DNA of 64,000 nt from positions 181,660,001 through 181,724,000 of the forward strand of contig OZ038378.1 in assembly GCA_964036045.1 (NCBI GenBank), given 5' to 3'. Shown here one piece after another: positions 1 to 64,000 of this stretch; position 1 is the first letter of the stretch; every line of letters starts with the position of its first letter. A model generated the notes under the pieces. The model saw only the letters and a list, made by a program, of their open reading frames with translations, did no database searches and was not told where the DNA came from. A program made the translations under genes and the position numbers. The stretch is from Eutreptiella sp. 'Long Island Sound 2002'. Taxonomy: Eukaryota > Protista > Euglenida.

Positions 1-2884
1 TGTAAGCCCATATTATCAGGAATCGTGTGGCACCCTGTACAGCTCAGTGGTGGCAGCTTCCTGCGGGCGGCAGGTGGGCACAGTGCACACACTCTCTCTT
101 TTATCCCAGGCCGCCGTTGTTCGCAAAGCAAACATGGCAATGCCAATAGCACCAAGATTTGACACTGGGATTCACCCACCTCCCTTTGCAATATTATGTA
201 TCGATATTGGAGGCAATGGGCGAAGAGGGTAATCCTCTTGAGATCTGGAAGATTTTCGTGCCCTGGTGCATAAACAGTTGTGCAAACTGGTAATGAACAA
301 AGTGCACATGCATACATTCTGCATGAAGAGGTTGTCAGGTGCCCTGGTTCTGTTTCCCGTGTTTCGCTGGGAACACAGAGAGTCACGATACGCCCAACGG
401 TGCATTCTTGCAACCCAACCCCACCCCAGAAGCGCACACCTTCTCTGCGCTGGTGATCCTCTCTTTCAAACCACCGAATCCCCCGGAATGCCCAGAATTG
501 AAGGAGCTCGTCCTGCAGCGAGTCCACAAGGCACAGGTCATGCATCCTTTTAACAATTTAGGTAAACAGGGCAGAATTGGTTGGCTGCCCTGGCACCACA
601 ACCTGGGATCAGGAGGGCCCAAACCGCACCGCAAGCCTGAATGGGTGACCTTACATTGTTATGGCCTTGGCCCAAGGGCTTCAGATCTTTGGCCCACTAA
701 AGAGGAAGGTCTGAGTGCTTATCCCACCCGACAAATGGAATAAACAACGGGTGACTACTTTGGAACCGGCATGGCAAAATCATTGAGACGCTTTGTCGTG
801 TCAGGGCATGTCACAAGGGGGTGCAGAGGGCTTCCAACATGGAAAGCCCACATCTGGAACAGGCTTTGAACTGGGGGCCCTTGGCCACCACCCGTAGTTT
901 AGTGTGCCCACTAAACTATGTACCTCCTACATCTTTGCAGATGGGGCCCATTGCTTTCAATGGGCCCTCAAGCTTTTCCTCAAGGGCGGGAAAAGGACTA
1001 TTCCTGGTGAAACAACTTTTTCCGATTCTCGTGGGTGAATTGACTCCCCCACCCCCTTGTCAGGCAGAGGCCAGGGTGCCTGTTTTGTAGGCTCTGGAGC
1101 AGCACCTGTAGTACTGGACCACCTGCACTCATAAAGTCCATCAGACGCACACCATGAGGGCTCTCATGTTGTCATTGTCAATGGCTAAGGGTTGATCATC
1201 GTCAGGACAAACACCCTTCCCGTACATTTGCACTTTACCAAAAACTCATGCACACCATTGCAACAAACCAACAAATGTACAAGAACCTACACCTGTCAGT
1301 CTCATCATGGCAGGTGCCTCCAAAGCAACCATGTTGGGCCATTCACCATTACCTCCGAGGACAAGCAGTACACTTCCAATCATCAGCGGAGCGGACACTG
1401 CTACCAAGGAGGGGCTTGTTTAACAACAAGCTGGATCCTATGGCACTCATCCGCATTCGCCCATGGCGACAATTCCAATACCACTAACATTGGGCACCCT
1501 CTAGCCTCAGTGCATGGCTCCATGTTAAAATAGTAATTGGAGGATACAAATGGTCCATTGGTGGTCCCCATAGCTCAGAGTTTGCAATGGGAAAGATAAC
1601 CCCTTCTGTCTAGGCCCCTAAAGCGGGCCCGGAACGCCATAGAAGCCCACCATCCTTGTGGCAAGCCCATGCTGGTTTCCCATACTATTCCCATGTAGCC
1701 TGAGATGGTGGCGTTTATGAAGCCAATTTTTTGAACCCTCCACAAGGGCCTTAATGCAGCATGGGAAGGGGAATCTGCTCAATCGTGAATTTTACGAGGC
1801 TCCAATGTGTTAGCTGGCGTAGTTGGTGCCTCCAATCATGTACCACCTTGTATCACCTGTGGTTTTGGTCTTCTTCGCCCCTTTACCGCCGACTATTGTT
1901 GTGGTCACCTTGTTGTTGGGTGGCCAGGGTTTGTCCACGTGTGTCCAGGTGTGACCATACGAGACCCAAGGGGGGGTGGGGGGGGGTAGGGGGTGGGCCG
2001 AACCCCCCCCTCCTACGCCAATGGGGAATAATGGACAATCATTTTGCCAATGGGACAACACACACCCAATACGAATAGTATCCGATAGTATGCACAGCAG
2101 TGCACAAGACGAGTAGTTGTTGTAGACATCGGTTCAGGGATCTGAAAGGCCCAGATCTATCAATCTATGTGCATGTAGCTGTATTATTGGACACACCACC
2201 CATGTCTGTATCATTGCCTTTAGCCGACCAAGAAAAGGCATCACCAAGTGTTTGGAGCGATATGTGCGGCCATTGCGTCATGCGGTCATGGCCTGTGCGC
2301 TGATGAACAGTCTGAATTGGTTCGGTGTGTTGTAGAATGACTTGATCGTGTTACCCCATTTTGGTCACCATGTCACAAGAGCATTGTGCATTTGACAGTA
2401 ACTTTCGGTCGCCACATTCCACCATGCCCATCCGTTAGAATATCCCAGCAGACAAAACAAAACCCAATAAAACCCAATGTACACCAACAAACAGCAAACA
2501 CCAACATCAGTCAACACCGTAACACGTTGGTACACATCAACACGGATACATGACGATGCTACGGCACTCTCAACACAGTGAACGGCGGCTGTTGCCATAG
2601 ACACAACGGCGTGGGGGTAGAGGGGTGGGGGGGGGGACACGGGGCACATCGAGGGGCGCTGGCTGACACAGGGCCACCCACCTGCCCACTCAAGTCAGAA
2701 AACCATTCTTCACAGGGAAAATGAGTTTGCCCAGGGGATCGGCTCTCTATTCCTTACACCCACCCACCCATGTGCCCTGAGCCCCCCCCCCCCCCCCCCA
2801 AAAGAAACTCCGTTGGACTCCAATGGGGGTCATACTTTTGCCTCTTGCACAAGATGCCCGGGCTACAGGGGCCGATGTACACAC

Positions 2885-3206
2885 CATCCTCAGGGGTGGT
2901 CGGCTCTGCAGACGGCAGTGGGCAACAGCAGCCCTGGGGTCAAGGAGGGCGGCCCGGACATACCAGTGCAGGTCGGCGTTTTCGTCGATGCTGTCGGAGA
3001 GCGCCCGGCCGGAGCCGGGGCCGGTCTCCACCGACCGCACGGACATGGCCCGCAGGCGATTCGGGGAGTCCACGGGGTAGGGCGATGCGGCCATGGAGGA
3101 GTGCCGCGGGGGCGCGGCGGTCATGGAGGCGTGGCGTGGCGAGCCGGCCGGAGGCGGGGTCTTGCGGCCCGAGGCCAGGGTGCCGCTGCCGGGCTGCCGT
3201 GGCGAT
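2885..3206 (-). CDS. Internal exon of long minus-strand host gene (S/P/R-rich; SPRQPGSGTLASGRKTPPPAGSPRHASM...DENADLHWYVRAALLDPRAAVAHCRLQSRPPLRM)
   Basis: Pyrimidine-rich acceptor ccctccttcgccAG at 3208-3207 and donor ATG|GTGTGT at 2884. GC-rich open frame (inside ORF 2747..3256). Linkage to the upstream exons is inferred. Confidence 0.55.
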
Positions 3207-3243
3207 CTGGCGAAGGAGGGGGGACGCAAGAAGGAGCAACAAC

Positions 3244-3370
3244 CCTGGACACTCACCCGTTCTTCCCTTCGCGTGTTGCGTCGGGTCGCTGCTTTCTGTC
3301 GGCCGCTGCGGCCGGTGTTCTTGCTGGTGTCGTTTCCGCGTTCGCGGAGCCCAGTGGCTGGTGTGTTGGG
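3244..3370. repeat. Dispersed repeat family, copy 1 (CACCCGTTCTTCCCTTCGC...GCGGAGCCCAGT)
   Basis: Near-identical to 21059-21185 by direct comparison. Confidence 0.85.
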
Positions 3371-4694
3371 GCTGTGCTGGATGTGGCAGGATGTGCCGTT
3401 TGCGCGTCAGCGGCGCCCGGTAGTTGGCGTATTGAGGATGTGCTGGTTGTTGCCGGGGTCGTTTGACTGTTTTAGCTGCCCACGCGCCTCTGTCCACAGG
3501 CCGTCCATAGCCTGCCCCGCTGTGTTTCTGTGTGCGCAAGGCCCAGGTGCCCTGTTCCTCCACGTGCTGTCCCGGCCGTCCACCATATGTGCTTTTCCCC
3601 CTCACGGTTGGTCTGCCCCTGATGGGCTCCCGCTCCTGTTGCGCAAACAGCCCATCTGGGCTGCGGGAGACACCCCCCACCTGATGCCGGTAGAGCAGGG
3701 GTTGCCCTGGCACCCGATGGCGACGGGGCTGGCTGGCCAAGCCATCCCCTGTGTTGTTGCTGCCTGCCATACACACGCTCTCCCATCCGCTCCATTCTGG
3801 TTCCCGTGTTCCCGCTGTTCTGGTTGCCTCTCCTGCCTTGCTGTGCCCCTCCTCCTTGTCTGCTGTGCTCGCCCTTGTCCCCCCTGGTGTGGCTCCCGCG
3901 TTTTGTGTGTCTGTGTTGCTCCTCTTTAGGCGCTCCTGAGTGCCCCTTTCGCGCACCCCCTCCTGTCCCACCTGCCTGCCCCCCCGTACGAGGATTTCAC
4001 ATCTCCGTACGACGTGGACTGTCCCGTGCGTGGTTGGCTGGTCACGGCCCTGTTGCCACCCCCGTGGCTGGCACCTCCCGGCGCGCGAGGCGCAGCCCCC
4101 GCCCTTGTGGAGTACGTGGGCACCTTGTAGAGGGAGGGGGGTGTTTGCTGATGGCTCGCTCGGCGTGGCCGCATTTGGTGGTTGCTGCCGTGCTTGCACT
4201 TCCTGGTTCCCTTGTGTATTGTTGTGCATCTTGTTGGGGCTCATCTCACTGCCGTGTGTGGGGCGGCTCTGTGCCCAGTTGTTTTGCTGCTTGCGTTCCT
4301 CCCAATTTCAGGCTCTTTCTTCTTTTGCTGGCACACTCACCGCTGCTGGTGTGCGGCGCCGGGGGGGGGCAGCATGTCGCTCCCTGCCTCCCATTGTGGC
4401 TGTCGGGTTGTCCCACTTTCAGTTGGGTGGTACCAGGGGCACCGGGCACTTTTGCACATGTCTCCAAATCTACAAACTGACCTCTCACTGGTGTTTGTTG
4501 GGGTTGTTGGGGTCCCTGACGTGCACTTTCCACTCTGACGTAGGATTCCACTCTGACCCACGGAAATGGGTTAGGATGATGTCGATCAACAGACGCAGGT
4601 ACGTGCACACGCCAGCACACATACACAAACACACACACACACATGATGCGGACACGCCAACACCGGACAACCGCCCTGCGGATGGCACGACGAG

Positions 4695-4893
<199 letters not shown>

Positions 4894-5083
4894 TGGAAGC
4901 GAGACGAACAGGCGTGACAAACAGAGCACAGCACTGATCGCTGACGAATCTCGTCAGGCTGAATGGATCAGTAGAAGAAGGAGTTGAGAAGCATGTCGGC
5001 TAGGCGCCTTTCTGCAGTGCAAGAACAGGAGATCAGCCCAGCCTGAGGTCGATCCCAGTAACCGGTGCAGCCTCTGGCAGCAG

Positions 5084-5280
<197 letters not shown>

Positions 5281-7277
5281 AAAAGAGAAGGAGACACACG
5301 TGCACCCACACGCAAACCCACGGACAGCGCAGGAGATTGCAGGCCATTTCATGCAGTAGCGGTGCATACGCTTGTGATAACACGTCCTCCTCAGCTGCCA
5401 ACATGGCATCAATCTTCAAAATGATGTCGGTGTCAGATTCTTCCCCAGCGGCTTCCCCAGCCGCCTTGTCTCCTGTACTGTCTGCCGCATTGCCACCAAC
5501 ATTCCCTGACGGCATTGAATGAAATCGGAGGCTGTCGGCAACATCAGGAGGAGGAGGAGGAGGAGGAGCTGCAGCAGCTGCCACTACAATAGCACCAACA
5601 GCAACCAATAGCAGCAACCAAGGGGTAAATGTCACACGATCATGCAATTGTCACGGCAACGCATCTGCCAAAACGAGTCCTTTGTTCGTTTTCAAAGTGA
5701 GTGGAGAAACAAAACCTGGATCTGGCAAAATTGCGATTTGGAGAGATGAAATGAGGCAAACTCAAGCCCACGGCTGCACTTACAAGCGCAGTGTACAAAG
5801 AATTGGCTGAAGGATTACACATAAAGTGGAAAAATGCTATGAGACGAGAGGCATTCAAAACGGGGGAGAGAGGCCCTCTTCGGTGTTAGATACACCGCAC
5901 CCACAAACACGGAGTCCACCTAAAGGGTGGCATTTAAAATGCGCCTTTTCCCACTATCGTCCCTTTGGTCAGGGGTGGGGGCTCTTACTATGGCTGTCAG
6001 CCGTTCCAATACACTTGAACCAAGGAGCCGGGGTGCCTACTCGTGTCAATGTCCCGCCTGCTGCTCACAGTGCCAAAGCGCACCGGTTGCCGCAGTGCCG
6101 CAGGTGGACAGGTGTTGTAGCGCTGCAGGCGAGAGTCCGAAGAGCCAGTGACCCAAACCGAGAGTTTGAATGGCGGGCGAATCCCGCGGTTTCGAGATTT
6201 GCAGAATGGGGAACAGGATCAGGCCCTACGACCCCCATTGAGGCACTGAACAGGCCCTTGCACCGAGGAACGTGCACGGGTGCAGGCACACCTCTTTCTG
6301 CAACGGGTGTGCCCAACGGGCTTGCAGAATCCCTCTTGCCCAGCCTCGCATTGTCCTGCCGCACAGACAACAAAAGGGAGGGTCACCGGGGCAGCATCTG
6401 TTGGTACCCCACTCTGCATCTGCATACATCCTCTCCTTTATGCCCTTCGCCCCAGATGGCTCCAGGATGTCTGCACAGTGGAACCCCGATCCATCCCTGC
6501 CCCCGGTGGCATGGCTTGTTTCACTAACACGTATGCAGACAACAAGCCATTGAACCCTTGCAATAGCAAACACCTGGACTGCTACTGCATGTCTCCGAAA
6601 CGAAACACGAAAATAAATGAAATCTGTCAGGAGAGGATTCAGGATAGATTCTGTGGTGAAACAGCCCTTTCAGCACAGCATGAAAGGTCAGTTTCCAAGA
6701 GTGCCAACAAATCTGCTGTGAAGGCAACTGCAGCGGGACGAGCAAGACGGCGATCGAGGGTGGTGACCGGAGGGTGATCAGCGTTATCAGGGTGCAGGCC
6801 GTGGCAGTGGGAATGCACCAATCTGTAGGCGGCATAGACCTGAGCGGGGCAGTGCTCCGCAGCCACGGGTGGGCCGTCCCCTCGCTTTTAGACGCGACTC
6901 CCCCCCCAGTAGAAGTGGGCCGAAGGCCCCTAGGGGGGGGGGGGGGGGGGGGCTTTTGGGGGGGGGGGGCTAGCCGCCGAGGAGGGCTTCTCTAAGGGAC
7001 TTGCTAGTCGCTGCTAGTTGCCGGGGGGGAGGGGGGCTAGGGGAGGGGGTTAGCAAAGGTCTACTTCAGTTTGGCAGAGACGCGGTGGCCTAAGGGGTTA
7101 CTCTACAACAACGGAGGCCTCCACTCTACCTCCTCACCAATGCAAAGGTGGTTGTAGGCGCCCACACCCCCTGCCTGGGGAGGGCCGTTTATATATGCTG
7201 TCCTCTCCGACACGGCCCGTCACACCGGAGAGCAGCTGGGTGCCTGGCAGGTTGCCCAGGCCTACGAGGCACCCGAT

Positions 7278-7460
7278 TAGTTTTTTTTTTCCTTCGCGGT
7301 ACACACAAGTACTGCTCTATGGGAATAGGTTTTTTTTTCCTTCGCCGTACACACAAGTACTACTCTATGGCAATCAGTTTTTTTTTTCCTTCGCCGTACA
7401 CACAAGTACTGCTCTATAGTAGTAGGTTTTTTTTTCCTTTGCCATATACACAAATACAGC
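7278..7460 (+). repeat. Subterminal tandem repeat, about 49 bp x4 (T-run + CCTTCGCCGTACACACAAGTACT)
   Basis: Unit core at 7300, 7348, 7397 and 7447. Lies just 3' of the transposase stop. Confidence 0.9.
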
Positions 7461-7497
7461 TCGTTCCGTCCCTTTTTTTTTCCATTTCGCCCACGGC

Positions 7498-10400
7498 TCA
7501 CTTAAAAAGCTCTCCCTCCGACGATGAGTCGGAATCAGAGACACTTATATTTCGCCGCTTTCGGGGCCGTGTCCATGACAACTCCACTTTCCTGCGCTGT
7601 CCTACACTCTCCAAAGGGCGTGTGCGCTCTGCACCTGATGACGCCTCTGTGGAGGAGGAGGAGGAGGAGGAGGAGGAGGAGGAGGAGGAGGAGGAGGAGG
7701 AGGAGGAGGAGGAGGAGGAGGAGGAGGAGGAGGTAGACGAAGAGGGGTTGGGAACATTGGCAGGGGGGGTCGCCGAAGGGGGGCCCATTGCCACATCCAC
7801 CTCCTCGTTCTGTTGCGCATTGTCTCCCGTTTTTTTCTTCTTACATTCGGTCCAAGCAAGGACAACATCCCGCTCCGAGGGTGGGGCACAAAGGCTACCC
7901 GGGGGAGCGACATCGGGATGCTTTGCATCGAAGTGCATTCGCATGCCGTACAACCATACGGTGGACTTACACAAGGTGCAATGCATTGGCCGGTTTGTGC
8001 ACGGATTGCGTGCAGAAGCCTTTGCCATCGCCCCCACCGAACGTTAGTGGGCTCCAAGGGACAATTTGTCAAGATGACGGAAACAAGCTTACCCTGGCCA
8101 TTGCGGAGCAATTCTGTGGTGCATTCCTTGCTTCCACAAAAGCCGCATGCATCTGCAACACACTCGTCCCTCAAGATGTGCCTCCCCACATGAGTCCGCA
8201 TGCTGTGTAAGGGGACAACATGGTTACACACTGCGCATGTGCCTGAGGTAGGTGCGGCGGATCCCACCTTCACGGTACAAGATGCATCGTTGATGGCACA
8301 GATCGGCAGATTGGGGTATGGAGGGACTGCCTGTGAACTGCGTTTCCGCTTGACCTTGTACCCGGGTGCATGGGCAAAGATCTCTTGGATTTGGGTGGCA
8401 ATGGCCAACCGGCGCTTCAGTTGCACAATGTCGAGCACCCCACCCTGGCCGCGCGCTGTCCGGACGACACTGAACTGTGACTCAAGAAGGTCAGTACCTC
8501 TAAGACAAATGAAGTACTCCGAACCAGGGAAGTCCCTTTCTTGCCGGCGCACATCATAATACACTCCGCCAACCTCTTCTGCCATGTCGCAATACCATTG
8601 CTCATCGAATGGCGCGCAGGCGTGTTGCAGGGCCATGAGGTGCCCCGATGCTGCAGCAGCATAAGCCATGCGAAGGGAAAGGGCGTGAGTGTTTGAGAAA
8701 TAATAGTCTCGAGCATAAAAAACAACCCAATGCAAACTCCAAACTGCCCTAGCTTGGGCGTGGCGCGAAGGGTCAAGGTCGGTGTGGTCCGCCATAGCAA
8801 TCTCCGTTATGCAATCAATGATTATGAGTGCATTGGGAACCGACATGAAGTCAACTTCTTTGACAGCATTGGCTAGACGGCGCGCAACTCCCAAGGTGTT
8901 TGCCAACGTGCACAAGACGTCAACATCAATAGTAACGCCGTGCACACGGAAAGCATTTTTGCTAAACAGGCGGCGGACGAATCGCTTTAGAATGTGGCGC
9001 ATGTCCTTTGTAACAGTGGCACCAGGCTTTAGCACCCGAACCTGCAAGAAAAGAAAACCATCTAGTGAAATTACCTCGGCGGAAAGATTACGGAATGCAG
9101 CGGCACGCCGCTTATCCCCATCACTGGCATATTGGACGCACGGCCCAATGGTGGCAGCTACTTGGTCCCATTTCTCTTCAAACTCTAGGATGGATTCGAC
9201 CTCATCATCCCCCGTAAACCGGTTGCATGAGGCTGTACACGAAACCACTACAGGCATGTAGTTGGTCCGTGAGTGCCGTGCAACGGCGGTCACCTTGGCA
9301 TAGCTGGCTATGTGCCATTCGCCACTCTCTAGCTTCGCCAGAGGGATTGCCAAATCCGAAAGGGACGTGAAGGGGATGGGGTGGGGTGCACAATCGCATA
9401 CATTCTCTAATGTGTTCACACCAGCCACCAGCCGTTTCGTGATGGAGATCTCATCCTTGAGGCAAGCGATGGAGGCTCGTGGGAGGGGTCCAAATGCGGC
9501 TTGCGGGGGGTCCACGGAGCAAGTGCCGGAGATCGCAATGGTACCCTGTTTTGCAATCCGAGAGCACTGCCGCACACTCGGTAGCAATTTCTCTGCATGC
9601 AAGGCTTGCAAACCTGTAGGGCCGGCAACCCGGTACAAAAGCACAGCAAGCCGCTTTTCATTCGCCCCACAGTGCATGCGATTGGCACGCACGGCATCCT
9701 CTAAAAGAGGGGCAATGCGTTTCAATCCCCACCCCCACTCCATCGTCTTCTTCAAAATGTGAGCAAGACGGGGCAAATCGTTTGATCTGATGGCAGCAAA
9801 GCAGCGATCAAACAACGACAACCGCGCATACAACGGCTGCACCAAGCGCCTCAGTTTTTGCAACTCAAAAAAGGCAGATTGCATGACATTTCTGCTCTTA
9901 TCTAACCGGGTTTGTAGGGCCTCAAACCCCAAGCAAGAATTGGGGGTATGGGGTTTGGGCCCGGAAGCAACTTGCAGCATGTCACGGAGTTTGGTGTTGA
10001 AATGCAAATCTGCACATGGGCGACATGGCTTCCCATCCACACCCCAACCCTCACACGGGGGGTCTTCGGATCGAAAAGCGGAGACATCCGCGGTTAGCGA
10101 CCAATTCATGGACCGTTGCTGTTGGTACTTCTCAGAGTGCAACTGCAACGGGTAGTTTCGCGCAATAAAGTCGACCGGTTGTCCCGGTGGATTGTAACCA
10201 TTGCACTTTGTGCGCTCCCAACCCCTACTAGAAGGGGGAGCGCGCAGTAGGATTGGCACCTCCGGATTAGGGACCGCCTCTTGGGAATCACCAGCCACAG
10301 CAGGGGCATCAACGACCGCCACAAAATTGGTGATGGCGGTTTGCACACCCTGGGGGGGGGCTGGTTGAAGCCAAGCTTGGTGTTGTCTGCTGGTAAAATG

Positions 10401-10709
10401 TTGTGTACGCTGAAAAAATTCGGGAACAGCATTGAAGCGATACCCACAGCCACACACTTCATCTGTGCAACCACAATCACCCGTTTTGGCATGCTCACTC
10501 CCGCATTGTCCTTCGCAAGGTGCAAGTCTGGGTTGAATACCAAAATCGATGCCCGCGGATTCGGGTGCACTGGGGCACGGATCGTGAGGATCGCAAAGCG
10601 TATGGAACGCAACGTTGCAAAGCAAACATGCAGCTTGGCACCCCTTCTTGTTGCAGATGTGGCAAGCGGTTTGGAGTAACTTCTTCTTTTCCTTCTTCGC
10701 TGCACTCAT
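7498..10709 (-). CDS. P-element/THAP9-like DDE transposase (about 1070 aa after correcting one frameshift), with Cys/His zinc-binding modules at both ends
   Basis: Motifs in the expected order: LLYRVAGPTGLQALHAEKLLPS, ACLKDEISITKRL (D1), YASDGDKRR (D2), KDMRHILKRF (D-x2-H), RGTDLLESQFSVVR (E). ATG at 10709. A 1-nt loss in the C5 run at 8031-8035 joins ORF 7602..10943 to ORF 7498..8037 (PCTNRPMHCTLCKSTVWLYGMRMHF). Family assignment is from motif knowledge, not a database search. Confidence 0.75.
7651..7731 (+). repeat. (GGA)n microsatellite encoding poly-Ser in the transposase C-terminus
   Basis: Seen directly. Reads as a Ser run in the corrected frame. Confidence 0.95.
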
Positions 10710-11271
10710 GGGGCGAGAAAGAACTGCACGCAGGAAACAGGGAAACACATGCGGGATTCCGTGGAACACAGGCAAGAAACACGGCAAAGACGTATCTAAT
10801 GCAACTCCTGTATTCGCAATTCTTAATGACCATGCCACCCAGACAGTGCCTACTCCCGTCGCTATGCGGCGAATGCTTTCCCGGGTGCCTACTTCCATCG
10901 CTCTGCGGCGAGTGCATTGGTATTGGTTTAGGTTTCGGCACACACGGGTTTGGGTTTGGGCACTGTGCTGGGTGGAAGTTTTGTGACACGGGGAACCGCC
11001 CCTTGCCGCACTTACCTAAAAAAACGCGGAAAAACGGAACTACGCAACAAAACACAACGCAATGCAACGCAAAGCAAAGCACGAGAAAGCAAAGAAAGAA
11101 AGAAAGCCCCTTTTTGCCTCCTTCTCGAGCCGGGGAAAAGCTCGAGGCAGGGATCTCCAGACCCCTGATTGCCTCCTCCTCGAGCCGGGGTATTAAAGCT
11201 CGAGGCAGGGATCTTCAGATGCCGGTATCGGCGAATTGGACACAAACAACAAACAACACAAACAACACAAG

Positions 11272-11738
11272 CAACAAAGCGTGGATTCAAAGATTGTCCC
11301 GGTTTCGTCAATAGCACCGGACGGTTGGGGCCCAAAAGAGGGCGGAAATGCTACATCACCCCTGCATTCTCAGGGGTCCCCAACACAGGGAACAAATTCA
11401 AAACTCAAAACCTAAGCCGGGGGTCACCATGATGCACCACACAACAAAGCGTGGATTCAAAGATTGTCGAGGTTTCGTCAATAGCACCGGACGGTTGGGG
11501 CCCAAAAGAGGGCGGAAATGCTACATCACCCCTGCATTCTCGGGGGTCCCCAACAAAGGGAACAAATTCAAAACTCAAAACCTAAGCCGGGGGTCACCAT
11601 GATGCACCACACAACAAAGCGTGGATTCAAAGATTGTCCAGGTTTCGTCAATAGCACCGGACGGTTGGGGCCCAAAAGAGGGCGGAAATGCTACATCACC
11701 CCTGCATTCTCGGGGGTCCCCAGCAAAGGGGACAAAAT
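11272..11738 (+). repeat. 170-bp tandem repeat, about 2.75 copies, containing the GCTACATCACCCCTGCATTCTCGGGGGTCCCC motif
   Basis: Unit starts at 11272, 11442 and 11612. A related motif recurs near 23.08 kb and 30.84 kb, and more degenerately near 26.2 kb. Confidence 0.93.
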
Positions 11739-12150
11739 TTTCGGGCGCCTTCGGCGCCACCCTATGTATGGCTAGTAGCCATTGACCCTTGGTAACTAAG
11801 TGGGCCCGGAGGGCCCGGAGGGGGGGGGGGGGGGGAGTCGCGTACCTGGACCGAGGAGACGGCCCACCCGTGTCCGCAGCGTTGCTGAGGACTGGTGTTA
11901 AGCACTGACTCGTTCTACATTAGTGTCTGCGCACCGGGCGATTAGCAAAATTGGTGCACCGTACACCCTCAACACCCCTTCAAGCGCAACCCTTTGCCCC
12001 GGCACCCGCACCCCGGCACATGCCACTGCGTTCCGATGCAGCAGTCAAGACAGTCCCTGAAACAGAATGTGTCCCAGGCCCTCAAAGAAGGATCCTTTGC
12101 TCTACCTCACCCTCATGATGTGACCGGCAGGGCCGGGAAAGGGGGCATAC

Positions 12151-12355
12151 GCATTCGATCAGCGAACTGAACACGTGTGCGTGCTGAACGGCATCCCGGA
12201 CTCGATCGAGAAGCCCTCGGCACAGTTTCGCTTCCTTGTAGGCCTTGTGCTGCTGCCGGTACTTGAGCTGGGAGATGCGGCTTTTTCTTGGCATGCGTCG
12301 GGGTGACGTACTCCCCGGAGACAAAGTGCCCGAGATTGCAGTCGGCAGCGGCGCA
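12151..12355 (-). CDS. Exon of long host gene (CAAADCNLGHFVSGEYVTPTHAKKKPHLPAQV...RTRVQFADRM)
   Basis: Acceptor ttgccgcatAG at 12357-12356. Phase 0 matches the upstream exon. Donor C|GTATGC is tentative. Confidence 0.5.
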
Positions 12356-12749
12356 CTATGCGGCAAGATGTGACCGGAGCGGAACACAGCGCAACACAAC
12401 TTGTTATAGCCCATAGCAATGCATTCATGTGTGCAGAACCATCAGATGTGATGTTCGCCACATGGCGGGTATGGCATGCCCAGGTTCGGTAGGTTGCGGT
12501 TCCACATCAATCTTCTTGGTGATGTGGGTGCCTCTGTGGTGCATTTCGGGGGTTTCAAAATCTCACCCGCAAACATAGGTATATAGGCACACAGGGACCC
12601 CTATTGCAAATGGGGGGGGGTTAAGTTGTTCCACTTCTCTTCCATGTCATGACGTCAACGATCCTTGGAAGGAGTCTAAGAGGGTGGGTGTTGGAACTCC
12701 AATCCACGCCTCCATAGCCTACCCCCCCCGCCCGCCCCTTGACCTCCTC

Positions 12750-13010
12750 AACACAACACAACACAACACAAACACAACACAACACAACACAACACAACAC
12801 AACACAACACAACACAACACAACACAACACAACACAACACAACACAACACAACACAACACAACACAACACAACACAACACAACACAACACAACACAACAC
12901 AACACAACACAACACAACACAACACAACACAACACAACACAACACAACACAACACACCCTAGCACAGCACAGCACAGCACAGCACAGCACAACACAGCAC
13001 GGCACGGCAC
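12750..13010 (+). repeat. (CACAA)n pentanucleotide microsatellite changing into (CACAG)n/(CACGG)n
   Basis: Seen directly. Confidence 0.97.
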
Positions 13011-13098
13011 ATCCTCCAATCCTCCTCCGTGGGGTGGCCGGCTGTCTTCACCCCTGAGGACCATGGCACCGACATCACCCACGGCAGTCAGCTGATAC

Positions 13099-13231
13099 CT
13101 CTATGCGACACAACAAGCTGTCCAGGCGCCTCGGCTTCCTGGTTCCTCGCTGCGGTACAGAACCAACCCGCAGCCCGGTCGGTTTCCTTCGCGGGGACGT
13201 GCTAGGGAGGGGCACCACCTCCGAGGGTGGC
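13099..13231 (-). CDS. Exon of long host gene (PPSEVVPLPSTSPRRKPTGLRVGSVPQRGTRKPRRLDSLLCRIE)
   Basis: Donor GAG|GTATCA. Three AGs lie close together at the acceptor, and only the third (13233-13232) keeps the frame. Confidence 0.5.
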
Positions 13232-13698
13232 CTGGCTGGCTGTCAGACTGGCACACACTGCCTGCTCCCCTCGAGACCTTTCGGCTTTGACCCTATGACC
13301 ACCTTAACGCTGACCGGCGACGGGCAGCGCAGGACGTAATGTGCAAACACCACCCAAATGACTGACGTGCAAATACACCACCAGATGAGTCTGCAACATC
13401 GCTTCTCAGGCTGCCCGCAGGACCCATGCAGCAATGCCGAGCACATGTCTGTCGCACACCGGGGCGCTTACTGCCCTGTGGCACGAATTAAGGGATTCGC
13501 CATGAAGTAGCACCGACCGTGGCTGACCTGCAGAAGTCTGTTCAGCAGAAGAACGCTACCACGGGCAGACTGTCTCCCTTACAAATGTCTCGTGTATCTC
13601 ACTCAGTGTATCCCCGAAATAAATGTTTCAGGGGCACCATTGAAGATCCCGGGCATCATCCAGCCCTCACCATCCTTCGCATACGCCTCCCAACGCAC

Positions 13699-13823
13699 CT
13701 CTTTACATTCGCATCGTCGCTGCCGGAATCCGAAACCGCGGAAGAGGCAGTTTTTGCTTTAGTCCGCGGGGACCACTTTGGTGGAGTGACGCGTGGCGAG
13801 GCGTTCGGGGAAAGACCTGAGAA
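13699..13823 (-). CDS. Exon of long host gene (FSGLSPNASPRVTPPKWSPRTKAKTASSAVSDSGSDDANVKR)
   Basis: Acceptor ttcgtcccgcAG and donor AG|GTGCGT. Phases are consistent with the neighbouring exons. Confidence 0.6.
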
Positions 13824-13891
13824 CTGCGGGACGAACGACGCAGTCTCGGCGAGAGGGTACATGAGGCCATCCCACCTGACCCCACCACACT

Positions 13892-15788
13892 GGGCTGGGG
13901 GGGAATTGGCTTGCGCGCGCGCGGGGGGGTCGTTCGAGCCCCTTTCCTGGACCCCCCCCCTTCTGGGCTCCTGTGACGGGGACCCCGGAGGGGCTGACGG
14001 TGACCCCCAACCGGCTGACAGGGGAGGTTGGGGGGGGGGGGGGTCCTGAGGTACCACAACATACATGACTCAAAATGATCCCCACGATGCGCTGATCATT
14101 TTGAGGTATGTATCATAGGGGACATGTTTTTTGAAAAAAAAATCTTCCGCGCCGCTTTGCGGTGCAGTTGGTGAGTCATCATCAGAGGTTTTAGACTAGC
14201 CTCTTGGGACTGGCCTGTCACGAGAGCCCCTTTCCTAGACCCCCCCCCCCCCCCGCGAGTCCTCTGTCGGCCCAAATTTCAGCCACCACAAAGCGAGGGT
14301 GCAGGCCGTGGGCTGGTTCCCCTTGGGGACCAGGAAACAGGGGAGCAGACCTTTTGCTGCCCCTACCCCCCCCAACAGAAATGGGGCCGGACCGAAAGCA
14401 GGCCCAGCACCCCCCCCCCCCCCCCCCGCATGCCCTCGCACCCTCGCACTCACTGCAGGCCGTCACATGGGGATCAAGGTCCCTCCCCACATGGACAGGG
14501 AGCAGACGCCGAACGACGAGTATGTTGGGATCTGGGACCCGCATGGTAACCCAGCAGGTGGTCCTCCTCTCCCAAACACGTGAGCAGGTAGACCCAACCA
14601 CCACTACCCCCCCCCCCCCCCGCCTGCGCCCCCGACGGGAGGGGTGCACGGAGTCGGCGCCCTCAGGGCCCAAAAAGTGGAGGCTGTGCAGGGCTCGCAG
14701 ATTGACTGCTGTGGGTATCCCTTGAGCGGCCTGCCCAGGGAACCTCCAGGTGTGCGCGTGCCCCTCCAACTTCATCACAGACGCCCAGGCCAGCACAGCC
14801 CCGTGCACTCCAGTTCAGTTGTGGGCGACCCCTGGAGGCCAGACAGCCACCTGCCGACCCCTGCCCCCCCCCCCCCCCCCTTCCTTACGGAGCGGTCACT
14901 CGGGTGGTGTGCCCTCTGGGCCCCCCCGTTTACGCGGGCAGTAGCACCGCCACCCAGGCCCCGAGCCCGGGCAGGCTCCAGGGCAGGGCAGCGCTCGGCG
15001 CGCCCTGGAGCCCCTCCCCATGCCGTCCCTCAACGCCGTGGGCGGAGGGTCCAGTCCACGACAACACCACCAGTGCCTTGGGCAGTCAGGAGGTGTGGAC
15101 CCCCCCAGTCGTGCGCCCAGGGAGCGCGCCCCCGTGCCTCATGCAGTCGTGGGGCCGCTGGCAGCATGTCAATGACCGGGAGGCGGCGTGTCCAGACCGA
15201 ACACTCCCCCGGCGGGCTCAGCGTCAGGCTCCCATGGCCTCCCTGCCGGGGCCTGGAGCACCAGGCATCACACAACCCCCCACACGCAGGCGCAAGCGAG
15301 CAGGGCCAGGCGCGGCGCAGCCGTGTGACCCGTCATGCCCTACAAGCGCCACCAGCATGCACGCCCCACCCACCTGCCCCGTGCGCGCCACACACACAGG
15401 CACGGCGGCATCTCCCTCCCGTGTGTGCCACCACGGGGTACGGGGGCGGTCAACAGTCCGGCAGGCCTTGGGACCGGACAACCGCGATTCGCCTAGCCCA
15501 GTCGTGTCGGCACAAAGGCGAGTGCTGACTGTGGGCCAGGGCGTCCGGCACAGGCCTTGACCCAAACCAAACCAAACCCCCCCGCGAGTCCGCCGTGCAA
15601 CCCCCCGTGCTTGCTGTGCGTCAAGGAGTGCTACAAGGCCGACCCGACTCAAGTGACTTCATTGATGGATGCGCCGCTTCCGGAGGACCCACACCACCCC
15701 GGGTCTGTCGCACTAAAGCCGGAAGAGTCCAACCCAACCCAACCCAACCCCCCCCCCCCCCGCGCGCAAGCCAATTTTCCCCATGCCC
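13892..15788. mobile_element. Non-autonomous DNA transposon-like segment bounded by about 40-bp inverted repeats
   Basis: GGGCTGGGGGGGAATTGGCTTGCGCGCGCGCGGGGGGG (13892-13929) is an inverted match to CCCCCCCCGCGCGCAAGCCAATTTTCCCCATGCCC (about 15750-15788). It fills most of one intron. Confidence 0.55.
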
Positions 15789-15907
15789 TGCACCGCTGAG
15801 CCATAGCACGTCGGGATGGTATTGGGCGGGGTCTGAGCGAGGCTCAGACGACATCAGCCTTAGTCTCCAGAATCAAACCAACGGTCTTGCGTGTGCAGCG
15901 ACCATAC

Positions 15908-16084
15908 TTTCATGAGTTCGTCATTCTCAGTGGTGAGAAAATCCACTTCTTGCTTCAGAATATCATTCTGCTTCTTGAGCGACGCAATCTCTTTTTTGTA
16001 CCCCTCGATATCGTCGTGTGGGTTGGTGACGGGCTCCGCAGGCTTCGGCTGCTGTTGCCCTTCCGCCTTTTGGACCTTTTCCGG
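15908..16084 (-). CDS. Coiled-coil exon (PEKVQKAEG...DIEGYKKEIASLKKQNDILKQEVDFLTTENDELMK)
   Basis: Acceptor ttctcatcattgcAG, donor AAA|GTATGG, 59 codons, heptad pattern. Confidence 0.7.
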
Positions 16085-16569
16085 CTGCAATGATGAGAAC
16101 AGGCGATGCGACGAGGTCTGTTCCGAGTGACGAGGAGAGGGAGTGACTCCATTACAAATACTCTACTCCGCGTGCGTGTCTTTGCGTGTGCCGTGCGTGC
16201 GTGTTTGGCGTGTGCTGTGCGTACGCGTCTCGCCTCAAACTGACCAGCGCACTACGCTGGTCACCGTGAGGATCCCTGTGAGGTACATGCGTTGCCGTGT
16301 AGAAAGGTTGACATCTTTGCACCAAAAGTGCCCAAATTGTCAACTCTTGTCTCTCTGCCCCTCCCCCCTCCCCTTCCGGAGGAGAGGGAGGGGGTGAATT
16401 TCTGTTTTCGGCTTTTGGGTTTTTTTTTTGCATTGACTTCTCCATTGAGTACTCCACAGGGCACTGGGCGTGGGCCGGAGCTCGCCTGAAGGACAGGCAT
16501 AGCCCTGTGCTGTCCTCGTGGCCGCGTCAGCTTTGCAGAACCAAAACTCAGCACAACGCAGGGGCATGC

Positions 16570-16665
16570 CTCGAGCAGGTCTGTGAGCCTCTTCGCAACG
16601 GCCTCTATCAGTCCCAGTGTGGCCTCAACGTCATCGTCGTGCGGGGGCGCCTTGCTCTTCGTTCG
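16570..16665 (-). CDS. Exon (RTKSKAPPHDDDVEATLGLIEAVAKRLTDLLE) ending at a GC donor
   Basis: Acceptor ctttgctgcAG. 32 codons of amphipathic helix. GAG|GCATGC joins in phase 0 to exon 15908-16084. Confidence 0.55.
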
Positions 16666-19612
16666 CTGCAGCAAAGCGTGCCACGGGGATACTCAAGGGC
16701 TGCAGGGCAGGGCCTACACGGCACGTCCCCCAGAACGCACCCCTGCCATGCCTCCTGCCGAGTTTCCTGCCCCTCCCTCTGCTCTGCCTCCGCCCTGCGC
16801 CTGCGCCTGCCGCGGCCATTGCCACCCTCTGCCCCTCCCCTGCCCCTCCACCTGCCCTTGCACCTTCCCCTGCCCCTGCCAAGTCAGCCCCCCCCCCCCC
16901 CGACCCCCCCCCCCACACACGAACATGTATTGGGCACAGGTGACATGGGCAGCTGCGACACCCCCGCCCAAACCCAGGGGCCTGAGGCAGCGCAGTGCCG
17001 GCCCACATTCAGCGACCCTGGCCCTAAACATGGGAAGTGTGAGGCGGCAGCAGCGATGCAGCCCCCAATACCGTGGGGCATTTCCCACACACTACAAGTG
17101 TCTCTCATACCTGCCCTTCCCACCGCCTCTGCCCGTACCCCTGCCCCTCCAACGGCAGGCGACGCCATGGCCGTGGAGAGTGGGGACAGGATCACGATCA
17201 GGCTCGTGGCAGCAATTGGAACCTTCAGCGTGCCCGACAGTGTGGAGGCAGTGATCGGTGGCGTACGGGGGGGTCGCCCCTGGTGACCGCAGCAAGCTGC
17301 TGGCACGCCGATTACAAGACCACCATCAGGACCAATGCGATGCTGCGCAGCTGGAGTAACGAGGGTCGGACGATGGAGGCAGCCAATGGCCGTGGCTGGC
17401 GCCGGACGGCCTGGCTGCACGCGGCTGCGCAGGCGGCACGCGTGCACCCACCACGCAGCCGGTGTGCCGCGTGAATGGTCATCGTCAGGCCAACGACACG
17501 ACACACAGTGCAGGCGCGTAGATGATGGCCCTTCTGCGACGAGGCAGCACGCGCCTTTCTGTGGGGTCGCGCGTTTCACACAAAATGTGGATGGCGAACC
17601 GGAAAACAAGAGACCGCACAGAAATGCGCCTGCGGGCTTTGCTTTGCCTTGGCTTAGGTATGCGGGTCAGCGCCGGGATGCGTTGTATGTGTGGCCGTGT
17701 TGGGGTGGCGGGACTGATGGGGGGGTGCGCGGCCACCCACGACGGCCCAGTGGAGACCCAAAGCAAAGCCAACGCCAAAGCCCCCGCCACTGCCCCTACC
17801 TCTGCCCCTGCCCCTGCCCAGGGGTAGCGGGCAGTTGACACCTGCGGCTTCAAAACACCACCGATGACAGGCAGTGTGTCGGCAGACTTGGCCCATGACG
17901 CGACACAGCGCAATTCCCTTCTATCGACCAACACAACCTGCGAAAAATCCAACACGGTTCCTAATTCCAGATGAGCACAACACATCGAACCTCCAGTCTG
18001 CCCTGTTCTGTCCAAGGTCCGCCACGTGGGGAAAGGCTGAACACCAATGCCCTGGGCTCATAGAGGGCCAGGCCTGGGGGAGGCCTGTGCTTGACAAAGA
18101 AGACCAAGGGGCGTCTTGGGGGCAGTGCTTTAAGACACCGGCGATCGGCAAAGCGGTGGCAGACACAATCCGGCGGTTGCAAATCGGTTGGAGAGCGGTG
18201 GGGGACGTGCCGGGGCGGAGCAGACCCTCGGTCCCACAGGGAGAGGGGCGGAACACCCTCTTTCGGCGCAGGTCTGGCCAGGCGATGGGCCATCCACTTG
18301 CACACATTCAGCGCAGCGCATTTTGTTTACGGAAGGAGGACGAATGGTGTCCAGGGGCTGTGCACACCTCAGTCCCTTCAGAAAGCACCGCAACACAATG
18401 CCCCGCGCACGCGAGGCCGGAGATGCTGAGGCTCGTCTGCCAAACAGACTGCCACCGATCCGAAGACGCGTGTTGCCACACGGTCCGGGCGGAGCTGTAC
18501 ACAATGGTCTCGTTCTGCAACGCGCCGCACCGACAGCCCTGGCAAGAGAAGGCCAAGCAGCGTGGGCTACGGCTTCTGCAAACCATCAGTGCACTGTTCC
18601 TGCCCTGCAGGTGGGTTGCCCATCGGGCCATGATCTACCGGTTATGCACATTTCGCCGCCAACACACCACGCCACCTGCCCTGCAGACCCCGCCACCTTG
18701 CACACCATGACACATATTGCATGCGCATGTGCCCTACTGCTCCCCACAGCCTGGCCCATGCATCCCTGCAAAAGAGGGGGTGGGGCTCGGGGGCTGGGAG
18801 ATCGCCTGCGGGTCACTGCTTTGTGTGTGTGTGTGCATGCGTGCGCGCGCGCACGTGTGACGCCGAATCATTTCCAAGAGAATCATAGCCTTCACTATCA
18901 CACACCACATCTACAGCTCTGTCCGCACTGCAGCCATGTTAATTGGTTCCGCCCATCGCGGCCTTTCCTCCCTCCCTCCCTCCCTCTCTCTTTCTCCGTG
19001 TGTGTGTGACACCCAAATGACCGAAACGACCGAACCATGAATTCTGTAGTTTTCTGTGTGTGGGGGGGGGGGGGGGGGGATGCCGTATTAAAGAGGAAGA
19101 CCTGTATGGGTCTACAGGCCGCTTGCTTTGAAAAAGAGGGGAGGGGCGCCCGCATATGAGCCCCCACACCTGACGGTGGGTGGAGAGAGGGCTCCTCTCC
19201 CCCGCACACGTGTGTGTGTGTGTGTGTGTGTGTGCGATGCCCAATCATTTCAACAATCTCAAAGGGTTCGCTATCATACAGCACCTCTCTACAGCGATGT
19301 TTGCACTGCAGCAATGTTTGGATATTCGCCCAACGTGACCGTTCCGCCCTCTCAGCACGACACAAAGACTATGGACAATTATCATGCTCCTACCGCGCCC
19401 TGGAGCCCCAAATACCCATGCTCTAGACCCTGTGCAAGGGCCCCGGATTGGGCGAGCCTGCGACAACACACGGCGATGGAGAGACCGACGTGGTGCTGAC
19501 TCAATGTGACGTTCTGTCTCCGCCTGCTTCAAAAAGCATTCTCTTCGCTGTGCCTGGTTTGACACCCCCCATAAGTTTGGTATTGCTGTTCGTTCCTCTG
19601 TGCCGTCCAACG

Positions 19613-19871
19613 CCGGGGTAAGGGTGCGGACCTTAGAGTACACTGACGACTATGTACTGGGTGTTGGTGTGCGTACATCGGAGTACACTGAAGATAGTGG
19701 ACTGTTCGTTAGGGTACGTACATTTGAATACAGTGATGATGCCGGGTTGGGTGTGAGGGCTCTCACATTAGAGTACACAGATGACACTGCACTGGCTGTG
19801 AGAGGCCGCACGTTGGAGCATATCAACGACACAGGACTGGGAGTAAGAGACCGCACATTCGAGTACAACGG
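19613..19871 (-). repeat. 45-bp coding tandem repeat x6 (consensus VYSNVRTLTPSPxSS)
   Basis: Anchors at 19636, 19681, 19726, 19771, 19816 and 19861. Variation at the conserved residues is concentrated at synonymous positions of the minus frame. Confidence 0.88.
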
Positions 19872-20036
19872 TGACCCCGGTGGTGTTGCCTCTCGAGGAT
19901 CCTGTCCCCTCTCCCCATGCTCTACGTCCACTGGCGCTGGTGGCGGCTCCATTAGCAGTGGCTCTACCTGCAGCACTTCCAAAAATTCTGTGTAGTGTCT
20001 AGGCGCCCGGGCCAGGAGGTTCAAGCGCACTGGCGT
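19650..20036 (-). CDS. Exon containing a 15-aa coding tandem repeat; frame closes at TAG 19652-19650 but continues open downstream
   Basis: TPVRLNLLARAPRHYTEFLEVLQVEPLLMEPPP...LYSNVRSLTPSPVSL etc. The phase-0 acceptor gatagagAG is tentative. Confidence 0.6.
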   Translation of the reverse strand, partial: TPVRLNLLARAPRHYTEFLEVLQVEPLLMEPPPAPVDVEHGERGQDPREATPPGSPLYSNVRSLTPSPVSLICSNVRPLTASAVSSVYSNVRALTPNPASSLYSNVRTLTNSPLSSVYSDVRTPTPST

Positions 20037-20203
20037 CTCTCTATCAGACAAAAGTTCGGACATAGACCTCAGAGTGTTGGCACCTTGAACGGGCTCATTG
20101 TCACTGTCCACCGAACCCATGGCTTCCCAACGTGGAAAGCTTATGGACATATTAACGTGCCGAGTTCCGAGTCGCAGACAATTGTGAGCTAGACAATTGT
20201 GAC

Positions 20204-20305
20204 CTGCAAATCCCCTGGCACCGTCTGCAGCACCCAATGAATTGCCATGTACTCTGCCTGGACCGAGGTCATAGGCTCAAAGGAGACGAGTTGTGCGTTG
20301 CGGGA
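20204..20305 (-). CDS. Exon (SRNAQLVSFEPMTSVQAEYMAIHWVLQTVPGDLQ)
   Basis: Acceptor ccaaccacAG, donor CAG|GTCACA, 34 codons, phase 0/0. Confidence 0.6.
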
Positions 20306-21058
20306 CTGTGGTTGGACCCGAAGGTCACACCATAGGACGTCGCTACACCCGGTGGCTGATGCACTGTGTGTGTGTGTGTGTGCGTGTGTCCGCATCATCG
20401 TGGGTTGTATGGGGGACAATGCACACACCGGAATGGGCCACCCTGCCCCGGCCTCTCCTCCTTCCCCGGCCCCTAGCACTAAGGCTGCTCCTGCCCCTGC
20501 GATGCGCCTGCAGTGCCCGTGCCGGTGCCAGTACCCTTCTGCACCTGCCACAGTCCTCCCCCACACGCGAGCGCGACCCTAAAAACTGTGACAATCTCTT
20601 TGATGCTTTTCAAACCCCTCGGCCCCTCGCCATGGGCTGGCAGCCCTACATGCACACCTATACGCCATCAGCGACGGCTGATGGAACCCCACAAAAACCC
20701 TATGACACAGTACAACCTTTTGCAACCCTCCGCAGTCCCACCCTCCACAATTCCACACAACCCTCAACAGCCGACTGCAACCATGTACAGCGCCATGCAG
20801 CACCGAACAACGCTCACCCACCACCAACCAGGCCTTTGCTTAGTGGTATCGTGGTGGTGGGGAGGTTAAATTGCCCCCCCCCCCCCCCAGGATTTTGGCT
20901 GACCCGCCCACCTGCCCACATCAGAAAAATTTTCCTTAGGAAAAAAATGAAAAATATCAAAGGGGCGCGAACTTGGAGGTCGATGTCAAGTACGCAATTT
21001 TTTTGGCCTTTGACCCCCCTGTGTGACATTCCGTCTGGTTGTTGCTCCTTTACGGGGC

Positions 21059-21185
21059 CCTGGACGGTCACCCGTTCTTCCCTTCGCATGTTGCGTCGGG
21101 TCGCTACTTTCTGTCGGCCGCTGCGGCCGGTGCTCTTGCTGGTGTCGTTTCCGCGTTCGCGGAGCCCAGTAGTTGGCGTGTTGGG
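21059..21185. repeat. Dispersed repeat family, copy 2 (see 3244-3370)
   Basis: Direct sequence match. Confidence 0.85.
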
Positions 21186-21279
21186 ACTCCCCCCCCCCCC
21201 GGCATATTTATCAACCAGCCACCCAGCAAAGGCCTGCCACAAACATCTGCCTGCAACAACCCTCGAGGGCCACACACAC

Positions 21280-21591
21280 CAGATGGTCCACAGCCGAAGA
21301 TGTGCAGATGGTGCCCATGGGCCAATGCTCCGGGTTGCCATCGCCCACAACCAGCCACTCGATCATGGCCACTCGGTAGCGGGAGGCCGTGAGGACGCAC
21401 ATCCGCTCCTTGTACTGGGCGATCTCCACGGCGCACAGCTCGCGCTGCCCGAATCGGGAGGCGGGCTGGAAGTTCCGGTCCCGGGCCACGACGAACTCTT
21501 GGGTGTACGCCACCACAAAGACCTGTCGTCCGGCCGCCTCCGCCCACCGGATCTGCTGGACGGCAGATGGGGTACTGCACACGGAGGGGAC
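21280..21591 (-). CDS. Beta-propeller-like exon (VPSVCSTPSAVQQIRWAEAAGRQVFVVAYTQEFVVARD...LCAVEIAQYKERMCVLTASRYRVAMIEWLVVGDG...)
   Basis: Acceptor atgctgtcgcAG, donor CTG|GTGTGT, 104 codons, GC3-rich, short beta-strand pattern. Confidence 0.7.
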
Positions 21592-22523
21592 CTGCGACAG
21601 CATGTGGGGACATGGAACTCTTCAAGTGCGGTCCTCGATACCCAAAACGAAAAAACCGGCCGAGTTCGGTACGCGGGGACCTCGACAGTGGAGCAGCCGG
21701 TCAGCAACCGCTGTCAGGCGCCGGCCAACCGGCGTCGGTTGACTATCGACTTCAGTCGGCCCCCCGGACAATCCTCGTGTGCCTTGTGGTGGGGTGGGGG
21801 GGCGGGGGGGCGGCTCTCTGCGCAGGAGTCAGGGCAACGCTGACTAGTGGAACGGAGTAGCGGGACGTTGCGGAGGGTTCCAAAGGGCTCATTGTCGAGT
21901 ATTCAGCAGAGCTGTTAAGGGTGCGCTGAGGCTGTCGGGTCTGTCAAGGGCATCCCGGGTCTCTGTTCACCCAAACGCTGCCCTCTCGCGGCTCGAAGAG
22001 CCGCAGCAGCAGGGGCCACCATGGGGCATTCACCCAAAACGGAACTACCAGTAGGACCTGCAAGTGGGGTAGCTCTAAAAAATGGCCTGAGATCTTCCAC
22101 GCCGGGCACAAGTACGCCTGAGAAAAATGGCGCATGTCAGCCGATAGCGTAGCAACACACACTTGGCGCGAATGTCCCAACGGGTAACGAACGGCCTACG
22201 AAGAATGGGCATTTGTAGGCCGTTATTGAGCGGGAGCAGGATTGCGGTTGACAGATGGCGATTGGCTGTTATCCGACGGCAATTGACGGTCAACGGATGG
22301 CCAGCTGATTCGCCGTTGGGCTTCAGACGGTGGTCAGCAGTTGACTGACGGCCGTGGGTGGCCAATGTGGTCGTGCTGATCCCTAAATTGCGTTGTTCAG
22401 GGCTGCAAGTCTGGGGTCATACCGGGGCTGTCTTCGTCCGGATTTGGGGTCCAGTAAGTCGAGCCCCTTCTACCAGTCAGTGATTAGCAACTCAAATGAC
22501 ATCCACACCCATACACACACATA

Positions 22524-22590
<67 letters not shown>

Positions 22591-22879
22591 AACACAGCAA
22601 ACAGGGCACACGTCAAGGCGCTCCATTCTCCTCACCAATTGCATGGTGGTTGTAGCCACCCAAAACCCCTGTCGGAGGGGGCCGTTGGTTGATGATGAAA
22701 GGAGAAGGACCCGCTCCTTAGGGGGAATCTTTGCACTGCGCGCGCACTGCATGCGCACTGCGCGCTATTTTAGACTATGTTCCCCCGAAGAGCCCCCAAG
22801 CACACCCCTTGGAAATGCCCTTAGAATTAGGTGACCCAAACTGCCCCAGCTCAAGAAAGTTGCAAACTGGGGTACACAG

Positions 22880-23025
22880 TACCACTCTCGCTCCTTTAAG
22901 GGCGATCTTGGTCAACACCTTAGCAAGTTGGGAGAATGGGGGGTTAGCATAACACAACCCCATCGATCTCCAGTAGAAGCAATAGGCATTATTGAGGTAT
23001 CGCGAACAGTAGAGCTACATCATAT
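22880..23025 (-). mobile_element. DIRS-type retrotransposon N6-adenine methyltransferase fragment
   Basis: LYCSRYLNNAYCFYWRSMGLCYANPPFSQLAKVLTKIALKGARVVLCTP. The NPPF motif and its context match the Dam-like domain of DIRS elements. Broken on both sides. Confidence 0.7.
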
Positions 23026-23164
23026 GCTGCTCCTTACTCGCGAACAACTCCACCTGAACTTCATTCAGGTCTACCACCGCTGCATTCTCGGGGGTCCCCA
23101 ACAAAGGGGGACAAAATCAGAAATCAAAACGTACGCTAGGGGTCACCATGATGCCCCTAGGGGC

Positions 23165-23240
23165 CCCTAGTATCTCAAAGTATGGGTCTCTAGTACGGCC
23201 AGACGCCCAAATAGTTGCACTGCGCGCGCACTGCGCTTAA
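23165..23240 (+). repeat. Dispersed repeat (CCCCTAGTATCTCAAAGTATGGG...CCAAATAGTTGCACTGCGCGCGC), three copies
   Basis: Related copies near 31035-31100 and 48255-48330. The latter two share about 200 bp more upstream. Confidence 0.75.
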
Positions 23241-24542
23241 GGCTCCCCCTTAGCATGGCCTACACCAAAGGGTGTAGCAAGCATGCAGCCACTTTGCAAT
23301 GCTTGCCAAGTAACTCACGGGGCACCCAAACCTGCCAGGTACCTCGTTTTGACTCTTTCGCGTTTCCATTCACCACCCAATGGGGTGCCCAATCCCATAG
23401 GGTAGTCGTTTCGTCCGGTTCGCGTTTCGATTCACTACCTCATGGATTGCCACATTCCACAAGGTAGTTGCATCAATTCACGATAACACATAGCAGAAAA
23501 GAATGTGGAACACTTTCTGGGGGATAAAACAGTGGCATGAAACAACTAGCAACCATTACTTGGCACACACCGCAAACAATGTGCACACCCCCGCTCCTTG
23601 CCCTACTTGCGCTTCCGCGGGAAAAGTTTGTGCCTCTGATTGAGGGTTGTTGTTTTCCTTAAAGGGGAGGGGTTGAGGCACCAGTGGCTATTGTCCACCA
23701 TCGCGACAGCCATTGCAACTTGGCTTGTTGCCCTATCCTGCAGCCACAGCAGACGGGCTCAAGGGGGGGGGGGGTTTAGGCTCCCGTTGCTCCAGCACTG
23801 AGGCTCGGGTTGCAGTCTTTGTGCACAATGTCCATGAGCAAACACAACTCTTCATAGGCATAACATAGCCCCGGCTCACCACAACTGGCTCTATCATCTT
23901 GTCATGTTGGCGGTTCATCTTGCTTTGTTGACCACAAATATGGGGGGGGGGATTTTGTCTGGGAACAATTTTGGCGGGGGACATTTTGGCGCACCTCCCA
24001 TTTTGGTGCGGGGCCATCAGACACGGGAAACTTCAACACCCCCGACTGTCAAAAAATGCAGCCTTTTTGGTACTTGAACGAAGCTCACAAAAATTTGCGA
24101 CGACGGCCGCCCTCTCACGGCCAAGCGAGCAAGAACGGACGTGACGAACAGATGGACTGCCCACAATGGCGACCTGGCCACCGCAACCAGAGAGGATAAA
24201 CAAAGAGCAGGAAGTACCCCAATTTGCGCAAAAAACTTTCGTGGGGAAAACTTTGGCGCCAAACTGAAAATCGAAAATTTCTCCACGAAATTGTACCCTT
24301 ACGAAATTGCCCCCCCCCCCCCCGTACTGCAGGTAGAAAACTGACGGCCACATAGCCATCAAAACACAAAGCGGGCAAAGCGGACCACGGCGGGGGTGAT
24401 ACTCACCAATTAAACCTGTATTATTACCTGTGTTTTACCAGTATTGAAACACGCACAGGCTCTAATGCGACCGTGCGCAATCTGCACTGGCAATGTGTTG
24501 CAATCAGAGGTTCGGGAGGAGGCCGTGCCTTGCCCTACACAC

Positions 24543-24697
24543 CGCTCCAATGGCAGTGGGAGAGGTAGGAGTTGGGCTGGAGCAGGGGGCACTGGGTCTC
24601 GGGACCTCTTTCGCGGCCCCCGTATCCAACTTGGACATGGGAATCCGAGACAACGTGCCGACCGTGTTGCCGAAGAAGACGTCTTCGCCACTGCATC
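24543..24697 (-). CDS. Beta-propeller-like exon (GCSGEDVFFGNTVGTLSRIPMSKLDTGAAKEVPRPSAP...)
   Basis: Acceptor cctgcAG with phase 1 matching exon 27372-27432. Donor GCG|GTGTGT. Confidence 0.7.
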
Positions 24698-26550
24698 CTG
24701 CAGGCCCGAGCAGGAGCGTAGTGCAGGGCAGCCGGGTTGGGGTGGTGCAGACACTGTCCGTTGAGAACGGGGGAGGAGAGGCTGAGCTTGGGGGGCAGGG
24801 GGGGGGGGGTTGAGATGGGCACAGCATGCCATCCTTCTAAATGATCGCTCCGTCGCGCTGATAATTTTGAGGTTGGTGTTTTGGTGGGCCTCTCCTTGTG
24901 GGCTTTCTTGTTCGCCGCTGCAGGACTGACTTTTCAAATGGAGGGGGGGGGTGTGGGGGCATTGATGTGGTCAAGTAAGTGGATACCCATTTGACTCTAG
25001 GCGTGCGTGCCATCACGTCCTTCATCGGCCAAGTTGTACAGATTGAGTCCTTGAGCATCCAACTTTCTCCTCAATTGTTCTGCGTCCCTTACCCTCCATG
25101 AATCAGGTCGGGGCATAACAACTCCTTTGAATCCCTCAAACACTGGCAAGGCATCGTGGGTCAACTCTTGGTCTAAATTTCTTATAGTCCCCCTCCTTTT
25201 CCAGTCGCCACACCAGAGCGGCCTGGTCCCTCATCGGCCTGTATTGGAGCAGGATCGGGGAAGGGGGTGTTGTGTTCACAAAGCAGGCCTGGTGCGCCAG
25301 GCTCCCACAGGTGCAAAATTTGACCAAGCGAAGATCCAAATACATTTTTTGTGGTTTACACCCAAACACACGTTTTTTAACGTCACCTGAGTACCAAAAA
25401 CAAGTGAGGAAATTCTTTTTTGCCATACCCACGAGCACACTGTTTTGTTTTTGCTGCAACCCGAGTAAACTTTTTGGCAAAAGTGAAGCAACTCAAAAAC
25501 TGCCATTGATACTAGAGGAGGTGAACGGACATCCTGGGTACCCTAGGTATGGAGAAAGCAATGGAGCTTTGTCTTCCACTTCACCATAGTTGTACCATAG
25601 GAGAGGTGGCCGCCTGGTGACAACATTGAGCAAATAATGGGTATGCTACCGTAAAATGGCATGAAATTGTACACTCCGCCATGTGTGTAGTCAAAAGAGG
25701 CACCCCTCTAGGACCTTGTGTCACTTTCTATTGCTGACACTTGTTGAAAGTTGTTGATGGCTGAGGTCAAGGGGATTACATGCTCGGCTCATGGGCTTAA
25801 ATGCCAAGGGTGTCAAGGCTTTGCTTGGAGGCGGCATCACTGACTTGGAGCGGGTGGGGGTGGCCTCAATATGTTGTTGCGCCTTGACAACAGCACCAAC
25901 CAAAGCAAAGGGGGGGCGAGGCAGGAGGTCTCAACTGCGGTGTTGGAGGCTAATGGGGGAGCAGAGTGTAACAAGAACGTCCACCAAGCTTCCCCAACGG
26001 GCAACCACCTCCTTGAACAAGGGTAAAGATTGGTAGCCAAAAGACCAACCATATCTTTGAAAGCAGCTTTTCATCTCAGTTTGAGCATTGGCTGGACTAA
26101 AGAGCCACCCAATGGCTTCCAAACGCACACTTTGAAAGCCATCGTGAAATGGGGGGAGACTGGGCCCTCTTTGCAAAGTAAGGGGGCACTACACCGCTCT
26201 GGCTATGCATCCCCTGCCGGGTCTCCAAAGTGGAGAAGAGTGATGCGACTGCATAACCCCCACGATAACTCCAAAGCAGAGAGGAGTCAAACGGTTCCAT
26301 AACACATGCTGTATCGGGGGGACTACATGGTGGAGAAGAGTCAAATGGCTGCATAACCCCTTACCACATTGGGGTCTCCAAAGCAGCGAAGAGTCTAATC
26401 GCTCCATGACCCTTACGGTATCGGGGAACCCACTAGAATATCAGGAACTCCATACTGGAGAGGTACCATGTGGCTGTGTAGCCCCTGCCGCATTGGGGCC
26501 ACACTCCAAAAAGCGTGTGGATTGTGGGTACATATCCCCCACACTATATA

Positions 26551-27097
26551 CCCCCCCCCCTGTCCAACGAACAAATTTGTCCTTCACAAGTACAGTCTGA
26601 ACAGGAGTGTTTGTTGGACACACCGTTTGGTGGGCGCGACAATATTTTGAAACAGCGGTAACGCATCCCTAGGCACAAGATACCCAGCCCATTCAATGCA
26701 CAAGGAGCACTTTTGAGAGGAGAAGCCCTTCATGCGGAAAAGCTGAACATGCTCCCCGGGCTTGGGGCCCTTTTTGTTCTTGGCACGGGCAGAAGCTCAC
26801 CAGTGTGGTACCGCTTGTATAGCAACTCCCGGCCAGGTGCAAGCAGAGTGCAATCAGTCATGGTGGGCAATAGAGGTCCTGTAGTTGAGGGACACCATTC
26901 CCTAACAACCTGCTTTACCAATTTGCCCACCATTACTGCAAGATAGATCATAACAGCCCCTCATTTTCCCAAACCTTTAGCCTGAAACCGCGGTTCTGAA
27001 GCGGTGCCTAATTCAGTACCCAATTAATTTGGCCCCCAAAAAATACCGTCTGAACGGAAGTGTTCGTTGGACACAGTGTTTGTTGGACACGAAGGGG
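26551..27097. mobile_element. MITE-like element with TGTCCAACRAACA inverted repeats
   Basis: C-run + TGTCCAACGAACA at 26551-26573. Inverted copies TGTTCGTTGGACA and TGTTTGTTGGACA at 27061-27089, then GGGG. Confidence 0.55.
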
Positions 27098-27371
27098 TGG
27101 GGGAAGGTTAGGGGCCTTACTCTCGAAAAAAAGTCTCATATAAACTAAGCTGTAAAAGTACACAGTGTGGGAGGACAGGGTGGAGGGGACTTGATGCCAC
27201 TACCTACACCATCCGACAACCACATAGGCACTGGTCAGAGCGTCACACTTTGTGCCCAAATAGAATGAAATAGAACCATTGGTAAATCCTAATAGTTTGG
27301 TCACACATGCCAATCCAGCAAATGCCACAGATATCCTTTTGCCCTGGACACACATGTTATACCACACATAC

Positions 27372-27432
27372 CTATGGAGCACACTTGCTGCGGCATCGTG
27401 AAGTTGCTGCCCAGTGTAACTTGATTCGGAGT
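27372..27432 (-). CDS. 61-nt exon (TPNQVTLGSNFTMPQQVCSIG)
   Basis: Acceptor ctttcattgtatcAG and donor AG|GTATGT. Bridges a phase 0 exon to a phase 1 exon exactly. Confidence 0.7.
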
Positions 27433-28239
27433 CTGATACAATGAAAGAGGGGTGTGGGCCGGATACCAAGGGGGCTACATGCGGTTAAGAAATGCAAGAG
27501 GGGCTGTGCCTCCCGCCTCCCATGAACTTTCCCTTTCCCCTTCCTTTTCCTTTGCTGCCTGATCCTTGACCTTTGCTTCCTCTGATTGTGGAGGTGGCCG
27601 CCCACATTTCTTGTGAAAAAAATTCCCCGCCAGGGTGCCGGGGTGCCTGCAGTGGCAGGGTGGGTTGGGGGAAGGAGGGGTTGAAATGCCTTTTCAATAT
27701 TTTTTCAGTCGTACTTGAATTCTCCATGAAATTTGAGTGCACACACACATGGCGAAGAGAAGATTTTACCCCTTGCTGTGAACAAAAAAAAAAATTCGGC
27801 GCCTCGGCGTCCAAGGGGACAGGCAAAGTCTGGTGTGCAAAAAAAGGGGGGGGGGTTTAAAACGTGGCATTCCAAAATCCATCACTTTCTGAACCTTCGT
27901 GACCGCCTGCCCCCATTTGGGAAACCTAGCATCATGTCCAAAACGTGAGAACCGATGCGCCCCTGGCCATGGTCTGGTTACGAGCCAAAGCAACGATGAA
28001 ATACATCAGGCAATTACGTGGGCATGATGATGGTATCGCTCAGGAGGCTGTTTCATAAATAAAGGCTGCAACGTTACCCACGTCAACACGTCCACACAAT
28101 CATTTCTCATAAGATACTACACGCCCCCTGCTGCCCTACCTCTGCACGAACGACCACAAAGGCGCCGAAAGGTGCAGAAACAACAGCAGGTACCATGCCC
28201 CCCTGGCTGGCCATGCCGCGCAACACAAAAGTCGCATAC

Positions 28240-28475
28240 CAGACGATAAGTGCAGACATCGTTGGCCTGCGCAACCACGAGCAGCAGGTGGTCATCCAAC
28301 GCATGAACACCGGCACATGTGACAGGTCCTGTGCCGTGCACTGGCAGCCGCTTCAGGGGGCTTTTGGTGGTGGTAGGCGGCTGCGATGTGCACCAGCCGA
28401 TATACAGCTCTCCATCGGTGACGACCACCACACAGCCATCTGCCCCGAGGGGTTTGTAGTGCAAGGAGGGCATGC
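28240..28475 (-). CDS. Beta-propeller-like exon (MPSLHYKPLGADGCVVVVTDGELYIGWC...VTCAGVHALDDHLLLVVAQANDVCTYRL)
   Basis: Acceptor gtcggcAG and donor CTG|GTATGC. Repeated beta-strand pattern. The four spliced exons read as continuous WD40-like blades. Confidence 0.7.
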
Positions 28476-31400
28476 CTGCCGACCCTCAACCAGTTTGGCA
28501 CCGCCAGTGGGCCATGAAGCGCCTGTGAACAGAAGGACACCGGCTCCCAAGCGCATGTTGCGTTCTTGACCAAAAAACCAGCGGTCAGGAAACGACGGTC
28601 ACAATGGGTCAGTGCGCTGTAAGGGGCTTTAGCTGGAAACCGCTCTGTCTACGAGAGCTGATTTTTCTTCTTACCCGTCGATGAAGCGTCGAGCTGTCTT
28701 CATTGCTCCGTTCCTTCACCGAATGTGACAGACAGCCATCTCCCCCTCCCCCACACAGCTGATTTCACTTGATGTGGTGGGGTCTGCGGGCGCTGGGTGC
28801 AGCTCACTTCAGGGGATGCCTCGTGGCTTCCGGCTGTCATTTCTAATGGCCCTCTGTAGCATAACAAGGGCCCATCTTACACCCACAATCAGAGTAGCCG
28901 GATCACAAGTCACCCTCCCTTGAGTGGAGGGCAGTAAGTCAGTTTGCACACCTTGCCATTTGAAATCTTTACCCCCATTCTATTTTTAAGTGTTTGGGGG
29001 GCAGTAACAGTGCAAATTCTGATATTTTGCTTGAGCAAGACCCTACTGCTTGTTGCATTTTGGCATTTAATGCAAATTATATAGATTTGGCCTCAAATGC
29101 ACAAACTGAATTGGGAGGTGCATACATGAGTGTGCATGGGATGTGTGGGTTCATATTGCCATTCATGGTTGTGAAATGAAAAAACAATGCTGCCAAAATG
29201 CCAAACTGAGTGTTATTCACACTAATGTCATTGGATAGCAAATCCCTTTTGTGTTGGCAAAGTTGTGTTACTTTGGATGACATTGGCACTATTCGGGGGC
29301 CACACGGTCAGCACACCAACTGAAATTTACTACGGCACCAGGGTAAAATTCTCCAAAAGAAAATTAGGGCCTGATTTCATCATGTGCAAAAGGTTGTGCA
29401 AAATCTAGGTTTACCACGAGGGTGTTTGTGCGCAACGCCCTTTATCTAGGAGACTGTACTGGAACAAACCTCAACACCACCTATGACTGAAAACACCACA
29501 TGCAAGGGCCAAAAAGGTTGGAAATAAAAGTATTTGGAGCAATACTGATGCACCACATCTTCCCGCAATGACTTAGCCCACACAATACGAGCAACCATGT
29601 TCCTCAAGAAAAATTGGCGACCTTGAATTAGGTCTTAATTAAGCCCATTGAGGCAACAATGATTGATTGAACTACTTCCCACACCATCCACACAGTGAGG
29701 GTGTCCCTAGCTCTCTTGCCTAGGTCAATGATCACATTCACAGTGTTCACAAAGCATGATGCAATCTTTCAAGAGTGTTGTGGGACCTATTGTCTCTCAT
29801 AATGTTTATCTACACCTCAGGGAACATTTATCACAGTAACCGCAAAACATCCCAAATGTTGCACACCCATGTTTTGCAACCTCCACTGTCATTTTGCGTT
29901 GAAAGAAATTAGTTTACCAGGGGCTCTAAGGATTTTAGGTTTCATGTGTGTTGTTTGTAAATGAAAATGGCCTGATTTTCACAGCTGTTTTGTGGTAAAT
30001 TTTGGTCCAGAAATGCGCCCAACATCCAAATCAATGTTCTGGCCATCTATCCCAATGTAAAACCCCGGTCATACTGAGCTTGGGGCGCCCTTTTCACCAT
30101 TGCAAAAGTACAAGTCATTCATGCATGATTGGAAGAAGTGGTGGCGGGGGAGTGTAATGACAATATTAACCTCTTTTGGAATCATTACTTGCTCTCTTGG
30201 GCACTAAAAGAATTGCCCAAATCCCATCATGCTAGGCTAGGTCAGAAAATCCCATACAGACACATGCCCTAAAACGGTTCCCTCATAAGCACCAGTATTG
30301 TCAAACATTGTGTCCTAGCACAGAGGGGGAATGTTTGCCCGGTGCGCACCCGGTGCGCTACTTTTCTATTAACGATCCTGACTTCAGCCCCAGATTTACC
30401 CTCTCATGGAGAAACCCCCCAAGTAGACCACGTTGCACTGCACACCTTCCCTACAAAGCACATTGCATAATAAGGCAATAGCTGTGAATTCAACAACACC
30501 AAATGTCATTTGTATTGTACTTAACAAACAACATTGGTCCCACAAGTGTGGGTGTCAATACATTCATCACAATAGTGCTCTTCACACTCACCATAAAATG
30601 TAATGGTGGAACGCTTCTGACAACACAACACACACACTTTTACCTCATCCTCACCTCATCTTGCGTGGTGGCCAAATTGCTTTTGTCAGTCCAAACATGA
30701 GGCGGGACATGCTCCCATTGTCCATAGGGGGGGGGGGGGGGGTGACGCATATGCCTGCGAATGCAAAATTGCGTAAAATGCAACAAAATACAGACTAACT
30801 GGTGCTGACTGGGTCCCCATGGTGGGGAGAGATCAATATGGCTACATCACCCCCGCCTTCTCGGGGTCCCCTGGTGGGGAGAAATCAAGGAGTGTCAATC
30901 TAGTAAGGAGTGGATGTGGTGGAAACGAGCAAAAAATGGATGAAAATGGGTGAAACTGGGTGAGAATCCAAATATACCATATCCCCAATGTGAAAGAAGC
31001 ATCAAAATACCTGTTTTCAAACAACAATAATGCCCATAGTATCGCAAAGTATGGGGTTCTAGGACGGCTAGACGTCCAAATAGTTGCATTGCGCGCGCGG
31101 ACTGAATTTTGCTACGGCTTTGTAGTAAAATGAGTAGAATGTGTGGTCGCATCTGTTGGCTGTTTTATTCGTTGTTGTCGCAAAAGCTATTCTTGAAGTA
31201 CCATGCCCCTATTAGCCCTCTTTACACAAATAGGTGCAAAAGCACAAAAAAATTTAAAAACCGCGCCTCCTATTGTTTGCAGAAGCTGTTTGTGAAGGGA
31301 GTTCTCTGCGCGGCACTGCCAATTTACCACCTTCACCACATCTAGTCAATACTTCAACTTGGAGGTAGTCATGCTCCACTGCCATCAACATCAATAAAGT

Positions 31401-34400
31401 GTACAAAGAGAGGATCTAAGAACTAGGAGACAAAGAACAAGAGGCAGGATGCCCCAAAGACCGACCAAAGGAAGTGGGGTAGGAGTCGTCCCCCCATGGT
31501 CCTGAAGTTTTGGAACGCAATTTTTGGGGCATCCCAGAAATGCATTCACCTAAGAACTTTTCGGCGCTCTTCTGTGTTGCACAAATGGGGTTCCAATCCT
31601 TTTTCCAAAACTGTCGAGGCAAAAAGGCAATATGAAGCCAATAAAAGGGGAACAGTGGCTTTTTTTTGCAAGATACAATCAGCCACAGCAACTATATGAA
31701 AATTATGCTGAAGGTGGGGAGGAAATGTGGCCCTATCACTTGGCAGGAAAATGTGGCCCAATCACTGGGGGGGGGGGGCTGGGACCCCAGACCCCACCCA
31801 CTAGTGCTGAATTGTTCAGTGAACCCTGCCCCCAAAACACCCCAAAACATCCTCCCACAATGGCAACGGCATTCCCATAGAAAAAACATAGAGGTCACCA
31901 CCATAATCGGGTCACCACCATAATCGTTGTTCATACATTTCTCTACAAGTGAAGCAAGAACGAGAATGGGGCAAGATAAAATGCAAGGGAGGGGCGACAA
32001 GTGGCAAGACAGAAATCAGCGTCGCAGCCCCAAATCACTGAAAAAAAATGCTCTTCACGGACAACCAGGAAATGGCAAGTTCCATTGTTCCAAAGGAAAC
32101 AGTACCTCGTGCTGTTTGGACAAGAGCACTGTGATCGCTCCGTGGGGGGGGGAGGGGGGTTGGCATGGCAAAAGAAAAGATCTTCTTTCCTCAAGAACAT
32201 TTCTAGACACCAGAAATTGAAGTGAAGCGCCCCAAAACCGGGCAGAGAGGCGACACGGCTCCAGCAATGTAAAAAAAAAAACAAAGACCTTCAATTATCC
32301 CCACCGACATACCTAGGGTTCACTCAAATGTCTTCAAGTAACCTTGTCTGCTGACTCTGCCCGAACATGTCCTTGAACTCCCCAAATGCTATGGCACCGC
32401 AAGTTTGCGGTGTTCCCCCGGCCTTGTCGCACTACCATCAAATATATTGCGCTTCTGCTGCGAACATCGCCAGCTAGCTTTGTCCATACACGGAGTGCAC
32501 GTGGTGAGGGTGTAAAGTTCCTGTTTCGATTGCACCGCTCAACGTATAAAAGCAGTGGGTCGCACACATGCACAGCGCGCGCACACACACACACACACCC
32601 GCAGGGGACACACGCACAGATGGACAGGCAGACAAACAGAGGCAAGCAAGGCAGGGAGCCAGGCAGCTAGGCAGGCAGGCAGGCAGGCGAACAGACAGAC
32701 AGACAAACAGACGGACAGACAAACAGACAGCAGCAGGCGGGGCGGGCGGGCAAGTCGAAATACAGATCGGGTCCTCAGACGCACGGTGCATCATTATATC
32801 GCATTGCACGGCTTTGGGGGCAGAAAATCTCATCAAGAATCACAATGGCTTGCAGCAGTGCTCTCATATTCCGAACTTTTGAGGTCAGCCCCACCAGATC
32901 TGACACTGAGGCAGACATCCAGTTTGTCTGCAGAGGAAGTGGCGCCAACGGCAGAAATACATGACGAAATGGACGCAATGGTCAAGGAAGAGTGACTGGG
33001 TGCGCCCTCTGCTCCAGTGGTAGCTATTCCGGTTGAGGGTGAGCATGGCAATGGACAGCGGACTCGTGGCAAAGCCGTGGGCCGTAATGATCTGACTTGC
33101 TGGTCTGTCGGGAGTGTTTGAGGAAGGAAGGAAATCATATTAAGGAGCCGTCGGGAGTGTTTGACAAAACCGCCCCGAATTCCAACAGAGGTGCAAACAA
33201 CGATCAGGGTATGCCTCAATAGGCCGCGACGTCATGCAAAGCATGCGCCCAACAACTGCTAAAAACAATAAGACCCAACTTCCGACCCAGCGGCAAACAT
33301 ATCAGCCCCACATGATACTGATTGCGATCAGCAACGCAGCAACCCTCTACACTCACGGTCAACGATTGTATCTTGCAAACTAACCTTCTCTACACCAATC
33401 TCTTCTTCTCTTGCGCAAGCCTCTTGCGCTGTGGCGTGTCATGTGGTCTCCGACATCCCTTGTGAATGGGCTGCCTCGTGTGTAATTGGCGCAGTTGTAG
33501 GTCCTCCCTCTTGACCACTTCCTCAAACCAAACACGCCGCTCCAGTATGCACGTATCACCTTCGGGACCGCAAGATGCCCGTTTCACCGTTTCATCACCG
33601 GGTAGGACTGGCACAAGGCGCCGCTTGTGCAAGCGGGGGTCCTTAAAGACTAGTTGGTTACCAGGTGGCCCACTGGTAATCAGTGCCACGCCTCTTGTGT
33701 GACCGGCTCGTTGATGGACATCATGTGTGGGCAAAAGTGGGAGAGGGAATTGGGGTGCACCTTTGGGGATTGGGTTCGGAGAAAGTGGGGGGGCACAAGG
33801 CATAAGGATTGCCGGTTTGCACATCCGGTACAGATGCCAGCATATTGTCAGATGAGGTTAAAAAACCCGCGCTGTGACGCGGGTAATGTGACCGATCCCG
33901 TAGCATGTGCTTGACTGAAATCGGTTCAGTGGAATATCAGTGGATAGTGATAATCGGTACAGCAACCGCCGGCGGTGGACTGCCGACCGCCAAATCATGT
34001 GTCTAGACTTGCCTTGATCGCCCCAAAAACAAGAAAAATCTTGTCCCTGATGGGGGCCCGTTGATCCCAGGTCCATGGCAAAGGGTTATGGGTTCACTTC
34101 GCGACGCGTGACCCTTGAGACATAATTTGACCGCTGCGAGCGTTCAGGGAACACACGCGACACACCGCAGCCGTGCAAGGACGATGGCCCATGCTCGGAC
34201 CCTCCGGGTCACGAACGAGGCCATCAGTCAATCATGGCAAGAGTCTGCGGTCACGGCACGCACTGCCACGCGTGGGTTCGGATATCACGATCCAACGCGT
34301 GGGTCGCCAAAGGAAGGCGATTCAAACAGGGACAGTCGAAGTCAAGGAAAGCGACGGTGAGACAGGGGGGGCCGATTCTGCACAGCGCGGGCACAACGTG

Positions 34401-35007
34401 CCCACAGCGCCTGACAGTAAATTAGCTTTCCGGTGACCCACCCTGAAAACACCCACCATCGGGGAAGGTCCGTCCACAGGGCAAAAACAGCAGATTTAGA
34501 CAGAAATCTGGCATTTTTGGTGGGACGTATGATTTGTTTTAACTTGTTATCTGAGTTTTTCGACTGAGTAAGAATCTGGGCAGTCCTGTGTATGGGAACA
34601 CAATAGTTACTGCTGTCACCTTGGCCATCGCGAGAATGAGTCCAAAATAGCCTGCTTTTCGCACAGCGCACGGCGCGCCCCCAGTAGTAGCCAGACAAGA
34701 CGTGAAAACACCTCCAGGTCCACGACCGCCATCGGGCCCTCCATGTGCTCTCGCACCCCCTCAGCACTCCACACCCCCTCTGCTGGTTGTGCCCACGCCG
34801 CCGTTTGCGATTTTTCCGCGGGTGCTGCCCCACGGCGCAATGAGACCCCCGATCTCGACCTCCCGTGGACCCCTTGGGCATGGGAGACATCTACGTGCAC
34901 ACATGCAGCCCCACAGATAACGGGGCGAGGGGCAGGGGCGGGAATGGGGCGGCGCCAAATGGGCTTGGTTTGGGCTGGGCCAGGATGGTCAGGGACATCG
35001 AACGTAC

Positions 35008-35112
35008 AAAAGAGCGGGTGCGGGCGGTCCGCAAGGCTGTCAAGGCAGTCTGCAAGGGCATGTTCTGGAGGAGGATAGCATCAAAGGGGGTTGTAGGGTT
35101 GACAGCGCTGGG
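35008..35112 (-). CDS. Exon (PSAVNPTTPFDAILLQNMPLQTALTALRTARTRSF)
   Basis: Strong acceptor tttttcgcttcctAG, donor TTT|GTACGT, 35 codons. Confidence 0.6.
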
Positions 35113-35334
35113 CTAGGAAGCGAAAAAGATTAGAGACATGCAGGCGTACGACACAGGGACGAGGGCAGTCGGTAGGAAGGTCCATGCAGATGTTGGAGTG
35201 GAGTTTTGCAACATGCACTACGTGGTATGGTACGAAAGTGAGTTGGGAGGTATAAGACACACAGTACGAGCTGGGGGTTGATCAGAGCTGCTGAGGGTCA
35301 CGCGGAAGGGATGACAGCGTCGCAAACAGAACAA

Positions 35335-35822
35335 ATAGAGAGAAGAATGAGTGGCTGTGCTGTGTTTCTGCAGCTGTGCTGATGGGACTGGGTGTGGGAG
35401 AGTTGTACAGCAGACGAGGTTCCCAAGGGTCACAGAGCTCTGTGGAGGCTTGCAATGAGCTGTACAGAGTAAGAGAGGCAGCGCTGAGCTACGGCAGGCT
35501 GCGCAAGCGTTGCCCATTGCTACAACCCCCCGGGGAGCGTTCTTGTTCCAGCAGAGCGTCATGGGCTTCATGAGGTGACCCGCCTACTTTGGTCTGCAGT
35601 TGGTGTTGCGCGATGTGGTTTTCTGGCGCACATGCCTTGAACGAGGCAGACTGCAGCACCCTACTGTCGGCTGCCGGCTGGAGATTGAGCACATGGGGCA
35701 CTTCGGCTACGGTCTCAGGCTTTGTCTCGGGCTTCGGCGGAAAATGTTTCCTCTTGACAAATGACAGTTGAACACAAAAAGGGGAAATGTTGCTGAAATT
35801 CGAAGTATTGGGGTCCGCATAC
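35335..35822 (-). mobile_element. Introner-like element, copy 2 (inside an intron of the neighbouring gene)
   Basis: Near-identical to the whole intron 37336-37805 (roughly a dozen substitutions plus small indels by eye). Starts GTATGCGGACCCC; the terminal TAG is changed to TAT. Confidence 0.75.
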
Positions 35823-36530
35823 CCCCCGAAGGAATGCTGAGCTATTGCACGTGTGCACAAGAGGCAGTCAGCACAAAGCGCAGAAAGAAATTTGGCTCGT
35901 CAGTGGCCTAAAAGACCATCATAGGCACCTTTCTGTCACAAGAATGAGGCACCAAGATGCCAGTGGGCAGGCCACCAACACGCATACCTCCCCCCCCCCA
36001 TCTCCCCGGTAGATGGGGTGCACGACCCGCCCAGACGTAAGAAGCTTTTTGGCAAAGGGAATTGTACCTTTAGAATCCTGTCCTGATGTTGGTGTGCGTC
36101 TTGCCAGCGCGGGGGTGCACAAATCTTGCCCTTGGGATATGCAGCCGGCACTGCACACCCACAACATTCCGCCACTTGTGGTGACTGTGACCCAGACCCT
36201 GGGAATCAGAAACGCGTGCATTTCGGTCATTCCCCCAACAGGACACACGCATCCGACGACTAATCCTGAACACGATGGCTGTGATACGGACTGGAAATCC
36301 AAAATGCGTCCTGGGGACACGGAGGGTGCAGAGCAGAAATGGTTTGGAAAACACAACACCGATGCTGCATAGGCCTTGATCAGGCCGCTTCCCGGCAGGC
36401 CCCTTGTACGGCATTCGGTGTGGGCGGGGCCTGCAAGTCCACAACTGCACCGGCAGGACGGCATGCAAACCCACGTGTGTGCTAGACAGCCCAACAGGCC
36501 CGAGCCCTCCACAGACCGACCCGTACGCAC

Positions 36531-36593
36531 CCAGGCCCCTTGGAGCCTACGCAGACCCACTAACAGGTCCCTGACCGCAAAATCCTCCTGAAC
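36531..36593 (-). CDS. Probable exon 2 of the long gene (VQEDFAVRDLLVGLRRLQGAW)
   Basis: Donor TGG|GTGCGT, 21 codons, phase 0/0. Confidence 0.45.
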
Positions 36594-36706
36594 CTCGCCG
36601 CAAATGGTGCGAAGCGGGCGGACAGTGCACGTCGGGCAACCAACCGACCGACCGACCGACAGACAGACAGACAGACACGCTGCCCCACAGAGGGCCAAGT
36701 CCTGAC

Positions 36707-36793
36707 CAAAACGTCCACGAAAGGGCTTCCGGGCCTACGCCTGGACCTCAACAGAACACTGGCCAATGATCCCCGTCGGTTCAGGGCCAACAT
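36707..36793 (-). CDS. Probable first exon of the long gene (MLALNRRGSLASVLLRSRRRPGSPFVDVL)
   Basis: ATG at 36793, donor TTG|GTCAGG, 29 codons. Confidence 0.4.
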
Positions 36794-37026
36794 GCGTCTT
36801 TTCACAGTTCAAGTGCCGTTGCTGGACCGCCCACCGCCGTCGGGTAACCGCAAAAAACTCTGCCACCGACAAGCTCGGACGGCCCTCCAGGTGACGGCCT
36901 TACGGGAAATCCCCGGGGCATGAACAATGATATGCAGGCCCCCCGAAGGGCAGAGGGCCCAAACCGCGGGTTCGGATGTCGCGGGCGCGTCTCACCTTCC
37001 CCCACGTCCGCATTCTGCGGAGGCAG

Positions 37027-37335
37027 CTACAGGGGCGCCATGGCCGAGATCTTCATGGTCCTCGGGGGCACGAAGTCGTTTCGGACGATGCGGCAGTTCG
37101 GCCGGAACGTCCGCAGGATGTTGACCTGCGCCTCGGGGATGCACGAGTTCGTGACGACCAGCTGGCTGAGGGTGTGCACGTCGTGCATGAGGTCCATGAG
37201 GGACTGCAGCTCGATGCCCACGCAGGAGGAGATGTCCAGCGCCTCTAGCTGCTGGCAGCAGCTGTTCAGCTGCCGGATGCTCTCGTCCGAGACCCCCTTG
37301 CACCCGCTGATCGACAGGGACTTGAGACACGGGCA
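37027..37335 (-). CDS. LRR gene, exon 6 (last): CPCLKSLSISGCKGVSDESIRQL...MAPL*
   Basis: Acceptor tttttctctAG at 37337-37336. Continues the LRR register. Stop TAG. Confidence 0.9.
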   Translation of the reverse strand, partial: CPCLKSLSISGCKGVSDESIRQLNSCCQQLEALDISSCVGIELQSLMDLMHDVHTLSQLVVTNSCIPEAQVNILRTFRPNCRIVRNDFVPPRTMKISAMAPL

Positions 37336-37805
37336 CTAGAGAAAAATGAGTGGCTGTGCTGTGCTGATGGGACTGGGTGTGGGAGAGTTGTACAGCAGAC
37401 GAGGTTCCCAAGGGTCACAGAGCTCTGTGGAGGCTTGCAATGAGCTGTACAGAGTAAGAGAGGCAGCGCTGAGCTACGGCAGGCTGCGCAAGCGTTGCCC
37501 ATTGCTACAGCCCCCCGGGGAGCGTTCTTGTTCCAGCAGAGCGTCATGGGCTTCATGAGGTGACCCGCCTACTTTGGTCTGCAGTTGGTGTTGCGCGATG
37601 TGGTTTTCTGGCGCACATGCCTTGAACGAGGCAAACTGCAGCACCCTACTGTCGGGTGCTGGCTGGAGCTTGAGCACATGGGGCACTTCGGCTACGGTCT
37701 CAGGCTTTGTCTCGGCTTCGGCGGAAAATTTTCCTCTTGACAAATGACAGTTGAACACAAAAAGGGGGAATGTTGCTGAAATTCGAGATATTGGGGTCCG
37801 CGTAC
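37336..37805 (-). mobile_element. Introner-like element, copy 1: forms the entire 470-nt intron 5 of the LRR gene
   Basis: CAG|GTACGCGGACCCC...TTTTTCTCTAG|TGC. Homology to 35335-35822 ends at both splice sites. Confidence 0.78.
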
Positions 37806-38408
37806 CTGCTTGAGGATGTGCTTGAGGGTCGCGTTGTCAAGCTGCGTCACCCCCGACAGGTCCAGCCGCTTCAGGTTCCGGATGCCGTTCGCGAGCGCGT
37901 GCAGGCCCGCGGGCCGCAGCGTGTCCTGCGAGCACAGCTTCATGATCAGGACGGCCAGGCGGGTGAGCCGGCTCCCGATGGCCGCGACCCCCATGTCCCC
38001 GACGCTCGTGCAGCCGCTCAGGTTGAGCCACTCCAGCGCCGGGCAGTACTGCGAGATGGCGATGAGGGACTGGTCCGTGAGGCCGGCGCAGTACGACAGG
38101 TCGAGGGCCCGGATGCGGCGGCTGCTGTGCAGCGTCCGGAAGGTGGACACGCCCCCGTGGTCGAGGGGGAGGCCGGAGAGGCACAGGACTTGGAGCTGGG
38201 GGCAGTTTTGCAGGAGCCGCGCGACGGCCTCGCCGGACACGTTGGTGCAGTGGCTGAGGTTCACGAGGGCCAGCAGCTGGCAGCCCTCGGCGATGCGGAT
38301 GATGGTGCGGCTGGACAGCTGCATGCAGCCCGCGAGGTTCAGGAGCTTGAGGTTCGGGCAGAACTCGCCGATCTTGAACAGGAGGTCGTCGCTGAGCCAC
38401 GTCTGGCC
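37806..38408 (-). CDS. LRR gene, exon 5: cysteine-containing LRRs (FBXL/AMN1-type; CPNLKLLNLAGCMQLS, CPQLQVLCLSG, CPALEWLNLSGCTSVGD)
   Basis: About seven LxxLxLxxC repeats, GC3-rich, acceptor gtgccgcAG, donor CAG|GTACGC. Confidence 0.93.
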
Positions 38409-38609
38409 CTGCGGCACAAGAAACGGCGTGGGGATGCGGTGGACGGGGGATGGCGGGGGGGGTGCCTCCGCATTCCACGGTCCCAATGGCTGCGGGAACA
38501 AAGCAGCGAATTGGGGTCCTGCACGCTGCGCATACGAGGGTTAGCCTCGAGGCAGGACGGGGCTGTGCCGCCGGGCCACCTCCCTACGCCTCGCCCCTTG
38601 TGTACGCGC

Positions 38610-38894
38610 AGAGAAGGTCTCGTAGTTCAGCGGTCATGCACATGACGCCTGAACTAAAGGTGCTCGGTTCGAATCCCGGTGGAGGCCAAACGCAGTGACC
38701 TAGGCGCTAGGGTGCTGGTGACCCCGCGAGCCGGAAGGGACGCTGCGCACGGTTCGAACCCCGGTGGGGGAGGAACGCAGTGTCCTAGGCGCTAGGGTGT
38801 CGGTGACCCCGCGAGCCGGAAGGGATGCTGCGAGGGACAGGTAGGGATCACTGATACGCTGGAGTTCGCAGATCGCCCGAGCAACTTACCTTTA
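38610..38894 (+). mobile_element. tRNA-Phe-derived SINE with duplicated B box and 14-bp target-site duplication
   Basis: tRNA-like head at 38616-38688 (A box TAGTTCAGCGG, B box GGTTCGAATCC, CTGAA..CTAAAGGT like tRNA-Phe). Internal 85-bp duplication with a second B box at 38751. Flanked by CCTTGTGTACGCGC at 38596-38609 and 38895-38908. Confidence 0.8.
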
Positions 38895-39996
38895 CCTTGT
38901 GTACGCGCCGCGAGGGAAGGACCCTCGCCAAGGGCTTAGGTCTCTTCCTCGCTGGCCCTTCCGTGGCCCGTGCCGGGGCCTGCGTGTCCTCCCTCTGGCG
39001 CGGCGACGATCTCCCCTGCCCCGATCCCTCCGTCGGGGCTCCTCCCCTGGTCATGCCCGGCGCAAACAGGCCTCTGGCCGCCGTCCATCTCGGCGGCGTC
39101 GCAATGGCTGCGGGAACAGGCCAGACCATTTAGGTCCCGCACACGGTGCGTACGGGGATCGGCTTAGAGAGGCTCTAAGTCCAACATGCGATCCTGTTGT
39201 TCTGACGAGGGCGTTGTTCTCGCAAAGGGGGCGGGCGGTACAATTGCCGCTTGTTCCCCTCGGCCTCTTGTCCCAGAGTGCGGCCCGCGCTGGAGACGTC
39301 GTGCGTGGGCCCCCTCCCAGCGCCTCTGATCTCCGCGTACTCTCTGGGGATCCGTTCCGCACACGCTCCAGGACGAGGGTGGGGGTGGGTGGGTGGGGGG
39401 CGGGCACCTCGATAATGCAGCCCGTGACTCGCCCGCCCCGATAAGATGAGCCGCTGGTGTCCGGCAGAGGGGCCGTATCTCGTTAGGAAGTGGCCCGATG
39501 CCATACGCCACGAAGCAGCACACATTCCTGTCACACCCAGAATTCCGTCGGTGCCTGCTGCATTCAGTGCCAGTAGGACCCAGCTGAAGATTGTGCGAGC
39601 TATGCAGGTATACTGTGGTATTGCAGGCGCAAGCATATCGCTTAGGTATTGGCAGGGGATTTCAGGGGTGTTGTGTTCATGCAGCACGGTATTCGAGGTG
39701 GATGTTGGTGTGTCATGTATGAGCAAGGCAGTGTTGCAGGAAGACGTTGGGTCCAACATGCAGCAGACTGGCACACAAGTTTTGAAAATATGCACAAGCA
39801 CCGCAGCCCCTTGTGGAACGGTCATTCCTGGTTCTATGGCGTTTTCGAAGTACCGCAGGAACCGTACCACTGTACTGAACAGAAAACGTGACGTGGCGGA
39901 CCCTGGTGGCACATCTGTACATGAGGATGGGTGGGTGTGAGCAAGCAAGTGTTAGTGTCAGTGTGCCTGTGAATTTCGGTGTGAGTGAGTGTGGAC

Positions 39997-40160
39997 TAGG
40001 GAATCAGGCCGAATTCCCGAATTCGCACTTGGGATTCGAATTCGCCCCGAATTCGCCTGGGGGCTCTAGTGTAATGCGAATTCGCGAATTCGAATTCGTT
40101 CTTCGAATTTGACCGAATTCGAATTCGATTTTTTGAATTCGGCCCGAATCTGAGACCCTA
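39997..40160. mobile_element. hAT-like MITE containing 10 GAATTC sites
   Basis: Ends TAGGG...CCCTA with TCAG and GGCCGAATTC inverted matches. Flanking 8-mers GTGTGGAC and GTGTAGAG (6/8 match). Confidence 0.65.
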
Positions 40161-40237
40161 GTGTAGAGTGTGAGTGCAAGTACAACTTCGATTACGGGCC
40201 TGACTGCGAGTGTGCGAGTGGGTTTGTTGGCACTGAC

Positions 40238-40812
40238 CTCCAACATGATCTCCTCCACATCACCGCCCTTTTCCGTGAGCAGTGCCGCAAGGCTCTCGTC
40301 CACCCACGCAAACGCACAGGGGTCGTCATCGCACGAGAAAGCCATGGACGGCGTGGGCCCGATGCCACTCGAGGGGCCCGCAGTCTGCGGGGGGTTGAGC
40401 ACGTTGAGCTTCTTGAGGTGGTCGGGGAGCTTCTCCGTGAAGGAGGAGGTGCTCTCGGGCGTCGTGATGATCAGCGTGTTGCCCATGCGCTGGCCCTGGC
40501 CGCAGAGGTACTGCTGCAGGACCGGGCGGCGCAGCGTGGGGTTGTACACGCTCACCAGCTTCTGCGTGACGATCTTCACGCGCCGGCGGCCCGCCACGTC
40601 GTCTACCGGAGTGGGCATGTGCCCGGGATCGGCGTCGACGTTCTCATGCTCGCACTTGGAGTCCACCACGGAGTTCCACAGGTTGAAGTGGCTGTCCATG
40701 CCCAGGGCCGCAGACAGGGAATAGGTCTTCTCCTCCGGCACGTTGGTCTCGGCGTCTTCGGACTCGTCTGCTTCGGAAGAGTCGTCGCTCCTGCCGTCGA
40801 ACTCGATCTCCC
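40238..40812 (-). CDS. LRR gene, exon 4 (acidic/low-complexity, then VKIVTQKLVSVYNP...DVEEIMLE)
   Basis: Acceptor aaacctccAG (phase 1), donor GAG|GTCAGT (phase 0), GC3-rich. Confidence 0.85.
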
Positions 40813-42775
40813 CTGGAGGTTTGTCGTGGATATAGAGGGAGGAGGTCAAGCATGCGTTAGAAGAGAGGAGGGAGGGTTGGTGTGTGGGTGGGTGGGGGGG
40901 GGGGGTTGGCAGAAGGCCTCAGTATATGTGGGGGGTGGGTGGGGAGGGATGGTCAGGTCGCAGTATCCGCATGAGGGTCTGGCTGCGCCTGCCACACCAC
41001 GGCTTTCATTGGGCGGGGGAGGGGGGGTTCGGCTCCGACCCCTCCCCCCCTCCTATGGGTTGTCAACCTTGAGGGTTCCAGATGGGTTTCTCTTCCCGTG
41101 CGGCGCCTGCGGCATGCTGCAAGCACCCCCCGGTTCCCGGTATTAGACCCTCAACTTGGGATGGATAGGTCTGTGGGCATGCTATTGTTGGTGCACCCAG
41201 CAGAGGCTCTAGTCAGGTGCCAAGCAATGCTGGTCTTGTACGATCATGTTTTGCGCTCCACAATGGTTTGACAGTAACAAACCTGTCATAGCGTGCCACC
41301 CTGTACATCCGTGTGCAACACGGTGGAACCCTCAAACTCTCGGTAACCTTGCACCGCCCTGTACCCTACGCAATGCACGAGGGCCTGTAGCTGCCGTCTG
41401 CATCCCTCTATACACCTGTCTAAGCCCTTTACCACCTGCTACAACCTCTGATAACTCTCTATAGCCCACGACAACGAGCTACGAAGGGTTACATCCCTCA
41501 TTTGCCTCTGGTTTCCCCCAACCTTTCTAAAAATGCACTGCTAGGGATCAATATGAAACATGTTCCCACATGTAGCCTTCTTGCAATTGGCAATATGGGC
41601 ATCAACCTTGCGTTTCGAATCTTGGGGAGATCCAAACGTTCCCACCACTGGTCCCATATTTTTGTCCTGCTCTTTTCTTGGGTCTTTTCTTAAAATCTCC
41701 GCGCGAGGTGCGATAATGTTGCAGAGTGGATGACACTTTTGTTGCGAGTAATCGCCACTCTTCCAACTCTGGGTTTGAATTTGCAAAATACAATGAAGTG
41801 TCTCAACACCTTCGTCTAAAAATACAAGAAAGCCATACAGACCTGTAGGGCCCACAATAACGAGCAAATATTCTTGTAAAAGCAAGGTCCAAATGCAAAA
41901 TTCAACATTGACCACTGTTGATCCCACAATGGTCTGCATAGAGAACAAAATTCAGTGTCACCTTGCCAAAGAATCTACACTCCTAGTACTTGTAGGCTTC
42001 AATTCTGGTGTGCTGCAGGGCATGCTGCAAGATGCAACTCAGGTGCCGCTGGAACCCCTTGGGGGCAAAACTGATACACTGATACACAAGATACACCAGG
42101 CTATGCGGGCAGGCAGCAGGGGGGAGGGCGGGGAGCAGCGTCAGCAATGCTGCAACTGACACTGAGCTCTCCCTTGTATCCAATTAAAAAGTAGGCGGGG
42201 GTTGCTCAGGGGTGGGAGCAGGGCACTGGCTAAAGGGTGAGGTGGATGGGTAGCCGGTTCAAGCACCTCCCAACTGTTTGTGGTGTGGATGTACACGGAG
42301 ATGCGTCACTGCTACCCCTCGAAAAATATGTGGCCTTTCTCGCTGCAGACTCACACACACACTACACGACAGCATGGGATTGTTGAGCCCAATTCCAGGT
42401 GACGAGCGCACCACAAATGCGAAAAAAACATTCAAATTATGCAAAGATGTGCCACTTGCATTGATCAAAAACAGTGAACATCGGCTGCAATGACATGAAA
42501 AACACCAAAAACACATGGAAAACACCCAAAAACAAGGGAAAACGGGTAAAAGACGGGACATGACAAAACAACATGTTTTTTGGCCCTTGACGGGCTGACA
42601 AGACGGTTGATTGGTAGAGGCCTGTGGAGTAGGCGAAAACCGCAAGGAGCCAAGAAGTGGGGTATTAGAGGATTGTATGGAGGTAGATAGTGTCGCATGC
42701 TGGGATACTGAGACATAAAGGTTGGATGTATAGATAGGGGGTGATTTAGGGAACTGTACAGTAGAGCGCAAGTAC

Positions 42776-43254
42776 CTGTCCGCGCATTGTACCGGGCCAC
42801 CGTTTTGTTGTTGTCTGACGCGGGAGCCTCAATTATCAGCTCTTTCTTGGGAGCGGCCTCAGGCACAGGCTCATCAACCGTCGCCGGCGGCATCTCCAGC
42901 AGTCCGCCATCCACTCCACCTTCACCCTCCTCACCTTCCACGGGTTCCTCGGGTTCAGGCTCTGGGACCGGTGTCACAGGCCGCATAGGTCGTACCGGGG
43001 GCTCCACCACAGGGTTGGTATGATGCAGCTCATGCTCCAGCATCCCGCGGGTCTTGGGATTGCGAGTCTGAAGGATGTGACGAACCTCAGGCTTGAGGGT
43101 ACGATATGACGCCGGAGGTGCAACGGTGATGTTGTTCAAGTTGTGGAAGGTCTTGTTCTGGTAATTGTTGTTGTTGTGGATGTGTGGCGTTGTCCGGCTG
43201 TTCTGCTGGAAGCGCACTCCCCGCTCTGCTGCGGGCCGCAGTGCATTGGCGGAC
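42776..43254 (-). CDS. LRR gene, exon 3 (SANALRPAAERG...NKTVARYNART)
   Basis: Acceptor atctacAG (phase 2), donor AG|GTACTT (phase 1). Phases match the flanking exons. Confidence 0.82.
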
Positions 43255-43818
43255 CTGTAGATACGGAGTGATGTAGCCTGCTGCGCTGGGTGAGGGTTGG
43301 AAGAGGATTGCACCAGCAGCCGATTGTACAGGGTAGCGGACGAAGGGGTATGGAAGGTCGCACAGAGTTGCACAAAATGCCAGGGTGGAAGTGTTGAGGA
43401 CGCATCGAACGACCCCCTGCCCCCTGCCCCCGCTCCAAACGCCGATAGCTACCCACCAACCACCGTCGGGTACCGCCCAAGCGCCGTTGGTCCACCTTGC
43501 CCAACGCTACCCTACCCTTACGTCCACAAAGCCAACATGGCGTGACCCAGCAGTCCTGAGGGGGGGGGGGGGCTCGCAAACGAGGACCGCCCTGCAGAAT
43601 AACATCAGAAGAGATAAGAGAGGCAGGGGTCTGGGACCCAAAAGTGTGTGTACCAAAAATGGCCCGATCAGATTTTCCCGATGGTAAATCTCGTTTTTTC
43701 CCACGATGGTCCCTTTGGTGGGAGGGGGCAGGGCGGGGGGGGGGGGGCTCCTACGATGGTTGTCGGCCGTTCTGATGGAAGCCTGCGGGCCTGCCCCGAG
43801 ATGATGCAGAGGCCCCAC

Positions 43819-44339
43819 CTGGCGGCATTAGCGGGCACTGTATGGGGCGGCAGGGGGCTGAACAGCGCCTGGGACAGCAGGACGGCGGCCCGCGTGGTCA
43901 GCGACACCGGGTCCTCCTCCTCCGCGTCGCTGCCCTTCGACGCCTCGTCCGTCACAGCGGCGCTGGCGCGGGTCGGGGACGAGGCAGCCTCACTGCGGAA
44001 CGCCAGGCCCGCGGCCTGGGACGTGGCCAGCAGCGGGTGCCATTCGTCTGCCTTGGTCTTGGGCTGCGGGTTCACGAGGTCAGGCACGGGGTCCAGCGTC
44101 GGGGGCGGCTGCTGCCAGTACGGGTTCGGCTGCTGCGGATGCGGCGGCTGCACGAAGGCGCGCTTCACCGTCTTTCGGGCGGGGCTTTCCACCGCCGGTT
44201 CAGAGGTGGGCTCGGAGTGCAGAGAGGCTTGGTCACTGCACTGGGCGGGGGTCTGCTCTGCGGACGTTGTGCCCACCGTCCCAGAGGCAGAGTGGGGCGA
44301 CACGCTGTCGGGGTGACCAGGGGGGCGCGGCGAGGTGAT
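43819..44339 (-). CDS. LRR gene, exon 2 (P/S/A-rich)
   Basis: Acceptor cccttcacAG (phase 0), donor AG|GTGGGG (phase 2). Confidence 0.8.
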
Positions 44340-44907
44340 CTGTGAAGGGTCCAGGGCAACGGATGGGACCAGGGGCTCAAAGGACGGGACTGAGGGGCAT
44401 GCAGTGGTAGCGGCAGGTTGGGAGTAATGTGCTAGGGTGAACACCTTAGACCGTCCGCACAACAGAAATCGGGTATTTAGTCTGGGCTGCAACAAATGCT
44501 ACAAGTGCTACTTATGATGATGCAAATACCACCCCTCCTGGCCTTTGCACTGCCACTCCTTAACTCTTAACTCACACCCACCTTCCAATTTCCAATCCCA
44601 ATTTCAATCCACTGCCTTGGCATTTCAAAGTGCTTTGACAACCACACCCCTCTGCAAAACTCCGCAAGCTGTAAAGACCTTCCACAAACCGTTACAACCT
44701 TCTGCAGCCGTCTACAGCCCTCGACAATGCTGTGTGACCTTCTATAAGCCTTTTCGACCCTCTGCCATCCTTTGGAGCCTGCAAAAACCTTCGGCAACCC
44801 TCTGCAACCCTCTACTCCTAGTGGTTACTCTCTACGACTCTCTTCAACCATGTACGCGCATGTACAACGCTGCACAACCTTCTGCAATGTTCGTGCAAAG
44901 GAAACAC

Positions 44908-45165
44908 CTTTGAAAGGCCGGGGCTGCCAGCCAACGTGTAGGGATAGTTCATTTTGCAGGAGAAGTACGGTGGAATGCCATGCTGCTGCTTGAACTCCTC
45001 TTCCGAACGGATGGGCTTGTGTGTGGCCACTGAGATAGGGGGCAGCACCTTCTCGACCCGAACCAGGTGACGCTTTGCGCTGCTGAAAGGCGAGGCCGAG
45101 ATCTTGTTCTGCTGGTACCGCTCATCGAGAAAGGGAGAACGGATGTACTGCCCGTCCATTGCCAT
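44908..45165 (-). CDS. LRR gene, probable exon 1 (MAMDGQYIRSPFLDERYQQNKISASPF...SPGLSK)
   Basis: ATG at 45165, donor AAG|GTGTTT. The six exons total 2745 nt = 915 codons including the stop. Confidence 0.6.
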
Positions 45166-46406
45166 TTCAAACAGGAGCAAGTGGCAAAGAGCAGGTGCTC
45201 AATGCCCCACGTCACGCTCCAAACAAGACGGACATAGGAAAAAGGAGATCTGGAGAAGGACAAAACGGTGGTGCAGACAAAATGGACGTGTGGCACATGG
45301 TGTTGATCCCAGGTGGTTTGTTGTTTTTCAGAAGCTTCGGGTTTTTGCGAGCAGAAATACGTGCAATGGCAATGATGAATAAAAATATTGATGTAGCACA
45401 ACAATCTCAAGAATATGCTGCATCAAACCAACAAAGAAGAACACCACTGTTGCACAAGGAGTTGGAGAACATTGGATAATTCTGCACTATTGCCAATGAG
45501 GGGCCATGCCCCCATTGAAAACCCAGAAACCCCCCTCCCTGGATGCCGATGGCCAACAGTTAGTCATCTCTCTTCAAGGTGCCTTGCTGAAGGCAGTAGA
45601 ATTTGCCAAGGTTTATCCGAGATTTATCACATGGTGACTGAATTGGGTTAGACGTTAGTGAAGCTGTAGAGGGTGCTAGTTGAGAGTTCAAAATCAAGCA
45701 TTGGAACCTTATTTTTTTGCTGTTCCATGATGGAAGACACGGAAGAGGAGGAAACATTGGACTGTGCTTCACGTACGTCAACTGCATTGTGGGGACGCAA
45801 AGGGTGTTGTCGCACGGTGCGGCCCCTTTCCGATGTTTCCGGGGATTTTGCCCGGTGAAGAGGCCCACTGCAAACCACTATGGCGGGTGTTCCCAAATGG
45901 TTGTGGATGGTCGCCAGGTGATACCTGGTGTTTCTTTCTACCTTGCAGGGGGATTTTTGTTACTTTCTGGTGGGTTTTCGCAGTTTTCATGGTTAGTCTG
46001 ATGCCTTCCATGCGTCCCAGTGTCCCAATTTCTGCCACCATCCTTAGCATAACATGCATGTTCACAAAGCAGCCACACATTGAACCACGCGGAGTTGTCC
46101 CTTCATGTTTGGCACAGACTCGCTGAATGACAAAACACTGCGTGTATGGCAATAATGTAAATCATGCGTGTATGGCAATATGATATAAATCACCAGAGAT
46201 TGCGGTCATGCACGACGATGTTCCCCAGAATGTCAACTGGAACATTAAATATATGTGTGCTTCCATAGGGGGCATTTTCGCACATCGCGCGCACAGCGCC
46301 AATTATTACACTGTTTATCCCGGTAATACCCCTGAAAACCACCCACCTACAGAAGCATGCATGCTCAATTCCAACACCGGGGAGGCCGGGTTTTCGTTTC
46401 CGGGGA

Positions 46407-46753
46407 GGGGGGTTTGATAGAGCCCTCCGGCCGGACCCCCCTCCCAAAAAAGGCTCAATTGACAGGACCCCCAAATCCTACCAAGACTGACCCCTGGGCC
46501 TCGGAGGTGACCCAGACCCAAAAATCGAGAAAAAAAGAAAATGGGATTGTTGGAATCAGCGCGTCGAGGGGGTTCAGAAAAGTCATCATTTGCCATATAT
46601 ATGGTGAAAAAAAATCGACCAATTTTAATGCTCAGAAAAATTTTCGGCGCCTTTGGCGCTAGACTTCATAATGACTCAGTAATGGTGCTTGTCAATTGAG
46701 CCCTTTTTCCGAACCCCCCGGTTTTAGGGGGTTCTATTGACCCCCCCCCCCCC
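46407..46753. mobile_element. MITE with G-run termini and about 55-bp imperfect TIRs (...AAAAAGGCTCAATTGACA)
   Basis: Left 46407-46465 versus the reverse complement of 46688-46753. Confidence 0.65.
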
Positions 46754-46875
46754 TTGGAAGTGAAAACCCGACATGCCCTGTGCAATTGAAGTGTGTCGTG
46801 TTCTCATCATCACATTTGTCCAAAAACATGTATTGGGTTCCATGTGTTACAGAACACATGAAAATATATTAAGGG

Positions 46876-47624
46876 CTACCCGGGAACCTCAATCTCACAA
46901 GTATGTTCACGCATGCAACGTGAACACAAGTAAAGGTCACGTGTGGAGCATTCGGAGGTGTCCCTTTTGCCGCAAACTGGGCAGAGATAGGTATCATCAT
47001 CATCCTCATCAACCTCGGGAGCCTCTTCCTCTGCCCAAATGGAAGAAGGAATGTGTTCCCATGGGCCATAAGGCTGAACCACTCTCCAGGACCAAAGCTG
47101 GGTAAACAAGTGTTCCACCCGTGCTCTATAATATCCATGGATATCATTATAGGTTTTCTGACGGATGGTCAAAGTCTTTCGACCAATGAAAGGGACATGT
47201 GAATGCAATCGACCCTTGAATGCAATCGGCCCTTGTATGCGCCATCATGGACACCAACCTCAAACTCCATGAAACAACCCTTGGTACATTGTGGCCCATA
47301 TCGGTCCCATATCTTAACATCGGCACTAGTGCCGGGTAGGACAGGGCATACCCACACAATGTTACCCAAATTGTCCACGGTAACTTTCCATACACAACCC
47401 GCATACTTGGGGTTGAATAATATATCGGAAAGAGCACCCCCAATTGAACTGATTGGCACGGCATCGGTGAAGTGGGTAACAAGATACGGAAAATGAGGGT
47501 TATGGTTGAACTTATTCAAATGTTTTGACCAACGCACCTCATCAACTGCAAAATTCAGGTACCACCGAACCTTACATACAATGCGATCAATTGCTTGGGG
47601 GCTTGCCTTGGGCTTCCCCACCAT
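46876..47624 (-). pseudogene. PIF/Harbinger (IS5-like, DDE_Tnp_4) transposase remnant, copy 1, with C-terminal zinc finger
   Basis: FTDAVPI, KYAGCVWKVTVDNLGNIVW, PGTSADVKIW, HDGAYKG, YNDIHGYYRARVEHLF. Frame broken by a 17-bp tandem duplication (47201-47234). Confidence 0.8.
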
Positions 47625-48427
47625 TCAAGACCTTGGGACCCATGGGGGGAACCCTTGCACTGCGCACTACTTTTAGACTAGATTCCCTTGTGAAGAACCC
47701 CCATACCGACCCTTTCCAGACACCCTCAAAATTAGGCCACCCTAGCTACCCAAATGCCCCTAAATTTAAGTAAATGAAAATTACCCTAGCTCAAGACAAA
47801 TTGCAAGCTACCTTCCCTTTATATAAGACATCATGCAAAATGCACAAAGCCACGCACATATCCTCTTTTTTGTTCAATTGAAAGCTCACTCACCCTACTA
47901 GCTAGTCCCACAACCGCGTATGTGTCCAACCCATCCTCAATTGGACCGGGGGGCAAAGTTTTTGGCAGGAGGGAATCCACGTCAACCTCTGTTTTCAACT
48001 TGTGGTAAAACCACGCTTCCTCATCAGCAGGGATGCGGCCTCGCATAGGGCATTCAACTGTGGTCAGGCAAAAACCGGGCAGTCTGTCACGTCAACTCGA
48101 GGGGCCAACACCAAAGTGTGGGAGTCCATGGTGAAGATGAGCAAAAAAAAACGTGAAAAGGGGTGGGAATGGGTGAAAGTGGGTGAAAATCCAAAAATAC
48201 CATATCCCCCATGTGGAAGAAGCATCAAAACCTATGCTAGGGGCAACAATGATGCCCCTAGTGTCACAAAGTATGGGTCTCCGGTACGGCTATACGCCCA
48301 AATAGTTGCACTGTGCACGCACTGCGCTCAGGGCGCCCCCATGGCAAGCATCAGACTGAATTAAAAAAAATCCTTGTGTACCAGTAGGGGCTGTAGGGTG
48401 CAGAATTCAGGACCCTGGGACCCATGG

Positions 48428-48819
48428 CAAGCATCCGACTAAAAAAAAATTAACCCTCCAAAATCTTGACCTTCGCGGCTAGCTGCTTCCTAGCCTAACG
48501 AGACTGTTGCGTGGTCTTGGGGGCGCATGGCTTTGCATGGGGCTGCGGTGTTGCACATCTTGATGGACTCCTTCCGCGTTCTTCAAGCGGCGGCAGCGGC
48601 GAATGACTGCGGTGGGGTGGTGACAAGCATCCGACTAAAAAAAAATTAACCCTCCAAAATCTTGACCTTTGCGGCTAGCTGCTTCCTAGCCTAACGAGAC
48701 TGTTGCGTGGTCTTGGGGGCGCATGGCTTTGCATGGGGCTGCGGTGTTGCACATCTTGATGGACTCCTTCCGCGTTCTTCAAGCGGCGGCAGCGGCGAAT
48801 GACTGCGGTGGGGTGGTGA
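48428..48819 (+). repeat. 196-bp near-perfect tandem duplication
   Basis: Units start at 48428 and 48624. One substitution seen. Confidence 0.92.
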
Positions 48820-49002
48820 ATCAGCACTTGGAATGGCCAAGGAAATGCAGTCCATTTTGCACTGCCGATTCAACACCTTGATTGCATCTTGAAAATACTC
48901 CAAGTGGATTAATCCTTCTGGTGAGAGCCCCACCAGTGTGGCACGAACGCGCACCCCAATGGAGCAGGTGTAGAACACCTTGTCTCCAACATTGAAGTCC
49001 AT
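48691..49002 (-). CDS. Small ORF with Tudor/SH3-like N-terminus (MDFNVGDKVFYT...ATLVGLSPEGLIHLEY), probably TE-borne
   Basis: 103-aa ORF. The F-x-VGD-x-V pattern is typical of Tudor/KOW/SH3-fold starts. It lies downstream of transposase remnant 2 on the same strand. Confidence 0.4.
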   Translation of the reverse strand: MDFNVGDKVFYTCSIGVRVRATLVGLSPEGLIHLEYFQDAIKVLNRQCKMDCISLAIPSADSPPHRSHSPLPPLEERGRSPSRCATPQPHAKPCAPKTTQQSR

Positions 49003-49414
49003 GGTAAATGCAAAAAAGGGTCTAAGGACATGAGGGGCAAAATATGATGTCCCGCAGCAGACACCTTGAGAATGTATCACCACAAACCCAGCTTAGGGTG
49101 CCCGTTTGCAAAAGTACACACAAGTAGGGGAGGGGAAATGATGCTACAATTATGTACAATGCCAACGGCACACTATGACAATGCTGTGTGGGTGCCCATG
49201 CCCATCATACACCCCAAAAACTAGGTACCGGTAGTGGAAAATAGCCTACTTTTCGCGCAGCGCGGGCACAACGCATGGTGCGCCCCCATAGTTGGGGTTC
49301 AAGACTTGCGTTTGCGCAGGTTCACTTGTGGAGATCTCAATCTTATCCAATGGTCCATAAACAAGGAAACAATCGTTGCCTTGCAGCCTAGGAATAGAGA
49401 ATGCAAAAGGATGG

Positions 49415-49790
49415 CTAACAAGTGTGACCCTGATGACAGGCCTCGCAGAAACGCGGCGCACACGATGAACATGTGTAGTTACTTGGGTGGGCACACAATT
49501 GGCACACACTCTGCATTCCCTTTGCATCAACTTCTTCAGTTGCCTCAAGAGGGCCATTAGACTACAATGTGGGAGGCACATGGGGCCAGGGCCCATGGGG
49601 TTGATACTTAACTTACGATTCAAGACAAACTGCTTAATATGCAACAAAATGTGGACATACTGATGCAACTCCTCCTCCACACCATCCCAAATGTTGCACA
49701 CAATTTTCCATTGCCACAGTTGCGCAAACAACTGCTCGACACGTGCACGATAAAAACCGTGCACATCATTGTAGTCCTACTGTCGTCCAT
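49415..49790 (-). pseudogene. PIF/Harbinger-like transposase remnant, copy 2 (C-terminal part) with B-box-like zinc finger
   Basis: FYRARVEQLFAQLWQWKIV...HILLHIKQF, then after frameshifts CQLCAHPSNYTCSSCAPRFCEACHQGHTC*. Confidence 0.7.
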
Positions 49791-50839
49791 TCAGCTTTCC
49801 TCTGCCTCTAAAAGGGACCGCTGTGTGGATGCGGCCCCAATGCAGCCCACTGTACCATAACCTGGCGCCTTTGAGCTTGGAAACGGGGAAAAAACAGTGC
49901 CCAAGAAAACACATATATCGAAAATTTGCACGGTGCATGCAACTCCCTTATAGGGCAATCAAAGATGGCGTGGAGTATTCGGCCACAGGGGGGGGGGGGG
50001 GTCTATTGATGGCGACTGATCAACAGGGCACAAGCGTGATGAAGGATATTTAGAGAACCGGAGGACACTAGTACACCATACAACCAGTGACACGTACAAG
50101 CTAGAGAGCATACCAACAATGCGCGGGCACATGCTATAGCGCTTGGCGGGGACACCAATGGCAAAGCCTCAAACTACAGGCGTGAGGTCACAACACCTGT
50201 ACAGCATGGGAGGTTCCTGCACCGGCACCCTGTGCCGCTGTCAGCAATGGGGCTGCTGCAGTTGACCTTGTGCGACTGTTAAGATTTGGGGGGGTGATGA
50301 GGCCCAAGAGGAACCAAAAGATGCACCTTTACGACAGCCGATGATAGCGCTGGCGAAGAAGCGTGGACAAGTGGATGTGATTCTCGGGTTTTTGCTAGAT
50401 TTGGGGCACATGATCAGGTGGAGAGTGGTGGACCATGATGCAGTTGGTTTTATGTCGCCATTTGTCTCCTTCCCACTTTCGAGGCTTGATACAACAGGGT
50501 TCGATCAGATAGGGGATAGAAGGAATTTGGGTCAGCATAGCGTGGGGGAGGGTTATTGTGCTTGTGTGTGCCCCCAAAGAACTCCCGTCCTGGCATGTAT
50601 TATTGTCGCCAATGACAAATCAGAGGTTGGTTTTGTGGATGGGGTTGTTGGCTGTGTGGGCAATGCGTTGTCATGCCCAGTTCCGAAAGGTTAGACAAAG
50701 CATGATTCTGTATCCTCTTGATGAAAATAAATTGCAGGACTCCTGTTCACTGCAGAGCACAACAATTCCACTCGGGGATCTGACGGTGCTGATGGGGTTG
50801 CTTTTAGTGTGGCAGGGTACAGGGCAGTTGGTGGGTAAT

Positions 50840-51075
50840 CCAGTGCAGCCCAAGGGCCTGTACGTGTTGAGTGATGTCTCCAGGTCAGACAATCAAGAGT
50901 AGAAAACATAGAAGGCTGGGTGGGAGCGTCGGATCCAGTTGATCATGTGGACCTGTGGTAAGACATTCTTCCCTCATTGATTCACATGGAGATACTCTTG
51001 TGTTTGAGTGGGTGCCATCACATGTTGGCATGCTGGGCAAGGAAGGGGCAGATGCTCAAGCGGCTCTAGGGAGAA
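50840..51075 (+). mobile_element. Degenerate RNase H fragment of a retrotransposon
   Basis: LVFEWVPSHVGMLGKEGADAQAALG matches the WVPSHxGxxGNExAD motif. GW...VDHVDLW lies upstream in another frame. Confidence 0.7.
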
Positions 51076-54000
51076 AGACAGAGAGCAGTCCATGTCAACC
51101 AATCACAAATTTCTTCAAAAAGGAAGGGGCTGCACAAATTGCCCCTCTTGCTGACCAGTGATGTATGTGCTCACCACACAGTGACCTCTATGTGTATTTT
51201 CCGGTACAGAGACACAAGTAGTGTGGGCAAATAGTTCAATAGTCCACTGTGCAGCTTGTTCTTTGTCCTTTGCCCTGCAGTCATAGGCCGAGTTTGTATT
51301 TATTTGTCCTTGGGGGACGGGGTGCTCTGGCAGTGCAATACATTGAGGTGGTCAGCTACATTCAACTCCCAACTAAGCACGGGCAGGGCGCCTTCAGAGA
51401 AGTATTCGTATGCATGCCCTCCCTCCGAAACACATGCAACAAGCCGTCAGGGCCTCTACCCTCTCTGCAGAGCACGTGCAATGAGACTTTGTTGGTTTCA
51501 TGGATCTATTGGAAGGAAGTTCAAAGTGTGGGTCCACGCAGTCGCGCTGATGCCAGCCGATTGTATGGTCAACACGTCCAATGGACGAGGGCTGGGAAAA
51601 TGCTGAGGGCCAGAGACAAAAGAAGCCTTTGATGACGCATGCTGCAGTGATGCTGCTCGAGCAATGGAAGCCAGACTTAGGGGAGGCAGTCCGATGCAGA
51701 GCACAATGAATTCACCACTCAAAATAAGCACCTGATCCACAGTCCCCCTCCCGCGCCGCATCTTGTGAAGCTTTCGCAAAACCCCAAGTGGATACGGTCC
51801 CGACACAAACTTTGGCGGCAGGTTCGGGGACAGTGATAGTGACATTACAAAGGGCCCATACACAACTGACGGCAGCGAAGCTTGCGAACACACCGTGCTT
51901 CTGCAAATCTGGGGCAGGTTCCATAGAGGCTGGTTGAGTACCGTGTGGTGTACAACCGTGGTCCAGTTCCATTTCTCTTGCAGGACATGCTTGTCGGTGG
52001 AGGGCACTTCAAGAACGCAGTGTGTGTGTGGGGACTTGCCCGGGGTGCTAGTGGGGCGTGCTTCCTGTGGGTGTGGAGGTAGGGCAGGGGCGGGTGGCTT
52101 GATGCCCCCTTTCTACACCCCTGCCCAACGGATGGTGGGGCTCCGAAGGCAGCCTTCCCAAGCAGCCAGCTGCCACTGGGGGCTCTCCTGCCCACACCCA
52201 ATGTGGATGGTGGCCCCAGTTGCTGCCATTGGCCAGAAAGCCGTGTTCTGCTGCAGCTGAGAAAGAACTCCATAATGAGAGCCCAAAATGCTCCCTGATA
52301 CACCCAAGGGTGCTGCAGGGTGTGTTACAGTGTGTGGCCGTGTACCAGGGCATGAGGGGTGTGACGGGGTGTCTAGTAGTGTGTCAGGGTGTCTAGTAGT
52401 GTGTCAGGGTGTCCAGGGGTGTGTCAGGGTGTGTCGGGGCGCGGCGTGTGTACAGACAGGCAGTGGCAAACCTATGGTCGCCCATTGCTCAGGGCCACGG
52501 GAATCAATGAGTAGACGAAATATTGTACGAGGCGGGCGTGGGGGGGCGATTGGAAAGAAGGGAGACCGAAATGGATTTCAAGAGCTGTTACGCTCCAGTG
52601 TCATACCCAGCCAATGGTCGTAACATTAGCACACCAATGAACGAAACGCCAGGGTCCAGTGAGGCACCAATACACAAACCTGCAAGGTGCACACATGGTG
52701 CACGCAGGCTGCAGGATATCTCCACCCAAAGGCACATGCCTTGTTTTGTGGTGGAGAGTGGCGGCTTGTGCTCCAGCCTGATAAACCAGAGATGCTGGCT
52801 CTGTGACCAGGCAGTGCGGCTGGATGCGTGTCACGCGCAGAAGCACTGAACTCTAGCATGGACTGGGCTGTATGTATCGGCCAACACGTTGATCGTGATG
52901 GTGACGGTGACAGAGGACAAGATTTCAGTCAGAAGCGCTCATGCACCTTGCTGGAATGGTCAGGGATGCTTTGGACGAGGGGAAATACACCCCCCCCCCT
53001 TCTCCTGAGCGCCCAACCCGGGGGCATGGGGCGAGGGGGAGGGTCATACCTTGACTGGTGAAAAATTCATTCACGGGGCTGGCGGGCCACTCAAGCCCCC
53101 GTTCCCAACCCCCCTCCCCCTTCACGAGGGGCGGGGCTTCAATGACTGACCCTATTTTCCGGCCCCCGCTTTATAAGCGGGATGGGCACTGCGACTCCTG
53201 AATGAGGAAAACCTGATGAGGAGCCCCGGACGTCCCTGGTTATCAGTCTTTTCTTCTCCCCCTCCCCCAACAGATCTACTAAAACGGAGGCAACACAATC
53301 CATTGAGATCACTCAAACCATGCAAAAGAAAAGACGTCTGACCCTTGGGGACACCACCACACTTTTAACAATGTCAAGTGAACCGCTACCTGCGTGCGGG
53401 AACGCTCAAATAGCAAAAGGCTGGCACAAAAATGCCCCTTTACAACCAATAATAATAATACTACTCAGTCATGGGTGCCCCTTGTCCACAACGGCCTGCC
53501 TCCTATTTTGGGGGGGGCTGGAGTGACCCCCCCCCCCCACCACCATAAATGAATTTTTCACCCGCCCTTGCACAAGAACGTAACACACACAAGTGCACAC
53601 GCACGCAGACCAGTTCCGAATAGTACTGCACAATCTTCGGAACAACAATCACAATCGCCACCAAAGCAAATCAGAGACGCCTCAGGTTGTGCATGACAAC
53701 GGTCAGACCTTCAATGAAGATTTGCCGGCGCAGGTGCGACGTTTGTCGCCACGTCTTGGAACGGTTTCCTGCCACCAGAAATGGCACGTATATACCTCTT
53801 CAGAACACCCACTTTCAGCGCGTTTCCGATCTCCTCCCCCTCACCCCAGCTGGTGATGAGCCTCAGGCGCATTCGACAACTGCTCGGCTCCGGCCCCACC
53901 CATTCGATATCACGCATACGTATGCGACCACGCGCCAACGCATGCGCGGCACCCCCACTCCCAACAATACCAGGACACAAAAAGCCAGCCACCCGTGACC

Positions 54001-54136
54001 AGACTACTGAGGACTTTCGTGTGCACATGCAGTTCCCTCCCCTCCAACCCCACCCCCACCCGCCATTGAGTGCCTATTGGGTGCAGGGCCACGGGGCTGG
54101 CACCTTTTGCAGCCGCGATTTGGCTGAGGTCCTGTG

Positions 54137-54929
54137 CCACCAATGAACTCAATATTTATCACTCGTTCTGCATGCTAGCTCCTAAAAAAGCAGAGCGCCC
54201 TGGGCCTCGTCAACATGGCAGAAGCGGTGGCAACACCTGGACATTGGTCTGGTACCTGTTCAGAGCCAAAAGGTTAAGATGCCACATTGGTTTCAAGAGC
54301 GAAGCAGAATGCCGCAGAGGAAGCCACTGGTGATTGATTGCAGTTAATATGGGTTGATGCCATGTGGTGCCGGTGTCCTTTGGTGCTCGGGAGGGGGGAG
54401 GGTTTGGCACAAGGCCTCGGTATCTGATTGTTTGCTTGTCGGGAGGGGGGAGGGGGAGTTGACGGCAAATCCTTTAAGGCTGTCCAATGTCAAATCACAG
54501 ACTGAAGGGGTTGAGACGGACAGCCCACCTTATAATATATAAGCATTATTATTCCTTGAGGGGCTCAAGACAGCAAAAACTCGTCCATTTAAGCTGGCGT
54601 CTCAGGAAACCATCGACACTGCACCGAAGCACAGGTATGACCTTGTAGTGGATCATTCCAGTGACCGTTTGGGTGGCAGTGGGGATCACTGGGGAGGATC
54701 AGCTGCCATCCTCTTAGCGCAGCCCTGGCACACTTCTCCATCCCTCAACCTGCACTGCCTAGCCAAACGGCCGCCACCAGTGAACTCAATATTCATCACT
54801 CGTTCTGCATGCTAGCTCCTAAAAAAGCAGAGCGCCCTGGGCCTCGTCAACATGGCAGAAGCGGTGGCAACACCTGGACATTGGTCTGGTACCTGTTCAG
54901 AGCCAAAAGGTTAAGATGCCGCATTGGTT
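54137..54929 (+). repeat. About 155-bp direct repeat (54137-54292 and 54774-54929)
   Basis: Near-identical copies 637 bp apart. Confidence 0.9.
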
Positions 54930-56353
54930 CACGGAGCGAAGCTTCAGCCGCCCCTACCGTCAGACCGCCATCGCCGCCAGTTCGCGGCAGTTGGTGTGTG
55001 TGTTGGGGGGGGGGGGGGGGGAAGCGTGAACCATCAAGAATTGAGTAGGTTTCCACGTGCACGGTACAAGCACTGCGCCAGATGTTCAAAGTGACCATGT
55101 GAAACCACACACACACACACTATGCAATGGATCCAACACAACAACCCTGGAGGCAACAGGGCACTGCACTGGACAGCTTCAGCTCGTCAGGCCAGCAAAA
55201 ACAATGGGTGTGACATTGTCATGTGGCTAGGCGCCTTTCTGCAGTGCAAGGCAAAGAGAGGTTCTGTGGGAGAATCAGGTCCTACCCCCCGCCCTGCGCC
55301 GCTCAGTGACCGTGACACAGGTGCACCCCTGGAGGTTAAGTGGTCACTGAATCAAAATCACTGAAGAGAAGGGAGGAAGCGAATTTGGATACCTGTCGCA
55401 ACGCATACCGAATCCCTGGTTCTGGCAGGCCACCCGTAACCGGGTGACTACACACACACAACCATACATGATGGGAGGGAGCAACATTCAGAGGAGAGGG
55501 AGGTAGTGGGTTCACCCGTGGAGGTATACCATAGATGTAGGAGCGCAGGTACATCATGGCACCAAGCACCTGTCACTCCATTGGGAGACAGGCGTTCCGG
55601 GAGGGTCCAGAAGGAGTATTGTGACCCTTTCCAAAAAGCATGTTTTTGAGCCATTTCAAAATTACCGACACGTGGCAGCACCTCTGGCGAGGAAAATGTT
55701 TAATTTGTTGGTGAATGTAGCCTGCGGTTTTCTCGGAAGCATGTGGAGTCACTGAGTATGCCCGCTGAATGGCACTGTGTGCCCACCTCGCCGTGGCTTT
55801 CTTGTTGTACCCTGACAGGATTGCAACCTGGCACCATGCAGAAATGCTCAGTAACTGCGCTCCCCAAGTTTGGCACCATGGGACACTTGCAGCTAGGGCC
55901 CCACTGAGAATTGCAGGAACATACCCGGCATGCTGGCACTGTGGAGTCTTGAGGGGAGGGCATTGGGGTGGAGGTAGGCCAGGCCTTCACCCTGTGGGCC
56001 TCGCACCATGCAGAACCCCATGGCTGTAACGTGTGTTTTGTGGCAGGAACCATTGCACTGTGTGTTGTCTGCCATGCAGTCGCACAGGACCCTGAGGTTC
56101 CATGCTTCACCCAGCGTTGTGCAAACACACTGTGTACACACACACACAGAGGATCGTGGGTGGTCAGCTCTCTTGCAATAAAAAGCTCTGATGACAACAC
56201 TCTGCCTTGGAGTGCACCCCATGTCTGCAGTGAAGTGGGTCAGGGCCGGCGGTGAGTCCACATTCCGCTTGGGAACCCGAGGTCAAACACCCGCTTGTGG
56301 CGTGAGCGGCTCGGGGCAGAGTATCAAGGGATAAGAGGAAGTGCCACCGATAC

Positions 56354-56719
56354 CCAGGACTCTCCCCCACTCCCCTTTAGCTTCCAGTCTTCCCTGCGCT
56401 CGTTGTGAGTTGGTGAGCGTCCTTGACGGTGACAGAGGCCTGTGGTCGGGACCAGACGCCCGCCGCACCATCTGCCGGACCAGCACCGGCGACAACCTTC
56501 GACATCCCCGTTGGATTGCCTGCTGGACCCCCTGCCGGAGCTGCGAGACCATTACGAGACCAGGCGGTGAATGGTCTCAATCACGTCTTGCAACTGTGCG
56601 TTGTCACGGCGGACCTGCTGGATCTCCAGATCTTTCTTGAAAAGGGCCGTTTGCAAGTTCCGCCTCGCTCTGCGAGCGAAGGAAGCGGATGGACGTCCGA
56701 AAATCCGCCCGTGGCAGGT
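56354..56719 (-). pseudogene. Disrupted coiled-coil exon (LQTALFKKDLEIQQVRRDNAQLQDVIETIHRLVS / QLRQGVQQAIQRG...)
   Basis: The heptad-like peptide stops at a TAA created by an 11-bp insertion. The frame relation to the upstream exon is unresolved. Confidence 0.4.
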
Positions 56720-57039
56720 CTGTACCCGACCCCCCCCCCCCCTCGCCGCCACGCTGCACTATCCGTCCGAAAATTGGTCAGTGAGCGAAAGTTACTGCGC
56801 AATGCCAGAGAGCGCTCGTCAGCCTCAGGGGAAATGGTGTACAAAAGCTGCACAAACCTGCACGAATTTGTACGAACATGCACAGGGGTACACAAGGGGC
56901 AGCCTCCACCAGACCACACTGGCCCACGATCGGCCACCGACCCTCTAACTGCCGTCCACAGCGATCCATCAGTGACCAACTACCTCTGCTCTTCTTCGGT
57001 CAAGCCCTGCCCTGTGGTATGTGCTGCGCAGCATGGCAC

Positions 57040-57187
57040 CTGTCGCTTGTGTCATCCATGGCGTCCAGGGCTGTCGAACTGCCGAATGAGCTGTTGGCAT
57101 TGAACGGCAAGTTAGCCCGGCCGAAGGAGAAATTGCCCTTCCGCGGGGAGAAAGGATCCTTCGGTTCTGGTGATGGAAATAGCAACT
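57040..57187 (-). CDS. Possible exon (LLFPSPEPKDPFSPRKGNFSFGRANLPFNANSSFGSSTALDAMDDTSDR)
   Basis: Acceptor tacttttggAG, donor AG|GTGCCA. Protein-like composition. Confidence 0.35.
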
Positions 57188-60100
57188 CTCCAAAAGTACG
57201 TGAGGTACGTCGGGGGGACCTGATGCGAGGATGTGGCTACATGGGCCACACGGAGAACACACACGTAGGACCGCGTGGAGGTGCCAAATACCGCCGTGTC
57301 CAGGGGGAAACACAGTCACGAACCCAACATGCACAACATCCGAATGGTCCCTTTTTAGAAGTTGGGGGGGGCAGTGGTGTCGAGCGTGAGGCCTGTCAGG
57401 TGCGGTGAGGCAGGCGGTTGCCAAAACGGTTTGGGCTTATCACTGCATAATCCCCAAAAAATTTCGTGCCACAAAAAATTGCGACACATCGCGAGGAAGC
57501 ACAAAAAAATTTACTGTTGTTGAAATGCATGAACATCACGAACATCACCTGAAAACCCGTGCAAAAATGGTAATATTCAGCTGTTAGCACTGCGGGCACT
57601 GGCTTCCTGCATGTTTGCGGTTTACGTTTTGGTGTTACGCACACAAGATGTCGGACTCTGATGAACCCGAGACTTATAGAACTGCCACACGCAAACAGGG
57701 GCGCAACTGGGGCAAGGGAGAGCGTGGCTGGCTGCAGGTGCATCCGTCGCCACAGCAAGCAAACCCTTGAACAGGCTCAATGAATGCGTAGAAAATCTTC
57801 CAGAAAACTGCCCGATGGGTTTCTTGTTGCTGTAGTTGCCTCCGGTGTTGCTTGGTGTGTTCCCCCTGATTTGCCAACACACAACGGGGTCAGGACATTT
57901 GGCCAAATCACATCAGGTGACGGGGGTTGTGGGGAGCAGGGGGGGGGGGGGGCTGATGCAGACTTGGCCCAGCCACTTGATGCACGCGCAACCCCCTGAC
58001 CCTTCACTGACCAGCGGCACCGCCCCTTCCTTTTGACCGCTGCAAAAATTCGCGCAGCAGTGGGGCATGCTGAGGCAAAGGATTGCATTTTGAGCGCCCC
58101 CTTCCTGCACACAAGCACACGCATTCCGTCATGTGCCCTCCGAGTGAACCGGTCCTGAAGCTCTTGATGGACGGCTTTGGCAAGAACGGATACTCTTCTC
58201 GAGATTCCGTCCACACTGTTTGTCTGCCCACCGCGCATGTCTAAACGGACTTGAACCGGCTTGTGCTGGTATGGCATGTTTACACCAGCTTCCCCTTCTG
58301 TTCATCAAAAAAATATGCAAAATGCCTGGAAACACGGTGCACCACTGATGTGTAACACTTGGTCCACATCCCATTTGAAGTTTCAATTTACAGAGATCTT
58401 TGGCTGACCCCTTTAACACGGGTTTTCAACCCAAATTTCGCTATGTGATTTTTTTCTGATTTGACGAAGATCTCCTTGTTTCTACTTTTTTTCCACTGAG
58501 TCCAGTTCCGAGCTGAGTACCCCGGAGTTTCAGTGAAACCTGATATCAGGCTTAAGCTTTGGGGGCACCCATTTCCACAACTTTTGAGTCTGGCCAGTGG
58601 GTTTCACGTGGGCAGCCCACCCACGAGGAAGCCTAAAACAGCAGCCTCTCGCCTCCTTGTAGGCTTTGAAAAGAGGGAGGGAGGACAGCGCACATGGTCC
58701 GGCCCAGTGTCAGCAGCGCCCTGCAAGGGGTCCCAGCAGGCATCCAAGTGCCAATGATCCAACTTGACTCGGCTTTGTCGAGTTTCTGCTGTTTGCCCAT
58801 TTTGTTGAAACATAAAAGATGCGCTTTTCAAGGCCGCCTGTGTTTGTTGCTGTTGGGGAACATTGACAACCATCGTAGACGATTGTTGAAGGGTTACATC
58901 TTGCTCATGATGATGGAGGCTGAGCTGCGGCTTTGCAAACACGTGTTCCAGGCTTTCCTTGTGAGCTACCATCCCATTCTTTGACACTCTTCCCGAAGAC
59001 ATGTGAAGGCAGCTCCGACCATTGGCATCCCAACAGTTCCAAGTAAGCAGTGCAGTTTCCGATTCTGCGAATTACCTTGTTTGTCAGGCATAACTGTGCC
59101 CAAGACTCTCACCAATTGCCCAGCCGGCAGCAATCCTGGTTCTCTCATCGCTCCTCACAGGTTTCTAAGACCCTTTGTCAGCAGATGCAGCAGGTGGCGC
59201 TGCCATCAGAAAATGTGGTGTGAAGATGGAAAGAAACACATTGCCCACTGCAGCATGCTGCGTCATGCTTCGAAATCCCTTTACGCTGCGGAAAGCTGAG
59301 GCTGTGGCTTTTGGCGTTTGCTCGCATCTGCAGTCGCTCCTCTCCAACTACGGAGATTGGTCGGAGAACGTGCAGGTCCGTTCAAAACCAGCATTTGCAA
59401 CGACGAAAACACAAGATCACGGCAAATCGTCCAAAATGCATCAGAAGGCATACGATTGCTCCCTGAGCACTTCAATCTGTTTATCAAGTTCTTCTTCTTC
59501 TTGCTGGAATTCGGCGTCACGTTTCATTCTCGCATCCTCAATGTCCTCGCCATCGATGTCTGAACTCAGCAGGCAATCATCGCTCTCACTACCTGTAACA
59601 CACACACACACACACACACATCATACACACAAATGTTGGCAAAGACACGGCAGGGTATCAGACAAATCTTGCTAGGCCAGTGCAGGCAAAAGAGCATGCA
59701 AAGACCGGGGGCCTTTCCGTCAATCAATATTTCTTTCTGACTCTCTGACAATCAGAGCAGCAGGACAGGGGGGAAGGAGGAAGGAGCTGGTCTTTTCCCT
59801 AGTCCTGGTACCTCCTGGTCACGTGGAATGCATGGTGGGCGAACACTGCAAAGCGAGGTCAGGCGGGCATTTGAGGCTTCTTAAAGGCGCCTGATTCCCA
59901 AACTTTGCACCTCTGGCAGCACATGGCGGACCGGAGGCATGTATGCACCCCTCACCGTGCTGTAGAGTGGACACCCCTGCAGCCGCGACACTGCGTGGAT
60001 CATCATCAGGGGCTGCAAGGGAATGGTGTACCGCACACCGACAAATACACACATAAACATACTTACACACATAAACACATGTCTCTCTGGGACACCGCGT

Positions 60101-62149
60101 TTGGTGTCAACACAGAGCGTTTTCAGGGGTTGGTGCCTCTGTTGCCTCATTTGTGCCCGCTGAGTGTCCCAAAAGGGGGGGGGGGGGTATGTGGGGTATA
60201 TTCGGAAAGCCCTTGAAAAGGGCTTTTCGGAGATGTATGGTTAGGAGGGGGTCTGGAACCATATTTTTTCGAAAATTGGCCGTTACCGTTGACAGGTTGG
60301 GTTTTTTTTTGCCTGTTCTGGTCTGGGTTCAGACAGACTGCACCGCACCCCTACCCCCATTACTCCAACATATGGGCATATAAGGGTCAAGTCATTCGGG
60401 TGGATTTGTTGCATTTGATGTGTAGAAGACATGTGCAACATGGGTCCCCTCAAGACCCCAATATGTTGAAGACTTTGACCAATAACTACCTTGGACACCT
60501 GGGTGATGCCTGGTGCAACTTGCAGCATCAAGCTCGCCAGAATGCAAGAAATCAAAGATGGCAGAATTTCTCAAACAGGCTGTCAAGTTGGGACATGAGA
60601 CCACAATATTTGGATTCAGCACGTCAAAACGCATCCACTTATCTCCTTTCACTTTCCTCCAACTCCACAATATGTCGGAGCACCCAGGGGAACCCCTATG
60701 AGTTGGTGTCCCACACGCTTGTGCGGAGCAGCCTGAGGCCCAAAAACCCTGAAACACCGAAAAATTCTGCCTCAGTACTCAAAAAAATGTTCACCTATCC
60801 CCACTTTACCCATACATTTCTGAAACGGCCTTTTCTCACAGATTTCAAAAAGTATACACATACCCCCCCCCCCCCGACAGGACGAAATTTTGGTGCATTG
60901 GACGAAAAATTGAGAAAACCCTGAAAAAAAGCGAATCTGCTCCGTGTTGGCACCTAACGGATGTCCCAGAGAGATGTACACACATACACACATGTACACA
61001 CACGCTCTCTCTGCTTCCAGACTTGGAGTCCCGCATGGTGGTGCTTTGCACATACTTAGAGGGTGGGAAAGGCAGAGATGTGAATGTGCCATTTCACCAC
61101 ATCACGGAACTCGGCATCACAACATACAGCCACCGAAAGAGGAGTCGGAAACCGACCTGGTGTGCATGTTCCACTGACCATACTCCCTCGTCCTAACCAA
61201 AGAGGACTGGAAACGTGGTAAACTGAGCAGGAAAGGATGCTAGGAGGGAGAAAAGATAACTGTATGTTGGAGCCGGAGATCACCCAGGTACCTTACTTTA
61301 CCCTCCGTTTCCGCACTCCCTGTGGCTGCCGAAGGGCTAGGTGGCTCAGACCAAGCCCCCCCCGCCCCCCCCCTCGAGGTCCCCACGACCGGACCATTGT
61401 CAACTGACCAGCACACCTCCAAGGATGGCTCGACAAAAGCACCAATCTTGGCCTCAGTCATCTAAAAGGACAGCTAGACAAGTAGCAAGCCTAGGGTTGG
61501 TTGGATGCACCGCTCGACCAGCAAATTGTGCCCGTCTGCGAACAGCTAAGGACAGAAGCGACAGCCATACCGTCCATGCAGCAAATACCTCTGCCCAATT
61601 CATCTTAAAAGTGGTGGATGAGTCTATACAGGTGTGGAGATCCCATGCCCAGGGCCCAGACCACATCACTCAAGGCCCGGGTGGTCCCCAGCGCATCAGG
61701 ACTTGGCACTAGCAGCTCAGGCTCCACTAGCTAGCTGAAAGGCAAGGGGTGTCACAGGTGTCATAGGTCTGCAAGAGGACGGCCCCCTTTTCATAGTGCA
61801 CTGAAACAGGGTTGAGGACTAGCTTTCTGGTTTGAGGGCCCAGCACTCTACCTATACCCATGGGTAGGCATCCCAGCCATTGCCGATGAACCGCAAGAAA
61901 GGCAACCAAAGCTAAAAAGGGGGGTTTAGGACGAAGTCTCAGGAGCTGCAGAGCAGCGCTAAACGTCTTTCGTTCTATGGTAGAGTTGAGGGTGGATGCA
62001 GTTCCGTCCGGCGTAAGAGGCAGTTCTGAAAATTCTGCCCACTGGCAACCATGCTTGCACTTCCACCCAACCCTCAAAGATTGCAACGGATCGACAGGGG
62101 AGCCCGTGTTTTCTTTGTGTTGTTGGGTGCCACCCCAAAACCGCACGGA

Positions 62150-62192
<43 letters not shown>

Positions 62193-62206
62193 ACCAACGG
62201 ATTGAC

Positions 62207-62279
62207 CGAGTGACACTTCAGGGGTGGGGTAAGCAATTCTCCTCGGAATCAGCAAGCGGCCCCGCAGCTCTTGCTCCAT
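62207..62279 (-). CDS. Possible first exon (MEQELRGRLLIPRRIAYPTPEVSL)
   Basis: ATG at 62279. The phase-1 donor G|GTCAAT fits an acceptor at 62036-62035, giving EFSELPLTPDGTASTLNSTIERKTFSAALQLLRL. Confidence 0.35.
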
Positions 62280-64000
62280 GCTGAGTTGTACCACAGGAGG
62301 GCACTTAAGGTGCTATTCAGAAGGCGCTGCATTGCTCCCTGTGCGCATACATATCTCAGTACCGGTTTTGACGTTTGGTTTGGCACACTCGTCTTTACGA
62401 AAGGCCTTCTAAAGGCCGTGCTTTTCCTCTCCGTCCACAGGAACAGCAGCCTTGCGCCTCCTGAGACATGGTGAAGCCGTTACTGACTATCATCCCCTGT
62501 ACTCATCCTCGCTAGAAACCATAGATTCAGTGCAACTGTGCTCTTGTCCTAATGCCACCAGTGCAGGGCATTGCACCCTGTGGCCAGCATGGCAGAATGT
62601 GGTCGGGTAAAGCAGAGCATAGCAGGGTGTGCCATTTGACAAGCATGGCCAGATATCGCAGGATGTCGCAGTGTGGGACAAAGCAGCAACACGAAAGAAA
62701 TGCACTGCTTGATGAGGGCCACATGCAGCCTACACCATGTTGCACACGAGCAATTGTTGGCGATCGGGCTGTACCCTTATTTTGCCTCTTCTGCCCATTC
62801 CCCATGCCCAGGTTCTCGAGGGAGCCCAACTGTGGTACCGGCAGCGTAGTAGCCTTGTTTGCGTTGACCTGCACAGCAATGCCCGAAGACGTGAACGATT
62901 GCAACTCATGGTGCGTGGTACAACGCACCGGCGTGCAAAGCCTACGCCCGCCTCACCACGGAACGTTCCATAATCAGGCAAGGACAGGTCGGTGAGAATT
63001 GAAGGGGACCAGAGCGGTCTTCGTTGGGAAAGCAAAACTCGGCTCTGTGACACCAGCTCACAGAGTCCACGCGGAAATCCCCAAACCCTTTGGAACCCCC
63101 TCTTGTACCACCCTACGATGCATGATGCGTCGTCGCCCACAACGTTGGGAGAGATTCCGGTGATTGTTCGGTGACATGAGTACCACATCGTCTCAACGAG
63201 GCCCTCTCACTTGCAGGTGTAAGCTACAAAAAAAAAGGCGTCTTGCTTCGCTGCTCGCGGCCACTATCATGTTGGGCTGGGCCCTGGGCACTGGGTTATA
63301 TGCGCCATCCCTTGCGCCCTTTGTCCAGTGCCTGGTGCCCACGAGAGAGGTAACGCGATTCCAGCAGGCATCTGTGGCACCTGACCTGGGGACCAGGGGT
63401 CTCTGCTTCACTGCCCTAACATGCCACTAGGGCCTGTACTCATTTCCTGCAGGGCTTTGCGCCACCTCAGAGGGGCACATCACATGATAATGCAGCCATA
63501 TGACTGCACGGATGTTCCGTTGTGGGGGCTTGCCCATGAACTTAATCTTGGTCTTCCCATCAGTGCCAGTCTCCTGTGCTTTGTGCTGGGGGGGAGGGGG
63601 ATTCTGTGCTCCAAATAGTTCCACATATTCCCACATGTGTAGACATATGGTCGGCGAGTTGATTTTGTGGCCTCATTGGCAGATATGACAAATAAATGCC
63701 AGTCTTCATGAGCTGCAGACCTTGGGCTTCTCATGTTGGGGCAAAGAAAATCGACAAAGAACAGCACCTCTGACATGAAACACAGAACTGGTGACATGTG
63801 ACAAGCAACAAGGTGCACAATGCAAGTTCCTCACAACAGTGTGGGCAGCGTGGGAACCACAAAGGCGCATCACTGCCCACCGGTAACCGCCCTCCCTCCG
63901 AGAGAGGGGGCGCAGTTGCGAAGGTTTGGCAGTGATTCCGGGGCATCCCAAGGTATTCTGAGGTTTCGGACTTCCAGGGCCGGCGAAAACGGCGTGCACA

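Follow-up and report, generated by a model that had tools for sequence, protein, structure and literature searches.

Introners and fungal introner-like elements are sequences that correspond exactly to an intron and recur in the genome. Each family has tens to thousands of members, which sit in genes unrelated to one another. In introners of the DNA-transposon type, the splice sites come from TIRs and a TSD; TIRs are missing from the fungal classes and from some of the algal ones, and fungal introner-like elements have a stable predicted structure. Introns also arise singly: the neointrons of Daphnia pulex (PMC4202315, PMC3020277) are one-off insertions into exons that repeat a few exon bases directly at the far end of the intron, show no transposon features and are removed by the ordinary spliceosome. 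Their direct repeats, 4 to 12 nt long and due to staggered breaks, are the footprint of new introns in this organism (PMC4202315), and no source is known for most of the neointrons. In intron transposition by reverse splicing, as modelled in PMC11146597 and, for the proposal made for Oikopleura, summarized in PMC4122922, the copied unit is a whole intron and its insertion is clean; the model places both copies in the same strand orientation in or near one transcription unit and expects a complete GT-through-AG copy. In euglenids, the positions of conventional introns are reported to be conserved, frequent gains being confined to nonconventional introns (PMC3935182), which probably derive from MITE-like insertions (PMC3935182, PMC12501133).

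The locus described here lies in a window of 64,000 nt, i.e., the whole stretch of Eutreptiella DNA that was analyzed, and consists of a 470-nt intron of an LRR gene (copy A) and a near-identical sequence 2 kb away (copy B). Like an introner, copy A is exactly an intron and recurs in the genome, and it has no TIRs, as is the case in the fungal classes and in some of the algal ones. It differs from these families in that there are two copies, one of them an intron, that its 470 nt adopt no stable structure, and that only a 2-nt AG stands where DNA-transposon introners have a TSD. In common with the Daphnia neointrons it would be a one-off insertion into an exon and lacks transposon features, the AG may correspond to their direct repeat of exon bases, and it is likewise predicted to be spliced by the ordinary spliceosome; however, the AG is only 2 nt long, and a candidate donor can be identified in the same orientation at a distance of 2 kb. 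A whole-intron unit, a clean insertion and the common orientation in or near one transcription unit would agree with the reverse-splicing model, whereas copy B has no 3' AG. The euglenid nonconventional introns occur in the same lineage, but they carry the signature N3CDG...CHGN5-6 and pairing ends, both of which copy A lacks, having GT-AG borders and a pyrimidine tract instead.

The LRR gene and its intron

The host gene of copy A is a multi-exon gene on the minus strand, extending from approximately position 45150 to 37027 of the window, with the Pfam domains LRR_4 and LRR_6 and LRRs of the FBXL15 type (Table 1; a slash in sequences marks a junction throughout). Its exons were used as separate queries, and no transcript-derived protein of the gene itself was present in the databases searched. 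The nearest relatives are euglenid proteins, P0004 being 66% identical over the big exon and P0005 (EukProt Euglena gracilis EG_transcript_2505) 58% identical; all relatives used (P0004, P0005, P0009, P0011, P0016, and P0153) are derived from transcripts, so that introns cannot be read in them. A search of metagenomes for loci related to this one gave no match. Copy A is inserted in phase 0 between ...ILKQ and CPCL.... Because P0004, P0005, P0009, P0153, and the paralogue described below run gap-free across this junction, removal of exactly 37805-37336 restores the protein without an indel (...ILKQ/CPCLKSL...), in accordance with the preliminary description, which had regarded the sequence unit as a whole spliceosomal intron. 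Its borders, GTACGC...CTCATTTTTCTCTAG, provide GT, a 3' pyrimidine tract and AG. With AG at both flanks, the intron can slide by 2 nt, and it matches three of five positions of the 5' consensus of E. gracilis conventional introns, GTGTG (PMC11170887).

The possibility that copy A is a nonconventional or intermediate euglenid intron was rejected on the basis of its GT-AG borders, the absence of the signature N3CDG...CHGN5-6/R at all three compatible slide positions, and the failure of its ends to pair (cofold energy, -2.3 kcal/mol, versus a shuffle mean of -6.6). The fold of the complete intron is equally unremarkable (MFE, -134.0, versus a shuffle mean of -132.9; z = -0.15). No functional RNA was detected in the intron with Rfam, either at gathering thresholds or at E ≤ 1, and ARAGORN found no tRNA. 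Judged by these features, copy A is a conventional U2-type GT-AG spliceosomal intron in phase 0.

Table 1. Features at the locus, in window coordinates
Feature	Position	Strand	Description
Next exon upstream of LRR gene	40238-40786	-	End ...IMLE, followed by GTCAGT; located by tblastn searches of the window with P0004, P0005, and P0009
LRR exon upstream of copy A	37806-38408	-	201 codons, end ...LKHILKQ; Pfam LRR_4 and LRR_6; 58-66% identical to euglenid P0004 and P0005
Copy A	37336-37805	-	470-nt GT-AG phase-0 intron of LRR gene; GTACGCGG...TTTTTCTCTAG
Last exon	37027-37335	-	102 codons and TAG stop, start CPCLKSLSISGC; Pfam and homologue alignments
Left copy of putative R1 target duplication	35981-35988	-	GGTATGCG, after a G10 run (35990-35999) and AG
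R1	35823-35984	-	5'-truncated retroposon-like repeat, ~160 nt; adjoins 5' end of copy B; 3' end ...GCATTCCTTC(G)n
Right copy of putative R1 target duplication	35816-35823	-	GGTATGCG, the base before copy B and the first 7 nt of copy B; just after the G-tail of R1
Copy B	35339-35822	-	Twin of copy A; GTATGCGG...TTCTTCTCT, then CTAT where copy A has AG

A genome search with P0004 identified two members of the LRR family only. The second (G000:C10, ~23.307-23.310 Mb, locus L047) is ~50% identical; it reads ILKQTPCL uninterrupted, with no intron at the site of copy A, but 12 nt (exactly 4 codons) farther upstream, at CQ/ILKQ, it is interrupted by an intron of 1.5 kb. This neighboring intron (L047 5226-6704, ~23.308-23.310 Mb) seems to start with GC (CAG/GCATGT...CATGCAG/ATT) and is probably of the GC-AG type; an alternative donor, GTAAGC, lies 21 nt downstream and would add seven residues. 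A further intron of the paralogue falls within the region that forms a single 603-nt exon in the LRR gene. Since the introns of the paralogue are differently placed, the intron positions of the 3' region have changed since the two genes separated.

Several repeats are present in the intron, 1.83 kb in length, that precedes the big LRR exon. On the plus strand, positions 38662-38831 comprise two tandem 85-nt units, 88% alike, with the tRNA T-arm-like sequence GGTTCGAAYCCCGGTGG; ARAGORN calls no tRNA there, and the units are probably the remnant of a tRNA-derived SINE. A palindromic stretch rich in GAATTCG/CGAATTC (here the slash separates alternatives) is located at 40010-40150 on the minus strand, and a similar stretch, rich in CGCGAAATT, in the intron of the paralogue (L047 6340-6500); the two may belong to a shared MITE family. 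In addition, a 72-nt direct repeat with 72% identity is present at 38480-38551 and 39098-39169. On the minus strand it carries the 10-mer GGACCCCAAT, which also occurs near the 5' end of copies A and B, a coincidence that is probably due to chance.

The twin and its surroundings

The preliminary description had reported a near-identical twin of the 470-nt intron ~2 kb away, with its limits at the splice sites, and this observation is confirmed. Window positions 37806-37338 align with 35823-35339, both on the minus strand, in MAFFT, a repeat search of the window and blastn, with 94.6% identity over 485 columns. The 468 aligned nucleotides contain 10 substitutions (JC distance, 2.2%), and there are four indels of 1, 1, 14, and 2 nt, the 14-nt one lying between CACAG direct repeats. 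The substitutions are clustered, eight being located in the first 172 nt versus two in the remaining 296 (p = 0.006), and they include a C/T difference at intron position 4, which has a CpG context in copy A. The likeness opens at G/GTA, one base ahead of the 5' GT, and closes at ...TTCTCT, immediately before the terminal AG of copy A, with no extension into the exons. While the 5' ends match exactly, copy A ends in TCTCTAG and copy B in TCTCTCTAT, CTAT taking the place of the AG, a difference that had been pointed out before. Because the homology covers intron positions 1-468 and stops ahead of the AG, this dinucleotide behaves like a 2-nt target duplication; as the only repeat at the ends of copy A it is within chance, however, and inherent to any AG/GT...AG intron. 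The repeat search of the window revealed no inverted repeats at the copies, so the earlier statement that there are no TIRs and no real TSD stands.

Alignments of the 60-nt flanks of the two copies gave chance-level scores in the blastn comparison, and a sensitive comparison of the 3.3-kb regions around them found no second shared segment. A segmental or tandem duplication was rejected, as the flanks share no similarity. The preliminary description had proposed that its interpretation would fall if only two copies existed and the similarity ran past the splice sites; the copies are indeed two, but the similarity ends at the splice sites.

The count of two is genome-wide. A whole-genome DNA search with the intron, as had been suggested for a check, returned only copies A and B from the 2.28-Gb genome, at E ≤ 1e-5 as well as at E ≤ 10, and sensitive blastn found no more copies inside the window. 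An 18-nt motif from the 5' end, searched with up to two mismatches, gave 77 matches versus 702 for its reversed control and is thus not enriched. A 117-amino-acid open reading frame (ORF) spanning copy B matched only itself among 5.8 billion clusters, and a 37-nt core of the element had no match in the JGI metagenomes. With only two copies genome-wide, the defining feature of introners is gone: the pair is a one-off, local two-copy event and not a mobile family, and the earlier proposal of an active or recent intron-generating family is not supported.

The LRR gene that contains copy A ends 1,205 nt before the start of copy B, counted from its stop codon, and both copies have the same orientation. 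Copy B had been assigned to a neighboring gene, as part of a larger intron, for which the ORF and Pfam analyses gave no support: the ORFs between 31.9 and 36.7 kb have no Pfam match and look like chance GC-rich frames, and no coding flanks were found at copy B. The DNA flanking it (36900-36008 and 35338-34683) is unique in the genome except for two dispersed repeats. One repeat, of ~315 nt, is situated at 34368-34682, 650 nt downstream of copy B, and has >2,100 first-look candidates with 81 to 86% identity. Tetranucleotide microsatellites of the (CAGA/GACA)n type occupy 32604-32743 and 36639-36699, on either side of the copy B region.

Immediately upstream of copy B lies the repeat R1, whose family has >2,600 first-look candidates in the genome at ~90% identity. 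Its copies have a common fixed 3' end, variable 5' truncation, G-runs on both sides and a full length of ~265 nt; G-led target duplications are found at copies L056, L057, and L058. By these features, R1 qualifies as a putative G-tailed retroposon that targets G-runs. If GGTATGCG is read as its target duplication, the insertion of R1 interrupted what had been an unbroken sequence, ...G10-AG/GTATGCGG..., and with R1 read out, both copies would originally have been preceded by AG. As the duplication contains the first 7 nt of copy B, the 5' end of copy B would predate R1. Joint insertion of R1 and an intron cDNA by template switching of a reverse transcriptase was rejected as the main reading, since the duplication flanks R1 alone and includes the first bases of copy B; no repeat flanking R1 and copy B together was found.

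R1 also bears on the age of the pair. It differs from the consensus of its family, which was built from few copies (nine), at 9 of 154 sites (5.8%). Its nearest relatives are 91 to 92% identical, corresponding to 7.1% substitution divergence, and none of 40 scored copies exceeds 92%. The per-lineage divergence of copies A and B is ~1.1%, and that of R1 is higher (Fisher p = 0.002); the difference is not significant when only the first 172 nt of the pair are considered (p = 0.16). A simple clock would place R1 before the separation of the two copies. If copy B predates R1 and R1 predates that separation, intron A would have been gained recently, with copy B as its parent. This argument is suggestive only, because the substitutions are clustered, the consensus copies few and position 4 part of a CpG; this CpG in copy A hints that the T at position 4 of both copy B and the R1 duplication is derived, which would place R1 after the separation. 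Together, the duplication and the age of R1 weakly favor the view that the downstream copy is the parent and that the intron was gained recently, in a single event.

Routes by which the intron could have been copied

We tentatively prefer the reading that copy B is older and copy A a recent gain, made when a staggered break was repaired by copying, at the DNA level, from a template nearby; both the direction and the mechanism are what we infer from the two sequences and their sites. Specifically, a 468-nt stretch (GTAYGCGG...TTCTCT) would have been copied from the region of copy B into the exon at ...AAGCAG^TGC.... The staggered break would have been positioned at AAGC-AG-TGC, with the 2-nt AG arising at the far end as a fill-in duplication, and the insert's own GT and pyrimidine tract together with the repeated AG would have amounted to a complete intron from the outset, one that can be excised precisely. 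The restriction to two copies in 2.28 Gb, the lack of homology between the flanks and the clean, indel-free removal count in favor of break repair, as does the sole paralogue, which is uninterrupted at the site (ILKQTPCL). On the other hand, we estimate at ~1e-4 per event the chance that a random 468-nt filler starts with GT and ends in a 15-nt pyrimidine stretch. The perfect, indel-free fit would be natural for a unit defined by splicing, the AG repeat is too short for a footprint, and for the direction from copy B to copy A, the age argument drawn from R1 is weak.

An unlikely but serious contender is RNA-mediated transposition, in which reverse splicing by the spliceosome placed the excised intron in its own pre-mRNA, in a read-through transcript or in single-stranded R-loop DNA, and the insertion was subsequently fixed in the genome. 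Either copy may then be the parent, and a nonessential copy B would later have lost its 3' AG (TAG to TAT, with slippage of CT). The limits of the duplicated unit, set by the splice sites within 0 to 2 nt at each end, and the perfectly clean insertion would follow naturally; both copies are also on the strand of the LRR gene, 2 kb apart, and AG precedes both sites (...CAG/ at copy A and, with R1 removed, ...GAG/ at copy B). Moreover, the LRR gene is without the two introns that its paralogue has in the 3' region, as cDNA-mediated recombination would give, and reverse splicing is described as plausible, having been seen twice in yeast, in PMC11146597, which cites Lee and Stevens 2016. The missing terminal AG of copy B nevertheless requires a substitution and an indel within the last 4 nt, which we estimate at ~1e-3 under neutrality. 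The ORFs at the flanks of copy B, which would have to be transcribed, have no Pfam match, no footprint of a reverse transcriptase was found, and natural examples of the process are nearly absent. That the locus represents a snapshot of spliceosome-mediated transposition, with an excised conventional intron that went back into its own transcription unit, or the R-loop DNA of this unit, at a distance of 2 kb, we regard as slightly less probable still; if true, parent and daughter would both still be readable, with a datable retroposon at one junction.

Distinctly improbable is the explanation that the copies are old duplicates, formed in either direction and kept alike by gene conversion between close direct repeats, in which case their 2% divergence would be uninformative about the time of origin of the intron. 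The arrangement as direct repeats 2 kb apart suits such an exchange, the clustering of the substitutions is what conversion of the 3' two-thirds would give, and R1 would bound the conversion tract on its 5' side; yet the coincidence of the limits with the splice sites is left unexplained, and one recent event would be the more parsimonious scenario. Very improbable indeed is a TIR-less introner-like family that is, or was until recently, active in making introns: one copy is exactly an intron, and TIRs and TSDs are absent as in the fungal introner-like elements, but against this stand the mere two copies even at E ≤ 10, the nonenriched 5'-end motif, the unstable fold, the position of copy B outside any recognizable gene, and the lack of matches to the ORF and the 37-nt core in public data.

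A possible intron gain in a euglenid

The overall interpretation given in the preliminary description is thus retained in part. An intron-sized twin without TIRs or a real TSD exists on the same strand, and intron creation by copying is a live possibility; the family and the location of the twin in an intron of another gene are not supported, and copies A and B lend no support to a genome-wide intron-generating family in this lineage. What the locus offers is a candidate case in which one conventional intron was gained recently and its donor can be identified: it may have originated in a copying event that was local and happened once. As the positions of conventional introns are reported to be conserved in euglenids (PMC3935182), a recent gain of this class would be unusual there. 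It is rare for the exact sequence of a conventional intron to survive 2 kb away in a twin that is not an intron. The putative donor and product can be read together at one locus with the site of insertion and with the retroposon, which serves as an independent marker of time, so that the choice between break repair and reverse splicing becomes directly testable.
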